Positions 1 through 64,000 of a stretch of 64,000 nucleotides of DNA are shown here, piece by piece (positions within the stretch are counted from its first letter, which is position 1; each line of letters opens with the position of its first letter). Source of the DNA: Candidatus Poribacteria bacterium (GTDB lineage Bacteria > Poribacteria > WGA-4E > WGA-3G); the NCBI GenBank assembly GCA_963665235.2, contig CAXXLX010000001.1, forward strand, positions 3,744,001 through 3,808,000, written 5' to 3'. The notes under the pieces are model-generated. The model did no database searches. It was given only the letters and a program-made list of their open reading frames with translations, and had not been told where the DNA came from. The translations under genes were made by a program, and so were the position numbers.

Positions 1-207
1 CGCGAAATTGAGCATGAAAGTACTACCCCCTTTAATCCTGATGAACGGTTAGGACAAGGAGACAAAGGAAGCACAGCTGAATTCAATCTCCTTAACCGCT
101 ATAATCAGGCAATAGCAAGTGGTGTGTACATCTATCATGTTGAAGCAGTAGATGAGAGCAAGACTGCCATCGGAAACAAAATCGGGCGGTTTGCAATCAT
201 TAGATAA
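1..207 (+). CDS. 3' end of a protein with a T9SS C-terminal sorting / FlgD-Ig-like domain (partial at the window edge)
   Basis: Frame 1 reads ...FNLLNRYNQAIASGVYIYHVEA...IGRFAIIR* with no internal stop. This is a typical CTD ending, and it lies just upstream of a PorV-like gene. Confidence 0.7.
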   Translation, partial: REIEHESTTPFNPDERLGQGDKGSTAEFNLLNRYNQAIASGVYIYHVEAVDESKTAIGNKIGRFAIIR

Positions 208-233
208 AACGAACGCACTCGTAGGAAACAAAT

Positions 234-1370
234 ATGTATAATACTACTATTTTTGATGTGAATTTACAAAATGCTAGGACAGGGAAGAATATGCTGAACT
301 GCTATCCTTACCGTCTTCTACTCCTACTCTTAGCGGCTGTCATGTTCTTCCCGGCACTCGCGGGGTATGCTACCACGAATGTCGGCACCGCCGGGGCACA
401 ATTTCTCAAAATTGGACCGGGGGCGCGAGCGGACAGTTTAGGCGGCGCGTTCGGCGCAATCGCTAACGACGTTACCACAATCTATTGGAACCCAGCAGGG
501 TTAAGTCAAATTGAAAGCACAAGCTTTTCAGATACGCATACGGTATGGCTTGCAGATACACGATATAACTATCTTGCGTTTGCCACACCCATCGAAAAGG
601 TTGGCACCCTCGGTGCTAGCGTCACCTTTCTCAACGTGCCCGACACAGAAATCACAACCCTTGCCAAACCAGATGGCACCGGGCTGTGGTATTCAGCATG
701 GGATACAGCCGTGTCTTTAGCCTATTCCAGACAACTCTATGAAAAGGACTCTGGGGCAAAACTCTCATTTGGCATTAATGCCAAATATATTCACCAGCAA
801 ATTCATCGGGAAAGCGCAACAGGGTTCGCAATTGATGTCGGAACGTTATACCATACCGGCTGGCGGAGCTTACGTATCGGCATGGCTTTCTCAAACTTCG
901 GTCCTGAAATGCGTTTCAGCGGGCCCGATTTGGAAACAGGCGGTAAAGAGGGGGGCGATGAAAGAAACGCCGAGTATCGACCCTATCCAGATACCACAAA
1001 TCCAGCCCGAAAAGCGGAGTTGCAAACCGTCGAATACCCGTTACCTGTCAATTTTCGACTTGGTATCGCCTATGATCTGATGGATACAGACATCAACCGA
1101 CTCACCCTCGCTCTTGATGGAAATCATCCGAATGACAATAGCGAACGACTCAACCTCGGATTAGAATACTGGTACAAAAAACGTGCAGCAATCCGGGCAG
1201 GCTATAAACTCCGCCTCGGCCCCGACCGTAGTGACGATGAAGAAGGTATCACCCTCGGCGCGGGGATACACTTAAAGATTCGTGAAATGCAAGTGTCTCT
1301 CGATTACGCTGTCGCCAATTTTCAATACCTACAACATGCACAGCGCGTCAGTTTGGGACTAACGTTCTAA
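234..1370 (+). CDS. PorV/PorQ-family outer-membrane beta-barrel protein (true start probably 291)
   Basis: Signal peptide; FLKIGPGARADSLGGA and IYWNPAGL motifs; C-terminal Phe (SLGLTF). Confidence 0.8.
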   Translation: MYNTTIFDVNLQNARTGKNMLNCYPYRLLLLLLAAVMFFPALAGYATTNVGTAGAQFLKIGPGARADSLGGAFGAIANDVTTIYWNPAGLSQIESTSFSDTHTVWLADTRYNYLAFATPIEKVGTLGASVTFLNVPDTEITTLAKPDGTGLWYSAWDTAVSLAYSRQLYEKDSGAKLSFGINAKYIHQQIHRESATGFAIDVGTLYHTGWRSLRIGMAFSNFGPEMRFSGPDLETGGKEGGDERNAEYRPYPDTTNPARKAELQTVEYPLPVNFRLGIAYDLMDTDINRLTLALDGNHPNDNSERLNLGLEYWYKKRAAIRAGYKLRLGPDRSDDEEGITLGAGIHLKIREMQVSLDYAVANFQYLQHAQRVSLGLTF

Positions 1371-1408
1371 GAAACGTAACAACGAAAAAATCTATAGGAG
1401 GGTATTTC

Positions 1409-1633
1409 ATGGAAACCCATACCTTTACGGCGAGCATCTCCCAGGAAGGCAATTGGTTCGTTGCAAAATGTTTGGAGGTAGATATTGCCAGCCAAGGGAA
1501 AAGTGAAGACGAAGCGATTGACAATCTCAGAGGGGCGTTAGAACTCTATTTCGAGCTACCCCGTCCAGTAACCATGCCGAAGCTACGCAAATTTGAGGCT
1601 GAAATATTAGCCCACGAACCCGCTTCGTTTTAA
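1409..1633 (+). CDS. HicB-family antitoxin
   Basis: WFVAKCLEVDIASQGKSEDEAIDNLRGALELYFE is a HicB pattern; SD AGGAGG upstream. Confidence 0.85.
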   Translation: METHTFTASISQEGNWFVAKCLEVDIASQGKSEDEAIDNLRGALELYFELPRPVTMPKLRKFEAEILAHEPASF

Positions 1634-1896
1634 ACGCACGGGGCCGCTTTTGTAGTTGCGGAAGGCAACTTAGGATAGAATAACGTGAGTTTGGAAAAAG
1701 TTTTCTTTAGTCCAGTATGGACGATATGTTTATAGAAGCACACAACCCCACAACTCTTAGCCCAGTATGGGCGGTATGTTTATAGCATTATGGTTGTTGG
1801 AAACCTATAGCAAGAGGAAAAGAACTCTGAAGCGCGTCAGAGACCTCTTTCTCTTGCCAACGGTTTCCAATAGTCGAATACGAAAAGGAGCTAGAC

Positions 1897-2949
1897 ATGC
1901 AAACAGCGAATGAAGGACGAACTCACAATTTTGAACCGTTCCGTGTCGGATTTCTGAACGTTTCATCTTACTCACACATGCCGTTGTGGGCCCCAAACAT
2001 CAACCCACGCCCCGGCCAGCAGGATACACCGTTCACCGGAATGCGAATCACCCATTGCTGGGATATTGAATATGAGAAAGCAGAAGGGGTCGCCGCACTC
2101 TACGGCTGCGAAGTTGTCAAGAACTTTGATGACATGTTAGGAAAAGTAGATGGCATCATATCAGGCGGATACTATAACCACCCTTGGAACCATATCCTCC
2201 ATGAACCTTATATTGAGGCGGGGTTGCCGAATTTGATTAACCGTCCGTTTACAAATTCCCTCGCCAAAGCGCGGAAAATGATTGACCTCGCACAAAAACA
2301 CGGCGCGACTCTCATCGTCCCCTCAAGTCATGAGCATAACGACGCTATCTCACGAGCGAAGGCATGGGCAACCGATAAACAAATTGTCTGTTACACAGCA
2401 ACCAATTCGTTCGACGACTATCCCACACACGGCATCCACGGGGTTTATATGGTCTGCAAAGCAATTGCTGAAGCGGGAAATCCGGTCGTGTCCGTTGCGT
2501 ATCAAGCGGACAGCTGGCATAGTCCCCCCGGGGTAATAACCTTTGAACACCTCAATAGCGGTGGACATCAATTCTACGGGACACTTCATCAGGTGAGCGG
2601 TTCATGGGGCACGGTACAGATTCATACGCAGGCTGCTTACGGTGGCGAGAACTTTAGAATTCACACAGGCACAGGCTATCCTTTCGATAAGACAGAAATC
2701 TGGATGCCGACGATTTGGGCATTCCAGAACATGGCACTGCACGACGATATGTCACAAACCTTTGAGCAGATTTGGCATAAGACGAACGTCTTTCTTGCGG
2801 GATGGAAATCAATTTTAGAAAACGGTGGTAATCCTGTGAAATTGATAGATGTTCCCGAAGACTGGGAGTCACCTGCCGAACTACCGAATCACCCCGAGCA
2901 CGATACGGTATCCCTGTTTCGGAAAAGGTTTGGGGACGGTTCAGTATAA
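1897..2949 (+). CDS. Gfo/Idh/MocA-like oxidoreductase (divergent)
   Basis: N-terminal Rossmann-like region; INRPF at the position of the usual EKP motif; HGIH motif. Confidence 0.6.
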   Translation: MQTANEGRTHNFEPFRVGFLNVSSYSHMPLWAPNINPRPGQQDTPFTGMRITHCWDIEYEKAEGVAALYGCEVVKNFDDMLGKVDGIISGGYYNHPWNHILHEPYIEAGLPNLINRPFTNSLAKARKMIDLAQKHGATLIVPSSHEHNDAISRAKAWATDKQIVCYTATNSFDDYPTHGIHGVYMVCKAIAEAGNPVVSVAYQADSWHSPPGVITFEHLNSGGHQFYGTLHQVSGSWGTVQIHTQAAYGGENFRIHTGTGYPFDKTEIWMPTIWAFQNMALHDDMSQTFEQIWHKTNVFLAGWKSILENGGNPVKLIDVPEDWESPAELPNHPEHDTVSLFRKRFGDGSV

Positions 2950-3042
2950 ATAACTTAATTTGATGGCGTAGTTGATGCGGTCTAGGCACTAAGGGCCCAC
3001 AACGGGTTCTTGTGAGCGTGTTTCGAGCTGCCGCTGCAACGT

Positions 3043-3417
3043 TTAGATCTGTTTTCGCATCACTTCCATCTGTTTGTTCTGGGCTTCAATCTTTTCATCT
3101 TGGGCGCGCACGTCTTTCCGCTGTAATGCAACGAGGATTTGGGGAATTCCAACGACAACTACAATGAACGCGATTAAAGCGATTACCAGGGCAAAAATCT
3201 GGTTCAAACGTTTGTCCATCTCCGAAATTGTGACATTGACGGTTTTAATTTCCTGAGAGACATAATCCTTTATCCTTGTCTCGGATGCCGCAACTGCCGA
3301 CTCAACTTCCTCTTTGACCATCAAACGAAGATTGTTAATATCTGTTGGAGTGAGGTCGCTAAACGCAGGCGCGATAAAGAGAAAAGGTACTGCGATCAAA
3401 ATCATGATTAATTTCAT
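3043..3417 (-). CDS. Small exported/membrane coiled-coil hypothetical protein, probably truncated by a premature stop
   Basis: SD AAGGAG before ATG at 3417; signal peptide, coiled coil and one TM segment; in-frame sequence continues past the TAA to 2989. Confidence 0.65.
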   Translation of the reverse strand: MKLIMILIAVPFLFIAPAFSDLTPTDINNLRLMVKEEVESAVAASETRIKDYVSQEIKTVNVTISEMDKRLNQIFALVIALIAFIVVVVGIPQILVALQRKDVRAQDEKIEAQNKQMEVMRKQI

Positions 3418-3610
3418 CTTTCTCTCCTTTAAGGTGATAATTGTTTCCCTATTTTTCCCAAGAATCCTCAAGTAGCGTTTACCATGATTTGGTATTGTGG
3501 TGTTTTCACAATACAATTCTAACAAATATTGATGATAAATGCAATCCGAAAATGTGAGAGTCTACGTCCTTAAGCACAGCACAACATCTTACAAAAAGTT
3601 GGGGGAGCTG

Positions 3611-4501
3611 CTATTTAGCCGCAAATTCCCGATTCCAGTCATGATGCGATTTCGCGACGCGCTCCGGATTTTTTCGGCTGCGAGCGATAAACCCCGGCAC
3701 ATGCGCACGCCCGGTCGGCAACCCAATTTGACTGTAGCGCGTATCAACGCTCCAACGCACCGTGCGTCCACGGTTCGGCAGCCCACGGTGAACAACCCGT
3801 TCACTCGTCAGCAAAAAATCCCCGACATCAAGCTCGGCAGTAACAATATCACCGGGGGGTAATTCTGTTTCACTGATACCCAAACTGCCAGTATGACCGG
3901 GGGTCTGCACCTGCGGACTATGTTTAATAAGGTTGAAACGGTGTGAGCCCCGGATGACTTGCATACACCCGCTTTCCTCGGTCGCTTTAACCAGTGGAAT
4001 CCAGACGTTTACAACGAGCGTCCTGCCAGCCTCTTCGGGGATAAGATATGCCAAATCCTGGTGCCATGGGATAACGGTAATATCCTGATTAGGCAATTTG
4101 GCGCGATAATTAAACTGCGGGTGCGCGAAAATCTCCTCACCGATAAGCGATGCCACAGTGTCCAACAGTGCGGGGGCAGTTCTGAGCGTGAACATGCCAG
4201 CAGTTCGGATTTTCTGGTCCCGAAAAGCGTGCCGCCAAATCCAGTTCCGGTCAGAACACGCCTCGGATACCATCGCCAACCGTGTTTCAAACGGTTCAGC
4301 ATCGTATGTTTTCGAGGGGTCAAGGATGCCGTGTTCAACCGCAGCTCGCGTACCATCGTCAACCCGTTGCGTGAGTTCATCAATTAGGGGTTGCAGTGCC
4401 TGATTTGGGAGCAGGTTTCGGACGAACAGAAAACCGTCGTCATGAAATTGCTGCTGTTGTTGCGGGGTAAGTGCTGTTTCCGAATTGTGTTGTGTAGCCA
4501 T
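3611..4501 (-). CDS. Phytanoyl-CoA dioxygenase (PhyH) family protein
   Basis: WHQD...VWIPL...GSH...HRG Fe(II)/2OG motifs. Confidence 0.9.
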   Translation of the reverse strand: MATQHNSETALTPQQQQQFHDDGFLFVRNLLPNQALQPLIDELTQRVDDGTRAAVEHGILDPSKTYDAEPFETRLAMVSEACSDRNWIWRHAFRDQKIRTAGMFTLRTAPALLDTVASLIGEEIFAHPQFNYRAKLPNQDITVIPWHQDLAYLIPEEAGRTLVVNVWIPLVKATEESGCMQVIRGSHRFNLIKHSPQVQTPGHTGSLGISETELPPGDIVTAELDVGDFLLTSERVVHRGLPNRGRTVRWSVDTRYSQIGLPTGRAHVPGFIARSRKNPERVAKSHHDWNREFAAK

Positions 4502-4523
4502 TGTGTCCCTCCATCGCGTGCCT

Positions 4524-5267
4524 TTACAAAATAGGTGTGAGTAGAGAAGCTGAGCCCGCGTCCAAGAACACCGAGCAGTCCGGGTGATTTTGCAAAATAG
4601 AGGCGGGATGCATCGGTGTTATCTCACCTGTCAAGCAGTTTTTGACAGCCGCCGCCTTTCGTTCATCGGGGACCGTGCAAATAATCGCCTTTGCCTTCAT
4701 AATCTGCTGGATGGACATAGAGATAGCATGCGTCGGCACCTCAGCTAATCCGCTGAACCATCCTTCGCCGACCTGTTGTAACCGACAGGCTTCATCTAAT
4801 TCAACAACGATATAGGATGCGTCAGTTTCAAAATCGGCGGGTGGGTCGTTGAAAGCGAGGTGTCCATTTTCGCCTATGCCGACAAACGCCACATCAATCG
4901 GATGTTGCGCGATAATCCGATTTAACCGTTCGCATTCGGCTTGCGGGTCGTCCGTTTCACCTCTCAAAAAATGCACCGTCCCCGGTTGTACGACATCCAC
5001 CAATCGCTCCTGTAAATATTTGCGAAAGCTAGCGGGATGTGTCTCTGAAAGTCCGATGTACTCGTCCAGATGGAACATTGTCGTTTTTGCCCAGTCAATA
5101 GCGGTGTCAGCGGTAAGTGCATTGAGAAAATCGAATTGCGATGCCCCCGTTGCAACAATGAAATTGGCGTGCCCGTTTGCGGAGATAGCCTCTCGGAGTT
5201 TTACGCTTGCAGCATGTGCTGCAGCTTCACTGGTTTCCTGCTTTGTTGCTGCTTTATAAATATTCAT
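4524..5267 (-). CDS. nagB: Glucosamine-6-phosphate deaminase family protein
   Basis: ATGASQ, FHLDEY and [13 protein letters not shown] motifs; ATG at 5267 overlaps the upstream stop (ATGA). Confidence 0.85.
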
Positions 5268-5908
5268 GTGCTTAAGATCTTTGCAAAATCCCGTTTCCAA
5301 CTCGGTGTGAGGGCGGGTAGTTTTCGTGCTTGTGTAATTTTGTCGCGGTTCGTTCTATCGAAATAACGTAGGTTAATTATGTCTGTAACGCTCATCCGTT
5401 CAGGTGAAACCTCAACACGTTCAATTGCATCGCCGGCGGTGATTTTTCCTTCGGCAAGCACTCGGAAGTAGAAACCGACGCGTCTGCTCTCCAAAAACTG
5501 TTTCGGAAATTCGGGCAGTCCCATTTTATGTCCCAATTTGAAACAAGGTATACGCGGTTGTGTGATTTGAAGTTTCACTGTCGTGCCTACCTGAAAGACA
5601 TCCCCTATATGAACTTCGTGCTCTAGCATACCTTCAACGGTGAGGTTTTCGCCAAATTGTCCGGGGGTCAAATCATCTCTATCCAATTCCTGCTGCCAGT
5701 AGGTGTAATGTTCGCCCGGATAGCCGTAGACAGCTTTATAGGTACCGCCATGCACCTTTAGGTCACCCTGTCCATCGCCATCAATGTTGTGCTCTCTGAG
5801 CATAACGGTGCCTGATACCGGGAGCTTGAAAATCCCGGTTTGGATAGTTTTTCCTTCGTGTTGAATCGGTTTCGGTTTCGAGACGTTTATAGATAAGAGC
5901 TTCATCAT
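5264..5908 (-). CDS. MOSC domain protein (YiiM-like)
   Basis: [22 protein letters not shown] and GFYFRVL motifs plus a 3-alpha tail. Confidence 0.9.
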
Positions 5909-5930
5909 GACTTTTCTAGCTTTACACCCC

Positions 5931-6368
5931 CTATATATTTTCCCAGTCTATGTCCGCAAGCGTCTCTGCTATGACAGCTTGTTCATGAATCGCATCAAGC
6001 CGAGATAAACTACGTATCGCATTGATTTTGCGGACAAGGCTATCAGGAACATCGTCAAAGCGCAGCTCAAGAACTCTCAGGGTATTCTTCCGTTGCACAC
6101 GCATCTCCCCGCGTCTTTCACCGCGTCTTTCACCGCGTGCCTCCCCTTGTTGGAAAGACTGTTCAATTATGGATTGTGGCATCTCTCTTGCCTCCTTTAG
6201 TTGGTTGCAATCAATCCGTGCGACGATATTTTCATCGGCAATCTCCAAAAGCCCTTTCACGTTATCGGGCTCTTCAAGGAGCTGTCGGATGCTTCTATCT
6301 GCAAATTGTGCAATCGGGACATTGTAGTAAGAGAACGTATCCGTTTCGCTATTTTTCATAGTTCCCAC
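5931..6368 (-). pseudogene. Internally deleted Rpn/DUF4351-like gene that retains its small C-terminal domain
   Basis: The Rpn-like N-terminus is joined directly to KEAREMPQSIIEQ...GERRGE...LELRFDDVP; the nuclease core is missing. Confidence 0.7.
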
Positions 6369-6485
6369 CTTTGTAAGTAAGTTTGGTTCCAGATGTTTTA
6401 ATCATTATAACAAAATTCACATCATAAGTCAAATATAACCAAGGGAAATCCGAGTGCGTAAAATTTTTGTCCAAATACTCTTCTG

Positions 6486-6925
6486 TAGGAATGTGCTGGG
6501 CACGCGAGACTCTTCCGTAGGAGCGTGCTGGGCACGCGATTTTCTAAGGCAACTTGTGGGAAACAGTAAGCTCTTAGCCCCAGCGGGGCGGTATGTTTAT
6601 AGCGTCACACAACCCCCCTCTCTTAGCCCCAGCGGGGCGGTATGTTTATAGAAGCAGGGGTATCTGCCTCTCCCCAAATAGGACAACCCTAAGCAAAAAA
6701 CCTCGATTGTTACGCAGTTTAAAATCCGCGAAATCCGTGTAATCCGCGATTCCGACACACACAACACCACTTAATCCCAACACCTTGATGCCCATACATT
6801 GGACACTCCGTGCCTTCCGTGTCCTCTGTGTCCTCCGCGATTCTGACAACACACGCGAAATCCATCTTTCCACTCTTCCACTCTTCCACTCTTCCACCCT
6901 TCCACCCTTCCACCCTTCCCTCTAT
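6486..6925. repeat. Intergenic repeat cluster: two GTAGGA-REP copies, two family-A hairpins, 9-mer repeats and an (TTCCACYC)x6 tandem
   Basis: gtaggagcgtgctgggcacgcga-like units near 6486 and 6517; agccccagcggggcggtatgtttata twice; 8-mer tandem at 6868-6915. Confidence 0.85.
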
Positions 6926-7026
6926 CATAGTCCAAAAACTTTACACACCCGAAATTCCCACGCGATTTGCGAAAATCCGGTATTTCTGATAAAATATCAT
7001 ACAATTGACAACTAAGGAGAAATAGT

Positions 7027-7881
7027 ATGACGAACAGTCCAATTCTCAAAGGCGAACCCTTCAGCCCCGAGAAAACAGCACAGATAGCACAACAATTTTT
7101 CCAAGATGGATTTGTCCATATTCCAGGGGTGTTGACGAACGCAGAGGTTATCGCGCTTCGCGAGAAAACCGATGAACTCTTCGCTGACCCACAGTTAGCA
7201 GACAGAACAAATCCAGACTTGGCAGATGTCCGGTATATCCAAATGACAACACACCCAGAATCGGGTGAACAACTCCCGTTTATTTTGCGGAATACCATTG
7301 AACTCGATCCGCTCTTTCGGGATATGCTGCTTCGTGAACCGATTTTGAGTTTGGCAGAGGCGATAGTCGGTAAGAATTGCAAATTTTGTGGACAGAATGT
7401 CCTCCGAAATCTGCCCGGCCTCTCCATTAGCAATTGGCACGTAGACGGTTCGGTGCATTTTCCTGTGACCGATGAAATGCCACGGCACGACCCACGTTTA
7501 CGGATGCCTGTGATGTGGTTCACAGTTCAGATGGCATTGACCGATATCGATTCAATTGCGGAGGGGCCGACACAATATGTACGCAGGAGTCATTATTCCG
7601 GTAGGCACCCGAACGAGCAGGAAAATCCGGAATTTGAGGGAAATAAGCCGGTCTCTATTTTATGCAAAGCGGGTGATATCTATTTACAAGACCCGCAGTG
7701 TTGGCACCGCGGTGCCCCGAACCTTTCCAACAAAACCCGTTATATTTTGCAGTCACAATATGCGGCGTATTGGGCGTATTGGCGGTTTAGTCTCTGTAAC
7801 AGCGTGCCTGTCCCAAACGACGCGCTTGAAAATGCAAGTGAGCGGTTGCTGACTCTGTTGGGACGTAGTAGACCAAATTAA
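7027..7881 (+). CDS. PhyH family dioxygenase
   Basis: WHVD and WHRGAPN motifs. Confidence 0.9.
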   Translation: MTNSPILKGEPFSPEKTAQIAQQFFQDGFVHIPGVLTNAEVIALREKTDELFADPQLADRTNPDLADVRYIQMTTHPESGEQLPFILRNTIELDPLFRDMLLREPILSLAEAIVGKNCKFCGQNVLRNLPGLSISNWHVDGSVHFPVTDEMPRHDPRLRMPVMWFTVQMALTDIDSIAEGPTQYVRRSHYSGRHPNEQENPEFEGNKPVSILCKAGDIYLQDPQCWHRGAPNLSNKTRYILQSQYAAYWAYWRFSLCNSVPVPNDALENASERLLTLLGRSRPN

Positions 7882-7889
7882 GGATAAAC

Positions 7890-9290
7890 ATGTCAGAAAC
7901 ACCTCTTTACTTCAAAACAATTACCGAAATTAGCGAACTATTTGCTGCAAAGCAGCTATCACCTGTAGAGGTGACAGCTGCTATGTTGCAGCGGATTGAA
8001 ATGCTTGACGAACGATTGAAGAGCTACGCCACAGTCATGGCTGACCACGCGATGGCCGCTGCACAGAAGGCAGAACAGGAGCTCGGTGCGGGAGTGTGCC
8101 GAAGCCCACTGCACGGTGTCCCGATTGCAGTGAAAGACCTCTGCTTTACAAAGGGGGTCCGCACGATGGGGGGCGCGAAGGTGCTAAAAAACCACGTCCC
8201 CGACTTCGACAGCACAGTTGTGCAAAAACTACAATCGGCAGGGGCAGTGCTGCTCGGCAAACTCAACCTAACAGAAGGGGCAATGGGCGGTTATAACCCG
8301 GAATTCGACATTCCGATAAACCCGTGGAACCCCGAACGGTGGACAGGCTCATCTTCAAGCGGGTCCGGCGTTGCAACAGCTGCAGGATTATGTTCAGGTT
8401 CAATCGGCAGCGACACAGGCGGTTCAATTCGGTTTCCCTCGGCCGCGTGCGGCATCGTTGGATTGAAACCGACATGGGGAAGAGTCAGCAGATACGGTGT
8501 ACTTGCACTCGCCGAATCCATGGACCACGTCGGTCCCATGACTCGCAGTGTAGCAGACGCGGCGATTATGCTTGAGACTATCGCCGGCTGTGACCCCAAC
8601 GACCCAACCTCTCTGCCGGAGCCTGTACCGGCGATGCTTGATGGGATGACGCAGAATATCAAAGGGGTGAAAATCGGGTTCGATGAAAATTACACAACGA
8701 AAGACGTTGACCCCGAACTTGCTGAAGCCGTGTGTGCTGGCGTAGAATTATTACAAGAATTGGGAGCTGATATCGTCCCGGTGCAATTGCCGGATATGGA
8801 TGAATACGTGTTAGCATGGCCGACAATCTGTTCAGCCGAAGCGGTGGCAGCGCATGCTGCAACTTACCCCTCACAACGAGATGCTTACGGCCCTTGGTTT
8901 CAAGGATGGCTTGATATGGGAGCACAAGTGACAGGAGCCGGGTATGTTGAAGCGAACAAATTACGCGCTGCCTGCACAGGACACCTCCGACGCGTTTTTC
9001 AAGACATTGACGTGTTGGTATGTCCATCAATGTCTGCCCCCCCGCATATCGTTACGCCAGAAGTGTTATACGGTCCGAAGGAGACCAGACCTGCAAGGTT
9101 TCAACGGTTCACGGCACCGTTTGATTACAACGGCGCGCCGACGCTCTCTGTGCCGTGCGGTCTAAACAGCGAAGGCTTACCGTTGAGCATTCAGTTTGTC
9201 GGAAAACATCTATCTGAACCGCTGTTATGTCAAGTCGGTCACGCCTACGAAAGCGCGACGGAGTGGCATCAGCTTCATCCGGTGATTTAG
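7890..9290 (+). CDS. Amidase-signature family enzyme
   Basis: VKD, GSSSGS and GSDTGGSIR (Lys-cisSer-Ser triad). Confidence 0.93.
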   Translation: MSETPLYFKTITEISELFAAKQLSPVEVTAAMLQRIEMLDERLKSYATVMADHAMAAAQKAEQELGAGVCRSPLHGVPIAVKDLCFTKGVRTMGGAKVLKNHVPDFDSTVVQKLQSAGAVLLGKLNLTEGAMGGYNPEFDIPINPWNPERWTGSSSSGSGVATAAGLCSGSIGSDTGGSIRFPSAACGIVGLKPTWGRVSRYGVLALAESMDHVGPMTRSVADAAIMLETIAGCDPNDPTSLPEPVPAMLDGMTQNIKGVKIGFDENYTTKDVDPELAEAVCAGVELLQELGADIVPVQLPDMDEYVLAWPTICSAEAVAAHAATYPSQRDAYGPWFQGWLDMGAQVTGAGYVEANKLRAACTGHLRRVFQDIDVLVCPSMSAPPHIVTPEVLYGPKETRPARFQRFTAPFDYNGAPTLSVPCGLNSEGLPLSIQFVGKHLSEPLLCQVGHAYESATEWHQLHPVI

Positions 9291-9358
9291 CCATTAGCCA
9301 TTAGCAATTAGCAAGAGGTTGTGATTCTAAGCACAGAAACTTTACACAAATCGCCCAA

Positions 9359-10303
9359 TTACTGCAAGTGGTAACCGTCCTTCGCGACGCGAATGCTATA
9401 GAGCCCACCACCCGCTGTGATATAGAGCGTTTTCCGCAATTCGCCCCGGCCGAAGGCAACATTGGTTGGCAATTCCGGCGTCTCAATATACGCCAATTCT
9501 GTTCCATCGGGGGAATAGACACATATACCGAATCGGGTTTTGTCGCGAACAGCAACGTAGAGATTGCCTTCTGCATCAACTTCAAATCCATCTGGACCGT
9601 GTTCCGGAGCGTAATCTACAAGTGTTTTACGGAAGGTTGCGGTGCCATCAGGTGTCAAATCGTACGCGAGAAGTGCCATCCGTCCAACATGGGTTGGCAA
9701 CTCCTCCGGCATTGCCCGAAACGAACCGCTATCGTTGCTCCCAACATATAACGTTTCCTGATCAGGTGAAACCGCTATTCCGTTCGGTTTGCCGGAATCC
9801 GCAATTATCAGATGAACGGAACCGTCCGCATCGATGCGATAAACCCCCATAACCGGTTGCTCTACAGGCTCATGGCCAACGTACCGGGGGTCAGTAAAAT
9901 AGATGCGTCCCTGTTCATCAATTGTGAGGTCGTTCGGTGAATTGAAAGGTCTCCCTTCATATAGACCAGCAATAATATCGCTTTTACCTGTTTCCATATC
10001 GGTTCGCGTGATACGCTGTCCTCCGAAATCTGCCCCTTCCGCGATAACCAAACGGCCTTGGGCATCAAATTTCATCCCGTTTGACATTCCGCTTGGCGAG
10101 CGAAAGACAGTGGTTTCCCCTGTTTCAGGGTCATATCGCATAATATGTCCGGCTTGCATATCGGCTTCGTGTGTAAAGGTGATGTCGCTGAAATAGACTG
10201 TCCCATCTGGGGCGACAGTTGGCCCCTCAGTGAAATGAGCGTCGTTGAATAAAACCTCAAGCTCAGGGTTACGAGGCAGAATTTCTTCTACTGAATTTGG
10301 CAT
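9359..10303 (-). CDS. SMP-30/gluconolactonase/LRE family protein
   Basis: FTEGP, SNG, NSPND, PNG and PDG motifs. Confidence 0.92.
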   Translation of the reverse strand: MPNSVEEILPRNPELEVLFNDAHFTEGPTVAPDGTVYFSDITFTHEADMQAGHIMRYDPETGETTVFRSPSGMSNGMKFDAQGRLVIAEGADFGGQRITRTDMETGKSDIIAGLYEGRPFNSPNDLTIDEQGRIYFTDPRYVGHEPVEQPVMGVYRIDADGSVHLIIADSGKPNGIAVSPDQETLYVGSNDSGSFRAMPEELPTHVGRMALLAYDLTPDGTATFRKTLVDYAPEHGPDGFEVDAEGNLYVAVRDKTRFGICVYSPDGTELAYIETPELPTNVAFGRGELRKTLYITAGGGLYSIRVAKDGYHLQ

Positions 10304-10342
10304 ATTTAGCTCCTTTTGAAAAGATTTTTGTATATAGTCAAC

Positions 10343-11398
10343 TTACCCCATCGGATGTGGGCCGTGGGTTGTTGCACTTTGCCGGGCGTGTGCATAAACT
10401 GCGTCCTGGATTTCAAGTATCCGCACCGCATCCACTACCGACGGCTCAAACGTGTGTCCTTCACGGATTGCGTCAAACGCGCTTTGCATTATGTTTCGTA
10501 TCCTTGCACCGTGCGGTATGTCCTCGCTAAATTGGACACCCTCCGTTGTGTGGACCTCAATCAACGGTTCACCCTCTTTCCCGTACTGCTCAAAGACCGA
10601 TGCCTTTGTGCCGATAAACCTGAAGAAATGATCGCCGCCGCGTTTGCCCGCCGGATAGGTATACCCGGCCTCAACGATTCCGGTAGTCCCGTCCGCTGTT
10701 CTGAGCACACCGATACCGCTATCCTCTATATTCCGAGCATGCATAGCGTTAGACATGACCGCACCCACGACTGTAATCTCCTGATTACCGACAAATTGAA
10801 GGAACGTATCTATGCCGTGTGCTGCTTCAACTGCCCAACACCCACCGCCGGAGATACGCGGGTCGTTGTGCCAATAGGAGGGGGTGGGATCATAACGAGA
10901 TGGCGGGCCGTTGTTCAATCTGCTGTTATACAACACAAGGTCACCGAAGCTGCCATCCGCTATCGTCTCCTCGACAACCTGGACAATACGACTTGCCCGG
11001 TTCGGTAGCACAAGGGCACTGAATACGCCGTGCTTTTCGGATGCCTCCGCCACAGGGCGTAACCGGTCGGCACAGTCCGCGAACGGTTTATCCAAAAGAT
11101 ACGGAATACGGCGGTCAACACACGCCTGAACGTGCATCGGTATTTCAATATGTTTACCAGCGACGAGGGCAGCATCCGGTTTGCAGGCATCCAAGCAGTG
11201 GACTGCGGAATCAAACGCTGGCACTTGAAAGTCGTGTGCCAGCTGTTCGCGCGGTGAATGCTCCGCATCCATGACACCGACAATGTCGTGTCCTAGTGCT
11301 TCAGCGGTGCGTGCCATGCTCCGGCCGTGATGACTATAAGAAAGAAGGGCTATTCTCATGGTTTGTCTCTGTGTTATAGGTTTATGGCTATTAGACAT
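10343..11398 (-). CDS. Gfo/Idh/MocA oxidoreductase (start may be 11359)
   Basis: LDKP, SGGG and HGID motifs. Confidence 0.88.
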   Translation of the reverse strand: MSNSHKPITQRQTMRIALLSYSHHGRSMARTAEALGHDIVGVMDAEHSPREQLAHDFQVPAFDSAVHCLDACKPDAALVAGKHIEIPMHVQACVDRRIPYLLDKPFADCADRLRPVAEASEKHGVFSALVLPNRASRIVQVVEETIADGSFGDLVLYNSRLNNGPPSRYDPTPSYWHNDPRISGGGCWAVEAAHGIDTFLQFVGNQEITVVGAVMSNAMHARNIEDSGIGVLRTADGTTGIVEAGYTYPAGKRGGDHFFRFIGTKASVFEQYGKEGEPLIEVHTTEGVQFSEDIPHGARIRNIMQSAFDAIREGHTFEPSVVDAVRILEIQDAVYAHARQSATTHGPHPMG

Positions 11399-11416
11399 TA
11401 TGCCGATTTAATTGTT

Positions 11417-11529
11417 GTAGGGGCGGAGTCTCCCCGCCCTGTTTCGTTAGGAGTGCCTGGGCGTAGGGGCGGGGTCCCCCCGCCCGATTTGAAGCTATGT
11501 TTATAGGGCGAGGGGACCTCGCCCCTACA
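11417..11529. repeat. Cluster of three GTAG-type REP hairpins
   Basis: GTAGGGGCGGAGTCTCCCCGCCC, GTAGGGGCGGGGTCCCCCCGCCC and the inverted GGGCGAGGGGACCTCGCCCCTAC. Confidence 0.85.
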
Positions 11530-11590
11530 GTGTTCGCAGGCAGCCCCTGATTAAATCATTATAATGTCTAGTGTTTTACGTCATTGCTAT

Positions 11591-12520
11591 TCACGCCTCG
11601 GTTTCTTCCAGGACCTGCTGGAAGTCTTCGGGCGTGTTCGCCAACATAGCAGCGCGGAGCAGTGCCTGAAGCTGCTGCGGGTCGTCGATTTGCTCCAATG
11701 CGGGTTTAAAGCGAAGCGCAGCATCGGACTGCAAGCGAAGGGTTAGTGCTTCAAAGATGCTTTGCTGCACACCTTGCTGCACACCTTGCTGTATACCTTG
11801 CTGTATACCTTTTTGGTGTGCCTCCGCTGTCGCTTTCTCTGTTAGGTGTCGGATAATATCTAATTCGTACATCGTCTCCTCCTTTACAATAGCTAAAATC
11901 ATATTCATATCATAAACTAAATTGCCTAAAATAGCCATGCTCCCAATATACTCAGATGGCTCTGGCACATCTGCGCGCGCCGCAGTTTGAACACATCGCC
12001 GAAACCACGCCTCCGCATCTACACCCGCAGGACGCTCCATCAACGGCGTAAACGGAAGCAACCCGACCGCATTTGAATCCAATACCGCCTGACCATCCAT
12101 ATCTATCAACCGAACAACCTTATACTCTATCAAAATCCGGTGATCCGCTAAATCCTGTGTAAAACGTCCCGGGTCATTTTTACCCGCATCTGGGCGAATA
12201 TAGATGACATAAGAATACACAAGCAACCGATATTTCGCAGCTATCCACATGATGTAACCCCCCATTCTTAGGGGCATGGGCGGGTCATAGCTGTCTGTGG
12301 TCTGGAACTCAATGTGCAACAACGCCTCTCTGCCATCAACTTCCACTTTGATAAGCACGTCTGCCTGATGCATCTCAATCGTTGGTTGTTCAGGTGTGAT
12401 GATTTCCAGCACGGTGAAATCTTTGTCACCTATACAAAGGTTTGCAAAATCATCAGGGTGTTCCTGAACATAATCTTTAGAAATAGTGTCAACTACTGCC
12501 ACTTTATCTCCTTTCGCCAC
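11591..12520 (-). CDS. Rpn-family (PD-(D/E)xK) nuclease / putative transposase
   Basis: ADVL...LLHIEFQT...MPLRM motif; GIQQG repeats; small helical C-terminal domain. Confidence 0.88.
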   Translation of the reverse strand: MAKGDKVAVVDTISKDYVQEHPDDFANLCIGDKDFTVLEIITPEQPTIEMHQADVLIKVEVDGREALLHIEFQTTDSYDPPMPLRMGGYIMWIAAKYRLLVYSYVIYIRPDAGKNDPGRFTQDLADHRILIEYKVVRLIDMDGQAVLDSNAVGLLPFTPLMERPAGVDAEAWFRRCVQTAARADVPEPSEYIGSMAILGNLVYDMNMILAIVKEETMYELDIIRHLTEKATAEAHQKGIQQGIQQGVQQGVQQSIFEALTLRLQSDAALRFKPALEQIDDPQQLQALLRAAMLANTPEDFQQVLEETEA

Positions 12521-12628
12521 TACGGCGTACGCTTATTTAACATTATACACGAAATGTGTTAACTTTTTCAACCTTAGAATCACAACATCTTGCCAGGAGA
12601 GAAAATAATGAAAATCTGCGATTTTCAA

Positions 12629-13078
12629 CGTTTCGGTGTCAAAACCCAATGCTTTAGCTTTGGGATGTAGACACCGCTAAAAACTTTGATTGCACACTAA
12701 ACCTTTTTAGTTGTTTTACGTCTAATAGATTTAGAGTGTACGGTTGCTATAGAGGGCAGTTACGCGCCTCCTGATTAGACTTCCTATAGTGTAAAGCTCT
12801 AATGTCAGTATTCGGGGTGAAACCCCGCTCCTCCGTCAGAAAGTGTAGCATGACAGTCGTTAGTAGGGAAAGACAGGTAATGCTGAAACCCGTTTGAACA
12901 ATACGACTCAAAACAAATTTCACAAGGACACTTCGGTGTCGCAGTCAGGGTAGTGTCTGTTGCAGTAGGCTTCTGTCCCTGGAGAACCGCTATAGGTTTT
13001 CTAAACAAGGTCGTTGATCGCACGAAAGCTTTCGCATAACTTTGCGGAAGCCCAAGTCTTTAGACTTGGGTCTATCAC
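12629..13078 (+). mobile_element. Non-autonomous IS200/IS605-type element (no tnpA or tnpB); left boundary approximate
   Basis: Left subterminal hairpin 12634-12676 (CGGTGTC-AAAA-CCCAATGC-TTTA-GCTTTGGG-ATGTA-GACACCG); right hairpin CCCAAGTC-TTTA-GACTTGGG at 13051-13070 followed by TCAC; no TIR or TSD. Confidence 0.8.
12725..13078 (+). ncRNA. Putative highly structured ncRNA inside the IS605-type element (family unassigned)
   Basis: Many helices, including a cUUCGg-capped hairpin (12927-12940), CGGGG/CCCCG (12813-12827) and crossing long-range pairings. Confidence 0.55.
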
Positions 13079-16058
13079 AGATAAACTCTAATTCCTGTGT
13101 TAGCAATTGTGGGTCTCTGCAAACGTGAAAACGCCACTTTTTCAGTTTTCCCCAATTGTTCACAGCGGATACCCACCGTTTGGCAGCAGCATGCTTGGCG
13201 TGCACCTGATCTGGTTCAAAACCTTTGATTTCTAATATGAGGTGGTCTCCGTTCTTGAAGCGGACGATAAAATCCGGTTCGTAACGGTGAGAAAACCCAT
13301 TGTGTTCGTACGGAATGCCGAGTCCGAGATGATCATTTCGTACATAGCATTCCACAATTTCTGATTGCTCAAGCCGAAATACTGCTGCACGTTCCCAGCT
13401 GTCTGTATCCAACACTACCTGATTCACATGGCTGCGTTGTGTTCCAACACAGGGCCGCGATGTGAGAAAATCAACATCAGCCGATGTCCCAATCGGTGCA
13501 TACCGGTTTAGAATAGGCAGCAGCGGTATTTCTCCCTTCGCCTCGTCAGGTTGGATAGCGGCCATCAACCTTTCCACAATACGCATAACGTATTTTTCCT
13601 GTCCAAGTTCACACGGGTGCTCCCCGCGAAAATCAACCTTTGTTTTGACATAGTTATCAACATACCGAAAGACCTGTGGAAAGAGCCGATGCCGTGAGAG
13701 TAGCCTTAGCTTCGGATTACTGTTCGGATCAGGGGCGGTGTCCCTATCCCCAACTAACTTGCGCACAATCCGATGTGCAATTTCAAACTTAATCGCCTGT
13801 AGGTGAGTGCTATCATAATACGCCTCGCGGTCCTGAAGTTTAACTTCTCCCGGCCCGGATGTCGAAGGCGCGCCCGTTTCGTATCCTACAGCAGGTTTAA
13901 CAAAAAGTGCTGTCGGATTCCGTTCAGGTTGAATCTGAAGCGGTTCAGTAGAGGTAATGTCAGCCTTGATTTCGTTCTTACGCAATGCGAAGGCATACCC
14001 TTCAACAACCGGATATTTAATCTCAAAATGTTCACGTTCAGGCAACGCCCGGACGTGGTTTTTCGGTTTGTCATCCGGGGCACTCGCTGTAGTGGGTCTG
14101 CCTCTAAACGGAATAACCGAAAAGGGTATACCGTAAACATCAACATATTCCTCGGTAAGCAGCCCCGTCTCTGGGTCCGGTGTATAATTCATGCGGCGCA
14201 ACCCGCGCCCGACTACCTGCTCACAAAGGAGTTGACTACTAAAGGCGCGTAACCCCAAAATATGTGTGACGTTGTTCGCGTCCCATCCCTCGTTTAGCAT
14301 TGCGACTGAGACAACGCATCGGATTTGCTCGCCCGGTTGCCCACGCTTACCGATTGTGGCGACTATCTGTCGGAGCTGCTCCGCTGCATCCGATTTCGAT
14401 TGACTGGCATCAGCCTTCTCCGCTTGTGCCAACATTTTGCTATCGATACGTAACGTTCGTTTCACATTCTCTGTATTTGAAAATAGGTCGGGGAAAATTG
14501 CCCCCTGTTCGTAGACCGTCCGCGTCTTCTGCTTTTTTCGTTTTTCGTTTGAGGTGTCCTCGTCAGCAACCTCAACCGTCCGTTCGCCGGAGATTTTTTC
14601 GTAAAAATACGCCGCTATGTCGGTATTGGCACAGACGACAATCATGACAGGTGGCGTTTTTTCTTGGGCATCGGAGGCTTCCTGAATGTATTCAAACCGC
14701 TCTTTCCATTGACTTGCAAGCGTGATAAGAGCGGGTTCCGCCTCGCGATAGATAGCATCCGGTTTAGGTGTCCGTTTCCGTCTGCCCGGGGACGTATCTG
14801 CTGCTGAGAGCTCATCATTGATTGTTTTCCACAATCGAAAGTATTTCGGCTCAGGTCTACCTGTGGTATCGCTCACTGGCAAGCGGGGAATTTTTGTGAT
14901 GCCGCTCTCAATTGCGTCAACCAAACCGAAATCGCTAACAAGCCACGGAAAGGGGTCCCCCTCTGCATGACCGCTGCCTTTTATGTAAAACGGCGTAGCG
15001 GAGAGGTCAACACAAAACTTAACACCGCACCCTACGTTAATCTTGTCCAAACCTTCCACCCAAACAGTGGCTTCTTGACGTTCCCGCTTTTCATCGGCGG
15101 AGAGTTTTTCGGCATCCTCCTCTATAGGTGCTGGACGGTAGGCGTGATGTCCCTCGTCGTTCAGCACCATAATTGGCGCGCGGTCGGACAATTCCCCCAA
15201 GACACGTTTCGCAAAAACTTCCGGTGTTTCCTTGCCTTTATTGATAACTGTGTATGTCTTCCCACCTTCACTATGTGGCGACTCAGGGGCAAATTGATGC
15301 CAATTGGTAATCAAGACTTTTCCGCTATTGAGCAGTGGCCGGAGTTTTGTCGGGATGAGTTCAAACTCGTCGTAGTAGTTATTCGCCTCTTCGGGACGTA
15401 AAACTTGCAGCCGTTGTTTGATTGTGAGGTTCGGACAGACGATAAGGGCAGCTGCGGGAAAACGTTCGTCAGATGGCACTTTTCCACGATTGCAAAATGC
15501 CCACGCGATGAGCATCGCCATCACAACGGTTTTACCGCTACCGGTCGCCATTTTGCACCCGTAACGGATTAGAGCGGGAATATCTTCTGTGTTTGGAATA
15601 TCCACTAACTTGGCGAGGTCTTCATCGGTGAACTGCGGAGTGAAACGGAGATGTTTGCCACCCTGACGTATTTCGGCAAGATAGATAGCTGTCTCAACCG
15701 CTTCACGTTGGCAGAAAAAGAGTCTTCGGAATAGGTCGTCCCGTGTCCAATGCCGTAGCAGTTCACGGGTGATGGGAGTAGCGTTGCGATAATTGGCATC
15801 CCGCCACCGTTTAACATCGGCCCGTAGCGCGTTGACTAGCGGCAGGTCATCCCACTCCTCTTCTCGGAAGAGTTGGAGCTGTTCGCTGCCGGTGCGCTGT
15901 GTTTTATACCAATAGCCTGCATCTCGCCGTCCCGGTTGTTTGACCGCTGCGCCTGTTTCCGTATCGTAAACCCAGTGGGTGTTTGGCTCTTCGTACGGGC
16001 TGCATAGGATAGGTTGCTCTACAGGTTGGATTGGAATGTCAGGTCGGTTTTGATTCAT
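12990..16058 (-). CDS. res: Type III restriction enzyme Res subunit (SF2 helicase plus C-terminal nuclease)
   Basis: MATGSGKT, NDEGHH, MLNEGWD, QVVGRGLRR, YEPDF and LEIKG motifs; the last ~29 codons run into the IS605-type element. Confidence 0.9.
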   Translation of the reverse strand: MNQNRPDIPIQPVEQPILCSPYEEPNTHWVYDTETGAAVKQPGRRDAGYWYKTQRTGSEQLQLFREEEWDDLPLVNALRADVKRWRDANYRNATPITRELLRHWTRDDLFRRLFFCQREAVETAIYLAEIRQGGKHLRFTPQFTDEDLAKLVDIPNTEDIPALIRYGCKMATGSGKTVVMAMLIAWAFCNRGKVPSDERFPAAALIVCPNLTIKQRLQVLRPEEANNYYDEFELIPTKLRPLLNSGKVLITNWHQFAPESPHSEGGKTYTVINKGKETPEVFAKRVLGELSDRAPIMVLNDEGHHAYRPAPIEEDAEKLSADEKRERQEATVWVEGLDKINVGCGVKFCVDLSATPFYIKGSGHAEGDPFPWLVSDFGLVDAIESGITKIPRLPVSDTTGRPEPKYFRLWKTINDELSAADTSPGRRKRTPKPDAIYREAEPALITLASQWKERFEYIQEASDAQEKTPPVMIVVCANTDIAAYFYEKISGERTVEVADEDTSNEKRKKQKTRTVYEQGAIFPDLFSNTENVKRTLRIDSKMLAQAEKADASQSKSDAAEQLRQIVATIGKRGQPGEQIRCVVSVAMLNEGWDANNVTHILGLRAFSSQLLCEQVVGRGLRRMNYTPDPETGLLTEEYVDVYGIPFSVIPFRGRPTTASAPDDKPKNHVRALPEREHFEIKYPVVEGYAFALRKNEIKADITSTEPLQIQPERNPTALFVKPAVGYETGAPSTSGPGEVKLQDREAYYDSTHLQAIKFEIAHRIVRKLVGDRDTAPDPNSNPKLRLLSRHRLFPQVFRYVDNYVKTKVDFRGEHPCELGQEKYVMRIVERLMAAIQPDEAKGEIPLLPILNRYAPIGTSADVDFLTSRPCVGTQRSHVNQVVLDTDSWERAAVFRLEQSEIVECYVRNDHLGLGIPYEHNGFSHRYEPDFIVRFKNGDHLILEIKGFEPDQVHAKHAAAKRWVSAVNNWGKLKKWRFHVCRDPQLLTQELEFICDRPKSKDLGFRKVMRKLSCDQRPCLENL

Positions 16059-16401
16059 GAAGATTCCTCGGTTTGTGTTTCAGACGTTTCTTTTTCTGCC
16101 AGCAGAAACCTGCGAAAAATCGCGAGCAGAGCCCCTCCTTTTGCACGACGGGTCCCCTTTATGGGGCAGTGCGAAGCCGTTGTTCCGGGATGGGAAGTCT
16201 GCTGTAGATGAACCACCGCCGGAGATTTCGTAGAGACTTGATTACCCTTTTATAAGCGTTGTGTCCTGGTGTGAGCCGCTGCGCGGATTTTATTCGGCAT
16301 CGCCAAGGGCTTGGAGAGCCTGTTCAATCTCGGCTCTAAGCTTCTCAAGATTGGGTCTATCAATCTTACCAAGTGCCCTTATCACATCCGCAAGCACATG
16401 A

Positions 16402-18351
16402 TCAAACTTGTCCTGCTTCCAAGTCGTTTAACTTGGAATCAGCGAGCTGCAAATCGATAAGTGCCAAGGCTTTATGAAAATTTGCTTTAGCTTCCGCAGT
16501 GTGCCCTAAACTGACCTTTGCATCTGCCTTACCTTTGTAAGCATGAACATTCTTTGGGGCGAGTCGTATTATCTCGTCATAATCGTCAATTGCCGCATCG
16601 TATTGCTCTATGTTTTTCTTTGCACTAGCTCGATGCAGGTAAGCACCAGTATCCTCCTGTTTATGTTGGAGGACTTTATCGTAATCATCAATCGCCTCTT
16701 TGTATCGCTTTAGTCTACTTTTGGCATGGCCCCGATTGGAGTAGGCTTCAGCATTATCTGGATTTAGCCGAAGTGCCTCATCGTAATCATCAATCGCCTC
16801 TTTGTATCGCTTTAGTCTACTTTTGGCATGGCCCCGATTGGAGTAGGCTTCAGCATTATCTGGATTTAGCCGAAGTGCCTCATCGTAATCGTCAATCGCC
16901 TCTTTGTATTGTCTAAGTCCATGTTTTGCAAGTCCCCGATTGAAATAGGCTTCAGCATCATCTGATTTCAAACAAAGTCCTTTGTCATAATCTTCAATGG
17001 CAGCCTTGTATTCTTTCTGTCCGCTTCTTGTGTTTCCTCGCATAAAGTAGGCATCTGCATAGTCTGGTTTGAGTTCTATCACCTTGTCATAATCTTCAAT
17101 GGCAGCCTCGTATTGATCTAAATCGACTTTTGCTTTCCCGCGATTATAGTATGCATCTATATAGTCTGGTTTTAGCTCAATTGCCTTATCATAATCTTCG
17201 ATGACAGCCTCAAGTTCCCCGAGTTCACATTTCGCTTTTCCTCGATGGAAGTAGAATTGGGCATAATCTGGTTTGAGTTCTATCGCCTTATCATAATCGG
17301 CAATCGCTGTCTTGGTCTTTCCTTGTTTAATACTCGTGTACCCTCGCCAGAAGTAGGCTGGTGCAAAATTAGGATTTTTTCTCATAACCGTGTAAAAATC
17401 GCTCCTGGCATCTATATATTGTTCTATTTCTATCTTGACACAACCGCGATTAAAGTAGGCTTCCGTGAAAGATGCGTCTAAACGGATAGCTTTGTCGAAG
17501 TCAGCAATCGCATCGTCGTACTGGCCGAGGTATCGCTTTGCAAGTCCCCGGACGCGATAGGTTTCGGAATTATCAGGTTGTAACTGGAGGGATTTGTCAA
17601 AATCCTCCAGGGCGGCTTCATATTGGCCGAGGCTCCCCTTTGCACGCCCGCGCAATACATAGATAAGGGCATCGTTTCCTTTAAGCTGTAGCACTTGTGT
17701 ATAGTCTTCAATGGCAGCTTCGTATTCTTCCAAGTCACTCCATGCACATCCCCGGTTGTAGTAGGCATCTGCATAATCCGGTTGTAATTGAATACTATTA
17801 GTGTAGTCTTCAATTGCAGCCTCATATTGCTTGAGCAGGGATTTTGCGCCCCCACGGTCGTTGTAGAACAGTGCTTTATCCGGATTAAGTTTAATTGCCG
17901 CGTCATAATCAACAAGGGCACCTTCAACGTCTTGCAGTGTTCTTTTCAGATTGCCGCGGTTGTAGTATGCATCTGCATAGTCTGGTTTGAGCTCGATCGC
18001 CTTATCGTAGGCAGAAGATGCCTTTTCTCTCTGGTCATATTCTGTGAGGAGGCACCCTACAGAAAGCCAAGCATGGGCGGCTAGTTCGTTATTGGGCCCC
18101 TCGGCGATAGTCGCGACAGCTTGCCACTTTTCAATGGCATCCTTAAGTTCCCCATCGTGTTGCAGTAGATAGGCATCGAGTATTGCTTTATCCACGAGAT
18201 GGAGTTCTGTGTTTTGGAGCTCCATCCGTACGGTTTCCTTAGCTTCTCCAGATTTTTCTGAATCGACGAGATTCTCTATGAGTTCAATTAGGGTTTTGAT
18301 ATTCACGGTTTTCCCCTGAATAATGTGTTTGAAAAAAGTTGGATACATCAC
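16402..18351 (-). CDS. TPR-repeat protein (possible frameshift near the C-terminus)
   Basis: About 15 AYxNRG...DYDKAIEL repeats; exact 102-bp internal duplication at 16679-16882. Confidence 0.92.
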   Translation of the reverse strand: MMYPTFFKHIIQGKTVNIKTLIELIENLVDSEKSGEAKETVRMELQNTELHLVDKAILDAYLLQHDGELKDAIEKWQAVATIAEGPNNELAAHAWLSVGCLLTEYDQREKASSAYDKAIELKPDYADAYYNRGNLKRTLQDVEGALVDYDAAIKLNPDKALFYNDRGGAKSLLKQYEAAIEDYTNSIQLQPDYADAYYNRGCAWSDLEEYEAAIEDYTQVLQLKGNDALIYVLRGRAKGSLGQYEAALEDFDKSLQLQPDNSETYRVRGLAKRYLGQYDDAIADFDKAIRLDASFTEAYFNRGCVKIEIEQYIDARSDFYTVMRKNPNFAPAYFWRGYTSIKQGKTKTAIADYDKAIELKPDYAQFYFHRGKAKCELGELEAVIEDYDKAIELKPDYIDAYYNRGKAKVDLDQYEAAIEDYDKVIELKPDYADAYFMRGNTRSGQKEYKAAIEDYDKGLCLKSDDAEAYFNRGLAKHGLRQYKEAIDDYDEALRLNPDNAEAYSNRGHAKSRLKRYKEAIDDYDEALRLNPDNAEAYSNRGHAKSRLKRYKEAIDDYDKVLQHKQEDTGAYLHRASAKKNIEQYDAAIDDYDEIIRLAPKNVHAYKGKADAKVSLGHTAEAKANFHKALALIDLQLADSKLNDLEAGQV

Positions 18352-18392
18352 GCTCTCAGTTTATGAACGTACCCCGCTTGCCGATAAGCGGT

Positions 18393-18866
18393 TTAAGGAG
18401 AGAAAAATTCACTGATTTTTTCTAACAAACGCCGGTGCCTCTCAGTTGAGATAGAACCGATGTACCCTGGTATATCATCTACTCCTTTCTGATCTAGAAA
18501 GCCGAGTCGAATCAGAGACGTGTCTATAAGAAAATTTACATCTTCATCTTTATCCTTATCAGCAATTTCGTCAAAACCCTTAACCTCATTTTCCAGCTTA
18601 CGAGATAGGCCACAAACAATAAATGCCTTATAATTTTCCGGCAACTTCCGCAGACAAAGCGCAGGTCTAATCTTTTCTGTTCCAGTTCGAGCGTCTTTTA
18701 AATACACCAAAACTACGTCCCTTTCCTTTATTTCTGGAAACTCAAAGGGGCAGTCCGTACACTTATACAAATGTCTTTCTTCTCCGGAGTCATAGCGCAT
18801 CTCCGACACACTGGTATTCTTCTTACATTTTGGACAATTTGGCAAGATGAGTCCTCCTTTCTGCAT
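18393..18866 (-). CDS. PemK/MazF-like toxin with an N-terminal zinc ribbon
   Basis: CPKC...CTDC, then DVVLV...KIRPAL...IVCGLS...SLIRLGFL...IGSISTERHRRLL. Confidence 0.75.
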   Translation of the reverse strand: MQKGGLILPNCPKCKKNTSVSEMRYDSGEERHLYKCTDCPFEFPEIKERDVVLVYLKDARTGTEKIRPALCLRKLPENYKAFIVCGLSRKLENEVKGFDEIADKDKDEDVNFLIDTSLIRLGFLDQKGVDDIPGYIGSISTERHRRLLEKISEFFSP

Positions 18867-18999
18867 ATACCTGGATTCGCGTTTGCTCTAATGAGATGTG
18901 ACAATCAAAATAGATAATTATCTAGAAAGTTTACCACCTTGAATGTCAAAGTTCACTACAACCTTGAAGGCCATGCGCGCGGAAGCGTAAAGAACTCAC

Positions 19000-19617
19000 T
19001 TATTCGGCAGGATTCTCACAATCAGGATTTGCTTTGATGAGCATATCCAGTGTATATTCTGGTTCGTCATCGCCATAAGCCGCCTCAAGACCGCGCGCAG
19101 GCAACCACGTACGTGTTTCCAAGGAACCTTTATAGTCGGGATTTACCCCGATGAGCATGTCCAACGTATACTCAGGTTCGTCATCGCCATAAGCCGCCTC
19201 AAGACCGCGCGCAGGTAATAGTTCAGTTTGAACTGTCATCTCAATTTTCTCCTCATGCTTCTCAATCAAGTTACCAATGAAATCCATTAGTGGAGCGAAG
19301 AGGTGATTTTCATTCTCACCAACAACATCAATTAATTTTTTCGAACATGCGACAAGTCGTTCATAATCATCGTCGGTTAGCGAGGCTAAAAACTGCTCTT
19401 CATTTGTACCGATCAATGCATCAACAGTACTGGCAAGCGATTGAACTGGACTGCCCGGTTTAAGAAGTGATGCCGCAGCGAAGAGACCTAATGTCGCGAG
19501 TGACAGAAGGGTCTCATAACTCTGATGTATCGGTATCACACCAAGTCGAAGGGATATTTGCTTTTGGGCACCAAATCCGTGAGACTCTTCAAATTCACTG
19601 AGGGTTGCCATTAACAT
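19000..19617 (-). CDS. Chimeric antitoxin-like protein (HigA-like N-terminal module plus duplicated acidic module)
   Basis: DYERLV...LIDVVGENENHLFAPLMDFIGNLIEKHE, followed by LPARGLEAAYGDDEPEYTLDMLI twice (114-bp period). Confidence 0.6.
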   Translation of the reverse strand: MLMATLSEFEESHGFGAQKQISLRLGVIPIHQSYETLLSLATLGLFAAASLLKPGSPVQSLASTVDALIGTNEEQFLASLTDDDYERLVACSKKLIDVVGENENHLFAPLMDFIGNLIEKHEEKIEMTVQTELLPARGLEAAYGDDEPEYTLDMLIGVNPDYKGSLETRTWLPARGLEAAYGDDEPEYTLDMLIKANPDCENPAE

Positions 19618-19902
19618 AGTTTATTCCTTTAAGCTTCTTTTATTGTGTTTCAGGTGTATGGGTGTGTAAAGCTTTTGTACAAAAGCATGTTGCCATGGAT
19701 ATTGCACGAATGATGTGCTCGGAGAAACCGTTGATTGTCCTTATCACATATTTAAGGTATACGGTATTTTACGAAAAAAGTCAAGTTAATTTTTTATAGG
19801 ACGTTTCTATAAGCATTTCGCCCTGATGGGGCTGCCCTTTGGTACACCCGAGTTTATTTTTTGGTGCGTTGTGATTGCTAATAACAGAATTTTTAGACAT
19901 AC

Positions 19903-20343
19903 TCAAAATCCTAGTTCACGAATCTCATCATCAGTGTCACCATCTGACACGGGGTGCTGCTGCGCCCATTCCTTCTGTTTGAAATGATGGCGCAAAAACG
20001 CTATGGAACCGGGAACGCCGAGTTTATCCGTAAGGATTTTCGCGCCCAATTCACAGATTTCAATATTGGTGAGTTCCAGTAAACCTTTACGCCATGCATC
20101 GATTCTTTCGGCCCTGATGCGTTCTTCCGCTTCCTGCGCGATTTTTCTCTCCTGAATCTGGTTGACCATTGTAGGGATATCCGGGTCATCATCTAACCAT
20201 TTATGCCGCTCAGCAATGTAATCGTAATCGTTAGGTTTACACTGCTTGAGAAACTGCTCCGTATAGGTGGGGCCCATTTGTCCCGTCAATTCTTCAAGTC
20301 CCATTTTATAAAGTTCGCCCTCTGTCATTTCTAATATCTCCAT
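19903..20343 (-). CDS. Hypothetical protein with two small antitoxin-like modules
   Basis: MTEGELYKMGLEELTGQMG...FL...DYIAERHKWL and LTNIEICELGAKILTDKLG...FL resemble each other. Confidence 0.6.
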   Translation of the reverse strand: MEILEMTEGELYKMGLEELTGQMGPTYTEQFLKQCKPNDYDYIAERHKWLDDDPDIPTMVNQIQERKIAQEAEERIRAERIDAWRKGLLELTNIEICELGAKILTDKLGVPGSIAFLRHHFKQKEWAQQHPVSDGDTDDEIRELGF

Positions 20344-20889
20344 TTCAGACCTGCAAAACATCGCGAGCACCGCGCGCTCTTGAGGAGCGGGCTGCTCGCC
20401 TGAATACTAAAAGTAGTCTACAAAATATCACAAGCGCAGCTCGCTCCTATAGAAGTATAGCACAGTTTGACAAAGCATGGCAAACTTTTTGGACCAAGCT
20501 AGCCCCAGCGGGGCGGAATGTTTATAGCATGTTGGCGGAAACCTATGGCTGTTGGAAACCTTTAGCAAGAAGGTTGTGATGCTAAGTATATCTCGGCCGC
20601 GCGTCAGAGTCCTCTTCCTCTTGCCAATTGCTAAATTGCCAAAGAGATTGTTACGCACCGGACACTCTGCTTCCTTCGCGCCTTCCGTGATTCAGAAAAA
20701 AATGCGTAGATGTTAGCAACAAACCTCTTTTTTCCGCGTTCTCTGTGTCCTCTGTGTAATCCGCGATTCTGACAAAAAAGATGGAACATAAATACAAACA
20801 CTTTACACATGCCCTCTGACGCGCGTCAGGAACCTGTTTCGCCTCAAAACCTCTGGTTTCCAATCGCCAATCGCCAACATTTTTTACCC

Positions 20890-20918
20890 TTGACATACTA
20901 GTCGAATTAGTGTAAACT
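20890..20918 (+). promoter_or_regulatory. Sigma70-type promoter
   Basis: TTGACA-N17-TAAACT about 30 bp upstream of the ATG at 20950. Confidence 0.55.
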
Positions 20919-20949
20919 TAAAGGAAGCCTTAGAAAGGGAACTCAACAA

Positions 20950-21330
20950 ATGCAAGAAAAACGATATTTTACAGTTGAAGAAGCAAACCGATGTATTCCA
21001 CACTTGGTCGAAGCTATATCAAGATTAAACGTTCTAAAGGACGAATTGGAGCAGCTTCACGCTGTGCTCACACCGGTTTTTAAGGTGGTTTCAACCAATG
21101 GCGGCCATAAAGATGCCCCCGCTTTCTTCAGAATTGCCGAAGCATTTCAGATCATCGTAGAAAGTATTGCGCGCCTCGGCTGTCACCTCAAAGGACTTGA
21201 CCCGGGCCTGATCGATTTCCCACACCTACGCAACGGCAAAGAGGTCTATCTCTGCTGGCAATACGGTGAACCAGAAATCCAGTACTGGCACGACATTGAG
21301 GACGGGTTTGGTGGACGTAAACCGTTATAG
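20950..21330 (+). CDS. DUF2203 family protein
   Basis: FTVEEAN, KGLDPGLIDFP, YLCW and GFGGRKP motifs. Confidence 0.9.
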   Translation: MQEKRYFTVEEANRCIPHLVEAISRLNVLKDELEQLHAVLTPVFKVVSTNGGHKDAPAFFRIAEAFQIIVESIARLGCHLKGLDPGLIDFPHLRNGKEVYLCWQYGEPEIQYWHDIEDGFGGRKPL

Positions 21331-21503
21331 GAATGTGGCTATTGGCTGTTGGCAAGAAATATAAGAAAGAGAAGATCCGCTTTCTTTTCTTTGTCTTGCT
21401 AATCGCTAAGTGCTATTTGCTAATCGCGAAAAGTGAATGAACACAGGGAAACCGGACGCATAGCAGACATGGGACATACCTCTCCAATATACCGTATTTA
21501 CTG

Positions 21504-22301
21504 CTACAGTGCGCGTTGCTTCAGAAAATAGAAGTGATTTGTCGGCCCGTGCCCCTGTCCAATATCCAATGCATGTTGGATAGCATGGGTGATGTACGTC
21601 TTCGATGCCCGGATAGCGTCGATTAAATCGTTTCCTTGCGCGAGGTGCGTGGCAATCGCTGCGGAATAGGTGCATCCGGTGCCGTGTGTATTTTCCGTGT
21701 CAACCCGTTCCGCCTCAAAAAAGGCCCAGTCCCCATTGTAGTAAAGCACATCTATTGCCTTGTTCCCGCCGAGGTGCCCCCCCTTAACAAGGACAGCCTG
21801 ACAACCGAGCTCTGAAATCGTTCGTGCAGCGGCTTTAGCATCATCAGTCGTTTTAATTTCCTGTTGTGCCAACAGCTCCGCCTCATAGACGTTAGGTGTG
21901 ATAACTGTTGCAATCGGAATCAATGTCTGCTTGAGGCTCTCAATCGCTTCCGTTTTTAACAACGGAAACCTACTTTTAGAAATCATGACAGGGTCCACTA
22001 CGATTGCCGGTGGGGTGTATTCGCGTAATTTTCGTGCCACCGTCTCCACAATCGCTGAAGAGGATAACATCCCTGTTTTGACACTAGCCACGTCAAAGTC
22101 TGTAAAAACAGCGTCTAGCTGTGCCTCAAGTAATGCAATTGGTAGGTCAAACGCATCGGTGACCGCCACCGTATTCTGTGCTGTTACGGAGGTAATTGCA
22201 GACATTGCAAACCCGCCATTTGCTGAAATCGCTTTGATATCCGCCTGTATTCCGGCCCCGCCACCTGAATCCGAACCTGCGATTGTTAAAATCTGTTTCA
22301 T
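21504..22301 (-). CDS. thiD: Hydroxymethylpyrimidine/phosphomethylpyrimidine kinase
   Basis: LTIAGSDSGGGAGIQAD, VDPVM, TPN, KGGH and HGTGC motifs. Confidence 0.96.
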   Translation of the reverse strand: MKQILTIAGSDSGGGAGIQADIKAISANGGFAMSAITSVTAQNTVAVTDAFDLPIALLEAQLDAVFTDFDVASVKTGMLSSSAIVETVARKLREYTPPAIVVDPVMISKSRFPLLKTEAIESLKQTLIPIATVITPNVYEAELLAQQEIKTTDDAKAAARTISELGCQAVLVKGGHLGGNKAIDVLYYNGDWAFFEAERVDTENTHGTGCTYSAAIATHLAQGNDLIDAIRASKTYITHAIQHALDIGQGHGPTNHFYFLKQRAL

Positions 22302-22599
22302 ATTTGCTCTGCCTAATCCTTGAATAATTGATAACACATTGTATCATGTCCATCAATTTGGTGCAAGGGTTTTATTGGCTGTTGGCAAATGGTTATTGAC
22401 TGTTGGAAACCATTGGAAACCATTGGAAACCAGAAATCTTTGACGCGTGTCAAAAACCTGCTTAGAATCACAACCTCTTGCTAATTGCTATTCGCTAATT
22501 GCTATTTGCTAAACAGGTTGACATGTTTCCTAAATCTGTGATATGCTTTAGGCGAGTTATAGGGTTTAAAACGCCATATATGTCACGATACAGTAAAAT

Positions 22600-22647
22600 C
22601 TATAGGAAGGAAATTGAGAAATGCTATAGGAAGGAAATTGAGAAATG
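22600..22647 (+). repeat. Perfect 24-bp tandem duplication of RBS plus ATG
   Basis: CTATAGGAAGGAAATTGAGAAATG twice. Confidence 0.95.
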
Positions 22648-23406
22648 CGATTGAAAGATAAGGTCGCGCTGATTGGCGGGGCTGGCGCAAATATGAGCCG
22701 GGCGACTGCACTACTCTTCGCACAAGAAGGCGCGAAGGTGGCACTTGCCGCACGCACAACTGGGAAAATGGAAGAGACTGCGAAACGTATCCGCACTAAC
22801 GGTGGCACTGCGCTTACACACCAAACCGATTTGACAGATGCCGCACAGGTAGACGCACTTATTGAGGCTGTCACCGCGGAATTTGGTGGAGTTGACTGCT
22901 TTATTCACGCCGCTGGCGGGTTTTTCTCAACGGAACACGATATTACCACTATGGATGCAACCTATTGGGAGGGCGCGTTGCAAAACAACCTGCGAACGCT
23001 TTTCAATCCTGTCCGCCGGCTTGTGCCGATTTTAGAAACACGCGGGGGTGGGTGTATCATTACCATTTCAGCCGGGGCACGTGTCCGTCAAGATGCAAAC
23101 GCCGCTTATGCCGCAGCAAAAGCCGGGATGGTAGCGACAGCGAAAAATCTCGCGAAGGAATTATACGACAAAAATATCCGCGCGCATGCATTATGTCCAG
23201 GGATTATCTGGGAACCGCTGCCCGACGGAAAAATCACCCCCGTAGAGACGCAGCTGGAACGACTCGGCAACCCGATCGATGTGGCTTATGCTGCACTATG
23301 GCTCTGCTCGGACGAGGCAGCATGGGTCACAGGATTGGAATTGACAATCGATGGCGGAGATGCCCTATTCATTGATTCTCCAATCCGACGAGAGGTGTTG
23401 GCATAA
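22645..23406 (+). CDS. SDR family oxidoreductase
   Basis: GGAGANMS, YAAAK and CPG motifs. Confidence 0.92.
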   Translation: MRLKDKVALIGGAGANMSRATALLFAQEGAKVALAARTTGKMEETAKRIRTNGGTALTHQTDLTDAAQVDALIEAVTAEFGGVDCFIHAAGGFFSTEHDITTMDATYWEGALQNNLRTLFNPVRRLVPILETRGGGCIITISAGARVRQDANAAYAAAKAGMVATAKNLAKELYDKNIRAHALCPGIIWEPLPDGKITPVETQLERLGNPIDVAYAALWLCSDEAAWVTGLELTIDGGDALFIDSPIRREVLA

Positions 23407-23442
23407 CCTCGGGTATAGAGCAAACCACAAAATCTCAGCTCG

Positions 23443-24021
23443 CTATTCAGGGAACGTAATGCGCGCGTATATCTCTTGTAAAGGCAACTCACATTGAATA
23501 GAAGGGAGTGGAAGTTGTTCCGCAAGGTTTTGGAAATTGGTAATAATCCACGAATCTGTTTGCCGAAGGTGACGTTCGACGTTCACCCTATCTTGAGAAA
23601 CGAGGATATATTCTTGCAGGGAGTGGAGCTGTTGGTAGTGTGAAAATTTTTCGTTTCTGTCATAAAATTCAGTTGTGGGAGAGAACACTTCCACAAGAAT
23701 AATCGGATTGAGAAGTGTATCAAACGTTTTATCTTCAAAACGGGGTTCTTCACAAACAACAACGACATCTGGATAGAAATAGGACGTTGTGGAGGGGGTG
23801 CTCACACGCATTTCGTTTGCATACACTTCACATCCGCTACCTTTCAAGCGGCCGTGAAGTCCAGCCGAAATGTTCATTGTAATCAGGTTATGGGCACGAC
23901 TTGCCCCGGACATAGCGATAATTTCACCGTTGACGTATTCGCTTCTGATTGTGTGTGCTTTCCGTTCTAAATCAATGTATTCTTGAGGTGTAAGGTATGT
24001 CTGCGCTGCGTTCGTTGCCAT
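23443..24021 (-). CDS. Uma2 family endonuclease
   Basis: EYVNGEIIAMSGAS, YPDVVV, VEVFSP and LQEYILV motifs; SD before ATG at 24021. Confidence 0.92.
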   Translation of the reverse strand: MATNAAQTYLTPQEYIDLERKAHTIRSEYVNGEIIAMSGASRAHNLITMNISAGLHGRLKGSGCEVYANEMRVSTPSTTSYFYPDVVVVCEEPRFEDKTFDTLLNPIILVEVFSPTTEFYDRNEKFSHYQQLHSLQEYILVSQDRVNVERHLRQTDSWIITNFQNLAEQLPLPSIQCELPLQEIYARITFPE

Positions 24022-24073
24022 GATCTCCTCCCTGAATTTTCCGTTCCGTATAACTGCATTATAACATAACAGG

Positions 24074-25204
24074 TTAGCCATCTCCAAAGAGAGCGAGATA
24101 TTTCTCTAAGGCAAATAAGCGGTTGCGGTGGGATCCGGTAATCTCCTTCAGAATTCCGAGCTCTGTTAAGGATTTTAGGAGCTGATTAGCACTTGAAAAA
24201 GCCATTCCTAATTGAGCTTCAACCCAGCTTACGTTAACAATTGGCTGCCCAAACATGAGCCGAAGTAATTTGTTCGCGTTTTTCGCCCTGGAACCAAGCG
24301 TTAGGATTTCGGTGTCATATTCTTCACGAAGCGACATGATTGCGCGGAATGTCTCAATGCCGTGCTTTGCAGTGTCAATAATACCGCGTAAGAAAAAAAC
24401 GACCCACTGCTCTAAGTCATTTGATACGCGAACTCTAGAAAGTGAGTCGTAATAAGCAACCCTATATTCCTCAAAAAAGGAAGACATGTAGAGCACTGGC
24501 TTGCTTAGTATTTGTGCCTCGATGAGTTGCAAGACAATCAGCAGTCTCCCGCATCTGCCATTTCCATCTAAGAAAGGATGGATGGTTTCAAACTGATAGT
24601 GTGTGATGGCAACTTTAATCAGTTCTGGAATTTGTAGGGTGCGGTTGTGCCAAAATCTTTCAAGGTCGAGTAAAAGTGTTTGAATCTCCTCCGGGGAGGG
24701 GGGAACATAATGCGCGGTTGCTAATGATGAACCTCCAATCCAATTTTGACTTCTGCGAATTTCACCCGGAGCACTATGTTTTCCACGTTCCCCCGATAGT
24801 AAAATTTTGTGTGCCGCCAGTAGTAAACGCATACAGACGGACAGCTCTGGCAGTTTAGCTACCGAGAAGTTCATCGCTTTGATATAGTTCTGAACTTCGT
24901 CCCAATCGTCGCGTTTCTCCAGTGTGAGTTCTTCTTTTGGAAGCAAGACATCGTTAAGCTCTGTTTTTGTGCCTTCAATCAGATTGGAGTCCCTTGCCTC
25001 CTTCACCATCTTCATTTTGATGAAAAAATCGCCATCCGGTATCAGTTCCGCGTATCCGTTTAGTTCACCTAAAGACCTGCTTGCTTGTTCCAGAAGCACA
25101 TCTATTTGTGGATTTTCCCAAGTGAACTGACGGTTTACGAAGGAGGGCGTGAAACTTTCATATTCGCGTTGTTGTTTGTATTCACCCGCCACGAATTTTT
25201 TCAT
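24074..25204 (-). CDS. Fic family protein with a C-terminal wHTH
   Basis: HPFLDGNGRCGR active-site motif and SNLIEG inhibitory motif. Confidence 0.94.
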   Translation of the reverse strand: MKKFVAGEYKQQREYESFTPSFVNRQFTWENPQIDVLLEQASRSLGELNGYAELIPDGDFFIKMKMVKEARDSNLIEGTKTELNDVLLPKEELTLEKRDDWDEVQNYIKAMNFSVAKLPELSVCMRLLLAAHKILLSGERGKHSAPGEIRRSQNWIGGSSLATAHYVPPSPEEIQTLLLDLERFWHNRTLQIPELIKVAITHYQFETIHPFLDGNGRCGRLLIVLQLIEAQILSKPVLYMSSFFEEYRVAYYDSLSRVRVSNDLEQWVVFFLRGIIDTAKHGIETFRAIMSLREEYDTEILTLGSRAKNANKLLRLMFGQPIVNVSWVEAQLGMAFSSANQLLKSLTELGILKEITGSHRNRLFALEKYLALFGDG

Positions 25205-25221
25205 ATTAGCATTTCTTCCAT

Positions 25222-25398
25222 TTTTTCGTAATATAGAATTTTATATTACGGTTTTCAGCAATTTTTCGTAATATAGAATTTTATATTACGGTCTTCCAAA
25301 AACCTTACACACCCCTATATTATCATTTTTGCCTGTTTTTGACAATAAAGAATTCTATATTATCATTTTTGCCTGTTTTTGACAATAAAGAATTCTAT
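25222..25398. promoter_or_regulatory. Two operator-like palindromes and a duplicated promoter-like 40-mer upstream of fic
   Basis: CGTAATATA-GAATTT-TATATTACG at 25227 and 25267; 40-bp tandem duplication at 25315-25398. Confidence 0.7.
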
Positions 25399-25407
25399 TC
25401 TATATTT

Positions 25408-26391
25408 TCACTTTTGGAAACTGTTGCGGACTTCGGTGACAATAGTATCAGGCGCGATGCCTTCACCCTGCCCCTCAAAATTGAGAAGAATGCGGTGACG
25501 AAGTGCAGGCAAAAGCACAGACTCAACATCTGCCACGGCAACGTTATAACGTTCATCAAGGAGTGCTTTGATTTTCGCTGTGAGGACTATCGCCTGAACA
25601 CTCCGGATACCTGCACCTATGTGGACATAACGTTTAACGATGTCAGGTGCGTCCTCGGCATCCGGATGCGTTCTTCGGACGAGGCGGATAATATGACGTT
25701 CAACATGTTCGGCAATGATAACCCGACGCACAAGCGACCGCATCCGGTTGAGCGTTTCCGCCTCCGTCACTTTCTCAATGGTGATGGCCGTATCAGAGGT
25801 GGTGCGGCGCAAAATCTGAACGATTTCATCCTCATCGGGAAATTCAACGATGAGTTTAAACAAAAACCGATCGAGTTGTGCCTCCGGGAGCGGATAGGTA
25901 CCCTCCATTTCCAACGGATTTTGTGTGGCAAGCACACAGAAAGGCTCCTCAAGTTTGTGACTCGACCGACCGACCGTGACGGTCCGGTCCTGCATCGCCT
26001 CAAGGAGCGCGGATTGTGTACGTGGCGTTGCACGGTTAATCTCATCGGCAAGGATAAGTTGTGCGAAGATGGGCCCCTGCTGAAACTCAAACTGCTTCCC
26101 ACCATGTTCATCCTCCACGAGAAAGGTGGTACCGGTAATGTCGGATGGCATCATATCGGGTGTAAACTGAATCGGTTTGAAGGTGAGGTTCAGTGCTTCG
26201 CTGAGCGTTCGGATGAGCTGGGTTTTGCCAAGCCCGGGTACGCCTTCAAGGAGGGCATGCCCATCGGCAAGTAGACAAAGCAGGACACCCTCAATAATTG
26301 CGTCTTGGCCGACAATCCGTTTCTGGACTTCGGCCTTGACGTTATAGAAGGTCTCGCGGAAGTTATGAATTTGGGTTTCTAATGCTTCCAT
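25408..26391 (-). CDS. MoxR family AAA+ ATPase
   Basis: GVPGLGKT, LADEINRA and YPLPEAQLDRF motifs. Confidence 0.95.
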   Translation of the reverse strand: MEALETQIHNFRETFYNVKAEVQKRIVGQDAIIEGVLLCLLADGHALLEGVPGLGKTQLIRTLSEALNLTFKPIQFTPDMMPSDITGTTFLVEDEHGGKQFEFQQGPIFAQLILADEINRATPRTQSALLEAMQDRTVTVGRSSHKLEEPFCVLATQNPLEMEGTYPLPEAQLDRFLFKLIVEFPDEDEIVQILRRTTSDTAITIEKVTEAETLNRMRSLVRRVIIAEHVERHIIRLVRRTHPDAEDAPDIVKRYVHIGAGIRSVQAIVLTAKIKALLDERYNVAVADVESVLLPALRHRILLNFEGQGEGIAPDTIVTEVRNSFQK

Positions 26392-26412
26392 TATTTGCTT
26401 GCTAGTAAAGAA

Positions 26413-27462
26413 TTACCAGTTGCCTCGCGTGACATAGAGTGACCGATTTTCCATGGGGAGTGAGATTTGCTTACCGCCCAACCGGTGCGATTCTATCATG
26501 CCCATGAGGGTTTCTTGGCTGCGCCGCGCGAGATGGACGGGCCCCTTCGTTTCCCGGTCCTCGTCAAGTGCTTCAGCGATGTCTGTGATGCCCATTACGG
26601 TGCCGGTAGCGCGGGAGGTCTCCGGAAACGGCACTTCCTCAAAGAAGGTGCCATCCTTTTTCCGAAATTGTACCTCTCTGCTGTTGTTCTGCACCCGGAT
26701 TTTGCCGCCAGTGCCGCACACCTCAAATTCGGGCCCGGTGCCCGCGGTGTTATAACCGTGAACGCCATTAGCGAAACGGATATAACCGCTCGTTACCGCT
26801 GGGTCTACGTTCAGACGGTTTTCATCCCAATCTGAGTCTTTACAGACAACGGTGCCCTGCACGAAACTGACCTCCGGGTCACCTGCAAGGAAGAGGAGCA
26901 TATCGGCGGCGTGGGTTAACCCCCAGAGGGCAGAACTCGCGCCGTATTGTGCAATGGTACACTGGACATTCCCGATTTCACCAGCATCAACCAGCGCGCG
27001 GACTTGACGATAGATAGGCATATATCGCCGCTGTGTGCCGTAGTTGAATTTGACGCCGTGCTTTTCAACGATGTCTACCATGACATCCGCCTCCTCCATG
27101 GAGCAGCAGAGCGGTTTTTCACAGTAGATGCCCTTGACACCGTTTTCAGCAGCAAACACCGTAATATCGGCATGCGGTCCGGGGCGTGTGGCGATACAGA
27201 CAATGTCAGGTTTCTCTTTTTCCAACATCTCTTGATAATCGGTATAGGCGCGTTCGGCACCGTAACGTTGGCGAATAGCTTCCGCTTTTTCAGCGACGAC
27301 ATCGGAGACAGCGATGAGGTCAGTTCTTTCGCAAGCGACTGCTGCAGCGGCGTGTGAAAAGGGTTGCCATATAAAGTTGTCCGGACGGTTTGCGACTTCA
27401 TCGTCAATGGTCGCACCCATCCGTCCACATCCGATGAGACAGGTTTTGTATGTACGTGGCAT
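26413..27462 (-). CDS. Gfo/Idh/MocA oxidoreductase
   Basis: IGCGRMG and CEKP motifs; SD AAGGAG before 27462. Confidence 0.92.
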   Translation of the reverse strand: MPRTYKTCLIGCGRMGATIDDEVANRPDNFIWQPFSHAAAAVACERTDLIAVSDVVAEKAEAIRQRYGAERAYTDYQEMLEKEKPDIVCIATRPGPHADITVFAAENGVKGIYCEKPLCCSMEEADVMVDIVEKHGVKFNYGTQRRYMPIYRQVRALVDAGEIGNVQCTIAQYGASSALWGLTHAADMLLFLAGDPEVSFVQGTVVCKDSDWDENRLNVDPAVTSGYIRFANGVHGYNTAGTGPEFEVCGTGGKIRVQNNSREVQFRKKDGTFFEEVPFPETSRATGTVMGITDIAEALDEDRETKGPVHLARRSQETLMGMIESHRLGGKQISLPMENRSLYVTRGNW

Positions 27463-27473
27463 GATTCTCTCCT

Positions 27474-28928
27474 TTAATCCCCGGCATAGAGTTTTCCGAA
27501 ATAGGGGCGGAAGCCTGCGGGGCCAGGATATCCCTCCCAATATTGTGGATTTTCTGGAAACGCGGTGTCGCCGCCACTTCGGAGCCAGGCGATTAAGGCT
27601 GGGTCCATGTCACGGCGTGTGATTTCGTCAACCGCGGCGGCGTGCAACTTCGCGACGACGTTCGGGTGGTCATCTTGTACGTACTCGAGCTCTCCGAGCC
27701 TGACAAGTTTTGAATGTTCAGGTTTGGCGGTGACCTCTAAGCTCCACTCCTGGTCGAAGGCGGTAAAAAGGATAGCTTCTTCTCGTTGTGAGGCGCGCTG
27801 CCATCTATCAATACTTCCGCCTGATAAGGCAACCTGTCTTTCCCCCGTTTTTCCTTCGCGGGCGGGGGTTAAGATGTCATGCCCTACAACGCCTTCCGGT
27901 GCTGCTTCGCCGAGGATGCCGAGAATCGTTGGGAAGAAGTCCTGCGGTTGGACAATAACGTTGCTGCGGCCCGTATCTCCCTCCGGTAAGCGGATAAAGA
28001 GTGGGACGTGTCCCTCCTGTTCACGGACAGGTTGTCCTTTACCAAATGAGCCCCGGTCGCCTACGTTCGTGCCGTGGTCGCCTGTTAAGATGACAGCCGT
28101 ATTCTTATCGAGTCCCGTGGATTCCAAAGCGTCCACAAATTGTCCGAAGCAGTGGTCCATCCATGTGAGTTTGGCGGAGTATTGAGCTTTGATGTGCTGT
28201 CTCGCCTCGTCAGATAGGTTTTGATTGTTTCTGCCGCCGAGGCTACGGGGGTCAATGAGTCCATCATAACCGGGACGTTTATCATATTTTTTCATGAATT
28301 CAGGCGGCGCGTCCCACGGTTCGTGTGGGTCGAAGCAATCCACCCAGAGAAAGAAGTTCTCACGATTGGCGTTGTCCTTTAGAAATTGGGCGGCGGTGTT
28401 GAAGAGTTTCGCACAGTTCCAATCCTCCAGTCTTTTACGATTTCGGTTGGCACGCGCGTAACTTCGGAGCATATTTGATTGTGACACCTTATCGTCGAGG
28501 CAATCAAACAGGGGTTGCCGAGTCCAATTGTCAGGGACAGGGAGGGTGTCCATAATCCAGTCTCGGTCAACTTCCGCGCCCCGGACGAATGTCCATGCAT
28601 GAAAGGGCCAGTCGAAGTTATGCCCCCCGTTGACGAGGTGCGGTGTGTCGTGAATAAGCTGGGTCGCATACCCTTTTTGGGCAAGCGTCCAGGGTAAGGT
28701 TTGACGTTCGTGTCGGAGCGGTTTCCACGGATGGAAGGGACCGCCGTATTGACTGGTGATAACATCGGTGCGGTACGGAATAGTTGGGAAACTTGCACAA
28801 AATGCGCGGTCGAATGCCCAAGCTTTAGACGCGAACCGGTCTATGTTAGGTGTCTCAATCCAGTCGTTACCGTTTGCCCCAATGTGGTCATAACGAAGTG
28901 TGTCAATGACGATGTAAGCGATGTTCAT
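27474..28928 (-). CDS. Sulfatase-like hydrolase (Thr at the nucleophile position)
   Basis: IDTLRYD, TPNID, TIPYR, DPHEP and GDHG motifs. Confidence 0.85.
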   Translation of the reverse strand: MNIAYIVIDTLRYDHIGANGNDWIETPNIDRFASKAWAFDRAFCASFPTIPYRTDVITSQYGGPFHPWKPLRHERQTLPWTLAQKGYATQLIHDTPHLVNGGHNFDWPFHAWTFVRGAEVDRDWIMDTLPVPDNWTRQPLFDCLDDKVSQSNMLRSYARANRNRKRLEDWNCAKLFNTAAQFLKDNANRENFFLWVDCFDPHEPWDAPPEFMKKYDKRPGYDGLIDPRSLGGRNNQNLSDEARQHIKAQYSAKLTWMDHCFGQFVDALESTGLDKNTAVILTGDHGTNVGDRGSFGKGQPVREQEGHVPLFIRLPEGDTGRSNVIVQPQDFFPTILGILGEAAPEGVVGHDILTPAREGKTGERQVALSGGSIDRWQRASQREEAILFTAFDQEWSLEVTAKPEHSKLVRLGELEYVQDDHPNVVAKLHAAAVDEITRRDMDPALIAWLRSGGDTAFPENPQYWEGYPGPAGFRPYFGKLYAGD

Positions 28929-28982
28929 AATAAAATCCTCCAGTGATTACGGCACACGGCATGTGCCTACTACTATGTGACT

Positions 28983-29717
28983 TCACCACTTCGGAATGGC
29001 ACCGAGTAGCAATTTTTGCTGCGGTGTGCCCTCCTCACGAAGTTTTGTGACGCGTGGTCCGTTAAAAGGTTCACGCGATTTCATCCAGGCGTTCTGATAA
29101 CACATAAGGCAGACCCGTCGACGTTGTGAAGAGGTATTGGCTGCCCCGCGATGCCATGTCCATCCATCGAACATGACCGCCTGCCCAGGGGACACTAACA
29201 CCCGCTTCTCGTCAGGAAGTTGGACAGAACTTGGAGGCGGACGAAACGGGGCTCTGTGACTGCCCGGTTGAACAACGGTCGGTCCCATGTCATCGGTGAT
29301 TTCGTCAAGATAGTAGCCGCAGTTAATCTGTGCAGGTAGACTGCCGTAAGGCGTTCCGTAAGGGTCTACGGGCCACGGTCCATCCCGATGCCAGTTTTGG
29401 TCAGGTGTTCCGGGTTCAGTGATACGGGCAGTTGCACTGTGGAGCTGTACACATGTGCCTAATATCGCCTCCATCCGCTTTAGCACCGGGGGATTATCTA
29501 ACAGAAATGCGAACCGGTCGTCCTCTTCAAGCAGTTCACCGATGAATTGACTTTTTTCCCGTCTCTCGTAGCTTTCATCGAGTGCGTTGCGCAACGATTC
29601 AATCTGCTCAGGCGTTGCGGCGTTATCGACAATGAGATACCCCCATTTTAGGAAGAAATTGACCTCCTGTTGTAGTTGATGGTCAAGCTCAACGTTGAGT
29701 GTTGTGGGCACTACCAT
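28983..29717 (-). CDS. PhyH family dioxygenase
   Basis: WHRD, PGSH and WHRGAAN motifs. Confidence 0.9.
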   Translation of the reverse strand: MVVPTTLNVELDHQLQQEVNFFLKWGYLIVDNAATPEQIESLRNALDESYERREKSQFIGELLEEDDRFAFLLDNPPVLKRMEAILGTCVQLHSATARITEPGTPDQNWHRDGPWPVDPYGTPYGSLPAQINCGYYLDEITDDMGPTVVQPGSHRAPFRPPPSSVQLPDEKRVLVSPGQAVMFDGWTWHRGAANTSSQRRRVCLMCYQNAWMKSREPFNGPRVTKLREEGTPQQKLLLGAIPKW

Positions 29718-29720
29718 CGT

Positions 29721-30545
29721 TTATTCCTCCTTTATTGCGGCGCGGTCAGCTGCTGCCCATTCTTCCCAGCGCGCTTCATCTGCACTGAGGAAGCCGGAGT
29801 TGCATCGGGGTTGAAGCTGCTCGTCAACGCCGAGAAGCCGCATCCGTTGATGATTGTTTGCTGCCTTCGCCTCTGCCAACAACTGCTGTGTGTGTGGCCC
29901 GCTATGGTGGTCGGTATGTTTGAGCCAGGTCAAGTTGTAGTAGATGCTAAAGAAGTAGCGCAGCTGCCCTGACGTATTCGGTGTCCCCGAATGGACAAGT
30001 CCGTTGTGTGTGATGACGACATCCCCCGCTTTCATGTGGATAACCGTCTCAGCGGGGTGCGGTTTTCCGCGGTCAGCATCTTCAATGGTAATCGGCTTGC
30101 GGTGTGAACCGATGATAACGCGGAGGGGCCCAAATTCATCTGTGAGGTCTTGCAAATATGAGATGGCGTTGATGGCGTTAGGACGGTGATATGCATCGGT
30201 GTATGGGACATGTGCCCATCGGTCGCGATGCCACCCGGAGACTCTGCCTTCAGCCGCCTCGGGTTCAATGGAGGTGAACGCAGCAAGTGTCAGATTGTCG
30301 AGCTGTACAAAGGGCCCCATCACCTTTTCTATGAACTCAAGGAGAGTGGGGTGGGTGACAGCGGGCCACATCAATTCCGGTGCCAATTCAAGCGTATTTC
30401 CAAACCAGGTTTGTCCGTTGTTGGCAGCGGAGAGTTCTTGATGTTTTTCTCGCCAGAGTTGCATCTGTGTTTCGTCAAAAACCTTCTCAAAGATTGTGAA
30501 ACCGTTGGTTTTATAGGCTTCTAGGCGTTCGTCGAGTGTTTCCAT
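29721..30545 (-). CDS. PhyH family dioxygenase
   Basis: WHRD, GSH and HSGTPN motifs. Confidence 0.9.
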   Translation of the reverse strand: METLDERLEAYKTNGFTIFEKVFDETQMQLWREKHQELSAANNGQTWFGNTLELAPELMWPAVTHPTLLEFIEKVMGPFVQLDNLTLAAFTSIEPEAAEGRVSGWHRDRWAHVPYTDAYHRPNAINAISYLQDLTDEFGPLRVIIGSHRKPITIEDADRGKPHPAETVIHMKAGDVVITHNGLVHSGTPNTSGQLRYFFSIYYNLTWLKHTDHHSGPHTQQLLAEAKAANNHQRMRLLGVDEQLQPRCNSGFLSADEARWEEWAAADRAAIKEE

Positions 30546-30556
30546 CGTTGTGTTCC

Positions 30557-31528
30557 TTATGTTAATTGCGTAAGCGGTGTCTCTACTACGTTTCCCAGAA
30601 TATCCGCTGCAAGTTGCATGGTTTTGACAGCCTCATCTAAGTTGGCAGCGGGAAGTGAAACGGGAGAATCGGATTTGACGCAATCCAAAAAATAGCGATT
30701 CTGTTCAACGGTACCGCTGGAGCCAGCTCCAGTGAGTTTATGCTGTGTGCCATCACAGAAAACGGTGCCGTGGGAGACCCCCTCGAGGTAAGCAGAGATG
30801 TCTCTGCCATGGATTTCGTATCGTTCTAGCCGGGCATCTGTGGTATAGTTGGCGATAAGTTGGGCAACACAGCCGTTGTCAAATAGGATGAGTGCCGCGT
30901 GAACATCTTTGTAATCCGAAATTGTGCGTTGGACGACGCTATGCACCTCCTGAACGTCCGCTTCGGCAAGTGCGCGGAGCGTGTCCAAGGCGTGGATAGG
31001 TGTCTCAAGAAACATATTGTCCATCAAATGTTCAGGGAATCTTCCTGAACGTGCTAAGCGGGTGATGCTTTTGTGGAACTCGCCGACTATTTGGACGATA
31101 GGTCCGCGCGCTGTTACGTGCTGTTTCGCTTGAAGAATAATCGGGTGAAACCGACGATTCCAGCCTACCATCCCTTTTGCCCCGGTCTGTTTAGCGGTAT
31201 CGCGTAAATTGATGGTTTCTGCTATAGACATACCGGGCGGTTTTTCCAGCAGTGTATCAATACCGCGTGCCAAACACGGCGCGGCTGCTTCTCCGTTAAG
31301 GTGTGCCGGTGTAGCGACGAAAATTGCATCAAGCACTTCATTGTCCAACAACGTTTCAATCGTCCCATAACGGTGTGAGACGTTGAACGTATCACCGGCG
31401 TTGTTTCGGGCAGTTTCAACCGGGTCACAGACTGCGACGAGGTCGGTATCCTCAAATTGTGAGAGGGTTTGCATGTGCCCGCGTCCACGGCTGCCACATC
31501 CGATGACTGCGACTCGTAGGTTTGCCAT
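30557..31528 (-). CDS. Gfo/Idh/MocA oxidoreductase
   Basis: IGCGSRG, LEKP, NRRF and IHALD motifs. Confidence 0.92.
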   Translation of the reverse strand: MANLRVAVIGCGSRGRGHMQTLSQFEDTDLVAVCDPVETARNNAGDTFNVSHRYGTIETLLDNEVLDAIFVATPAHLNGEAAAPCLARGIDTLLEKPPGMSIAETINLRDTAKQTGAKGMVGWNRRFHPIILQAKQHVTARGPIVQIVGEFHKSITRLARSGRFPEHLMDNMFLETPIHALDTLRALAEADVQEVHSVVQRTISDYKDVHAALILFDNGCVAQLIANYTTDARLERYEIHGRDISAYLEGVSHGTVFCDGTQHKLTGAGSSGTVEQNRYFLDCVKSDSPVSLPAANLDEAVKTMQLAADILGNVVETPLTQLT

Positions 31529-31539
31529 AATATTCTCCG

Positions 31540-32328
31540 TTAGTGTCTGATGTGTGGTGCTTCCATGACCTCTCGCTGTTCTGGAGACATGTCCTCAATG
31601 TAGTCGGGATATTCGATGCGATGCGCCCCCGGGCTGTATGCCTGAAAGCCGGGGCTAAATTTATAGAGCAGGGCACGACGTTGATGCGCGGCTTTCCAAG
31701 GGAGCGTGCCGTGTGTTAAGGTTTCAGTGAAAATAACGGCATCCCCCGCGTTCGCGTTGATTTCAAGCACCTGGTTCTGATATTTTTCATACCTTTTCAT
31801 GCTGCTGGGACAAGGCAGGTTCGCCTTGTGGCTCCCAGGAATGATAGCGAGTCCACCGTCACCGGGTCCCTCGTCGGCGAGCATATACTCCACGACGGTG
31901 AGTCCGGTGTAAATTCGTCCATATTTGAAGAAGTAGGCTTCAGAGAAATTAGGACGTTCAATCCCGCCCCCGTGCAAGGTGCCGCCTTCGGTGCCCTTCT
32001 CCATTGCGATGAGTCCGGGCCCGTGGTCAAGTCGATATTTTTTGCCCAAAACTTCCTCAAGGTAGGGTTTGACGTTTGGATGTATCAATAGGTCACGGAA
32101 GGGTTCACACCAGGGTTTTTCCCATGCCAGCATGCCGCCCATGTCCATGCGGTGTGCGGTTCCGGCGAGTGCTGCGGAGCCGCCCGCCAATGAGTTCTCG
32201 CGTTCTTTGAGCAGCGCGATGTGATGGTCAATGGCAGCGTTGCACTGTGCGATCTCGTCGGTAGTCAGTGCGTCTTCCACGACGAGATACCCTGTTAAAT
32301 CGAATAGATATTTTTGTTCTTCATTCAT
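31540..32328 (-). CDS. PhyH family protein (HGG variant)
   Basis: FDLTGYL, LHGG, PGSHKAN and HGTLPW motifs. Confidence 0.88.
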   Translation of the reverse strand: MNEEQKYLFDLTGYLVVEDALTTDEIAQCNAAIDHHIALLKERENSLAGGSAALAGTAHRMDMGGMLAWEKPWCEPFRDLLIHPNVKPYLEEVLGKKYRLDHGPGLIAMEKGTEGGTLHGGGIERPNFSEAYFFKYGRIYTGLTVVEYMLADEGPGDGGLAIIPGSHKANLPCPSSMKRYEKYQNQVLEINANAGDAVIFTETLTHGTLPWKAAHQRRALLYKFSPGFQAYSPGAHRIEYPDYIEDMSPEQREVMEAPHIRH

Positions 32329-32680
32329 CTGCTATTTCTCCTGATGCAGGCTACATGTGCTTTGTATATTAGCAAATGGCGATTAGCAATTTGGCAATTG
32401 GCAATTGGCAAGAGAAGAAAGAAAAGAAATATAAGAGAAGAAACCTCTTTGTTTTCTTCCTCTTGCTAAAGGTTTCCATAGGTTTCCAACTGCCATTGTC
32501 GGATTGGACTTCGTTCAACCCAACCTACAAGGACAGCTAAGTAGCAACTTGAGTTATATTAGCAGATTAAAAAAAATGTGTCAAATGAAAATTAAACGGA
32601 CTATAAAATTATGCTTGCAGGAAAATTGGAGGTGTGTTATTATCGATTAAAATCACATCCGTAAAGTTGGAAAAGTCGCT

Positions 32681-34627
32681 ATGCATATCCAAGGGCACAA
32701 TCACAAGGCTGCGTACCACACCGTCGTATCTACTCCCAACGGCAGAATTGGCGAGCTACGGCTTAGCACAAATAACCGTAAACTGACTACACCCGCTATT
32801 TATCCTGTTATCAGCTTCCTGACCGGGACAAGTCCACGTGGCGGGGGCATCTGGAAATATCTCCTCCGCGATTTTATGCAGCGTGACTATCAGATGTTGT
32901 CACAGGTCCTGCACTTTCTGGATTTTAACTTCACCGGAAAATATCTCGCGAACTGGCGGAAAAAGTCGATGCGGGAAAATTACCGCGAACAGAACGGTGA
33001 TTACAAAGGTACCCTCTTTTTGGATTCAGGGGGATTCAAACTCCTTTACAATGCTGGTTTAGAATTGTCGGAATTCGGAATTCATAAGGAGACAGAGGCG
33101 GACGATATACTCGCTTTGCAATTAGATTTTGGTGGGGATATCGTTGCCTCGTTGGACTACCCGCTTCCGCCAAATCTGGTACGTGCCGAAGCTGATATCC
33201 GTATGGCACAGAGCTTGCAAAACGCAATCCGAGCTGCAGAACTATTGACCGACAAAGCAGATAAACCTCCGTATCTTTATATCTGTTGTCATGGACAATC
33301 TCAAGAGGATATCAGCAATTATACCGCTCAAGTCTTCGAACAGGTTGGCGATAAATTGCCCTCCTTCGGTCTTGCTGTCGGGTCGCTTGTGCCGCTGCGG
33401 GGACGCGACGATTCAGCTGTTATGGAACGTATCCGAGGGGTTGTCGAGGCAATACCGGAAGCGCGTCGTGACACTACGCCTATTCACGCGTTCGGAGTCT
33501 CTGGGGTGCTGACACCTGTGCTTGCATACCTTGGCGTGGATAGCTTTGACAGCACTACCTATATCCAAACTGCACGCAGCCTGTTTTATGCACAACCAGA
33601 CACGCAGCGAAAACTCAAAATCCTTGAGATGGATACGATAACTTGTGATTGCTACGTCTGCCAGCAATACCCGCTTGACGAAATGCAACAAGCCCTGATG
33701 GAAGAACAGAGTTATCAGGTCACGTCAACTGGGAAGTATAAGAGCGAATACTATGCGGCGATTGCCCTACACAATTTTGAGATGGAAACCCGGATGCTTG
33801 CGGAAATGTGTGAAGGGATTCAGGCAGATGACGCAGTGGAAGCGTTGGCAGAACACATCGGCAAATATCAACACAACCGCGGCACCCACGAAGCGATAGG
33901 GTGGCTTGCCGAAAACGATACTGAACTGGGAATTCGATTGACCCGCACCTTAATTCATAACCCAACACGCAAGGAAAAGATTTTTCGCGACCCAAATCAG
34001 TTGGAGCTCTTCTCGCTGGACTATGAGACCCCTGAAAATGCAACGACGCTTATAGCGGAAGATGCTACGGAGACCATCTCATTATCGTATACCCCCGATG
34101 ATTTTAGTGTTCCTGCCGATTACGAACCGCCTGCCGATAAAAATATACTTTTGGTGATTCCGTGCGCGGGAAAGAAACCGTATTCCCTTTCACGAACACA
34201 CACGATTGTTGCTAAAAAATTAGTAGCGGTTTTCGGGGAAAAACAGCAGCATATCCACAAGGTCACACTCTCCGGACTCTATGGCCCTGTTCCAGCAGAA
34301 TTTGAGACCGAGGAGGCGGTCACACGCTACGATTTTCAGTTGTCTCCGCACAACGGTGCACAAATTGAGCTGTGTACGAAACGATTACTCGCTTATCTCG
34401 AAAAATATGGCACGTCTTACACGTTATGTGTCGGTTATGCAACGAGCAGGGCATATCGGGAGGTAATGTCCCTCGCTGAAAAGCGGTATAGACGGTTCAT
34501 TTTAATGCCGAAATCGTTAAAACAGAAACGGTTGTCTGAATTCTTTAGACACGCCCATTTGGATGCTTTGGTTGAATTGATACAGGAGAAGGGGGAAATT
34601 GAAGGCAGTGACAGCACAAGCGAATAG
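32681..34627 (+). CDS. tRNA-guanine transglycosylase-family domain fused to an ArcS/DUF5591-like domain
   Basis: LDSGGF, LDYP, HAFG, DSFDS and CDCYVC...H motifs; C-terminal IPCAGKKPYSLSRTH...SGLYGPVP. Confidence 0.85.
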   Translation: MHIQGHNHKAAYHTVVSTPNGRIGELRLSTNNRKLTTPAIYPVISFLTGTSPRGGGIWKYLLRDFMQRDYQMLSQVLHFLDFNFTGKYLANWRKKSMRENYREQNGDYKGTLFLDSGGFKLLYNAGLELSEFGIHKETEADDILALQLDFGGDIVASLDYPLPPNLVRAEADIRMAQSLQNAIRAAELLTDKADKPPYLYICCHGQSQEDISNYTAQVFEQVGDKLPSFGLAVGSLVPLRGRDDSAVMERIRGVVEAIPEARRDTTPIHAFGVSGVLTPVLAYLGVDSFDSTTYIQTARSLFYAQPDTQRKLKILEMDTITCDCYVCQQYPLDEMQQALMEEQSYQVTSTGKYKSEYYAAIALHNFEMETRMLAEMCEGIQADDAVEALAEHIGKYQHNRGTHEAIGWLAENDTELGIRLTRTLIHNPTRKEKIFRDPNQLELFSLDYETPENATTLIAEDATETISLSYTPDDFSVPADYEPPADKNILLVIPCAGKKPYSLSRTHTIVAKKLVAVFGEKQQHIHKVTLSGLYGPVPAEFETEEAVTRYDFQLSPHNGAQIELCTKRLLAYLEKYGTSYTLCVGYATSRAYREVMSLAEKRYRRFILMPKSLKQKRLSEFFRHAHLDALVELIQEKGEIEGSDSTSE

Positions 34628-35801
34628 GGAAATTCTGAACTATTTTTTACCGCCACGTATTGAATTCGGGGCAGGGGCCATCGCCAATTTAGGGAAACAC
34701 GTGAGGGCTTTCGAGGGTGAGAAGCCGCTTGTCGTTAGCGATGCGGGTCTCCGTGAAGCGGGAATATTGCGTCAAGCTGTTGCTCCCTTGGAAGCGGCAA
34801 ATCTACACTACGCCACCTATACGGAGATTGAACCGAATCCTACAGATGTGAGCATCACGCCGGGGGTTGAGGTCTATCGGGCAGAAACGTGTGATGTCAT
34901 CATCGCTGTCGGCGGGGGGAGCGTTATGGATGCTGCTAAAGCTATCCGCCTTTTGACTACGCATGACCCGCCACTGGCACCCTATTATGTGGACTCGGGT
35001 GGTGTTAGCCGGATACGCGACGATATGCCGCCGCTTATCTGTGTGCCGACAACAGCTGGCACGGGTAGTGAAGTGTCACAAGGCGCGGTGATTACGGATA
35101 CCTCACGGCAGACGACGAATCGATGGCGGAAACGCGCCTTTGTTACGCCTTTCAACATGGCGAATCTCGCTCTTCTTGACCCGATATTAACGGTTGGGAT
35201 GCCTCCGATGTTGACCGCTGCTACCGGCATGGATGCGATTACGCACGGAATTGAGGCTTATGTGGCGACAAAATATCACCCTATCGCTGAAGGTGTTGCG
35301 CTGATAGCCTTAAGAATGTTGGGCGCGAATATCCGAAAGGTGTCCCACGATGGCGAAGATGTTGTTGCACGCGGGGAGATGTTGCTCGCAGCATGTATGG
35401 CAGCGTTCGCATTTCAAAAAGGACTTGGGGCTGTTCACTCAATTGCACATCAGTTATCGACAGAAGCCCCTATTCCGCACGGTGTAGCGAACGCTATTCT
35501 GTTACCGCATGTCATGACGTTTAATTTGCCTGCCGTAACTTCGAAGTATGCGGATATCGCTGCGGCGTTGGGCGTTAATACCGCGGGTATGTCCGCAGCG
35601 GAGGCGGCGCGCGCGGCAATTGATGAAATCCGGGAATTAAATGTGCAGCTGAATATGCCCGCAGGTCTGGGTGCGGCAGGCTTGGCAAAGGCACGACTTC
35701 CGAAAATAGCAGCGGATTCTATGCTCGATCACTGTTATAAATTTAATCCAAGACCGTGTACGGAACAGGATATGCACAATCTGCTTGTGGCAGCATTCTG
35801 A
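34599..35801 (+). CDS. Iron-containing alcohol dehydrogenase (start 34599 or 34608)
   Basis: GGGSVMD, PTTAGTGSE, GMDAITH and HGVAN motifs. Confidence 0.94.
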   Translation: MKAVTAQANREILNYFLPPRIEFGAGAIANLGKHVRAFEGEKPLVVSDAGLREAGILRQAVAPLEAANLHYATYTEIEPNPTDVSITPGVEVYRAETCDVIIAVGGGSVMDAAKAIRLLTTHDPPLAPYYVDSGGVSRIRDDMPPLICVPTTAGTGSEVSQGAVITDTSRQTTNRWRKRAFVTPFNMANLALLDPILTVGMPPMLTAATGMDAITHGIEAYVATKYHPIAEGVALIALRMLGANIRKVSHDGEDVVARGEMLLAACMAAFAFQKGLGAVHSIAHQLSTEAPIPHGVANAILLPHVMTFNLPAVTSKYADIAAALGVNTAGMSAAEAARAAIDEIRELNVQLNMPAGLGAAGLAKARLPKIAADSMLDHCYKFNPRPCTEQDMHNLLVAAF

Positions 35802-35845
35802 ACGTTGCGATGTGCTGCACCAGTTCATCTTCTGAATTTTACTAA

Positions 35846-36247
35846 TACCATTTTTATTAATTATTCTATCATTACCGGTTGTTAGAAATGAAACGGAGAA
35901 CAGCACAAACTGGAAGTTTATGCTACAATAAAGAGCACAAACTGGAAGTTTATGCTACAATAAAGAGCACAAACTGGAAGTTTATGCTACAATAAAGAGC
36001 ACAAACTAAAAGTTTATGCTACAATAAAGAGCACAAACTAAAAGTTTGGCTCATGTTAAAGATGTGTGCGATTGTTCTAATAAACGCAATGGCCACAAGG
36101 GTTAAATTTTCTTATGCACTTATTCTTTACATGAGCCAAAAGTTTATGCTACAATAAAGAGCACAAACTGGAAGTTTATGCTACAATAAAGAGCACAAAC
36201 TAAAAGTTTATGCTACAATAAAAAGACATTTTCAATTAGAAATGGTA
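35846..36247. mobile_element. MITE with TACCATTT ends carrying 7 x 32-bp REP hairpin units
   Basis: TAA|TACCATTT...AAATGGTA|TAA; unit AGAGCACAAACTRRAAGTTTATGCTACAATAA. Confidence 0.85.
36048..36137. mobile_element. 90-bp MITE (IS1595-like ends) nested in the fifth REP unit
   Basis: TIR GGCTCATGT...ACATGAGCC; 8-bp TSD AAAAGTTT at 36040-36047 and 36138-36145. Confidence 0.9.
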
Positions 36248-36765
36248 TAACTTTGGACAATTCAAGGGGATAGGTGGAAGGGTGGAAGATTAGATTTCGT
36301 GTTTTTTGTCTGAATCGCGGATTATCGCGGATTACACGGATTACGCGGATTTTTTTAAGGTGTGTATGCGTCAAGGTTTTGTGATTAAGTTGCGTTTTTT
36401 TGTCTGTCTGAATCGCGGATTACACGGATTTGGCAATTAGCAATTAGCAAGAGAGGTATTCTGAACCCTCTGACGCGCGTCAAAGCGTTGATTAGAATTA
36501 CAACATCTTGCCATTAGTTTCCATAAGCCAATCGCCATAAGCCAACATTCTATAAACATTCCGCCCCGCTGGGGCTGCGCTTTGGCACAATTAAACGAAT
36601 TGCTGCGACACAGACAGACACTTCCGCTTGCATAGAACAGACACACCCGGGCTGTAATAAGGATATACCAGAAAAATCGCCCCAAACTCACAACCGGAAT
36701 TACATTGTCCGCTATCAGGCGATAGCGGTGCAAAGTGAAGTAGTTTTCAATAAGGAGAATTTGAC

Positions 36766-37536
36766 ATGTCTTTTTTGAAAAATAACGCCTACTGGATTGT
36801 TGCTGTCGTCATCGGGTTGGGCATATCGGTTGTTATGCTCTCACAACGCGGAGACCGAGAATCTGTCTCGCCTCCCTCAAAGGCGATTGAGACACATAAG
36901 CAGCCAGAAGCTATTTCACACCCCACTCGACAAACCGGTGAAGCGTACACCTATCCCGCCGCACGTCCACTGCAAAGACCCGATAGCATCACAGACCCCG
37001 AAGTCAAAGCGGCTTGGGACCTTGTGGAATCTCTCAAAACGAATATTTGGGACTATGGCGGACAACCGACCCCCCGAGCGACCGAACTGATAGACACATT
37101 GATGCCACCGCCTGACAGGTTTCGGGGTGAAACCGCACACGATGACGTTGAGGTGACATTGGAATTGCTGTCCGAACTTAGCGGGTTTCGCGACCCACGC
37201 GCCGCCGTCGTCTTCGCAACGTATGCTGGCGAAGGCATCGTGAGCGGGCATAGTTTGAAGCAGGCATTGGTAGAGATCGGACCCCCTGCTATTCCTTACA
37301 TGCTTCCTTACATAGAACCGCCGTATAACAGATTTGAAAAAAATCCACTGGAAATCATTCATGCGTTAGGTCCTATTGGCGTGCAACATCGCGAGGAATT
37401 AGAAGGTGTGATCAAACACATCATCATCCCAAAATTAGAAGCATTTATTGAAGCAGAACACACGATGCTAATGTTTTTGCCTTTAAAATATGCATGTGAG
37501 TCGCTATCGATGCTGGAAAAGGAGGAAAGCAAATGA
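36766..37536 (+). CDS. Membrane-anchored hypothetical protein (helical, HEAT-like)
   Basis: SD AAGGAG; N-terminal TM segment; ALVEIGPPAIPY; ATGA overlap with the next gene. Confidence 0.75.
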   Translation: MSFLKNNAYWIVAVVIGLGISVVMLSQRGDRESVSPPSKAIETHKQPEAISHPTRQTGEAYTYPAARPLQRPDSITDPEVKAAWDLVESLKTNIWDYGGQPTPRATELIDTLMPPPDRFRGETAHDDVEVTLELLSELSGFRDPRAAVVFATYAGEGIVSGHSLKQALVEIGPPAIPYMLPYIEPPYNRFEKNPLEIIHALGPIGVQHREELEGVIKHIIIPKLEAFIEAEHTMLMFLPLKYACESLSMLEKEESK

Positions 37537-39398
37537 AAGTTATAACGTTTTGTGTTTCTGTATTTTTATTCATATTTTGTGTTTTCACATTCAACTCCGT
37601 GACGGGTGGCGGTGTTGAGCCGGATCTGATTTTCACGTCGTGGCAAGCCGGTCAAGGGGTCAAAGGGGGCCCTTCGGATGCCAAGGATTTTAAGGAGGTT
37701 TGGAAGACCTTTATTACCGATACAGAGACTACTTGTAAACTGAATGTGACGGTAGGGTATGCCAAGAAGCAACCCGCGAACGCGTATAAACTCCACAGAT
37801 ATGAGTGGGAAGTGACCGCGGACATATTGCATCCGGGTTTGCCAAAGGCAGAGCTGAAGAAGCAGATTTTTAGATTTGTCGGTAAACAATCACAAGAAGG
37901 TGACACCGGTAACACGGGCACGACTTTCCGCTACTCAGGCAACGGCACGCTTTCTGAACATTGGCATCCAACGGGGACTGATGAAGAGAAGCAAACATAC
38001 TGTGTCAATTACGAAGGCAATAAACAGCCTCAGAGGGGCAGAAGTCTGAGTATCACTGTGAAATTTATCGGCTACTATGGGACTGACCCGAACGACGAAA
38101 AGAAAACAGAAATCGAGCTGCCGTTGGCAACAGATATAACAGATCAGATGCGGCAGGAGTATTTGGATCAGAAACGTTTGGTGCCAGCCCGCGGTGAATT
38201 TTTAGACGATCCGGGCAATAAGTCTCCGTATAATCACGGACACTATGAAAAACTGATGGATGGTGGTTTAGCAGCGTACCGTCTCGCTTGGTTAGCGAAG
38301 TGTAATGAACTTTGGCGGCAGTGTAGTGAATCTCATAATTGCACACATAATAAAGTTGTAAATAAAAAAATCAAAATCGTTTGTAAACCTCCGAACTGTC
38401 CGGAAAAAGGGTGTACTCATAAAGCAATCGCTAAGTTAACGTTGGAAGACTTTGAGATTAAGAGTGCGTATCGGCATCCACATCACAATGATTATCATGC
38501 GGTAGGGACCGCACTGCATGGGCTGCATCAGTATGGATACGCCTTAGATATAACGACTCCCGATATAGATGGTGATGGCAAGCCAGAACAGGTTAAAAAT
38601 GATAGGGCGAGCAGTCCAGATGGTGCCGCAATGTCGGACGCAGCCTACGCAGCGGGTGCTGATTGGTGTCGCTCTTGGGAAAAATATAAGACCATTACAC
38701 ACGCGGATTGGCGTTTTGATTATAAAAAGGCTGTGGGTGCGAAAAACTGGCCCCCGGCGATCAATTCGTCAGGGCAGTTGTTATCCAAGACATCGCCTGA
38801 AGACTCAACACCGACAACACCCCCCAACACGCCGACCCCCACACCGATACCTACGCCCACACCGACACCGACACCCCCATCCACGATTACTTATGCCTGC
38901 TCTGTGCATTCAGGGGGAGAGAGCGGAGCGAGTTCTCATGTGTGGAGTAGTGCACCGTGTGGAGATGCAACCCACGCGGGGTATCTGTGCCAAATCAACG
39001 CATCAGACCATGAATGGGTGTCCGAGAGTTGTCCATCGTTGCATGCACACTATGAATGCGATGGGACAGACCATTCATTGCAAGCTTCTTGTTCTGTCAC
39101 CAATTCGCGCGGAGATACCTGCACGGTGACGAGCTTCTATGCATGTGCGTCGCATACGCATCAGTATCCTGCCCGGTGTGCACGAAGTGCATGTGCACAA
39201 ATCGTGAGTCACCGGTTAGAACATCGCCAGACCTGTAGTGCCGGACATACGTATTGGACCTGCATTTCGGGAGCGACACATGACCATACGACCGTTTTCA
39301 CGTGTCGGCGTCCCGGGTGTGGTGTGACCTTCACGCGGTGTATCAATGGCATCTGTATTAGCAATGTCGGGACAAGGCCGTGGCATTGGGCGCAGTAG
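37533..39398 (+). CDS. Secreted protein: peptidase M15-like domain, PT linker and Cys/His-rich tail
   Basis: Signal peptide; SAYR...HQYGYALD...HAD; PT repeats; many Cys and His residues at the C-terminus. Confidence 0.7.
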   Translation: MKVITFCVSVFLFIFCVFTFNSVTGGGVEPDLIFTSWQAGQGVKGGPSDAKDFKEVWKTFITDTETTCKLNVTVGYAKKQPANAYKLHRYEWEVTADILHPGLPKAELKKQIFRFVGKQSQEGDTGNTGTTFRYSGNGTLSEHWHPTGTDEEKQTYCVNYEGNKQPQRGRSLSITVKFIGYYGTDPNDEKKTEIELPLATDITDQMRQEYLDQKRLVPARGEFLDDPGNKSPYNHGHYEKLMDGGLAAYRLAWLAKCNELWRQCSESHNCTHNKVVNKKIKIVCKPPNCPEKGCTHKAIAKLTLEDFEIKSAYRHPHHNDYHAVGTALHGLHQYGYALDITTPDIDGDGKPEQVKNDRASSPDGAAMSDAAYAAGADWCRSWEKYKTITHADWRFDYKKAVGAKNWPPAINSSGQLLSKTSPEDSTPTTPPNTPTPTPIPTPTPTPTPPSTITYACSVHSGGESGASSHVWSSAPCGDATHAGYLCQINASDHEWVSESCPSLHAHYECDGTDHSLQASCSVTNSRGDTCTVTSFYACASHTHQYPARCARSACAQIVSHRLEHRQTCSAGHTYWTCISGATHDHTTVFTCRRPGCGVTFTRCINGICISNVGTRPWHWAQ

Positions 39399-39547
39399 TA
39401 GGAGAACGCTCAACTTTGAACGCAACAGGCAGGTATCCAATTTTGGGAACCTGCCTTCCTCTCGCGATAGCAATTGGCAATTAGCGATTAGCAATTAGCA
39501 AGAACGGTATTCTGAACCCTCTGACGCGCGTCAAAGCGTTAATTAGA

Positions 39548-39893
39548 CAGGACAGACGCATTCCCCCCGCCTGCGGGGGGTTCTTACTGTTACCCATAAG
39601 TTTTTTTGGGGGGCTGTTTAGTTTTTTCACTACTTCTGCAGCGGAAACGGACAGGAAAATAGACCTCAATCTTAGAATCAATCGTCTTTATGTGCCTATT
39701 GAGATGATTTCAGACGCTTTTTTCGTCTTTATGCGCCGTTTTGTGTCAGAAATCGGGATTAGAAACTCCTTGCACAAGAAGTCGAAACCATTAATTCGAC
39801 TTGTGGGTAACAGCCAGCCGCCTGCGGGGGGTTAGGGGGGGCGGGTAAACCCTGCGAAAAGCTGCAAAGTTTGTTTTATTTGCGTTCGTCCTG
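39548..39893. mobile_element. 346-bp MITE with CAGGAC-N2-ACGCA ends
   Basis: TIR CAGGACAGACGCA / TGCGTTCGTCCTG; 5-bp TSD TTAGA; an empty-site homologue lies at 36481-36500. Confidence 0.88.
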
Positions 39894-40182
39894 TTAGAAT
39901 TACAACATCTTGCCATTAGTTTCCATAAGCCAATCGCCATAAGCCAACATTCTATAAACATTCCGCCCCGCTGGGGCTAGTTTGTGTTTTGTTTGGGCTT
40001 TCTATAAACATACCGCCCCGCTGGGGCTGCGCTTTGGCATGAGGAGCGGGGAACTGTTTTCCCGAATACTGTGTCTATTTTGGACGAGTTGTTCATGTGT
40101 GAGGAATTTAGAGAAAAATCAGAAATGCTTTGAAAATCGGGCATCAACCTCACAGATAGTGTCCAAACTATAGTGTATTTTA

Positions 40183-40335
40183 ACGCGAGTTTGAAAAAAA
40201 GGTTTTGACCTACAGCGTTCTGTGGTAGTTTTAGCAAAAAACAGCACAAACTAGGAAGTTTATGCTACAATTATACCGCTTTTTTCGCGATGAAAAAGGT
40301 TTAGAGAAAACGGATATTTATTATCAAGCTCACGT
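40183..40335. mobile_element. TA-flanked MITE (ACGTGAG ends) with one REP unit
   Basis: TA|ACGCGAGTTTGA...TCAAGCTCACGT|TA; same ends as 59170-59366. Confidence 0.8.
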
Positions 40336-40349
40336 TATTTTAACAAATT

Positions 40350-42578
40350 CTATTTAATGGCGGATGAAATAGGCACAATCCAGCCTGTTGTTTCTGCGGG
40401 TTTGTACGCATTATCGCGGAGATACGCTGAGGTGTACCATAAACAGAGATGTTTCCCATCGGGCATCCAGACGAGAGCGGTAAGCTCCAAAGCGGTGCGT
40501 GCAATCGGAAATTTCTTTCCGCTATCCATGTCGTAAATCCAGACCTTCCAGCGAATTCCTGCACAATCCTCCCGTTCCAAATATGCCAATAGGTTTCCCT
40601 TTGGGGACCACGCTGGTGCAGTATGTTTAAAAATCTTCGTTTTTGCCGATTTGTCAGCGATGTTTACAACGTGTATCCGTTTATCGAAAAATAGGTCACG
40701 CTTATTGCTCCCTGAAAGCACGTAGGCGAGCTGCGTGCCATCTGCGGACCAGCGGAGTTGATGTACATGTTGATATTGGGTGGGTATCTCTTTCACACGT
40801 TGCCCCGCTACGTTTTGAACACGGACACCAGCGTACGGAAACGTCCCGGCACTAGCCCGTTGCTGTGTTATACCAAACGCGACGTTATTTCCATCAGTTG
40901 ACCAGGCGGGTGCAGGTAAGTGGGTGTAAGCACGCCGGGGCTTTTTAAATGGCACGCGTGCAATAGTTTTACCGCCACTTCCGTCACTGTTGATGCGGTA
41001 GATGATATCGAACCCTTTTTCGCGCCATCTAAATATCAACTGATTGGCGGTTGGAGACCATGCAGCGCCTTCCCCTTTTACCAATCTTCTAGTGCGTCCG
41101 AGTTTCCAATCGAGGGTGTAGATGTACCGTTGCCGTTCTACTTCAACCTCATAAGCCAAAAGGCGGCTGTCAAGCGACCAAGAGATGTGCGGATTGAAAA
41201 ACTGTCCACTATGGAGTTTTCGTGCTTGTTTCCCTTCTTTGTCCATAATCCAGAGCTCATCGGCTTGCCAATAACTTCCACTCAGGTCGTGCCGGACCAG
41301 CATTGCGACGATTTGACCATCAGGGCTCCATTGCGGATATTCCGCGCCTGTAATCAATTGCAACGTTCGGGGGGTTTCACAGAAATTGGTATTGAACATG
41401 ACACCCGCAGTCTCTTCAAATTGGCCGATGGAGAATTTATCTATCCAAACGTTCTCCTTGTTCGGCAATTCTACCTGATACCAATCTGTTGTGGTTTGTA
41501 GAATAGACACGTTCATGCCGTCGTTAAGGCGGAATAGTGGCGTAGTTCCGGCTTTTTCCGCGTAGACCGGTGCATCGTCATGTGCGACAGTCCCGATGGG
41601 TCGGGTATCCGTTGAAGGGGGTGTGCTTTCTGTAACGTTCGCAAATGCGTAAACTTTGCCGTCGCCGGAGGTAACGTAGAGGATGCCATCGGAAATCGCT
41701 GGGGCTGCGTTAGCGAAACCGCCGGTCTGATGTGACCATACCTCCTCTTTAGATGCCACATTCAGCGCGTGGATGTTCCCATCGCGCGCGCCAATATAAA
41801 CGAAACCGTTCGCGATGATAGGGTAGCTCTGACTTCCAGCTGTGTAACCACGCCATATCTCCGCGTTGTGTTCTGGAAAAACCGGACGAAACTCCGCATT
41901 TGCACATCCGTATTCAACGCCTTCAATTCTGACTGTCCGTTTTCGCTCCGATTTAAGGGTGCCGTTTATCGCATCCAGCAGATATATGCGTGACGGAAAG
42001 GCACCGACATAAACTGTGCCCTTGGAAACAATCGGGGCTGTGGCGATCCACGTTTTTGTTTTGAACTGCCAAATAAAATCGCCTGTGGCTGCGTTGAGGG
42101 CATAGACGGTGTTGTTCCGTGTGCTGAAATAGACATATCCGCCAGAGACAGCGGCAGCTGTAGAGATAGGACTTTGGGCATTAAAAACCCATTTGATTTC
42201 CCATTTTTTGGCATTTAACGCGTAAAATTTACCGTCTGCAGAACCGATGTAAAGAATGTCGTTGACAATAACCGGTGAGGCTTCAAGCGGGCCTCCCGTT
42301 TTAAACTGCCATTGCAATTGCAGCGGCGGTTTGAGCCGCTTATCGGGGCTCTGTCCAGAAAACTGTAGGTCGTTCATGAACATAGGCCAATCCTCAACCC
42401 GCATAGGGGCGGCAGTGATGGGTGGACTGACCTCTGAGGTGCCCGCCTTTGGAGTCGGTGATGGTTTTTCTGACGGTTTTTGCTTGGTATCACAACCTAT
42501 CCCCAACACAAAACCTAACAGGACAACGAGGGTGAATTTTATAATTTGATTCATGATTTCATTAAAAGTAGTAGGCAC
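40350..42578 (-). CDS. Lipoprotein with a PQQ-like beta-propeller, an SH3-like domain and a TolB-like propeller (start probably 42554)
   Basis: LGIGC lipobox; WPMF and YIGSADGKFYALNA repeats; PxWSPDG repeats. Confidence 0.85.
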   Translation of the reverse strand: MPTTFNEIMNQIIKFTLVVLLGFVLGIGCDTKQKPSEKPSPTPKAGTSEVSPPITAAPMRVEDWPMFMNDLQFSGQSPDKRLKPPLQLQWQFKTGGPLEASPVIVNDILYIGSADGKFYALNAKKWEIKWVFNAQSPISTAAAVSGGYVYFSTRNNTVYALNAATGDFIWQFKTKTWIATAPIVSKGTVYVGAFPSRIYLLDAINGTLKSERKRTVRIEGVEYGCANAEFRPVFPEHNAEIWRGYTAGSQSYPIIANGFVYIGARDGNIHALNVASKEEVWSHQTGGFANAAPAISDGILYVTSGDGKVYAFANVTESTPPSTDTRPIGTVAHDDAPVYAEKAGTTPLFRLNDGMNVSILQTTTDWYQVELPNKENVWIDKFSIGQFEETAGVMFNTNFCETPRTLQLITGAEYPQWSPDGQIVAMLVRHDLSGSYWQADELWIMDKEGKQARKLHSGQFFNPHISWSLDSRLLAYEVEVERQRYIYTLDWKLGRTRRLVKGEGAAWSPTANQLIFRWREKGFDIIYRINSDGSGGKTIARVPFKKPRRAYTHLPAPAWSTDGNNVAFGITQQRASAGTFPYAGVRVQNVAGQRVKEIPTQYQHVHQLRWSADGTQLAYVLSGSNKRDLFFDKRIHVVNIADKSAKTKIFKHTAPAWSPKGNLLAYLEREDCAGIRWKVWIYDMDSGKKFPIARTALELTALVWMPDGKHLCLWYTSAYLRDNAYKPAETTGWIVPISSAIK

Positions 42579-42744
42579 ACGCCATATTTTGTAGTGAAAG
42601 TAGATAGTAACGAAAATCCGTTACCATTAATATAACATGTGGCCGAATATATGTCAACTTTTCTTGAAATTGTAACGAATCTGTGTTAAAATTGGATTTT
42701 CACGAACCTATTTAAGACGTTTAAAATAAACGGTGGAAAGTATT

Positions 42745-43998
42745 ATGAATAAATTATTGGCAGAAGTTGACCCACAGATTGTTGAGATTACTACCAGAGA
42801 CTTGGCACGTCAGCAAAATTCGCTGCAGATGATTCCATCGGAGAATTACGCGAGTCGGGCAGTTATGGAAATTCAGGGCAGTATCCTCGCCAATAAATAC
42901 GCTGAGGGGTACCCCGGTGAACGTTATTACAACGGCTGCGAGTTTATGGACAACGTGGAGTCGCTTGCAATTGAACGCGCAAAATCGCTGTTTGGGGCTG
43001 AACATGTGAACGTCCAGCCGCATGCGGGCACGCAGGCGAATATGGCAGCATATCACGCGCTACTTGAACCTGGGGACACTATCCTAGCGATGTCTCTCAG
43101 CCACGGCGGGCATCTGAGCCATGGGGATAAGGTCAATTTTTCCGGGCGGTATTACAATGTCATCAGTTATGGAGTAGACGCGGAAACGGAACGAATTGAC
43201 ATGGAGACGGTTTCACAGCTTGCCAAAACACACCATCCAAGGTTAATCGTTGTCGGGGCGACAGCGTATCCCCGTCAGTTCGATTTTAGCGAATGGCGAG
43301 AAGTTGCGGATTCTGTTGGGGCTTATCTGCTTGCTGATATTGCCCATATTGCTGGGCTTATCGCAGGCGACGCGCATCCCAATCCTGTTCCGTATAGCGA
43401 TGTTGTTACGACTACGACGCATAAGACTTTACGCGGTCCGAGAGGGGCGATGATAATGTGTAAATCGGAATACGCAGACAAAATCGATCGGGCGGTGTTT
43501 CCCGGTTTGCAAGGTGGGCCTTTTTTACATACAATTGCTGCAAGAGCCGTCGCTTTTAAAGAGGCGAGCGAACCGGCATTTAAAACGTATCAGGCACAAA
43601 TCGTTGAAAACGCAAAAGCCCTTGCAGGACGACTCGTCGAGAATGGATTCCGTTTGGTGAGTGGGGGAACTGATAATCATCTGATGCTGATAGATCTGAC
43701 CTCCAAGTACGAGAAATTGAGCGGCCGGCAAGCAGCGGACCACCTTGAGGATGCTGGAATTATTGTAAATAAGAACAGTATTCCGTTTGATAAAAGGAAA
43801 CCGCGGACGACAAGCGGTATCCGCCTCGGCACCCCGATGATTACAACGCGCGGGATGAAAGCGGATGAGATGGTGCAAGTTGCGGATTTTATCGCTGAGG
43901 CACTTGAGGGTAGACAGAAATCGGCTATCAAACGGGGTGTCCGGGCGAAAGTTGAAGAACTGTGTGCACAATTTCCGATTTATGAATATTTGAATTAG
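42745..43998 (+). CDS. glyA: Serine hydroxymethyltransferase
   Basis: [24 protein letters not shown] and GLQGGP motifs. Confidence 0.98.
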
Positions 43999-44013
43999 AG
44001 GAGCCGGCACACA

Positions 44014-45423
44014 TTGAATTACGAAGCCGCCCTTGCTTATATCGACCAGTTCATTGACTACGAAAGAAGCCGGGAGTTTGCACGGCAGACACGTCTATAT
44101 AACCTTAACCGAATTTCTCAGCTGCTGGGCCTACTCGGCAATCCGCAAAATAGGATAAAGGTTATCCATATAGCCGGGAGCAAGGGGAAGGGCTCAACAG
44201 CGGCACTCATCGCATCAGTCCTCAGGTGTGCAGGTTACAAAACGGGGTTGTTTACATCGCCGCATCTTATCACACCGCGGGAACGTTGCCGTATTGATGG
44301 GCGTTTAATTTCAGAGGAAGATGTTACCTTATATATTCTTGAGAAATTGAAATCTGCGATTGAGACTGTGTCCGATTCTGAATTCGGGCGGGTCAGTTTT
44401 TTTGAGATATACACCGCGCTGGCCTTCTGTTATTTTGCGGACAAGGCGGTAGACTTCGCCGTTGTTGAGGTTGGATTGGGCGGACGACTGGACGCAACGA
44501 ATATCGTTAGTCCTGTAACAACGGTCATTACCCCGATTGGGCTGGAGCATACGGCTATATTGGGCGAAACGTACGCTGATATCGCGGCGGAGAAGGCGGA
44601 AATTATTAAAACTAAATGCCCGGTGGCTTTTGCACCACAACACCCGGAGGCACAAGCAGTTCTGGAAAATAGGGCAACAGCACGGAACGCACCAATTGTT
44701 TATACAGGTACAATTTATAACCGCCAGATGCTTGGCGGCACGGGGGATAACAACGATTTTATAGATGTCCAGAGGGGTTTTAATGGCGATACCTTTGTAG
44801 GACAACAGTTCGATTTGAATACCAAATCGGATAACTATTTAGGTCTCACCATTCCATTTTTAGGACAGCATCAACTCGTAAACGCCGCAACCGCCATTGC
44901 TGGAATTGAATGTCTGCTACAGCAAGGATATGACGTTCCGAAGCCGAGTATCTATGATGGATTCAAGCAGGTGCAGTGGCCAGGCCGTATGCAACTAATT
45001 CAGGCAACACCTACTGCCTCCTCAACGGTTTTGCTTGATGGTGCACATTCGCCTGTTTCGATGCAGGCGTTATGCCGTGCTATTCAGGAGAGTTTTCGTT
45101 ATGAACAGCTCATTTTTATTGTTAGTCTAATGCGAGATAAAGACCTCACGGCGATTGGCAAAATCATCTCACAAACTGCTGATTCTGTGATTGTTACGCA
45201 GGTGTCCGCTGATAACCCGCGGGTGATGCCTGCTGAAACGATACGGGATGCTTGGGAGGACATATCTAAGAAGGTTACGGTGTGTCCAACCCCTGAAAAG
45301 GCGATTGCAACGGCTCTAACGTCCGCGTTGCCAGGCACACTTGTCTGCATCACAGGTTCACTCTATCTCGTCGGGGAGGCACTCAAGATATTTGGTTTTG
45401 AGGGGAGTCAAGACAGGATTTAA
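44014..45423 (+). CDS. folC: Folylpolyglutamate/dihydrofolate synthase
   Basis: GSKGKGST, TSPHL, EVGLGGRLDATN and GSLYLVG motifs. Confidence 0.96.
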   Translation: MNYEAALAYIDQFIDYERSREFARQTRLYNLNRISQLLGLLGNPQNRIKVIHIAGSKGKGSTAALIASVLRCAGYKTGLFTSPHLITPRERCRIDGRLISEEDVTLYILEKLKSAIETVSDSEFGRVSFFEIYTALAFCYFADKAVDFAVVEVGLGGRLDATNIVSPVTTVITPIGLEHTAILGETYADIAAEKAEIIKTKCPVAFAPQHPEAQAVLENRATARNAPIVYTGTIYNRQMLGGTGDNNDFIDVQRGFNGDTFVGQQFDLNTKSDNYLGLTIPFLGQHQLVNAATAIAGIECLLQQGYDVPKPSIYDGFKQVQWPGRMQLIQATPTASSTVLLDGAHSPVSMQALCRAIQESFRYEQLIFIVSLMRDKDLTAIGKIISQTADSVIVTQVSADNPRVMPAETIRDAWEDISKKVTVCPTPEKAIATALTSALPGTLVCITGSLYLVGEALKIFGFEGSQDRI

Positions 45424-45546
45424 ATTGGTTATTGGAAACCATTGGCGATTAGCAATAGGTCTCTGAGGCGTGTCGAAAACTTGCTTAGAATCAAGAACGC
45501 TTGCTATTTGCTATTTGCCATTTTACAGTTGGGTTGAACGCTGAGG

Positions 45547-45702
45547 AATCCATAAGTGTCAATTTAAATCTATAAACATATCGCCCCTACGGGGCTTAGT
45601 CTGGCCGAGGTGTGGTGTTTTCTATAAACATATCGTCCCTACGGGACTGAAGAGCTTTAGTCCTATTCGGACGAAAAATTCTTAAGTTGACACTTACGGA
45701 TT
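45547..45702. mobile_element. MITE-like element with ~21-bp TIRs carrying two family-A hairpins
   Basis: AATCCATAAGTGTCAATTTAA...TTAAGTTGACACTTACGGATT. Confidence 0.75.
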
Positions 45703-45738
45703 GAACGAAAAGAAATTCGACATCTTATCATTTTACTA

Positions 45739-46058
45739 AACTTTGGACAATTTTAGGGAGGCACAACGTTCTGGTCAAACGGATAGGTGGAAGGTTGGAA
45801 GGTTGGAAGGGTGGAAGCGGGGAAGAGGGTTTTGACGCGCAGCAGAGATATGCTTAGCATCACAACCTTCTTGCTAACTGCCAACTGCCAACGGGTTCCA
45901 ACATTCTATAAACATTCCGGCCCGCTGTGGAAACCGCCCTTTGGAAGACCCATCGGCGGAAACCATTTTTCTCTTCTTTGTCCTTGTGTGAGGCACTTAG
46001 AGAAAAATCAGAGAGGCTTTGAAAGCGGGGATTCGGCTCACGGATATTGTCCAAACTA
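45739..46058. mobile_element. TA-flanked MITE-like element with TTTGGACAA ends
   Basis: TA|AACTTTGGACAA...TTGTCCAAACTA|TA; related ends at about 36250 and 40165. Confidence 0.65.
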
Positions 46059-46128
46059 TAGTATCATTTTACAAAAAGCGAGGTTGTTTTTAATGCATGA
46101 AATCAAGTATAAAAGGGGGTGGCTGTAT

Positions 46129-48435
46129 TTGAAAACATTTTTAGTATCCCTATTTGGGATACATTTGGCCCCCCTTGCTTTTGCACAAACAGAGGCACAA
46201 ACAAAATCTTTTGAATCTATACCGCTAATGTGGTGGATTGCACCGATCGGGTCGCTTATCGCTCTGGGATTTGCCTATTACTTCTATCGTTCGGTGATGA
46301 AACAGGACGAAGGCAACGAAACAATGCAGGAAATTGCGCAAGCCGTGCGTGACGGTGCGATGGCATACCTGAAACAGCAATACAAAGTGGTAGGCATTGT
46401 TTTCGCTATACTCTGCCTCATCTTTATCTTTATGGCTTTTGTTCTTAAGGCACAAAACGAGATTATTCCGTTTGCCTTTCTCACTGGTGGGTTTTTCTCT
46501 GGGCTCTGCGGTTTTCTGGGCATGAAGACAGCAACGAACGCCTCCGCCCGGACGACAAGTGCTGCGATGAAAGGCCTTGACGCGGGGTTAAAGGTTTCCT
46601 TTCGCGCTGGCGCAGTGATGGGATTGATAGTTGTCGGCTTCGCGCTGCTTGACATAACCGCATGGTTTTTCGCGCTCTACCACCTCTTTCCGAAAGGGAC
46701 GAACCCGCTGCCTCAGATTACCGTAATTATGCTGAGCTTCGGTATGGGGGCATCGACGCAAGCACTGTTTGCTCGTGTCGGCGGTGGAATTTATACGAAA
46801 GCAGCAGATGTTGGGGCTGACCTCGTCGGCAAGGTTGAAGCCGGCATTCCAGAAGATGACCCGCGGAATCCGGCTGTCATTGCGGATAACGTCGGCGATA
46901 ATGTCGGCGATGTGGCAGGTATGGGCGCGGATCTTTACGAATCTTACGCCGGTTCTATCCTTGCGACTGCTGCCCTTGGGGTTGCAGCCGTTGCTGCCAC
47001 AGACCACGAGAACATAGCCCTTCAGTTGAAATATCTGTCAGCTCCGATGATTATCGCCGGTATAGGTGTGATTCTCTCTATTTTAGGTATCTATATGGTA
47101 CGGACAAAAGAGGGGGCATCCATGAAGCAGTTGATGAGTTCGTTGAATTTCGGCATCAACGGAAGTGCAATCGGCATTGCTGTCGTGTCGCTTCCTGTGC
47201 TTATCTATCTCGACCTTCCAAACAAATGGCAGGTTTGGGGAGCAATTGTGACGGGTCTTGTGGCGGGCTTGATTATCGGTAAAGTCACCGAAATCTTTAC
47301 CTCCCACGATTACAAACCGACACGTGCGATTGCGAAGCAGTCCGAAACCGGGCCGGCAACTGTCATCATTGAAGGGATTGCTGTCGGCATGGAATCCACA
47401 GCGATTCCTGTGCTCACGATTATTGCTGCAGTTGCTATTAGCTACTACTTGCCCGGTGGGGCGAGTGAACCGCTCATGGGGCTTTACGGTGTTGGCATTG
47501 CTGCTGTCGGGATGCTTGCTACACTCGGTATTACGTTGGCTACCGATGCTTACGGGCCCATCGCTGACAATGCTGGCGGAAATGCGGAAATGGCGAAGCT
47601 TGATGAAAGCGTTCGCGGCCGCACCGATCAGTTAGATGCACTTGGTAATACGACCGCTGCAACCGGGAAAGGGTTCGCTATCGGTTCGGCAGCACTCACG
47701 GCACTTGCACTCTTGGCTGCCTACCTAGAAGAAATCCGATACGGGTTAATTCATCTGGCAAACCAGACAGAATTGAGCATCCCCGGTGAAGGGACAGTGG
47801 AAACAGTCAAGGTGACGGTGAGTCAATTTATGGATTATTACAATGTCACCCTGATGAATCCGCAAGTGCTAATCGGTTTATTTATTGGGGCTGTGATGGC
47901 GTTTTACTTCTGTGCCTTGACGATGAAAGCTGTCGGCCGTGCTGCTGCAGCGATGGTAGAGGAGGTCCGTCGTCAATTTAGAGAAAAACCGGGTATTATG
48001 GCAGGTGAGGAAAAACCGGATTACCCGCGCTGTGTAGAAATCTCAACGGTTGGTGCGCAGCGGGAGATGATTTTTCCCTCCCTTATTGCCATTGTCGTGC
48101 CGGTTGTTGTTGGATTGATTTTCAATGTGGCGGGTGTGTTGGGTTTACTTGCTGGCGGACTGGCAACAGGCTTCGTACTCGCGATTATGATGGCGAACGC
48201 GGGCGGTGCATGGGATAACGCCAAAAAGTTTATTGAATTAGGGGAATTCGGTGGTAAAGGCTCCGAGCAGCACAAAGCGACTGTTGTGGGCGATACCGTC
48301 GGCGACCCGTTCAAAGATACTTCAGGCCCTTCGCTTAATATTCTAATTAAGTTGATGTCCATGGTCTCTGTGGTGTTTGCTGGCCTTATTGCGAAATATG
48401 GTGGTGTGCTCAGCAGTTTGCTCGGCATACAATAA
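46129..48435 (+). CDS. hppA: Membrane-bound K+-dependent ion-pumping pyrophosphatase (Na+,H+-PPase-like)
   Basis: [26 protein letters not shown] and GDPFKDT motifs; TTG start at 46129 inferred. Confidence 0.95.
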
Positions 48436-48682
48436 AAAAGGGAGTAGGCATACACAGAATGCGGTTCAACCCACATAATGAAATTAGAGAGTGCAACCGC
48501 ATAATTTTTCATTGCACAAACTAAGTTTTTAAGGTATCCTTATAGGATAAAGTAGGGTTCCAGGTTAATCAACCCCGTTTTGTAAACCTTATTTTCAAAC
48601 TCACGTTATTAAGAAAACTAATATGTAGGAGCGATTTTCCAATCGCGACTGCCGAAAACTGACAACAAAAAGGAGTTTTAAC

Positions 48683-49264
48683 ATGTTATTTCAAAAAATA
48701 GGTAGAGTAGCACTCTGCCTCCTGATTGCCCTATTCGTAATAGGATGTGAGCAGATGAACATTATGAACGGAACTGGCAATGGTAATGGTGATGATGACA
48801 GTGTCTCTGTTACACCCGGGGATGTCCCGGACGATGACACCAAATTGGTTGGAAATGTCGTCATTTTGACTGGGGACGATGATGTCGATGATATCGATCA
48901 GTATGGCGGCGATGTTTTTGATTTCAATAGTGCGACAATAGAAGGTGACACCCTTACAGTCGCTGTATCGTACGGCGGGGGTTGTGAAACACACACATTC
49001 ACCCTCCTTGCGGAACCTGAGTTCGATACTGAATTTCCCGGTGGTCCTGCAATCGGTTTCTCAATTGCTCACAATGCCAACGGTGATATGTGTCAGCGAT
49101 GGGTAGAAGAATCGTATCACTTCGATCTTACGCCAATTAAACAGAAATATCAGGCGGAACACGCGGCCGCGGGAGCTATTCGCCTATTAATAGCAGCCGA
49201 TCCGACTGTCACTTTCTCTCAGGGTGCTCCCCCTACCGATCTGACCTACAGTTTTTCAGAGTAG
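48683..49264 (+). CDS. Lipoprotein of unknown function, paralog 1
   Basis: FVIGC lipobox; VSYGGGC...HNANGDxC. Confidence 0.85.
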   Translation: MLFQKIGRVALCLLIALFVIGCEQMNIMNGTGNGNGDDDSVSVTPGDVPDDDTKLVGNVVILTGDDDVDDIDQYGGDVFDFNSATIEGDTLTVAVSYGGGCETHTFTLLAEPEFDTEFPGGPAIGFSIAHNANGDMCQRWVEESYHFDLTPIKQKYQAEHAAAGAIRLLIAADPTVTFSQGAPPTDLTYSFSE

Positions 49265-49438
49265 CTCAACTGTCAACAACGTGCCAGCTACGACATAACA
49301 GCAGGTGCCCGCTACTATCATAAGTGGGAACCTGCTACTATTGCCAAGGGATTAAGGTATACTATTAAGAACATTAATTTACAGGAAGCGAGCTTCCGAG
49401 CGCGACTGCTGAAAACTGACAACAAAAGGAATTTCAAC

Positions 49439-50029
49439 ATGTTATTTGAAAAGATAGGTAGAGTAGCACTCTGTCTCCTGGTCGTCCTATTCGTAATAGG
49501 ATGTGAAAAGACGCCCACTAAAATTATAGATGAAACTGACAATGACGATGATGACACTGTCTCTGTTACCCCTGGGGATCTCCCGGACGATGATACCAAA
49601 TTGGTTGGAAATGTCGTCATTTTGACTGGGAACGATGCGGTCGATGATATCGATCAGTATGGCGGCGATACTTTTGATTTCAATAGTGCGAAAATAGAAG
49701 GTGACACGCTTACAGTTGCTGTATCGTACGGTGGGGGTTGTGAAACACACGTATTCACCCTCCTTGTGGAACCCGACTTCATTCCTGACTTCACCGACGA
49801 TGGACCTGGAATCGGTTTCTCAATTTTTCATAATGCCAACGGTGATGCCTGTGAGGCATGGTTAACTGAATCGTATCACTTTGATCTTACGTCAATTAAA
49901 GAGAAGTATCAAGCGGAATACAATCAGGATGCAGGAGCTATTAGCCTATTACTAGCAGCCGATGCGACTGTCAAATTCCCACAGGGTGCCCCCCTCCCTA
50001 CTGATCTTGTCTACGAATTTACAGAGTAG
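49439..50029 (+). CDS. Lipoprotein of unknown function, paralog 2
   Basis: Highly similar to 48683-49264 at DNA and protein level. Confidence 0.85.
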
Positions 50030-50118
50030 TTCAGCCCAGCTACCGGATAACAGCAGGTCCCCGCTCCTATCATAAGTGGGCACCTGCTGCTATTGCAATT
50101 GTTAGGAAAATAGAATTA

Positions 50119-51798
50119 ATGTCAAATACACTGAAACCTCGAAGTTCTGTGATTACGGATGGGCCTGACCGCGCCGCCGCGCGGACCATGCTTATGTTCG
50201 GCGATGGTGGCTTGTCACCAGAAGACCTTGACAAACCGATTATCGGGGTTGCCAATACATGGATTGAGATCGGCCCTTGTAACTTCCACTTGAGACGGCT
50301 GGCTGCGAAGGTCAAACAGGGCATTCGCGATGCTGGCGGTACACCGCTTGAATTCAACACTGTCAGTATTTCCGACGGTATCACAATGGGAACAGAGGGC
50401 ATGAAAACCTCACTTATCAGCCGGGAAGTCATTGCGGATTCCATTGAGCTGGTTTCCATCGGCAACATGTTTGATGCTGTTGTCGCGCTTTGTGGTTGCG
50501 ATAAGACTGTTCCCGGCACCGTTATGGCCTTGGCACGTTTGGACGTTCCCTCCCTTACGCTCTACGGCGGTTCAATTATGCCGGGCAATTTTCAGGGACG
50601 CGATGTCACTATTCAAGATGTTTTTGAAGCAGTTGGGCAGCATGCCGAAGGCAGCATCACCGTCGAAGAATTGGACGACCTGATTAGCAAAGGGTGCCCT
50701 GGCCCCGGTGCATGCGGGGGACAGTTCACCGCGAACACAATGGCGACGGCTGTTGAGATGTTAGGTATTGCACCGATGGGAAGCGGAAGTGTCCCTGCTG
50801 TGGCAGACGAAAAAGATAAGGAGGCGTACAAAGCGGGCCAGCTTGTTATGGAGATGCTCGCAGCTGATCGCCGCCCGAGTCAAATTATCACACGCAAGTC
50901 GCTTGAAAACGCTATTACCTCGGTTGCTGCTACAGGCGGCTCTACGAACGGGGTTTTACATCTCCTTGCGATTGCACATGAGGCGCAAATTCCGTTGGCA
51001 CTTGAGGATTTTCATACAATTAGCCAAAGAACCCCAGTACTGGCAGATCTGAAGCCCGGTGGACAGTTTGTCGCCACCGATTTGTATGAAGCGGGGGGTA
51101 TTCCGTTCCTAGCGAAACGGCTTGCGGAAGCTGATTTGCTCCACACCGAGGAGCTGACTGTTACAGGAAAAACTATCGGGGCAGAGGCAAATGCCGCCAC
51201 TGAAACGGAAGGACAACAGGTTGTTAGGCCGGTAGATGCGCCACTCAAACCGACCGGCGGGTTTGCTATCCTGAGAGGTAACCTTGCACCGGATGGCTGT
51301 GTTATCAAGCTGGCGGGGCAGGATAAAACGCTCCATCGTGGACCGGCGCGTATTTTTGAACGCGAAGAGGACACCTTCGCTGCCATTAAAGGTGGCAAAA
51401 TTCAGCCTGGGGATGTTGTCGTTATCCGTTATGAGGGCCCTACGGGAGGGCCGGGGATGCGTGAGATGTTAGGGGTGACGGCTGCAATTGTCGGGGCAGG
51501 TTTAAGTGAAGATGTGGCACTCTTGACCGATGGCAGATTCTCCGGGGCAACCCACGGTTTTATGATTTGTCATGTCGCGCCTGAAGCCGCTACGGGGGGA
51601 CCTATTGCTATTCTTCAGGAGGGGGACGAAATCGTGATCGACGCGGCAGCACGCCGACTTGACGTTGTGCTCTCCGATGCTGAAATCCAAGCGCGTTTTG
51701 CGAAATGGACACCGCCTGAACCTCGCTATACACGGGGTGTCATGGCGAAATACGCTAACTCGGTTTCGTCTGCATCTGAAGGGGCGGTAACAGGATAA
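50119..51798 (+). CDS. ilvD: Dihydroxy-acid dehydratase
   Basis: [29 protein letters not shown] and TDGRFSG motifs. Confidence 0.97.
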
Positions 51799-51852
51799 AG
51801 GGCGCGCCGCATGTTCAGTGAGCTTGATAATAAATGTCCGCTTGCACTAACC

Positions 51853-52340
51853 TCTATAAATATATCGTCCCTACGGGACTAAGACCCCGCGGAAACCGAT
51901 GCTTCTATAAATATATCGTCCCTACGGGACTAAGACCCCGCGGAAACCGATGCTTCTATAAATATATCGTCCCTACGGGACTAAGACCCCGCGGAAACCG
52001 ATGCTTCTATAAATATATCGTCCCTACGGGACTAAGACCCCGCGGAAACCGATGCTTCTATAAATATATCGTCCCTACGGGACTAAGACCCCGCGGAAAC
52101 CGATGCTTCTATAAATATATCGTCCCTACGGGACTAAGACCCCGCGGAAACCGATGCTTCTATAAATATATCGTCCCTACGGGACTAAGACCCCGCGGAA
52201 ACCGATGCTTCTATAAATATATCGTCCCTACGGGACTAAGACCCCGCGGAAACCGATGCTTCTATAAATATATCGTCCCTACGGGACTAAGACCCCGCGG
52301 AAACCGATGCTTCTATAAATATATCGTCCCTATGGGACTA
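51853..52340. repeat. Tandem array of 9 full plus 1 partial identical 51-bp units with a REP-like hairpin, inside an ACGTGAG-ended shell (about 51816-52469)
   Basis: TCTATAAATATATCGTCCCTACGGGACTAAGACCCCGCGGAAACCGATGCT repeated. Confidence 0.97.
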
Positions 52341-52524
52341 ACCAGTATTCGGGCAAGCAGGACGACAAGGGTCGCGGGGTCTCAATGATGAGATTGACTA
52401 TGGGACTAACCAGTATTCGGGCAACCAGCCCGCTCTTCATACTAGGGAAAACTTTTTTCAAACTCACGTTTTATAGATGTATATATGTTCCTTTGTAGGA
52501 GCGTGCTGTGCACGCGATACATTA

Positions 52525-52768
52525 TACCATTTTTATTAATTATTCTATCATTACCGGTTGTTAGAAATGAAACGGAGAACGGAAGACCCAAACTGGAAGT
52601 TTAGGCTACAACAAAGAACACAAACTGGAAGTTTAGGCTACAACAAAGAACACAAACTGGAAGTTTAGGCTACAACAAAGAACACAAACTGGAAGTTTAG
52701 GCTACAACAAAGAACACAAACTGGAAGTTTAGGCTACAACAAAGAGACATTTTCAATTAGAAATGGTA
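52525..52768. mobile_element. MITE with TACCATTT ends carrying 5 x 32-bp REP units
   Basis: TTA|TACCATTT...AAATGGTA|TTA; same shell as 35846-36247; unit AGAACACAAACTGGAAGTTTAGGCTACAACAA. Confidence 0.88.
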
Positions 52769-52928
52769 TTATATCACGTACTTCCACTTAATATCGCGAG
52801 TACAGCTCGCTCCTCCAGAAGGAGAAAAGCCCTAATATCGCGAGTACAGCTCGCTCCTTCAGAAGAAGAGTTTTGTTGAACAAACGACGAAAAATAGGGA
52901 AAACTAAATAGCTCTGGATTAATAGCGA

Positions 52929-53948
52929 TTAGGTTGGTGGGACAGACTGAACACAGCGAAACCCGATGCTCGGGACCGCAAACGAAGGGACATCTCTGCG
53001 CCGGAGGGTGACACGTAAAAACTGCGGCGGATGGTACCAGGAACCCCCACGGAATACACGAGAATCTTTAATAACCGCAAAATTGGAAAGAATGCGTTCA
53101 ATACTACTGTCCGGTATTGGATTTCGACGCGGTGAACGTTTGTAGAAATCTACGTGATACGCATCAAGGCACCATTCGCGGACATTCCCGACCATATCGG
53201 ACAACCCGTATCCGTTAGGTGGATACGTTCCGACTGGGGTTGTCCGAATTGTGGTTATGCGTCCATCCCAACTTTTGCCGTAGTTCGCCTTACTCGGGTC
53301 AATGGTATCCCCCCATGGATAGGTTTTTCCTGTTAATCCGCCGCGTGCTGCCTTTTCCCATTCTGCCTCTGTTGGCAACCGTTTTCCCGCCCATTGTGCA
53401 TAGGCCATCGCTGCATACCAGCTGACTGAAACAACAGGATAGTTGCCTTTTCCGAGCGGATAACTCTCATCATCCCAGAGTTTGAGGTAGTTTCCATCGT
53501 GGTATTCTTCCCGAATATGCGTCTTGGACCACTGTGGGTTGGCATCAACAAAAGCCCTATACTGTGCATTGGTTACCGTGTAGCGGTCCATGTAAAATTC
53601 ATCGAGATAGACAGTATGGCGCGGACTTTCATCTTCGGTATCGGCAGTGCTGCTTCCCATCTGAAACTCCCCTGCGGGAATCAGTACCATTTCGGCATGA
53701 TCTTTCCCAAAAAAGGTACGATATTCAACATTTTGTCTGGGTTCCGGTGTTTCTGTCTTCCGTTCTGCAAGACCGCGTAGCACCTCATAAGCTTCCGTAA
53801 TTTCTCTAAACTTAGCGGCGGCTGCTTCATCTCCCGGATTTTTATCGGGGTGATACGTCAATGCAAGTTGACGGTAAGCCTTTTTGATTTGTGCCTCAGA
53901 GGCATTGTGAGGCACATTCAAAATTGCGTAATAATCGCGTTTTGGCAT
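52929..53948 (-). CDS. DnaJ-domain / FGE-sulfatase (SUMF1) fusion protein
   Basis: DYYAIL...YHPDKN J-domain; [19 protein letters not shown] and GFRC motifs. Confidence 0.88.
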
Positions 53949-54033
53949 TGTCTTTTTTCCTAGTGATTGAATGATTTGGGGAGAGACATCGGAAGGTATA
54001 AAGCTCGGCACATCTACAAAGACACCAATGCGT

Positions 54034-54441
54034 TTAGGAGGTGGGTACACCGATGGACGCATGGATTTGGACAAATTTCCACGTATCGTCGACTTTTTCT
54101 AAGACACCTGTCATCCGCATTAGGAATTCTTCTGCGGTGCCCTGCCATTTAAGTTGCCAGGTCTGTTGTGTATAAAACCACGCCATCTCGTTTCGTTCCT
54201 GTACATCAAGGCTGATAACTGTGATGCTGAAATCCTCAGTGCTGGCGACGTGGTTCCGGTAGTAGGCCGTAATTTCGGTTGGCCCTTCAACAATTTCGCC
54301 TATATCCGTGCCGATTTTGACGTAGTATCCGGCAGGGTGCATCATTGAAATGAGGGTTTCAGCATCTCTTTGAACGAGCGCGTCAAAATATGTGGTTATG
54401 GTCTCATGTGCATTCAACATCGTGAATACCGGTGAGTGCAT
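54034..54441 (-). CDS. SnoaL/NTF2-like protein (start may be 54420)
   Basis: RMTGVL...WKFVQIHAS motif. Confidence 0.85.
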
Positions 54442-54994
54442 CCCACAATACCCGACTCATTTGCGCGCATGCTTGGACAACGGTGCCGTGAGAATCCGCT
54501 GGCAACGCCCCAATTCGTTCAAGCAGTTTTTCCGATTCGTGCTCGTTGTGTGAATGCGTTTCAAAATAGGGCTCTACCGTTTCTGGGAGTTGATAGAACG
54601 TCTTCAATCCTGCTAATTTCGATTGGGCGGTCTCTGGTTGTTGTGCTTCAAACGCATAGAGCGCGCCTAACGCGGTTGTGGGTTCGGAGAAAAGGGTGTC
54701 CGCTGTCTGTAACAGTGCCTTAACCTGCGGAATTTGTGCTTCTGAAACCGTAGTGTCAAGTCCATCAGCGAAGTCAGCCCACATGTCGATGTGTTCCGTT
54801 TCCTCTTCGGCTGTTTCGGGGTCATCTAGTGTTTCCCATCCCTTCGGCAGAGTTGCGATGAAGGCCCCGTATTCACGTGCATAACATTGCAACGCTCCTA
54901 TGGACAATTCGCCGGCACTCCATGCTTGATAGAACGGATGCTTGAGTAGGTTGTAATCCGCGATTTTACTGTCTAACGTTCGTTTGAAATCCAT
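54404..54994 (-). CDS. CADD/PqqC/TenA-like iron-containing redox enzyme
   Basis: LLKHPFY...W, EH...W, ALYAFE, SKLAGL and YFETH motifs. Confidence 0.85.
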   Translation of the reverse strand: MDFKRTLDSKIADYNLLKHPFYQAWSAGELSIGALQCYAREYGAFIATLPKGWETLDDPETAEEETEHIDMWADFADGLDTTVSEAQIPQVKALLQTADTLFSEPTTALGALYAFEAQQPETAQSKLAGLKTFYQLPETVEPYFETHSHNEHESEKLLERIGALPADSHGTVVQACAQMSRVLWDALTGIHDVECT

Positions 54995-55228
54995 CAAATT
55001 GGGTACTCCGTTTCTTTTTTGATAAATCCGGTTTGTTATAGACTTGCAGGCAAGCCTGCAAATTACGTTTTAAATCTGCTATTTTTTTAGTATAGCATAC
55101 CGTATATTTTTATGTCAAGGAAAATGTTTTTGCCTTACAAAGAATTCATTTGACATTTTCTGTGAAGTATGTTATTCTATAATCGGGTTAGCAATAGAAT
55201 ATCCCTTTATTAGAAAAAGGGGGAATTT

Positions 55229-55893
55229 ATGAACAATAAAATAATCAGCATGTTAGATGCGCTTGATTATTCAGAACTACGGCAATTTCCGGAGCGGAGC
55301 TCGCTTTGGCTTCTTAACACTTGGTATAACTTGCGGGGTCTCGTGCAGCTCGTTGACAGTCCTATTGTGCCGCATCTCGATTTTGAGAATGCTGTGTGGA
55401 GCGTCTGCTATCGCTTGGTCCTGATGAAGCAAACCAGCGTGACAAAGTTTTATCGTATCTTTACATGTTGATTTTTGGTCGTAGGCCGCGTGAAGAGCGT
55501 GAAGGTTTAGTTCATGTGATTCACGATTTGATAGAGGATAAATCGCTTAGGGCGAAGGAGGAATCAAGAGTGCAAACAATAGCCCAATCCCTTTTTGAGG
55601 ATGGTATGAAAGCCGGTGAACAACGCGGTGAAGTTCGTGCGAAACGGGAGGTTACCCTGAAAACCCTACACACACGGTTCGACGATGTGCCGGATGAACT
55701 TACTCGTAAAATCGGGAGGATGCGCAGCCTCAAACGCCTAGATGCCATATTCACACAGGTGTTAGAGGCACAATCTCTCGTAAAATCGGGAGGATGCGCA
55801 GCCTCAAACGCCTAGATACAACGCGGCCATATTCACGAAACAGGTGTTAGAGGCACAATCTCTCGAGGATATAGAGTGGATATAGAGTGGTAA
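55229..55893 (+). pseudogene. Degenerate Rpn-like gene (internal deletion, frameshift and 3' duplication)
   Basis: Two overlapping ORFs give the Rpn N-terminal and C-terminal parts; 74-bp tandem duplication starting at 55703 and 55777. Confidence 0.75.
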
Positions 55894-55924
55894 TGGATTA
55901 TTTCAATTCTGAGGGAGGCATTTA

Positions 55925-56668
55925 ATGACTGAAGAACAGAAATTTATTTTCGATCTAAAGGGCTATTTACTGATTCCGGAAGTGTTGAAACCTGCGGAGA
56001 TTGAAGCACTGAAGACGCAGATTGAAACCATCCGAACGAATCCCGAAGCATTACCGCCGCACGAACGACAGTTTCCTGGGGGTACTGCTTCGTTTTTAAT
56101 TGACCATCCCGTGATAATTGATATTCTCCGTGAAATTTTGGGGGAAATCCGGATGGAATCCAGCTGGTTTACCTACCGCTCAGAAGGACACGGAGGGCCG
56201 CCACCCCACGGCGGTGTGCGAAACGTCAATCCGAATTTCAGCTATCAGTGCCACAACGGAAAGATATATTCGGCACTGACACGGGTTGTCTTCGAATTGA
56301 ACGAAGTAAAGGCGGGGGAAGGGGGAACGTTATTCCTTCCAGGAAGCCATAAAGCGAACTTTCATATTCCAGAAGCACACCGGCAGGTGGATTCACCGCT
56401 CTTTGAAACATACAGCTGTCCGCCCGGTTCAGCGATTATCTTCACAGAAAATCTCTGTCATTCTGGGGATACGTGGAAAAATCCGGATAGACCGCGAATC
56501 GCTGTCTTCAATTGCTATAACTTCGTTGGCTGCCAATTTCATAGACCCTCAGTGCCGAAACATATCATAGAGGGTTTGCCCTCGGAGAAGCAGGCATATT
56601 TCCGTAACGTGTGGGTGTGGCATCAGGGGGGTCCGGACAATGGGAAAAATCTTCGCTATGATGGATGA
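55925..56668 (+). CDS. PhyH family protein (HGG variant)
   Basis: FDLKGYL, PHGG and PGSHKAN motifs; paralog of 31540-32328. Confidence 0.88.
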   Translation: MTEEQKFIFDLKGYLLIPEVLKPAEIEALKTQIETIRTNPEALPPHERQFPGGTASFLIDHPVIIDILREILGEIRMESSWFTYRSEGHGGPPPHGGVRNVNPNFSYQCHNGKIYSALTRVVFELNEVKAGEGGTLFLPGSHKANFHIPEAHRQVDSPLFETYSCPPGSAIIFTENLCHSGDTWKNPDRPRIAVFNCYNFVGCQFHRPSVPKHIIEGLPSEKQAYFRNVWVWHQGGPDNGKNLRYDG

Positions 56669-56736
56669 GCAGACGTTTTGTAGGTCCGGTTGAACGGAGA
56701 AAAAACCGCCAAAGGAGGCTCCATTTTTTACTTAAA

Positions 56737-56830
56737 CAGGACTTACGCAAATAGAACAGATTTTTCGGGTTTTCGCAGAGGTCTACCCCCTAACCCACCC
56801 GGAGGCGGGGGAGGGAATGCGTAAGTCCTA
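56737..56830. mobile_element. 94-bp MITE with CAGGACTTACGCA ends
   Basis: CAGGACTTACGCA...TGCGTAAGTCCTA; homologous to the ends of 39548-39893. Confidence 0.85.
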
Positions 56831-56843
56831 TTTAAAAATACAT

Positions 56844-57164
56844 ATGTTAGATAAATCAATGCCTTACCAAGATATTAAAGAGCAGCTTATTTTACGTGAC
56901 CATCTCGCGGTGGACCGCACTATTCTGGCTAACGAGCGGACATTTCTCGCCTATATCCGTACAGCTATCACCCTATTTGTGGCAGGATTATCGTTTATCC
57001 ATTTCAGGATTCTTGGCGTGCCTCTCATTGACATAACGGTTGGTATCATTTTTATAGTGTTCGGCACCTGCACCTTCCTTGTGGGGCTCGTCAGATATAA
57101 AGGGATGCAGGGACGCATTCGCGAGATTAATCACGAAGAATTAGAGGAGAAAAATCCGTTATGA
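56844..57164 (+). CDS. DUF202 (YidH-like) membrane protein
   Basis: LANERTFLAYIRT motif. Confidence 0.9.
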   Translation: MLDKSMPYQDIKEQLILRDHLAVDRTILANERTFLAYIRTAITLFVAGLSFIHFRILGVPLIDITVGIIFIVFGTCTFLVGLVRYKGMQGRIREINHEELEEKNPL

Positions 57165-58183
57165 AGATAAAAGAGGTGGTTGTCACCGGGCAGAACCGGG
57201 CGGAATTGCAAACGAACGAAATAGACATGCCCATCCTTTCACCTAACGAATTGCTGATAGATACGGAATATACGTTTATCAGCAGCGGGACAGAGCTTGC
57301 AAACTATACCGGTAGAGACCCGAAGGTTTTTCAGAAGGGTACATGGTGCGCCTATCCGTGGCGTTCCGGTTATGCGAACGTCGGAATTGTACGCGATGTC
57401 GGTACCGGGGTTACCCGAGCTGCTCCAGGCGACCGTGTCTTTACTTATGGGCGACACGCTTCAACGTTTCGATACTCACAGAATAGACTGGTCGCAGCTG
57501 TGGACGCAACGGTTGACCCGGCGGTTATCGCAGCATCCCGCATGGCAGGCGTTGCAATGACAGCAATTATCGTTGGAGAAATTGAGACGAATGCCCGTGT
57601 CATTGTCTTCGGATTAGGATTGGTCGGCAATTTAGCAGCGCAGATGTTCCAGATTCACGGATGCCGCGTCATCGGGGTTGACCCGGTGGAAGCGAGACGC
57701 AAATTGGCACAGCGATGCGGAATTATAGAAACCATCGGCGGAGATGCTGACGCAGTTCAAACACAACTTGGAGACATGACTAAGGGTGAACTCGGTAATA
57801 TCACCGTCGATGCGGTTGGACATAGCAACGTTGTTATGCAGGCACTTCGCGCTACCGCGAACTACGGCCAGTTGATTATACTCGGCTCACCGCGCGTCTC
57901 TGTTCCCGGGGATTTGACCGACCTGCTATCTGAAACCCATTTGCGCTGGATTACTATCCGTGGCGCATTGGAATGGTGTGTGCCGATGTACCCTGATACG
58001 GGTAACCGTACCTCGCAATTCAGCAAACAGCAGACTATTTTCGATTGGATGGCGCGCGGAAAGCTGCAGGTTGAACCGTTAATCTCTCATCGGCTCAAAC
58101 CTGAAAACATTAAGCAAGCTTACGACGGCCTCCTTAACGAACCGAATGTCTATACGGGGGTTGTCCTGGATTGGACCGTTTGA
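57161..58183 (+). CDS. Medium-chain (zinc-binding-type) dehydrogenase
   Basis: ISSGTE, SGY and GLGLVG motifs. Confidence 0.88.
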   Translation: MKIKEVVVTGQNRAELQTNEIDMPILSPNELLIDTEYTFISSGTELANYTGRDPKVFQKGTWCAYPWRSGYANVGIVRDVGTGVTRAAPGDRVFTYGRHASTFRYSQNRLVAAVDATVDPAVIAASRMAGVAMTAIIVGEIETNARVIVFGLGLVGNLAAQMFQIHGCRVIGVDPVEARRKLAQRCGIIETIGGDADAVQTQLGDMTKGELGNITVDAVGHSNVVMQALRATANYGQLIILGSPRVSVPGDLTDLLSETHLRWITIRGALEWCVPMYPDTGNRTSQFSKQQTIFDWMARGKLQVEPLISHRLKPENIKQAYDGLLNEPNVYTGVVLDWTV

Positions 58184-58226
58184 AAGCACTAGAGACGTTA
58201 GAAATAGACAGAAAAGTAGGCATAAC

Positions 58227-59147
58227 ATGGAACAGACACAATTCTTCAACAACTGTACTCAATCGGCATTACCGCCGGGGCTGGACGTGAGATTCAACAA
58301 AAATCGGGTGGCGGCTATTACGTTTTCGCCCGATGGTACACGGCTAGCAGCGGGCGGGGATGGACGTATCTGGATATATGATGTAACGCGCGGTGTGCAA
58401 TTCGCTATGCTCTCCGGACATACCGACCGGGTTCGCGCGTTAGCCTTTACGCCAGATAACGGCACGCTCGTAAGCGGGGGTGAGGATAGGACGCTCCGGT
58501 TGTGGGATATAGAAACCGCCCAGGAGACATCCGCACTTACCGAGAACGCCTCTAATCTCGTCAATGCCCTTGCCTCTTCTCCAGATGGTGTGCCCCTTTC
58601 CGGGTGGCATGAAGGCACTGGACGTTTTCTGGCCGCTTTAACGGCTGACCCAGGACAGGTTAGAGCGTTAGCGTTCGGACCAGACGGAACAGTGTTTGCA
58701 AGTGGCGGGACAGATGGAAAGATTCGCGTGTGGGACCTAGAGACAGGGCATGAGCTGTTATCAATTTCGGCGCACGATGGGTTGGTCTTGGCGTTGGCAT
58801 TCTCCCCGGATGGCAAACACCTTGCAAGTGGCGGTTCAGATGCAATTGTGCGGTTATGGGAATTGGACAGCAAACGTCTCCTGTCAACCTTGACCGGGCA
58901 CAGAGATTCAATCAACGCGTTAGCCTTCTCTATAGAGGGCGGAATTCTTGCAAGTGGCGGGAGAGACGACTCTATTCGGGTGTGGGACGCACACGCGCAG
59001 AATCTCATCTCCACCCTTCCTGTGCAAGCAAAGCACGTCTGGGAATTGGCGTTCTGGCAAAAAGAGCAGGATGGAACGGCAACGCCTATAAACGGTCAGC
59101 AGCTCGGAATTGTAGGCAGGGATGGGACGTTTTTTATCGTGGAATAA
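58227..59147 (+). CDS. WD40-repeat protein
   Basis: GH...ALAFSPDG...SGG.D...WD repeats. Confidence 0.92.
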   Translation: MEQTQFFNNCTQSALPPGLDVRFNKNRVAAITFSPDGTRLAAGGDGRIWIYDVTRGVQFAMLSGHTDRVRALAFTPDNGTLVSGGEDRTLRLWDIETAQETSALTENASNLVNALASSPDGVPLSGWHEGTGRFLAALTADPGQVRALAFGPDGTVFASGGTDGKIRVWDLETGHELLSISAHDGLVLALAFSPDGKHLASGGSDAIVRLWELDSKRLLSTLTGHRDSINALAFSIEGGILASGGRDDSIRVWDAHAQNLISTLPVQAKHVWELAFWQKEQDGTATPINGQQLGIVGRDGTFFIVE

Positions 59148-59169
59148 CGCAAGTTGTTACATAGTACTA

Positions 59170-59366
59170 ACGTGAGTTTGAAAAAAGTTTTGACTTCTTA
59201 GCCCAGTACAGGCGGTCCGTTTATAGAAAACCGATAACGCCAAAACTCGTAGTCCCGTAGGGACGATATATTTATAGAAAACCGATAACGCCAAAACTCG
59301 TAGTCCCGTAGGGACGATATATTTATAGAGGTTAGCACAAACGGACATTTATTATCAAGCTCCCGT
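59170..59366. mobile_element. TA-flanked MITE (ACGTGAG ends) carrying three family-A hairpin units
   Basis: TA|ACGTGAGTTTGA...TCAAGCTCCCGT|TA; 51-bp periodicity inside. Confidence 0.85.
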
Positions 59367-59376
59367 TAGTCCTAGA

Positions 59377-62300
59377 CTACTCTGCCAATTTCAAATCCGC
59401 AAAGGGGTTTCCTTCCGTATCGGTGATGCGGAGATAGAATCCCCAAGGGAGCGTTTCATTGCACACCTTCACCATAACCGTGTTTTTGCCGGCGATAAGC
59501 GTTACAGGAATAGTGCGGCGGTCTATTTGCGCGCCCCGCGTTCTTCTATGGGCATACACCTTTTTACCGTTCAACCAAACCTTGCCTTGGTCATCGCTGT
59601 CAAACTTGATGTGTGCTTCGCGTTCCTCGGGGGCGGTAAACGAAATATAGGCATACGCGACGAGCTGTTTTTCATCGTCCCCAAAACTGAAGAATCCATC
59701 AAAGGTTTTGTCATTCCCCTGTTTCCAACTCACCTGTCCATCTACGCCATCATATTTTGCGGATGTGTCAATCTGCCCGGTTTCTTCAGGAATGTAGGCG
59801 GTATTATACCCGCGTCCCTTTGTATTGTCAAAGGGGCCGAGGGTGACCCATAAGGTTTCAGGGAAAAAGCCAGCTTTTTGAACATAAGTTTTTGCCGCGT
59901 CTGTCATGCCGAGTTCACGACAGAATTCAGCTAAGGTAAGGTTAGCGTTTACTTTGTCACCCACGGGTTCCGGTATAGTCTCAATCAATTTACCAATCAT
60001 CTCAACATAGCCGTTTTTGTCTTTTACATGCTTGCCCGCTTCGGCGACGCGCTTCAGGAGTTGTTCTACCGGATTTCCGCGGAGTCTTCCCGACTGACTG
60101 CTGAGATTGAGGCTGCGCTGAAACTGTTCAAGGGCATTTTCATACTGCTCATTGGCGAGATATGCATGCCCCAGGGTGAACAAGTAGGTTGAATCTGCCC
60201 TGTTATTAGCGGCGAGTTTGGCAAGTCGCAGTGCTAGCTCGGGTATGACATTTTTGTTAAGAAGCTGCTGGGCAAGTTGATGATAGTCCGCCCCGTGCTG
60301 GTGGTCCTCTTCTCTCTGCCGAATTTCGAGCCACTGGGTGTATGCCTGCGCGGCTTTTTCGGCGTTCCCCGATTCTATATATGTATCGCCTAACAGTTTG
60401 TACAGGAGCACACTCTGTGCTGTCTTTGTGCTGAGTTCTTCAAGGACAGCAATCCGTTTATCTGTTTCTGTCAGTTCCAAGATAGCTTTGACCGCTAAAT
60501 CCTGTTCTTCTGATGTAAGGGGTGCCTCCAGTGCGCGCCGATATACCGCTGCCGCTTCTGCTGAATTGTCCCTATTTCTGTGAGTTTTTGCTAAGAGGTC
60601 ATAGAGTTCAAAAGAATTCGGTTCAAGCCCAAGTGCCTTTTCGTACGCAGCGGCTGCTTTCGCCAATCGTTCATTCCTATCTGTTTGATTAGACCTTTCG
60701 TATAACCCCCCGACTGTTCTATGCCATTTGACAACATCAGGTTGTAGTGCACTAATTTTAAGGTATTGCGCAATTGCCTCGTCAACTTTGTTGCTTAATT
60801 CGTAGGTTTGGGCGAGTGCAAGTCTTGCATCGATGTCATCCGGGTTGGCTTCAACCTTTTTGCGCTGTTCAGGGATACGTTTTTCGTGGAGGTTTCCATC
60901 CCTATAAGCCTGTTTTATTGCCTTTTCTGCACGCTCTTTGTCATTAGGAGAAATGTCTGCAAGCTGCTGATATGCGGTGACAGCCTCCTCATACTGCTCC
61001 GTGCGAAGATAACATTCTCCGAGGAGTTCATATAAATGTTGTAACTTCCATTTATTATTGGTACGGTTGAGCTTGTCCGCCTCTATCATTTTGACTGCCT
61101 CCTTAAAGAGGGCAATAGCGGGGCTGTACATTTTATTTTGAAAGCAGATAGAGCCGAGTCCACAGGGGAGCGTGACTTTATCTTTCCAGGGGCTTTTTGG
61201 GAGTGCTTGGGTACCCCGATTCAAAAATTCGGTTGCCAGTTCCACTTTGCCAATTTTGTTCAGAGAAGCAGCCGCGTAATAAAAATAGTGAACATTGCTG
61301 GGTGCAACTTCGCTGAGCTTCTGGTAAACCTCCGCAGCTTTTTCGTGATTATTGGAACGCCGATATATTTCAGCAACCCCTTCAAGAATATGTTTAGTCT
61401 CCGGTGTCTTTTCAAGCTTCGCTTCAAAAATTGCTTGCAACTGATTGAGTTGCCCCGTGCTTAGATACGTTCGACTTAAAATCTCACGCATCTCATCGCC
61501 GGGAAAATGAACCTTGAAACCTTCTAAACCGCTATAATAACTGATGGACAAATTGTTCGGGTCGTTTGCTTCAGCCAGTGCCACTTCTTCATACAATTTT
61601 ACGGCAAGCTCACTGTTACCGAGCCGGGCATATTCCAGCATCAGAAATTTAGAGATATCCTCTCTGTCACTGCTATCGGTTGTCATATTCCGTGCCTTTT
61701 TAAAGGCTTCCACCGCCTTTTCGGATTGCCGTTTTTGACTGTAGTGTTGGGCGAGTTCCATTTGCATATCATACGTGATGGTTCCAGCCTTTTCTGCTTC
61801 TTCGAGAAATTCCGCCATCTTACCACTTTGGCGATAAAGGTCCATTATCTGTCGTTCAATCTGGTGTCGCCAGTGAGATTCGGTTGTTAATTCGAGGGCT
61901 CTCTGATAAGCCTTTGCAGCCTTTTCCAATTCACCTGTATGTCGGTAGCGGTCGGCTATATTCTTTTGCATTTCAAACGTTAGGATTCCCTGTTCTTCTG
62001 CTTCTTTGAGATATTCCTCTAATTTTCCGAGGCTGGAATAGATGTCCATCAGTTCCCTATTAACGTCCCGCCTTTCATAAGTGCTTGTAGCCATGCCAAG
62101 TGCTTTCTTGTAAGCAGTTATAGCTTTTTCGGTTTTCCCCTCAGTTCGGTAGATAGATGCCCGCTGCTTTTGCATGTCAAACGTTAACGTTCCCTGCTCT
62201 TCTGCCTGCTTCAAAACCGCTTCAAATTTACCTTGGCGTTGATAAAGTTGCAGCAGCTGCGCTTCTATCTCTTTTCGATTCCTACTCTGTCCCGCATATT

Positions 62301-64000
62301 GAAGTGCCGCTTTAAATGATTTTTCAGCGGCCTCTAATTCATTTTTCTCGAAATAGAGCTTTGCCAATTCGTGATAAACTGTGCTCTCGCCCGGTGCAAG
62401 TTCAATCGATTTTTCGTAAGCAGTAATAGCGTCATCGGTTTGGCCATCAGCAACGTATAATTGTGCAAGTCGGGTATAATGCAGGCCGACCTTAGGGTTA
62501 TCCTTTATGTAGTCCTGTGCAAGTTTAATGGCTTCAGGAATTTTTCGTGCGGCGCGATATGCTCCGACGAGCCCATCCTGATACCTTGTATTCACTGGGT
62601 CTTGCTGAATTAACATATTCCAAATTTCTATAGCTGCATCGTGTTGATTCTGCGTGGTGTAAAGGGATGCAAGTTGTGCTTGAGACTCAAGGTCTTCGGG
62701 CACTGTCTCAAGAATTTGCTTGTAGGTTTCTATGGCTTCAGGTGTTTCATTGCGGTTCACGTGTTCCTGTGCTTTTGAACGTAGAAACCCAACGTTCATG
62801 CGAGCTATCGGTTTTTCCGCATCGGTTGTAGCATCCGAGCCATCACGATTGCCTCTGATTTTCAGGAGCTGTTGTTGTGCGCGTTCTCGGTGACGGTGGT
62901 CTACTGATAGGTCGTTAGTAAGGTCGGTCAATAGGACTTTAGCCTCATCCCACATTTCGTGTTCCATGTAGGTCCGGACGATTGATTCCTTTTGCCAATA
63001 GACTGACCCACTCCGTTGTTCCATGAGTCGGAGCGTGCCCATTTTACGGATAGCATTTCGAGCCTTCTCCTTCTCTCCCTTTTCGGAATAGACAGTGCCA
63101 AGTCTTCGGTAGATGCTTGAAAGATGACTTGCGTCGCGTAGGTTAACTTTTGCAATTGAGGCTTCATGCAGTCGAAGTTCCCGGTCCGGTTGAGATTTAT
63201 CACGGTACATACTTGCTAATGTATCTAACCACCGTAATCGGACATCTGTTGGGATAACCTCAAGGAGTTTATCGACAAGTGAATCTGCCGTTTTGACATC
63301 ATCTGTCAAGATTTTCAGGACTGAGAGGAGATATAAGGTGGAGGGGTCCGCCGCCTTTTCCATGAGTTTTGCCTCATGCGCTGCTGTCAAGTTTTTGAGG
63401 TCATCTAGTGTTTCGTTGAATTCGGACATCTTCCGTATCACCTGTACTTGTACATCCACGGAGTCAGTTTTCACCCTTTTGCGTAAGAGTTCAATGACTT
63501 TTTCACGTTCTCCCGTATTGATGTATGCGGATACTAAGTTTTCATGTACTACGGAGTCTAATCCCAATTCAAGCATCTTTTCGTAGATGTCAATTGCGGG
63601 TTTGGGGTTTTTACTTTGTATAAAGTGCCGTGCGACCCGCCGCGCAAATTCATTGCGGTACCCGTACGGTGTTTTTTCATCAATCATATCCTTGACGACC
63701 GAAACGAGTTGGTTAATTTCGCCTGCTTGGATAAAAATTTTTATCATATTGTCATAGTAGTAATAGGTGCGTTGAAGTGTGTCCGGATTTTCTCTTAAGA
63801 GAATAGCGTATTGTTCAACAGCCTTTTTGACCTGTCCACTTTGCTGCAACATAGCGGCGTAATTATCTCGGAGGTTTCCATCATTGGGTCGGAGTGCAAC
63901 TGCTGCTTTATACGTCTCGGCGGCTTTTGCGAGCTGATTTCTCCCTTTGTAGAACACCGCCAAGTTTTCTAGGGATTTTGCGGTGGGATTTTTTTCTGCG
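59377..64000 (-). CDS. Very large TPR protein with a C-terminal PA14/jelly-roll-like domain (5' end beyond the window)
   Basis: Many TPR repeats; LGPF...SDDQGKVWLNG...GKNTVMVK at the C-terminus. Confidence 0.9.
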   Translation of the reverse strand, partial: AEKNPTAKSLENLAVFYKGRNQLAKAAETYKAAVALRPNDGNLRDNYAAMLQQSGQVKKAVEQYAILLRENPDTLQRTYYYYDNMIKIFIQAGEINQLVSVVKDMIDEKTPYGYRNEFARRVARHFIQSKNPKPAIDIYEKMLELGLDSVVHENLVSAYINTGEREKVIELLRKRVKTDSVDVQVQVIRKMSEFNETLDDLKNLTAAHEAKLMEKAADPSTLYLLSVLKILTDDVKTADSLVDKLLEVIPTDVRLRWLDTLASMYRDKSQPDRELRLHEASIAKVNLRDASHLSSIYRRLGTVYSEKGEKEKARNAIRKMGTLRLMEQRSGSVYWQKESIVRTYMEHEMWDEAKVLLTDLTNDLSVDHRHRERAQQQLLKIRGNRDGSDATTDAEKPIARMNVGFLRSKAQEHVNRNETPEAIETYKQILETVPEDLESQAQLASLYTTQNQHDAAIEIWNMLIQQDPVNTRYQDGLVGAYRAARKIPEAIKLAQDYIKDNPKVGLHYTRLAQLYVADGQTDDAITAYEKSIELAPGESTVYHELAKLYFEKNELEAAEKSFKAALQYAGQSRNRKEIEAQLLQLYQRQGKFEAVLKQAEEQGTLTFDMQKQRASIYRTEGKTEKAITAYKKALGMATSTYERRDVNRELMDIYSSLGKLEEYLKEAEEQGILTFEMQKNIADRYRHTGELEKAAKAYQRALELTTESHWRHQIERQIMDLYRQSGKMAEFLEEAEKAGTITYDMQMELAQHYSQKRQSEKAVEAFKKARNMTTDSSDREDISKFLMLEYARLGNSELAVKLYEEVALAEANDPNNLSISYYSGLEGFKVHFPGDEMREILSRTYLSTGQLNQLQAIFEAKLEKTPETKHILEGVAEIYRRSNNHEKAAEVYQKLSEVAPSNVHYFYYAAASLNKIGKVELATEFLNRGTQALPKSPWKDKVTLPCGLGSICFQNKMYSPAIALFKEAVKMIEADKLNRTNNKWKLQHLYELLGECYLRTEQYEEAVTAYQQLADISPNDKERAEKAIKQAYRDGNLHEKRIPEQRKKVEANPDDIDARLALAQTYELSNKVDEAIAQYLKISALQPDVVKWHRTVGGLYERSNQTDRNERLAKAAAAYEKALGLEPNSFELYDLLAKTHRNRDNSAEAAAVYRRALEAPLTSEEQDLAVKAILELTETDKRIAVLEELSTKTAQSVLLYKLLGDTYIESGNAEKAAQAYTQWLEIRQREEDHQHGADYHQLAQQLLNKNVIPELALRLAKLAANNRADSTYLFTLGHAYLANEQYENALEQFQRSLNLSSQSGRLRGNPVEQLLKRVAEAGKHVKDKNGYVEMIGKLIETIPEPVGDKVNANLTLAEFCRELGMTDAAKTYVQKAGFFPETLWVTLGPFDNTKGRGYNTAYIPEETGQIDTSAKYDGVDGQVSWKQGNDKTFDGFFSFGDDEKQLVAYAYISFTAPEEREAHIKFDSDDQGKVWLNGKKVYAHRRTRGAQIDRRTIPVTLIAGKNTVMVKVCNETLPWGFYLRITDTEGNPFADLKLAE

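What the first reader, a model, noticed from the sequence alone, without database searches (positions are those of the whole stretch)
12629..13078. Protein-free IS200/IS605-ended element carrying a ~350-nt structured RNA
Seen: two subterminal hairpins with TTTA loops (12634-12676 and 13051-13070 followed by TCAC) bound about 450 bp that have no credible ORF. The interior folds extensively: TTAGAG/CTCTAA with nested CTATAG/CTATAG (12731-12802), CGGGG-TGAAA-CCCCG, GACAC-TTCG-GTGTC (a cUUCGg tetraloop, which favours the + strand) and CAGGG/CCCTG (12946-12981). Two long-range pairings cross each other, TCAGTATT/AATGCTGA (12805/12879) and AGTCGT/ACGACT (12855/12903), which implies a pseudoknot. Established: such hairpin ends are TnpA (Y1 HUH) substrates, and these elements encode the omega-RNAs of TnpB/IscB or, in IStrons, ribozymes. 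Inference: this is a trans-mobilised element whose only cargo is a large ncRNA (guide scaffold or ribozyme-like). It looks too ordered to be decayed tnpB, and I cannot assign it to a named family.
Basis: partly seen in the sequence, partly recalled or inferred. Interest (0 to 1): 0.85.

Follow-up and report, generated by a model that had tools for sequence, protein, structure and literature searches.

The report
Protein-free transposon carrying a guide-RNA gene
This 452-bp stretch is a gene-less relative of IS200/IS605 insertion sequences whose only cargo is a conserved, highly structured RNA that looks like the guide RNA of the TnpB nuclease plus an extra 190-nt domain, a kind of element noted before but little studied.

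Summary
The observation largely holds. Window 12627-13078 is a 452-bp element with an IS200/IS605-type left-end nested hairpin, a right-end hairpin and a TCAC end. It has no conserved ORF. The genome holds five near-identical copies and one divergent copy. Homologues occur in 33 of 112 genomes of the same family and in 18 stretches of MAGs titled Poribacteria; every one examined is protein-free.

The interior is a + strand structured RNA: 30 of 41 predicted pairs show compensatory changes, with 161 G-U cells against 16 A-C.

The 3' ~130 nt plus the right end are homologous to the region just after the TnpB zinc-ribbon domain in resident tnpB copies, which is where omega (guide) RNA scaffolds lie. 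The 5' ~190 nt also covaries but was not found in any tnpB-linked copy.

Of 33 members, 24 carry a sigma-70-type promoter. The other nine, including all copies in this genome, carry AAC-N16-CGT(C/T).

The CGGGG hairpin and TCAGTATT lie in a copy-specific 25-nt insert; CAGGG/CCCTG is not conserved.

Best reading (0.65): a PATE mobilised in trans by TnpA, whose RNA guides TnpB in trans. PATEs encoding omega-RNAs are already in print, so this is a new variant, not a new class. Transcription, guide use and mobility are untested.

The parts
12622..12626 (+). Target-site / presumed TAM position just outside the left end. It reads TTTTC here and TTATC in 32 of 33 family members.
12627..13078 (+). Whole protein-free IS200/IS605-type element (PATE), 452 bp.
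   Evidence: The five copies lose similarity exactly at these ends. 18 further elements of 402-434 bp occur in MAG records.
12634..12676 (+). Left-end nested hairpin: outer stem GGTGTC/GACACC, inner stem CCCAATGC-TTTA-GCTTTGGG. Presumed TnpA recognition structure.
   Evidence: Compensatory differences between copies. Same architecture as the LE of the autonomous IS605 at G000:C1:3153031.
12700..12722 (+). AAC-N16-CGTC bipartite motif ending 8 nt before the RNA's first helix. Candidate promoter of ECF-sigma type; that naming is recalled, not tested.
   Evidence: Present at this position in 9 of 33 members, exactly the 9 that lack a sigma-70-like promoter. The spacer sequence differs between copies.
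12731..13078 (+). Predicted structured RNA, about 348 nt here and 324 nt in the other copies.
   Evidence: RNAalifold and pair counts. Strand set by 161 G-U against 16 A-C cells.
12731..12802 (+). Domain 1: outer stem TTAGAGT/GCTCTAA enclosing GCTATA/TATAGT (12746-12751 with 12785-12790).
   Evidence: Helix 1; outer stem. Found only in this family.
12807..12834 (+). Copy-specific insert (net +25 nt) made of a small dispersed hairpin repeat. Not part of the conserved RNA.
   Evidence: Other copies of the repeat are listed.
12855..12908 (+). Domain 2: outer stem AGTCGT/ACGACT; GGG/CCC (12866-12868 with 12889-12891); inner hairpin CAG/CTG (12874-12876 with 12883-12885). It carries the motif GGTAATGCTG.
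   Evidence: Helices 2 and 3; outer stem. Motif followed by a right-end motif at 17 genome sites, none near a listed TnpB hit.
12927..12940 (+). Hairpin GACAC-UUCG-GUGUC.
   Evidence: Helix 4: 5 of 5 pairs with changes on both sides.
12941..13049 (+). Omega-RNA-like 3' module. It has a hairpin with a GGGTAG loop (12941-12960), a long-range helix UGC/GCA (12961-12963 with 13020-13022) and the helix 12968-12973 with 13007-13012. It also holds the conserved GGTCGTTGATCGCAC (13009-13023) and the stem GCTTTCGC/GCGGAAGC (13028-13035 with 13044-13051).
   Evidence: Homologous to the 3' ends of tnpB copies.
13050..13078 (+). Right-end hairpin (13051-13070) and terminal motif CTATCAC (TCAC at 13075-13078).
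   Evidence: Helix 9: 9 of 9 pairs with changes on both sides. The last 60 nt are 90% identical to the RE of the resident IS605 at C1:31454.
13079..13094 (+). Flank that would serve as the guide if the RNA works like a TnpB omega-RNA. Inferred; the 16-nt length is recalled from ISDra2.
   Evidence: Position only. No terminator-like site in 12500-13200.
12990..16058 (-). Type III restriction res-like helicase gene. Its last ~29 codons are read from inside the element's right end.
   Evidence: Orthologues end 7-10 residues after the QEL motif.

Best explanation

Shown by comparison:
- It keeps only the left-end and right-end hairpin structures that a Y1/HUH TnpA needs.
- It lies next to the family's target pentamer.
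- Between its ends it holds a candidate promoter and one ~325-350-nt + strand structured RNA.
- The RNA's 3' ~130 nt plus the right end are homologous to the omega-RNA scaffold region at the 3' end of resident tnpB genes.

Inferred:
- A resident TnpA excises and reinserts the element as single-stranded DNA 3' of TTATC.
- The RNA is transcribed from the internal promoter and runs through the right end into the flank.
- There it supplies a ~16-nt guide and loads in trans into TnpB made by autonomous IS605 copies.
- TnpB then cuts the emptied donor site (TTATC plus the guide match), and recombination restores the element.

The extra 5' ~190 nt (domains 1 and 2 and the UUCG hairpin) is under structural selection. 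Its role is unknown. I guess it stabilises the RNA or helps it compete for TnpB.
For: - Copies and ends: 5 full copies plus 1 divergent copy in the genome, with common boundaries. TTATC flanks 32 of 33 members.
- Helper genes: an autonomous IS605 at G000:C1:3153031-3154827 has the TTATC target, the same LE architecture and the RE GGGGGTCTATCAC. Its TnpA carries DHVHLL and SYF. The resident TnpB (403 aa) scores 199.7 bits against NCBIfam guided_TnpB, cut-off 100, and hits the Pfam OrfB_IS605 and TNB domains.
- Structure: 30 of 41 predicted pairs have compensatory changes. 96.1% of cells pair against 77.8% when shuffled; covariation 0.526 against 0.188, 0 of 500 shuffles; slid controls 0.04-0.10.
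- Strand: 96.1% paired on + against 85.0% on -, with 161 G-U against 16 A-C cells.
- Omega-RNA homology: an nhmmer profile of the family (model positions 195/198-322) matches 13 places that each start 7-10 nt after a TnpB TNB-domain match. Covariance model R1, built without the RE hairpin, matches full length (1-125) at 5 tnpB 3' ends, E 1.4e-7 to 1.8e-4.
- Promoter: 24 of 33 members have a sigma-70-like promoter scoring 9-12 of 12, with the -10 ending 3-5 nt before the first helix. The other 9 have AAC-N16-CGT(C/T).
- Match to the resident IS: the last 60 nt of this genome's copies are 90-93% identical to the RE of the IS605 at C1:31454. Homologues from other genomes are 60-88% identical.
- Not coding.
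- In print: passages of PMC10055086 say PATEs often encode omega-RNAs that TnpB from other IS elements must act on in trans.
Against: - No direct evidence here that this copy is transcribed, that the RNA reaches into the flank, that TnpB binds it, or that the element still moves.
- The window copy has TTTTC, not TTATC, at the target/TAM position. It carries a 25-nt insert inside the RNA. It has no sigma-70 consensus promoter on the + strand. It may therefore be a crippled copy.
- The 5' ~190 nt has no counterpart in any tnpB-linked RNA found, so the RNA is not simply an omega-RNA.
- Homology to tnpB-linked scaffolds is moderate: 29-40 bits against 106-110 bits for the family itself.
- Two of the three TnpA copies of the matching IS605 group read DPVHLL instead of DHVHLL.
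- The RNA-library contigs laid were of relatives and cannot show ends or strand.
Confidence: 0.65

Rival explanations
1. The RNA is not a working guide. It may be a TnpB-binding decoy or regulator, or an RNA whose conserved 5' domains carry a separate function while the omega-like 3' part is a leftover needed only because it overlaps the right end.
For: - The 5' ~190 nt covaries (helices 1-4).
- It is confined to protein-free elements. The D2 motif plus an RE motif occurs at 17 genome sites, none within 700 bp of the 40 TnpB hits checked.
- It is carried with two different right-end classes, TCTATCAC and GAGTATGTCA.
Against: - The 3' module is itself under structural selection: helices 5-8 and the pre-RE stem covary.
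- It stays contiguous with the right end in all 33 members, as a guide scaffold must.
- No known regulator or ribozyme family matches.
Confidence: 0.15
2. It is a host-domesticated small RNA gene: an immobilised former PATE now expressed from a stress (ECF-type) promoter for a cellular role.
For: - All six copies in this genome have replaced the sigma-70-type promoter by AAC-N16-CGT(C/T), with variable spacers.
- The interiors of the five copies are 98-99% identical while the ends vary.
Against: - The copies lie in unrelated flanks and keep intact LE and RE hairpins with matched compensatory changes.
- The ends track the resident IS605.
- Copy number varies from genome to genome, 1-9 matches. 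These are marks of a mobile element.
- The ECF assignment is recalled from the AAC/CGT rule and was not tested.
Confidence: 0.08
3. The conserved pairings act only in single-stranded DNA during TnpA transposition, and no functional RNA is made.
For: IS200/IS605 transposition uses folded single-stranded ends (established knowledge, recalled). Both strands fold about equally well as single sequences.
Against: - Only the subterminal hairpins are needed by TnpA in known systems (recalled), yet nine helices across 350 nt covary.
- Invariant G-U pairs favour RNA: for example columns 290-331 in 32 of 32 sequences, and 161 G-U against 16 A-C cells overall.
- A promoter sits at a fixed distance upstream in 24 of 33 members.
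- Pieces of relatives occur in contigs of RNA libraries, a weak hint.
Confidence: 0.05
4. It is an IStron-like or ribozyme-bearing element, with a self-splicing or self-cleaving RNA between IS605 ends.
For: IStrons combine IS605 ends with a structured RNA (passages of 10.1101/2023.11.20.567912). The 5' domains have no assigned role.
Against: No group I intron or small-ribozyme family matches even at E up to 10 or at gathering thresholds over the whole window. All members examined lie at varied sites without a shared host-gene context.
Confidence: 0.04
5. It is a decayed tnpB remnant with no selected function.
For: The tnpB ORF overlaps the omega-RNA region in autonomous copies, so a deletion derivative is a plausible origin for the 3' module.
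Against: - tblastn of 15 TnpBs against 33 elements: best E = 0.12, at scattered places and strands.
- Compensatory changes are seen throughout.
- All 45 elements from other genomes that could be read end to end (27 in family genomes, of 28 loci examined, and 18 in MAG records) and the 6 in this genome are protein-free with the same layout.
Confidence: 0.02

Closest known systems
PATEs (palindrome-associated transposable elements) of IS200/IS605 that encode omega-RNAs, as noted for Geobacillus stearothermophilus (Meers et al., preprint PMC10055086; passages read)
   Same: Protein-free, bounded by IS200/IS605 LE and RE structures, sharing ends with resident autonomous elements. They carry an RNA that would need TnpB supplied in trans.
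   Different: - The RNA here is ~325-350 nt, with a covarying 5' ~190-nt part not found in tnpB-linked RNAs of the same genome.
- The element has its own promoter, of two alternative types.
- The family is a persistent lineage across at least three genera of one family (33 of 112 genomes) rather than sporadic deletion products.
- I could not see that paper's Extended Data or supplements, so the size and structure of their PATE RNAs are unknown to me.
TnpB omega-RNA / reRNA of IS605-type elements (ISDra2 type; details recalled, not read here)
   Same: On the top strand, abutting the right end, with the scaffold followed by the flank. The 3' module is homologous to the RNA region after the TnpB TNB domain in resident copies.
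   Different: Not overlapped by a tnpB ORF. It is transcribed, if at all, from its own promoter rather than as part of the tnpB mRNA, and it has extra 5' domains. No Rfam family covers either this RNA or the resident tnpB-linked ones.
IscB/IsrB omega-RNA (HEARO RNA, Rfam)
   Same: A large structured guide RNA within an IS200/IS605-type element.
   Different: HEARO lies at the left end with a 5' guide (passages of PMC13565253, and recalled). Here the conserved scaffold abuts the right end and a promoter lies inside the left end. No Rfam match.
IStrons (IS605 ends plus a group I intron plus tnpB) and their PATE derivatives (passages of 10.1101/2023.11.20.567912)
   Same: IS605-type ends around a structured RNA. 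Protein-free derivatives exist.
   Different: No group I intron signature, and no splice-site context.
MITEs of DDE transposons
   Same: Short, non-autonomous, multi-copy, mobilised in trans.
   Different: No terminal inverted repeats or target duplications. It has asymmetric subterminal hairpins and inserts 3' of a fixed pentamer. It carries a selected RNA gene.

Membership tests
IS200/IS605 non-autonomous element (PATE) | Subterminal LE and RE hairpins of IS200/IS605 type, no inverted terminal repeats | tested here: met
   LE 12634-12676 and RE 13051-13070. They covary between copies. Same architecture as the autonomous IS605 at C1:3153031-3154827.
IS200/IS605 non-autonomous element (PATE) | No protein-coding gene | tested here: met
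   No conserved ORF. No Pfam family above threshold for the longest minus-strand frames. tblastn with 15 TnpBs: best E = 0.12.
IS200/IS605 non-autonomous element (PATE) | Several copies in different flanks, inserted 3' of a fixed short target | tested here: met
   6 copies in the genome. TTATC at the left flank in 32 of 33 members; the window copy reads TTTTC.
IS200/IS605 non-autonomous element (PATE) | A cognate Y1/HUH TnpA encoded elsewhere in the genome | tested here: met
   13 Y1_Tnp matches. The copy at C1:3153209-3153562 has DHVHLL and SYF and sits in an IS605 with matching ends. Activity on this element was not tested.
IS200/IS605 non-autonomous element (PATE) | Actual excision and insertion (empty or filled sites) | tested here: inconclusive
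   Orthologous res genes without the element exist, but their downstream DNA is not collinear with the window's left flank. No clean empty site was obtained.
TnpB omega-RNA (reRNA) | Scaffold on the top strand, directly abutting the right-end boundary | tested here: met
   The conserved structure runs to 13078 in all 33 members. Strand from G-U counts.
TnpB omega-RNA (reRNA) | Homology in sequence and structure to RNAs encoded at the 3' end of tnpB genes | tested here: met
   nhmmer: 13 matches starting 7-10 nt after TNB-domain matches. Model R1: 5 full-length matches at tnpB 3' ends, E 1.4e-7 to 1.8e-4. This holds for the 3' ~130 nt only.
TnpB omega-RNA (reRNA) | Transcript that extends ~16 nt into the flank as a guide | tested here: inconclusive
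   Only assembled contigs of three metatranscriptome runs of one study were available. They hold pieces of relatives and cannot show ends or strand.
TnpB omega-RNA (reRNA) | Binds TnpB and directs TAM-dependent DNA cleavage | not testable with these tools
   Needs biochemistry or a cell assay.
TnpB omega-RNA (reRNA) | Whole RNA accounted for by the omega scaffold | tested here: not met
   The 5' ~190 nt (12731-12940) has no match at tnpB-linked sites.
IscB omega-RNA (HEARO) / IStron group I intron / small ribozymes | Match to the curated covariance model | tested here: not met
   No Rfam match at gathering score in the window. None of these families appears at E up to 10 in 12400-13300.

The most novel reading that the evidence does not exclude
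These elements are a long-lived lineage of RNA-only 'hyperparasites' of IS605. Each is a free-standing guide-RNA gene that borrows both TnpA (to move) and TnpB (to be retained). Its ends are repeatedly swapped to match whichever autonomous element is resident. Its extra, covarying 5' ~190-nt module does something that omega-RNAs embedded in tnpB do not do. Candidates are capturing TnpB in competition with the cis-encoded RNA, protecting or processing the transcript, or switching conformation. In this genome it is tied to an ECF-type stress promoter.
Probability: 0.3. Interest if true: 0.7.

Novelty: new variant of a known kind. Interest (0 to 1): 0.5.

Why it matters
TnpB and its omega-RNA are the ancestors of Cas12 systems and are being engineered as very small genome editors.

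- A natural lineage in which the guide RNA has separated from the nuclease gene shows that guide and nuclease can evolve as independent selfish modules. This is the split that CRISPR arrays later made permanent. Here the RNA has kept or gained its own promoter and a conserved accessory domain, and it persists across genera.
- The 33-member alignment with many compensatory changes gives a ready map of which helices are selected in this TnpB clade's scaffold. It also offers a testable accessory domain.
- It adds mobile-element biology for relatives labelled Poribacteria. I found no paper mentioning TnpB together with that phylum (search).

Tried and rejected
- **Rfam.** Whole window at gathering thresholds: no match. 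12400-13300 at E up to 10: four chance-level hits, best Acido-Lenti-1 on the RE hairpin at 18.6 bits against a cut-off of 37. Three loci holding resident IS605 or PATE copies: nothing relevant. Rfam therefore cannot decide omega-RNA membership.
- **Single-sequence folding** did not separate the strands. G-U counts did.
- **Decayed tnpB:** rejected.
- **Minus-strand ORFs.** Long open stretches exist in some members, up to 102 codons, but frame, strand and length are not conserved. There is no Pfam family above threshold. Rejected as coding.
- **Helices missed by RNAalifold.** On alignment A2 it missed the outer stem of domain 1, the outer stem of domain 2 and the pre-RE stem, because type-2 sequences are misaligned there. 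I checked those with a helper script instead, which is less formal.
- **Empty site.** res orthologues were found in 82 of 112 genomes and 8 were read, but none gave a collinear empty site.
- **TnpA co-occurrence.** 96 of 112 genomes have Y1_Tnp. 31 of the 33 RNA-positive genomes have it; the two without (G044, G072) are 73% and 85% complete. This does not discriminate.
- **RNA evidence.** The three RNA runs found held only small shares (0.04-0.09). When laid they gave contigs of relatives. Pieces 90% or more alike cover 12853-12898, 12937-12973 and 13028-13079. There was no cover of 12710-12833 in any RNA run. This says nothing firm about transcription of this copy, its ends or its strand.
- **My first guess of a cyanobacterial host was wrong.** Exact-motif hits are all in MAGs titled Poribacteria.
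- **Left ORF.** I first took it (11591-12520) for an Rpn-family nuclease. It has only a sub-threshold NCBIfam match, 28.1 bits against a cut-off of 52.1, and no Pfam family.
- **Not used:** the metagenome contigs and viral-contig scans, structure prediction and complex prediction.
- **Supplements are closed,** so the Extended Data on PATEs in PMC10055086 were not seen.
Full report
**What is there.** Window 12627-13078 (+) is a 452-bp element. Its left end is a nested hairpin at 12634-12676. Its right end is a hairpin at 13051-13070, followed by TCTATCAC ending at 13078.

On the minus strand it is flanked by two genes.
- A 1022-aa ORF (12990-16058) matches the Pfam type III restriction res family.
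- A 309-aa ORF (11591-12520) has no Pfam family. Its only NCBIfam match, to the Rpn family, is below threshold.

The res ORF reads about 29 codons into the element's right end. Eight orthologues from related genomes end 7-10 residues after the shared QEL motif. The element therefore sits in the last few codons of res and replaces its natural tail.

**Copies and boundaries.**
- The genome (5.3 Mb, 4 contigs) holds four more full copies, 88-89% identical overall.
- A sixth, divergent copy lies at C1:3013537-3013971. It was found by its ends and by a family profile.
- The five copies lose similarity exactly at the two ends.
- Their interiors are 98-99% identical.
- The end hairpins differ by matched compensatory changes. 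Two copies have CCCAAT.C/..TTTGGG-type stems at both ends and three have CCCCC../..GGGGG stems at both ends.
- The window copy alone has a net 25-nt insert at 12807-12834. This insert is itself a small hairpin repeat found at five or more other sites in the genome.

**Relatives.** A 207-nt interior query matched 33 of 112 genomes of the same family, counting this genome. By genus the matches were g6 26 of 65, g3 6 of 40, and none in g2, g4 or g5, which together hold 6 genomes.

I read 28 loci from related genomes.
- One was cut by a contig end and dropped.
- 25 went into the family set, alongside the 6 copies from this genome.
- The last two loci were further copies in a genome already represented in the set: a second protein-free element, and the same element interrupted by an IS4/5-family DDE transposase.

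With the 6 copies of this genome this gives 33 sequences. The 32 distinct ones were aligned as A2.

Every one of the 33 is 400-450 bp from left end to right end and has no gene. An exact 22-letter motif from domain 2 found 18 more stretches in 7 MAG records, all titled Poribacteria. All 18 are bounded by TTATC plus a left end 203-234 nt upstream and a right end 200-207 nt downstream, giving 402-434 bp. By inference the host is a member of that group. My first guess of a cyanobacterium was wrong.

**Target site.** TTATC lies directly outside the left end in 32 of 33 members. The window copy reads TTTTC. Right ends fall into two classes, TCTATCAC and GAGTATGTCA.

**Structured RNA.** RNAalifold on A2 predicts 41 pairs in 9 helices, and 30 pairs have compensatory changes.

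| Measure | Observed | Shuffled | Slid controls |
|---|---|---|---|
| Cells forming a standard pair | 96.1% | 77.8% | 34-51% |
| Covariation score | 0.526 | 0.188 (0 of 500 reach it) | 0.04-0.10 |

The sequences are related, so the shuffle counts are not probabilities.

Three further stems were checked by script. They are the outer stems of domains 1 and 2 and the stem before the right-end hairpin. Each shows several different complementary arm pairs at a fixed place.

The strand is +. On the + strand 96.1% of cells pair, against 85.0% on the minus strand. There are 161 G-U cells against 16 A-C cells, including a G-U pair invariant in 32 of 32 sequences.

- Supported: CTATAG/CTATAG, TTAGAG/CTCTAA, the cUUCGg hairpin and AGTCGT/ACGACT.
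- Not supported: the CGGGG hairpin and TCAGTATT/AATGCTGA, which lie in or depend on the copy-specific insert.
- Not supported: CAGGG/CCCTG, which is not conserved.
- No pseudoknot follows from the evidence.

**What the RNA is.** An nhmmer profile of the family matches the six family copies full length. With model positions 195/198-322 it also matches 13 places, each starting 7-10 nt after a TnpB TNB-domain match.

A covariance model of the 3' module, built without the right-end hairpin (125 positions, 20 pairs), gave 15 matches at E up to 0.01. Only 150 of 758 candidates were scored.
- 6 are the family copies.
- 5 are full-length matches at tnpB 3' ends, with E from 1.4e-7 to 1.8e-4.
- 4 are other protein-free elements.

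By eye the tnpB-linked RNAs keep the same helices with compensatory changes. Examples are UGC/GCA becoming UGG/CCA, and the GGGTAG-loop hairpin.

In autonomous copies the tnpB ORF runs through this region to within the pre-RE stem. That is where TnpB omega-RNAs are encoded, which I state from recalled knowledge and from passages of PMC13565253. So the 3' ~130 nt plus the right end is an omega-RNA scaffold homologue.

The 5' ~190 nt (12731-12940) is different. Domain 1 is found only in this family. The domain 2 motif GGTMATGCTG occurs at 43 genome sites. At 17 of them a right-end motif follows 170-270 nt downstream, and none of these 17 is within 700 bp of the 40 TnpB hits I listed. tblastn with 15 resident TnpBs finds no coding remnant, best E = 0.12.

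**Helpers.**
- The genome has 13 Y1_Tnp and 44 TnpB TNB-domain matches.
- An IS605 at C1:3153031-3154827 has the TTATC target, the same nested LE, tnpA, tnpB, the omega-like region and the RE GGGGGTCTATCAC.
- Its TnpA reads DHVHLL and SYF. Two sister copies read DPVHLL.
- The sister copy's TnpB scores above the NCBIfam guided_TnpB cut-off.
- The last 60 nt of this genome's PATE copies are 90-93% identical to the RE of the IS605 at C1:31454. PATE homologues from other genomes are 60-88% identical. The element's terminal module thus matches its resident helper.

**Promoters.** 24 of 33 members have a sigma-70-type promoter scoring 9-12 of 12, often TTGACA-17-TATAAT. Its -10 ends 3-5 nt before the first helix. 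The other nine have AAC-N16-CGT(C/T) ending 6-8 nt before the first helix, with spacers that differ in sequence. These nine are all six copies in this genome, one locus shared by two genomes, and one more. Only 1 of the other 24 has that pattern, and at another place. I recall AAC/CGT as the hallmark of ECF-sigma promoters, but this was not tested. The simple scan finds no + strand sigma-70 promoter and no terminator in 12500-13200.

**Expression.** Only assembled contigs from three metatranscriptome runs of one study were on hand. They hold pieces of relatives, 90% or more alike, over 12853-12898, 12937-12973 and the right end. One short contig runs 15 letters beyond the right end. Contigs cannot show strand, ends or level, and DNA can be present in such libraries. 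I count this as no more than a hint.

**Mechanism.**
- Shown: the element's anatomy, its copy history, the selected + strand RNA structure, homology of the 3' module to tnpB-linked scaffolds, and the presence of matching helper genes.
- Inferred: TnpA moves the element as single-stranded DNA to sites 3' of TTATC. The RNA is made from the internal promoter and reads into the flank. TnpB from autonomous copies uses it to cut the emptied donor site so that recombination restores the element. This is the model given for IS605 in passages of PMC10055086 and PMC13565253.
- The role of the 5' domains is unknown.
- The window copy may be impaired, because of its TTTTC flank and the insert in the RNA.

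**Known or new.** PATEs are described. The 2023 preprint says they often encode omega-RNAs that need TnpB in trans. An IStron-derived PATE is also shown in a later preprint.

I found no paper that holds both 'Poribacteria' and 'TnpB'. Two other literature searches turned up no description of this RNA. Many journals and all supplements lie outside what I could search.

I therefore rate it a new variant of a known kind. It is a widespread protein-free lineage with its own promoters and an accessory, covarying 5' domain.

Noticed in passing
window 12807-12834; also G000:C1:4194202, C1:2981592, C1:1044749, C1:1178367, C2:693093: A ~27-nt hairpin repeat (GTATTCGGGGTGAAACCCCGCTCCTC-like) is dispersed in the genome. 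One copy has landed inside the window's RNA, and one lies just upstream of a 161-aa IS200-type tnpA.
   Followed up: partly
G000:C1:546358-546842, 1772400-1772888, 2603639-2604099, 2583950-2584430, 3108742-3109208, 3342013-3342500, 4312561-4313017, 1018314-1018802; C3:14417-14880: A second, more numerous protein-free family (~490 bp). It has the TTATC target, an LE and TTGACT-N17-TATAAT promoter like those upstream of tnpA in the autonomous IS605, and a different 5' RNA domain. It shares the GGTCATGCTG motif, an omega-like 3' module and a GAGTATGTCA end.
   Followed up: partly
G000:C1:490756-491345 and C1:1891817-1892353; C1:1298510-1298790; C1:469802-470401: Further protein-free elements of ~600 bp with other long RNA bodies. 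The one at C1:469802 holds a run of about five 33-nt tandem repeats between its promoter and the omega-like module.
   Followed up: no
window 12990-13078 (minus strand): The res-like helicase gene ends inside the element. Its last ~29 residues are element-encoded, replacing the 7-10 residue tail seen in orthologues.
   Followed up: yes
G000:C1:32727-33074 and C2:339792-340142, compared with C1:3153209-3153562: Two of the three TnpA copies of the matching IS605 group read DPVHLL where the third reads DHVHLL. They have probably lost the first histidine of the HUH motif.
   Followed up: partly
L075 about 250-1260 (G013): One family member is interrupted by an IS4/5-family DDE transposase gene split into two ORFs (Pfam DUF4096 and DDE_Tnp_1). 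The uninterrupted twin is in L093.
   Followed up: yes
window 12852-12863 with 12951-12962, and the same places in relatives: The 5' arm of the domain 2 stem can alternatively pair with the 3' strand of the GGGTAG hairpin. This gives 10-12 bp in 7 of 33 members, for example TGACAGTCGTTA/TAGCGACTGTTG. It is a possible conformational switch, or a by-product of similar stems.
   Followed up: partly
window 13079-13085: The right flank begins AGATAAA, so the reverse complement of the target pentamer TTATC abuts the right end with one base between. This is not seen at other copies and is probably chance.
   Followed up: partly
window 12542-12571 (minus strand): A near-consensus promoter, TTGAAA-18-TATAAT, lies upstream of the 309-aa ORF at 11591-12520, between that gene and the element.
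   Followed up: no

Follow-up and report, generated by a model that had tools for sequence, protein, structure and literature searches.

In the known 7-deazaguanine routes, insertion of the base and chemistry on its side chain are carried out by separate proteins. Insertion is the task of Tgt, arcTGT and DpdA with or without DpdB, and the enzymes of the TGT family swap bases inside polynucleotides. The side-chain chemistry lies with ArcS and its partner RaSEA, Gat-QueC, QueF-L and DpdC. The TGT-like half of canonical ArcS has, we presume, lost its transglycosylase residues and is taken here to be a mere substrate binder.

Canonical ArcS, found in Euryarchaeota such as Thermococcus kodakarensis and Methanocaldococcus jannaschii, consists of a TGT-like N-terminal domain followed by C1 (DUF5591, with the motif PCX3KPYX2SX2H), C2 and PUA, as set out in PMC10516641 and PMC5699537; the latter names Asp95 and Asp249 as the catalytic residues of arcTGT. 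According to PMC11298593, ArcS uses substrates down to the preQ0 nucleoside and its 5'-monophosphate. Vibrio phage nt-1 provides a pair of genes that act on DNA: in E. coli, DpdA2 together with a DUF5591-only ArcS2, whose motif is slightly degenerate, gives plasmid DNA that contains dG+, and DpdA2 alone yields dPreQ0 with no ATPase needed (PMC10516641). Salmonella Montevideo has the Dpd system, in which DpdA/DpdB place preQ0 in DNA, DpdC makes ADG and DpdD-K restrict (PMC10164549). For DUF6884 an LSAxxG motif has been described, and the Pfam authors relate this family to the DNA-binding YaaA and predict base flipping (PMC11701544).

The gene discussed here comes from a metagenome-assembled genome of Candidatus Poribacteria, a sponge-symbiont bacterium, and lies in a window of 64,000 nucleotides (C1:3744001-3808000), by which we mean the whole stretch of DNA that was analysed; positions in Table 1 count from its first letter. 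An initial annotation had described a bacterial TGT fused to an ArcS-like domain. The presence of a TGT and a DUF5591 domain in one gene is confirmed, and the domains and motifs were recognized correctly; the arrangement is not in itself a new kind of fusion, since ArcS already has that order. Also proposed was a single enzyme that would both insert a 7-deazaguanine and carry out its further modification, which is the best-supported reading on the basis of residue conservation and family context.

Table 1. Features of the fusion gene and its downstream neighbour (positions in the window; residue numbers refer to the fusion protein).
Feature	Position	Strand	Basis
Complete gene for the TGT-DUF5591 fusion protein of 648 aa, ending in TAG	32681..34627	+	ORF list, Pfam, model, contigs
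arcTGT-like transglycosylase domain (residues 1-430) with barrel, zinc subdomain and helical C1-like segment	32681..33970	+	Pfam, profile, Foldseek
DSGG 115-118; D115 = counterpart of catalytic Asp95, P. horikoshii arcTGT	33023..33034	+	1iq8 alignment
LDYP 158-161; D159 = putative substrate-base-binding Asp	33152..33163	+	aligned to LDIP of 1iq8
DSFDS 287-291; D290 = counterpart of catalytic Asp249 of arcTGT	33539..33553	+	1iq8 alignment
CDCYVC 322-327, zinc-site cysteines	33644..33661	+	aligned to CSCPVC of 1iq8
LHNF 363-366; H364 probably fourth zinc ligand	33767-33778	+	conservation
Disordered inter-domain linker, residues 432-460	33974..34060	+	pLDDT <50
ArcS-C1/DUF5591 domain, residues 461-648, alpha/beta fold	34061..34624	+	Pfam, model, fold match
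PCAGKKPYSLSRTH 494-507, ArcS signature PCX3KPYX2SX2H incl. CxxxK	34160..34201	+	conservation
LSGLYG 530-535, counterpart of DUF6884 LSAxxG	34268..34285	+	conservation, BLASTP
Downstream Fe-dependent alcohol dehydrogenase (Fe-ADH)	34599..35801	+	PF00465 and PF25137

The N-terminal half carries the TGT-type TIM barrel with its DSGG, LDY and DSFDS motifs and the CxCxxC...H zinc site, as had been noticed from the letters. Pfam PF01702 (TGT) matches residues 107-396 at E 1.7e-17 (64 bits, cut-off 26.3), and the tgt_general superfamily model, at 66.1 bits against a cut-off of 47.6, places the barrel and its residues in the TGT superfamily. The archaeal enzyme from P. horikoshii is the best match in both sequence and fold: a profile of the fusion family aligns with arcTGT 1iq8 at E 5.4e-34 over profile positions 4-415, the entire catalytic domain, and Foldseek pairs the N-domain with arcTGT 1j2b at E 4.2e-20. 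The same profile reaches the solved DNA enzyme DpdA 7ui4 at E 7.8e-4 only. All equivalog models stay below their cut-offs: arcTGT TIGR00432 with 82.7 bits over residues 104-387 (cut-off 350), bacterial Tgt TIGR00430 with 30.5 bits (306.75) and DpdA NF041059 with 17.8 bits (200). PADLOC's DpdA gives no match either, nor does any other PADLOC family at E<=0.01. Judged by these comparisons the barrel is of the archaeal, arcTGT-like type and not of the bacterial Tgt type, so that the word "bacterial" in the initial annotation has to go.

Conservation was followed in an alignment of 44 family members with 29-71% identity to the query. D115, S116, G118, D159, D290, H364 and N365 are invariant, and the zinc cysteines C322, C324 and C327 are each kept in 43 of the 44 sequences. 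We take D159 to be the base-binding Asp of TGT enzymes. Shared with arcTGT are the equivalents of Asp95 and Asp249, the zinc site CxCxxC-His and the valine corresponding to V198; the fusion differs from it in the attached DUF5591 domain, in the missing C2 and PUA, and in a Leu at 236 where arcTGT has Val197.

The second half is equally well defined. Pfam PF17884 (DUF5591) matches residues 480-602 (E 2.4e-13, 50.6 bits, cut-off 26), and a profile of the C-domain finds AF0587 (2q07) at E 2.2e-13. By fold, too, AF0587 is the one PDB entry that the domain matches at E<=0.001, with E 1.1e-5. The ArcS/DUF5591 assignment thus stands. The ArcS equivalog NF040592 scores 84.9 bits in two stretches, under its cut-off of 440, the best stretch placing residues 480-604 on model positions 288-406. 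Within PCAGKKPYSLSRTH, P500 and Y501 are found in all 44 sequences, K499 in 42, C495 and S504 in 41 and H507 in 34; the motif is canonical, in contrast to the slightly degenerate one of nt-1 ArcS2 (PMC10516641). LSGLYG is conserved to a similar degree (S531 42/44, G532 43/44, G535 44/44), and a BLASTP comparison of the C-domain with a DUF6884 protein of the same genome aligns this stretch at E 3e-4. CxxxK and LS[AG]xxG are common to DUF5591 and the DUF6884/YaaA "cantaloupe-fold" families (PF21818, PF03883), whose pairwise similarity to it is weak; DUF6884 is a separate Pfam family of small stand-alone proteins of unknown chemistry.

Near-invariance of the catalytic and zinc residues and of the ArcS motif core implies that both active sites are under selection. 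Compared with ArcS, whose domain order and motif it shares, the protein retains all TGT catalytic residues, lacks C2 and PUA, and comes from a bacterial host whose genome has no match to TIGR01210. Pfam finds no PUA, TGT_C2 or any further family in the protein at E<=0.01, as the initial annotation had held for PUA, and the protein ends 46 residues beyond the DUF5591 match, too soon for C2 plus PUA; in the model this tail consists of helices only. The unusual feature, as far as the alignments tell, is the full TGT catalytic set in the absence of the C2/PUA RNA-binding domains.

The AlphaFold2 model of the 648-aa protein (pLDDT 90.5, pTM 0.89) shows two folded domains joined by the disordered linker, and the C-domain modelled alone reaches pLDDT 91.7. 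In a viral fold library the model matches a 464-aa uncharacterised TGT-like protein of Vibrio phage nt-1 (E 8.5e-10) and the C-domain a DUF5591 protein of the same phage (E 5.2e-5). From species and domain names we tentatively take these two to be DpdA2 and ArcS2. The pairing of a TGT-family transglycosylase with a PUA-less DUF5591 core is the same in both cases, in the phage as two separate genes and in Poribacteria as one chromosomal polypeptide.

Contigs from two independent sequencing studies contain the gene intact. One (X1) is identical over 32689-34623; the other (X6) has 62 substitutions and no gaps over 32603-34837 and spans the junction with Fe-ADH. Haplotig C4 carries a frameshifted allele. 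Read joints bypassing both the fusion gene and Fe-ADH (32546>35842 in X1, 32413>35843 in X6) were rejected as repeat artefacts, because their sides are short (20-24 nt) and both ends lie inside high-copy repeats. One study has two RNA libraries (X7, X9) with contigs that overlap the gene, which is weak evidence for transcription since DNA carry-over is possible; these contigs do not cover 33602-34627, a gap that speaks neither for nor against transcription of the 3' half.

Nine neighbouring ORFs were scanned and comprise a sulfatase, three PhyH proteins, a GFO/IDH/MocA protein, Fe-ADH and two unknowns among them; no helicase or PLD gene is found in this set, and no restriction-type gene is adjacent. 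The window-wide Pfam tally lists 25 of 113 families, from which an absence of defence genes is not provable. The first in-frame start of Fe-ADH, a TTG at 34599, gives a 29-nt overlap with the fusion gene and is preceded by GGAGAAGGGGG. Translational coupling of the two is plausible and Fe-ADH is probably co-transcribed with the fusion gene; a functional tie is not evident. In eight related Poribacteria loci the next gene is Fe-ADH in four and a class-III aminotransferase in the other four. Two Poribacteria loci, probably of one lineage, have a defence-type HKD+Snf2 protein directly upstream (PADLOC C3a139, 273-279 bits). As a partner in the genome studied here this candidate was rejected: only homologues of 29-37% identity occur, far from the fusion gene.

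Beyond Poribacteria, TGT-DUF5591 fusions form, by sequence, a large uncharacterised family. Among 8000 scored candidates it comprises 491 clusters at E<=0.001, with 101 representatives at E<=1e-30, and PF01702 and PF17884 occur together in all 120 cluster matches listed. None of ten remote representatives reached the ArcS cut-off, so canonical ArcS is not among them. Our literature search found no published description of the family, which supplements of 7-deazaguanine papers with ArcS homologues may mention. Phage records gave no tblastn match to the fusion protein, and viral contigs gave two weak, partial, TGT-only matches (23-25% identity).

Genomic context divides the family. Of 61 non-redundant rows, 35 show the gene as part of an island whose other members are preQ0 genes, DpdJ/DpdK-like genes, GHKL ATPases, DUF6884 proteins and further TGT paralogues. 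Counted over the 60 non-redundant loci besides the window, the neighbours are a GHKL ATPase (27), a second TGT (24), DUF6884 (21), a DpdJ-like helicase (11), a DpdK-like PLD protein (10), QueD and QueC (9 each), a QueE-like protein (8), a member of the YhhQ family of preQ0 transporters (5) and HerA (3). Two megaplasmids of cultured haloarchaea (Haladaptatus sp. YSMS36, Natrinema sp. SYSU A 869) have full-length homologues amid DEAD/DEAH helicases and proteins of the AAA or ATP-binding kind; one of these two islands additionally contains a PLD and a DUF6884 gene as well as further TGTs. The DUF6884 proteins of the islands weakly match DpdC models, and one of them also matches DUF5591 (E 9.8e-5). 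Within the phylum the gene is carried by 54 of 176 genomes, which are spread over 15 of the 31 genera, with 0/40 in one genus and 12/65 in another. Most matched genomes keep a full-length frame with 53-71% identity; a few have a stop or a split gene. Identity follows taxonomy (same family 64-71%, same order 57-65%, same class 53%), which fits vertical descent of a cellular function.

In the rest of the genome, 92.6% complete, genome-wide family searches find QueA, QueF, QueC, QueD, a QueE-like gene and a separate canonical Tgt (C1:2609893-2610933, 544 bits to PF01702), so that the fusion is not the only tgt. All of these, like a third TGT described below, lie outside the window, in line with the earlier remark that que and dpd neighbours are lacking. 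QueC is split over two frames in this assembly and YhhQ was not found, which leaves the preQ0 supply not fully certain. The same genome lacks a match to TIGR01210, which we take to represent RaSEA, the radical-SAM partner presumably needed by ArcS to finish G+. This model exceeds its cut-off in 3 of 14 control genomes, and the genomes it matches include three methanogen/haloarchaeal controls. As to other partners, the best genome match to DpdB scores 44.6 bits (cut-off 300) and lies 2 Mb from the gene, and the best to the GHKL ATPase is partial at 20.5 bits.

The third TGT of the genome is a further arcTGT/DpdA-like paralogue (C1:1786065-1787264). A link between its operon and the fusion was rejected: of the 21 genomes with the paralogue 11 have the fusion too, which itself occurs in 54. 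Its flat identity of 63-71% across families, apart from two outliers (32%, one fragment), suggests a separate mobile system.

How might such a protein work? Going by its conserved residues, the barrel would use Asp290, Asp115 and the Cys3-His zinc site to take a guanine out of a polynucleotide and put preQ0 in, supplied by the cell's own QueC, QueD and QueE-type genes. Judging from its homologues ArcS and phage ArcS2, the DUF5591 domain would then take the inserted 7-cyano-7-deazaguanine into its CxxxK...LSGxxG pocket, where an amine would be added to the nitrile to give an amidine, which could be G+ of the archaeosine type or else a lysine adduct. The Dpd system likewise inserts first and converts the nitrile afterwards; the predicted product would be an amidine where that of Dpd is an amide. 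The lack of a TIGR01210 match makes the final product uncertain and counts against this explanation. The Poribacteria copy may be a stand-alone "orphan" descendant of enzymes that in other lineages belong to Dpd-like modification-restriction islands. Taken together, a two-step 7-deazaguanine modifier with DNA as its most likely target and with a Poribacteria copy orphaned from such islands is the reading we tentatively favour, at somewhat below an even chance.

The target is the least certain part of it, with the chance of DNA about even. The balance tilts this way because distant members sit in Dpd-like DNA-modification islands, next to DpdJ-like, DpdK-like and preQ0 genes. The nt-1 precedent, the absence of C2/PUA, the motif likeness to DUF6884/YaaA and the patchy distribution in the phylum also speak for DNA. 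Against it stand the far greater proximity of the barrel to arcTGT than to DpdA, the differences from Dpd (no DpdB in the genome, no restriction genes near the Poribacteria copy, and a poor score with the DpdA model), the lack of a GHKL partner in the genome, and the identity that tracks taxonomy. The clade of the window and its relatives at about 50% identity moreover have the gene solitary among housekeeping and metabolic genes. That these solitary-clade bacteria, Poribacteria included, mark their own chromosomal DNA with an archaeosine-type base, be it dG+ or a preQ0-lysine adduct, is possible, if less likely than not. It would imply a self-sufficient polypeptide with neither an ATPase nor a cognate restriction module, and the resulting "orphan" hypermodification would be an epigenetic or protective mark.

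The alternative that survives best is a tRNA enzyme, a bacterial one-protein counterpart of arcTGT plus ArcS that would place preQ0 elsewhere in the tRNA than at position 34 and turn it into a base resembling archaeosine. Genes for tRNA modification are typically solitary, vertically inherited and set among housekeeping genes, which is the picture given by the solitary clade with its vertical identity pattern and housekeeping neighbours. For either half, the nearest relatives that have been characterised act on tRNA, as seen in the profile E-values (arcTGT 5.4e-34, DpdA 7.8e-4) and in the NCBIfam scores of 82.7 bits for arcTGT and 84.9 for ArcS compared with 17.8 for DpdA; an ATPase or restriction partner is absent. 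The fusion, however, lacks the C2 and PUA domains with which arcTGT and ArcS bind RNA, and the gene is missing from most genomes of the phylum, including all 40 of one genus. Its distant relatives, furthermore, occur in DNA-modification or defence-type islands of archaea, which should already own arcTGT and ArcS by our inference. Archaeosine, moreover, is not known from bacterial tRNA. A point in favour of tRNA is again the acceptance of small substrates by ArcS (PMC11298593). We regard this alternative as possible, if short of probable.

That same acceptance (PMC11298593) could equally be drawn on for an enzyme of salvage or small-molecule biosynthesis, acting on free preQ0, its nucleoside or nucleotide, perhaps with Fe-ADH or the aminotransferase. 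One or the other of these genes follows in all eight Poribacteria loci, and a YhhQ-family transporter gene adjoins in 5 of 60 groups. The two differ by subclade, however, and are absent from the wider family, no biosynthetic-cluster genes recur, and the full catalytic set for base exchange in a polynucleotide is invariant; such a role is quite unlikely.

Could the DUF5591 half be the only catalyst, with the TGT-like half binding a substrate into which another enzyme, for example the third TGT paralogue, has inserted preQ0? The layout equals ArcS Nt plus C1, and the genome does encode that paralogue. In a pure binding module the catalytic and zinc residues would not be expected to be kept, yet D115, D159, D290, H364 and the zinc cysteines are (near-)invariant in the 44 members, and the paralogue accompanies the fusion in just 11 of its 21 genomes, whereas 54 have the fusion. 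We consider this very unlikely. A functionless remnant after loss of a defence island, as a solitary gene, patchy in the phylum and with a frameshifted C4 allele, might suggest, is highly improbable given the full-length frames at 53-71% identity in most matched genomes (few with a stop or split), the invariant catalytic residues, the intact gene in two independent datasets and, more weakly as DNA may have been carried over, the overlapping RNA-library contigs.

Returning to the two-step modifier, a natural fusion with both active sites kept would be a compact and portable enzyme of this kind. It offers a direct test of whether the ArcS core finishes the amidine without RaSEA, and is a candidate for the enzyme that would produce G+-type bases in the DNA or tRNA of bacteria; if the tRNA alternative were true, bacterial tRNA would have its first modification of the archaeosine kind. 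Through the wider family a set of Dpd-like islands comes into view that is apparently undescribed and in many cases probably haloarchaeal; besides two TGTs these islands contain a GHKL ATPase, DUF6884, preQ0 genes and DpdJ/K-like genes. An unusual modified base in DNA or RNA is probably what the fusion family produces.

The protein encoded by the fusion gene joins a guanine transglycosylase (TGT) barrel to a DUF5591 domain, with no further Pfam family matched at E≤0.01, and the motifs quoted in the initial annotation were all found in place. Equivalog membership was judged by the curated NCBIfam cut-offs. The protein reaches 84.9 bits against the ArcS model (cut-off 440), 82.7 against arcTGT (350), 30.5 against bacterial Tgt (306.75) and 17.8 against DpdA (200). 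It thus stays below every equivalog cut-off and, of the models scored, passes only the tgt_general superfamily (66.1 bits, cut-off 47.6).

Features of the fusion gene and of the third-TGT operon in the same genome
Feature	Location	Strand	Details
Fusion ORF	window 32681-34627	+	648 aa, ORF listing
TGT, PF01702	residues 107-396		64 bits, cut-off 26.3 (Pfam)
DUF5591, PF17884	residues 480-602		50.6 bits, cut-off 26 (Pfam)
DSGG	residues 115-118		motif
LDYP	residues 158-161		motif
DSFDS	residues 287-291		motif
CDCYVC	residues 322-327		motif
LHNF	residues 363-366		motif
PCAGKKPYSLSRTH	residues 494-507		motif
Third-TGT operon	C1:1786065-1791325	-	outside the window; loci L003, L028
DUF6884	operon, first		147 aa
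Hypothetical	operon, second		
PIN-like	operon, third		359 aa
Hypothetical	operon, fourth		
BrxC/D-like P-loop ATPase	operon, fifth		389 aa
arcTGT/DpdA-like TGT	operon, last		398 aa

The AlphaFold2 model, computed from an alignment of 44 family sequences (mean pLDDT 90.5, pTM 0.89), displays a disordered linker at residues 432-460. Foldseek places archaeal arcTGT structures first (1j2b, E 4.2e-20; 1iq8, E 1.2e-19), followed by bacterial and eukaryotic TGTs. By profile comparison, the family matches arcTGT over the whole catalytic domain (E 5.4e-34), bacterial and eukaryotic TGTs at about 1e-11 to 1e-13, AF0587 at 2.9e-12 and the solved DpdA 7ui4 at only 7.8e-4. Folded by itself, the C-domain attains a pLDDT of 91.7; its sole PDB match at E≤0.001 is AF0587 (2q07, E 1.1e-5, 153 columns), to which its profile also aligns (E 2.2e-13).

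Conservation was measured on the 44-member alignment, whose sequences share 29-71% identity with the fusion protein. In the barrel, D115, S116, G118, D159, H269, D290, H364 and N365 are invariant, and each of the three zinc cysteines is kept in 43/44. In the C-domain, P500, Y501, G535 and P538 occur in all 44 members, followed by G532 (43), K499 and S531 (42 each), C495 and S504 (41 each) and H507 (34). The counterparts of D115 and D290 in Pyrococcus horikoshii arcTGT are Asp95 and Asp249, both described as catalytic in the review PMC5699537, and V237 aligns with Val198, a member of the residue pair that this review links to preQ0 specificity. The pattern places both active sites under purifying selection, which is the main reason for reading the protein as bifunctional.

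The 5.31-Mb genome (four contigs, 92.6% complete) encodes a separate canonical Tgt (544 bits) together with QueA, QueF, tandem QueD and a QueE-like radical SAM protein (77 bits, under the subfamily cut-off). QueC is broken over two frames in this assembly (C1:3470074-3470720; 135.5 and 106 bits), either by an assembly indel or as a real pseudogene. All these genes lie outside the window. The fusion gene is therefore distinct from the genome's own tgt, and que and dpd genes are missing from its neighbourhood, as initially proposed. No match to TIGR01210 (which we take to be RaSEA) or to YhhQ turned up in the genome. DpdB stayed under its cut-off of 300 bits: its weak, DpdB/ParB-like match scores 44.6 bits and sits at C1:1807667-1808392, about 20 kb from the third-TGT operon.

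Contig C4 (17,070 bp) duplicates C1:3774884-3794300 as a haplotig at ~99% identity, to which a ~1.25-kb multi-copy IS has been added; its allele of the fusion gene is frameshifted and split into 353 and 281 aa. A second haplotig, C3, corresponds to about C1:999-1033 kb, and both probably contribute to the 5.65% 'contamination' of the genome. The gene runs without interruption in Logan contigs from two separate studies. Two metatranscriptome libraries of a single study also gave contigs that overlap it (32761-33152 and 33398-33601) with the variants of that study's DNA run, a faint hint of transcription with DNA carry-over uncontrolled.

A ~32-nt tandem unit at 35880-36300 has ~700-840 copies in the genome, and a second repeat (~30 copies) lies upstream of the fusion gene at about 32350-32500. 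The ~32-nt copies give huge depth spikes and false 'joints' when reads are mapped. Further downstream, 37533-39398 encodes a Cys-rich protein of 621 aa, its linker rich in Thr and Pro, preceded by a 256-aa membrane-anchored protein; neither has a Pfam match.

How widespread is this architecture? A word-indexed search scored 8000 candidates and placed 491 clusters at E≤0.001, with both domains in all 120 matches listed (59-100% identity). An exhaustive search of representatives returned 101 proteins at E≤1e-30 and 568 in all at E≤0.001. Lengths of 600-700 aa with end-to-end matches at 30-47% identity are common; stand-alone halves were also found, and canonical ArcS was absent among 10 remote representatives. 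In one representative, P0238 (418 aa), a TnpB-like fragment precedes a DUF5591 domain whose motif is intact; this protein could be chimeric or reflect a gene-calling error. A protein atlas, taken as a lead only, places the two-domain clusters in Bacteria, most commonly Chloroflexota, and in Methanobacteriota.

All eight close relatives in named genomes belong to Candidatus Poribacteria MAGs. Within the phylum the gene occurs in 54/176 genomes (44/133 of high quality) and 15/31 genera, ranging from 0/40 and 12/65 in two genera to 9/11 and 25/29 in two other families. Its identity tracks kinship (64-71% within the family, 57-65% within the order, 53% within the class), and the distribution fits vertical descent with many losses.

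Upstream genes vary among the eight named loci. Downstream, four carry an Fe-ADH gene; in the other four, the more distant loci L009-L012, the genes that follow (about 10.3-13.5 kb) encode a class-III aminotransferase, a cyclophilin and a radical SAM protein of the KamA (lysine-2,3-aminomutase) type. This arrangement is of possible interest, since ArcS uses lysine, but may be plain synteny of kindred genomes. At two loci (L006:3942-7253, L007:1181-4543) the same-strand gene immediately upstream encodes an HKD(PLD)+Snf2 nuclease-helicase of ~1100 aa. Its PADLOC match is the candidate C3a139 (273-279 bits), and its scores for DrmD, DpdE and an anti-phage PLD protein are far below cut-off. In this lineage it could form a two-gene modification-restriction pair with the fusion gene; the window's genome has no close homologue, only distant ones elsewhere.

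Scanning metagenome contigs with the family alignment yielded 243 relatives; 80 of them were retained. Together with the named loci, 81 loci with a full-length gene formed 60 groups at 90% identity; neighbours were annotated on one representative each and counted per group, 11 of the 60 having less than 3 kb of total flank. The commonest are a GHKL-type ATPase (~517 aa; 27/60), a second, TGT-only paralogue (~414 aa; 24) and DUF6884 (21; also weak DpdC, YaaA and DUF5591 matches), followed by DpdJ-like helicase (11), DpdK-like PLD (10), QueD and QueC (9 each), QueE-like radical SAM and a large STAND/AAA protein (8 each), YhhQ/Vut_1 (5) and HerA (3). None of these accompanies the gene in 20/60 groups. 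In recurrent islands (metagenome loci L051-L108; L022, L023) the fusion gene stands with the TGT-only paralogue, GHKL ATPase, DUF6884, QueC/QueD/QueE-like and DpdJ/DpdK-like genes. Full-length homologues (34-35% identity) are also present on two megaplasmids of cultured haloarchaea, amid DEAD/DEAH helicases and AAA/ATP-binding proteins, the Haladaptatus island adding genes for PLD, DUF6884 and additional TGTs. In the literature searched, islands of this kind are not described.

A quick maximum-likelihood tree (61 rows, LG+G4, SH-aLRT support only, midpoint root) places the window's protein in an 11-row clade (support 98) of Poribacteria copies and ~50%-identity relatives neighboured by ABC transporter, sigma-70 and Lon genes. 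Island features are found in 0/11 of its rows and in 27/30 of the other large clade; loci linked to YhhQ, QueD, HerA, DpdJ/K and STAND genes are found in the sister group and on deeper branches. We infer that the solitary form derives from the island form, on a tree whose root was not inferred and whose long branches (L061, L064, L080, L100 and L110) are unreliable.

The third-TGT operon resembles the DUF6884-TGT-ATP-binding trio of the Haladaptatus plasmid. Its TGT occurs in 21/176 phylum genomes, with similar identity whatever the kinship, and 11 of these 21 also carry the fusion gene. The operon is probably mobile and independent of the fusion gene, and may represent a second 7-deazaguanine system.

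What the analysis shows is the two folds, the conservation of their catalytic sets, a preQ0 pathway encoded by the genome and the family's linkage to preQ0 and Dpd-like or defence-type genes. A two-step modification of a polynucleotide is the probable function, in which the barrel would insert preQ0 and the DUF5591 domain would afterwards convert the nitrile of the inserted base; substrate and product are inferred too. Going by the domain order of ArcS in the literature, the layout is ArcS-like without C2 and PUA. ArcS transfers lysine to preQ0, with substrates accepted down to the size of the nucleoside (PMC11298593); its Nt domain is separate in some organisms, and its C1 core stands alone (ArcS2) in phages (PMC10516641).

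Between the two candidate targets of such a modification, DNA is somewhat favoured over RNA. In its favour are the islands in which relatives lie, the neighbouring HKD+Snf2 gene, the lost C2 and PUA domains and the patchy distribution. There is also a phage precedent: as reported in PMC10516641, Vibrio phage nt-1 DpdA2 alone gives dPreQ0 in plasmid DNA in E. coli, and DpdA2 with ArcS2 gives dG+. The C-domain, furthermore, has DNA-binding relatives; DUF6884, with CxxxK and LSAxxG motifs, is related to DNA-binding YaaA and predicted to flip bases (PMC11701544). Against DNA stand the similarity of the barrel to arcTGT, the solitary state of a vertically inherited gene and the lack of ATPase and restriction partners. 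In the Dpd system, DpdA requires the ATPase DpdB to place preQ0 into DNA, after which DpdC makes ADG (PMC10164549). Should the split in QueC be real, the supply of preQ0 in this organism would need another route.
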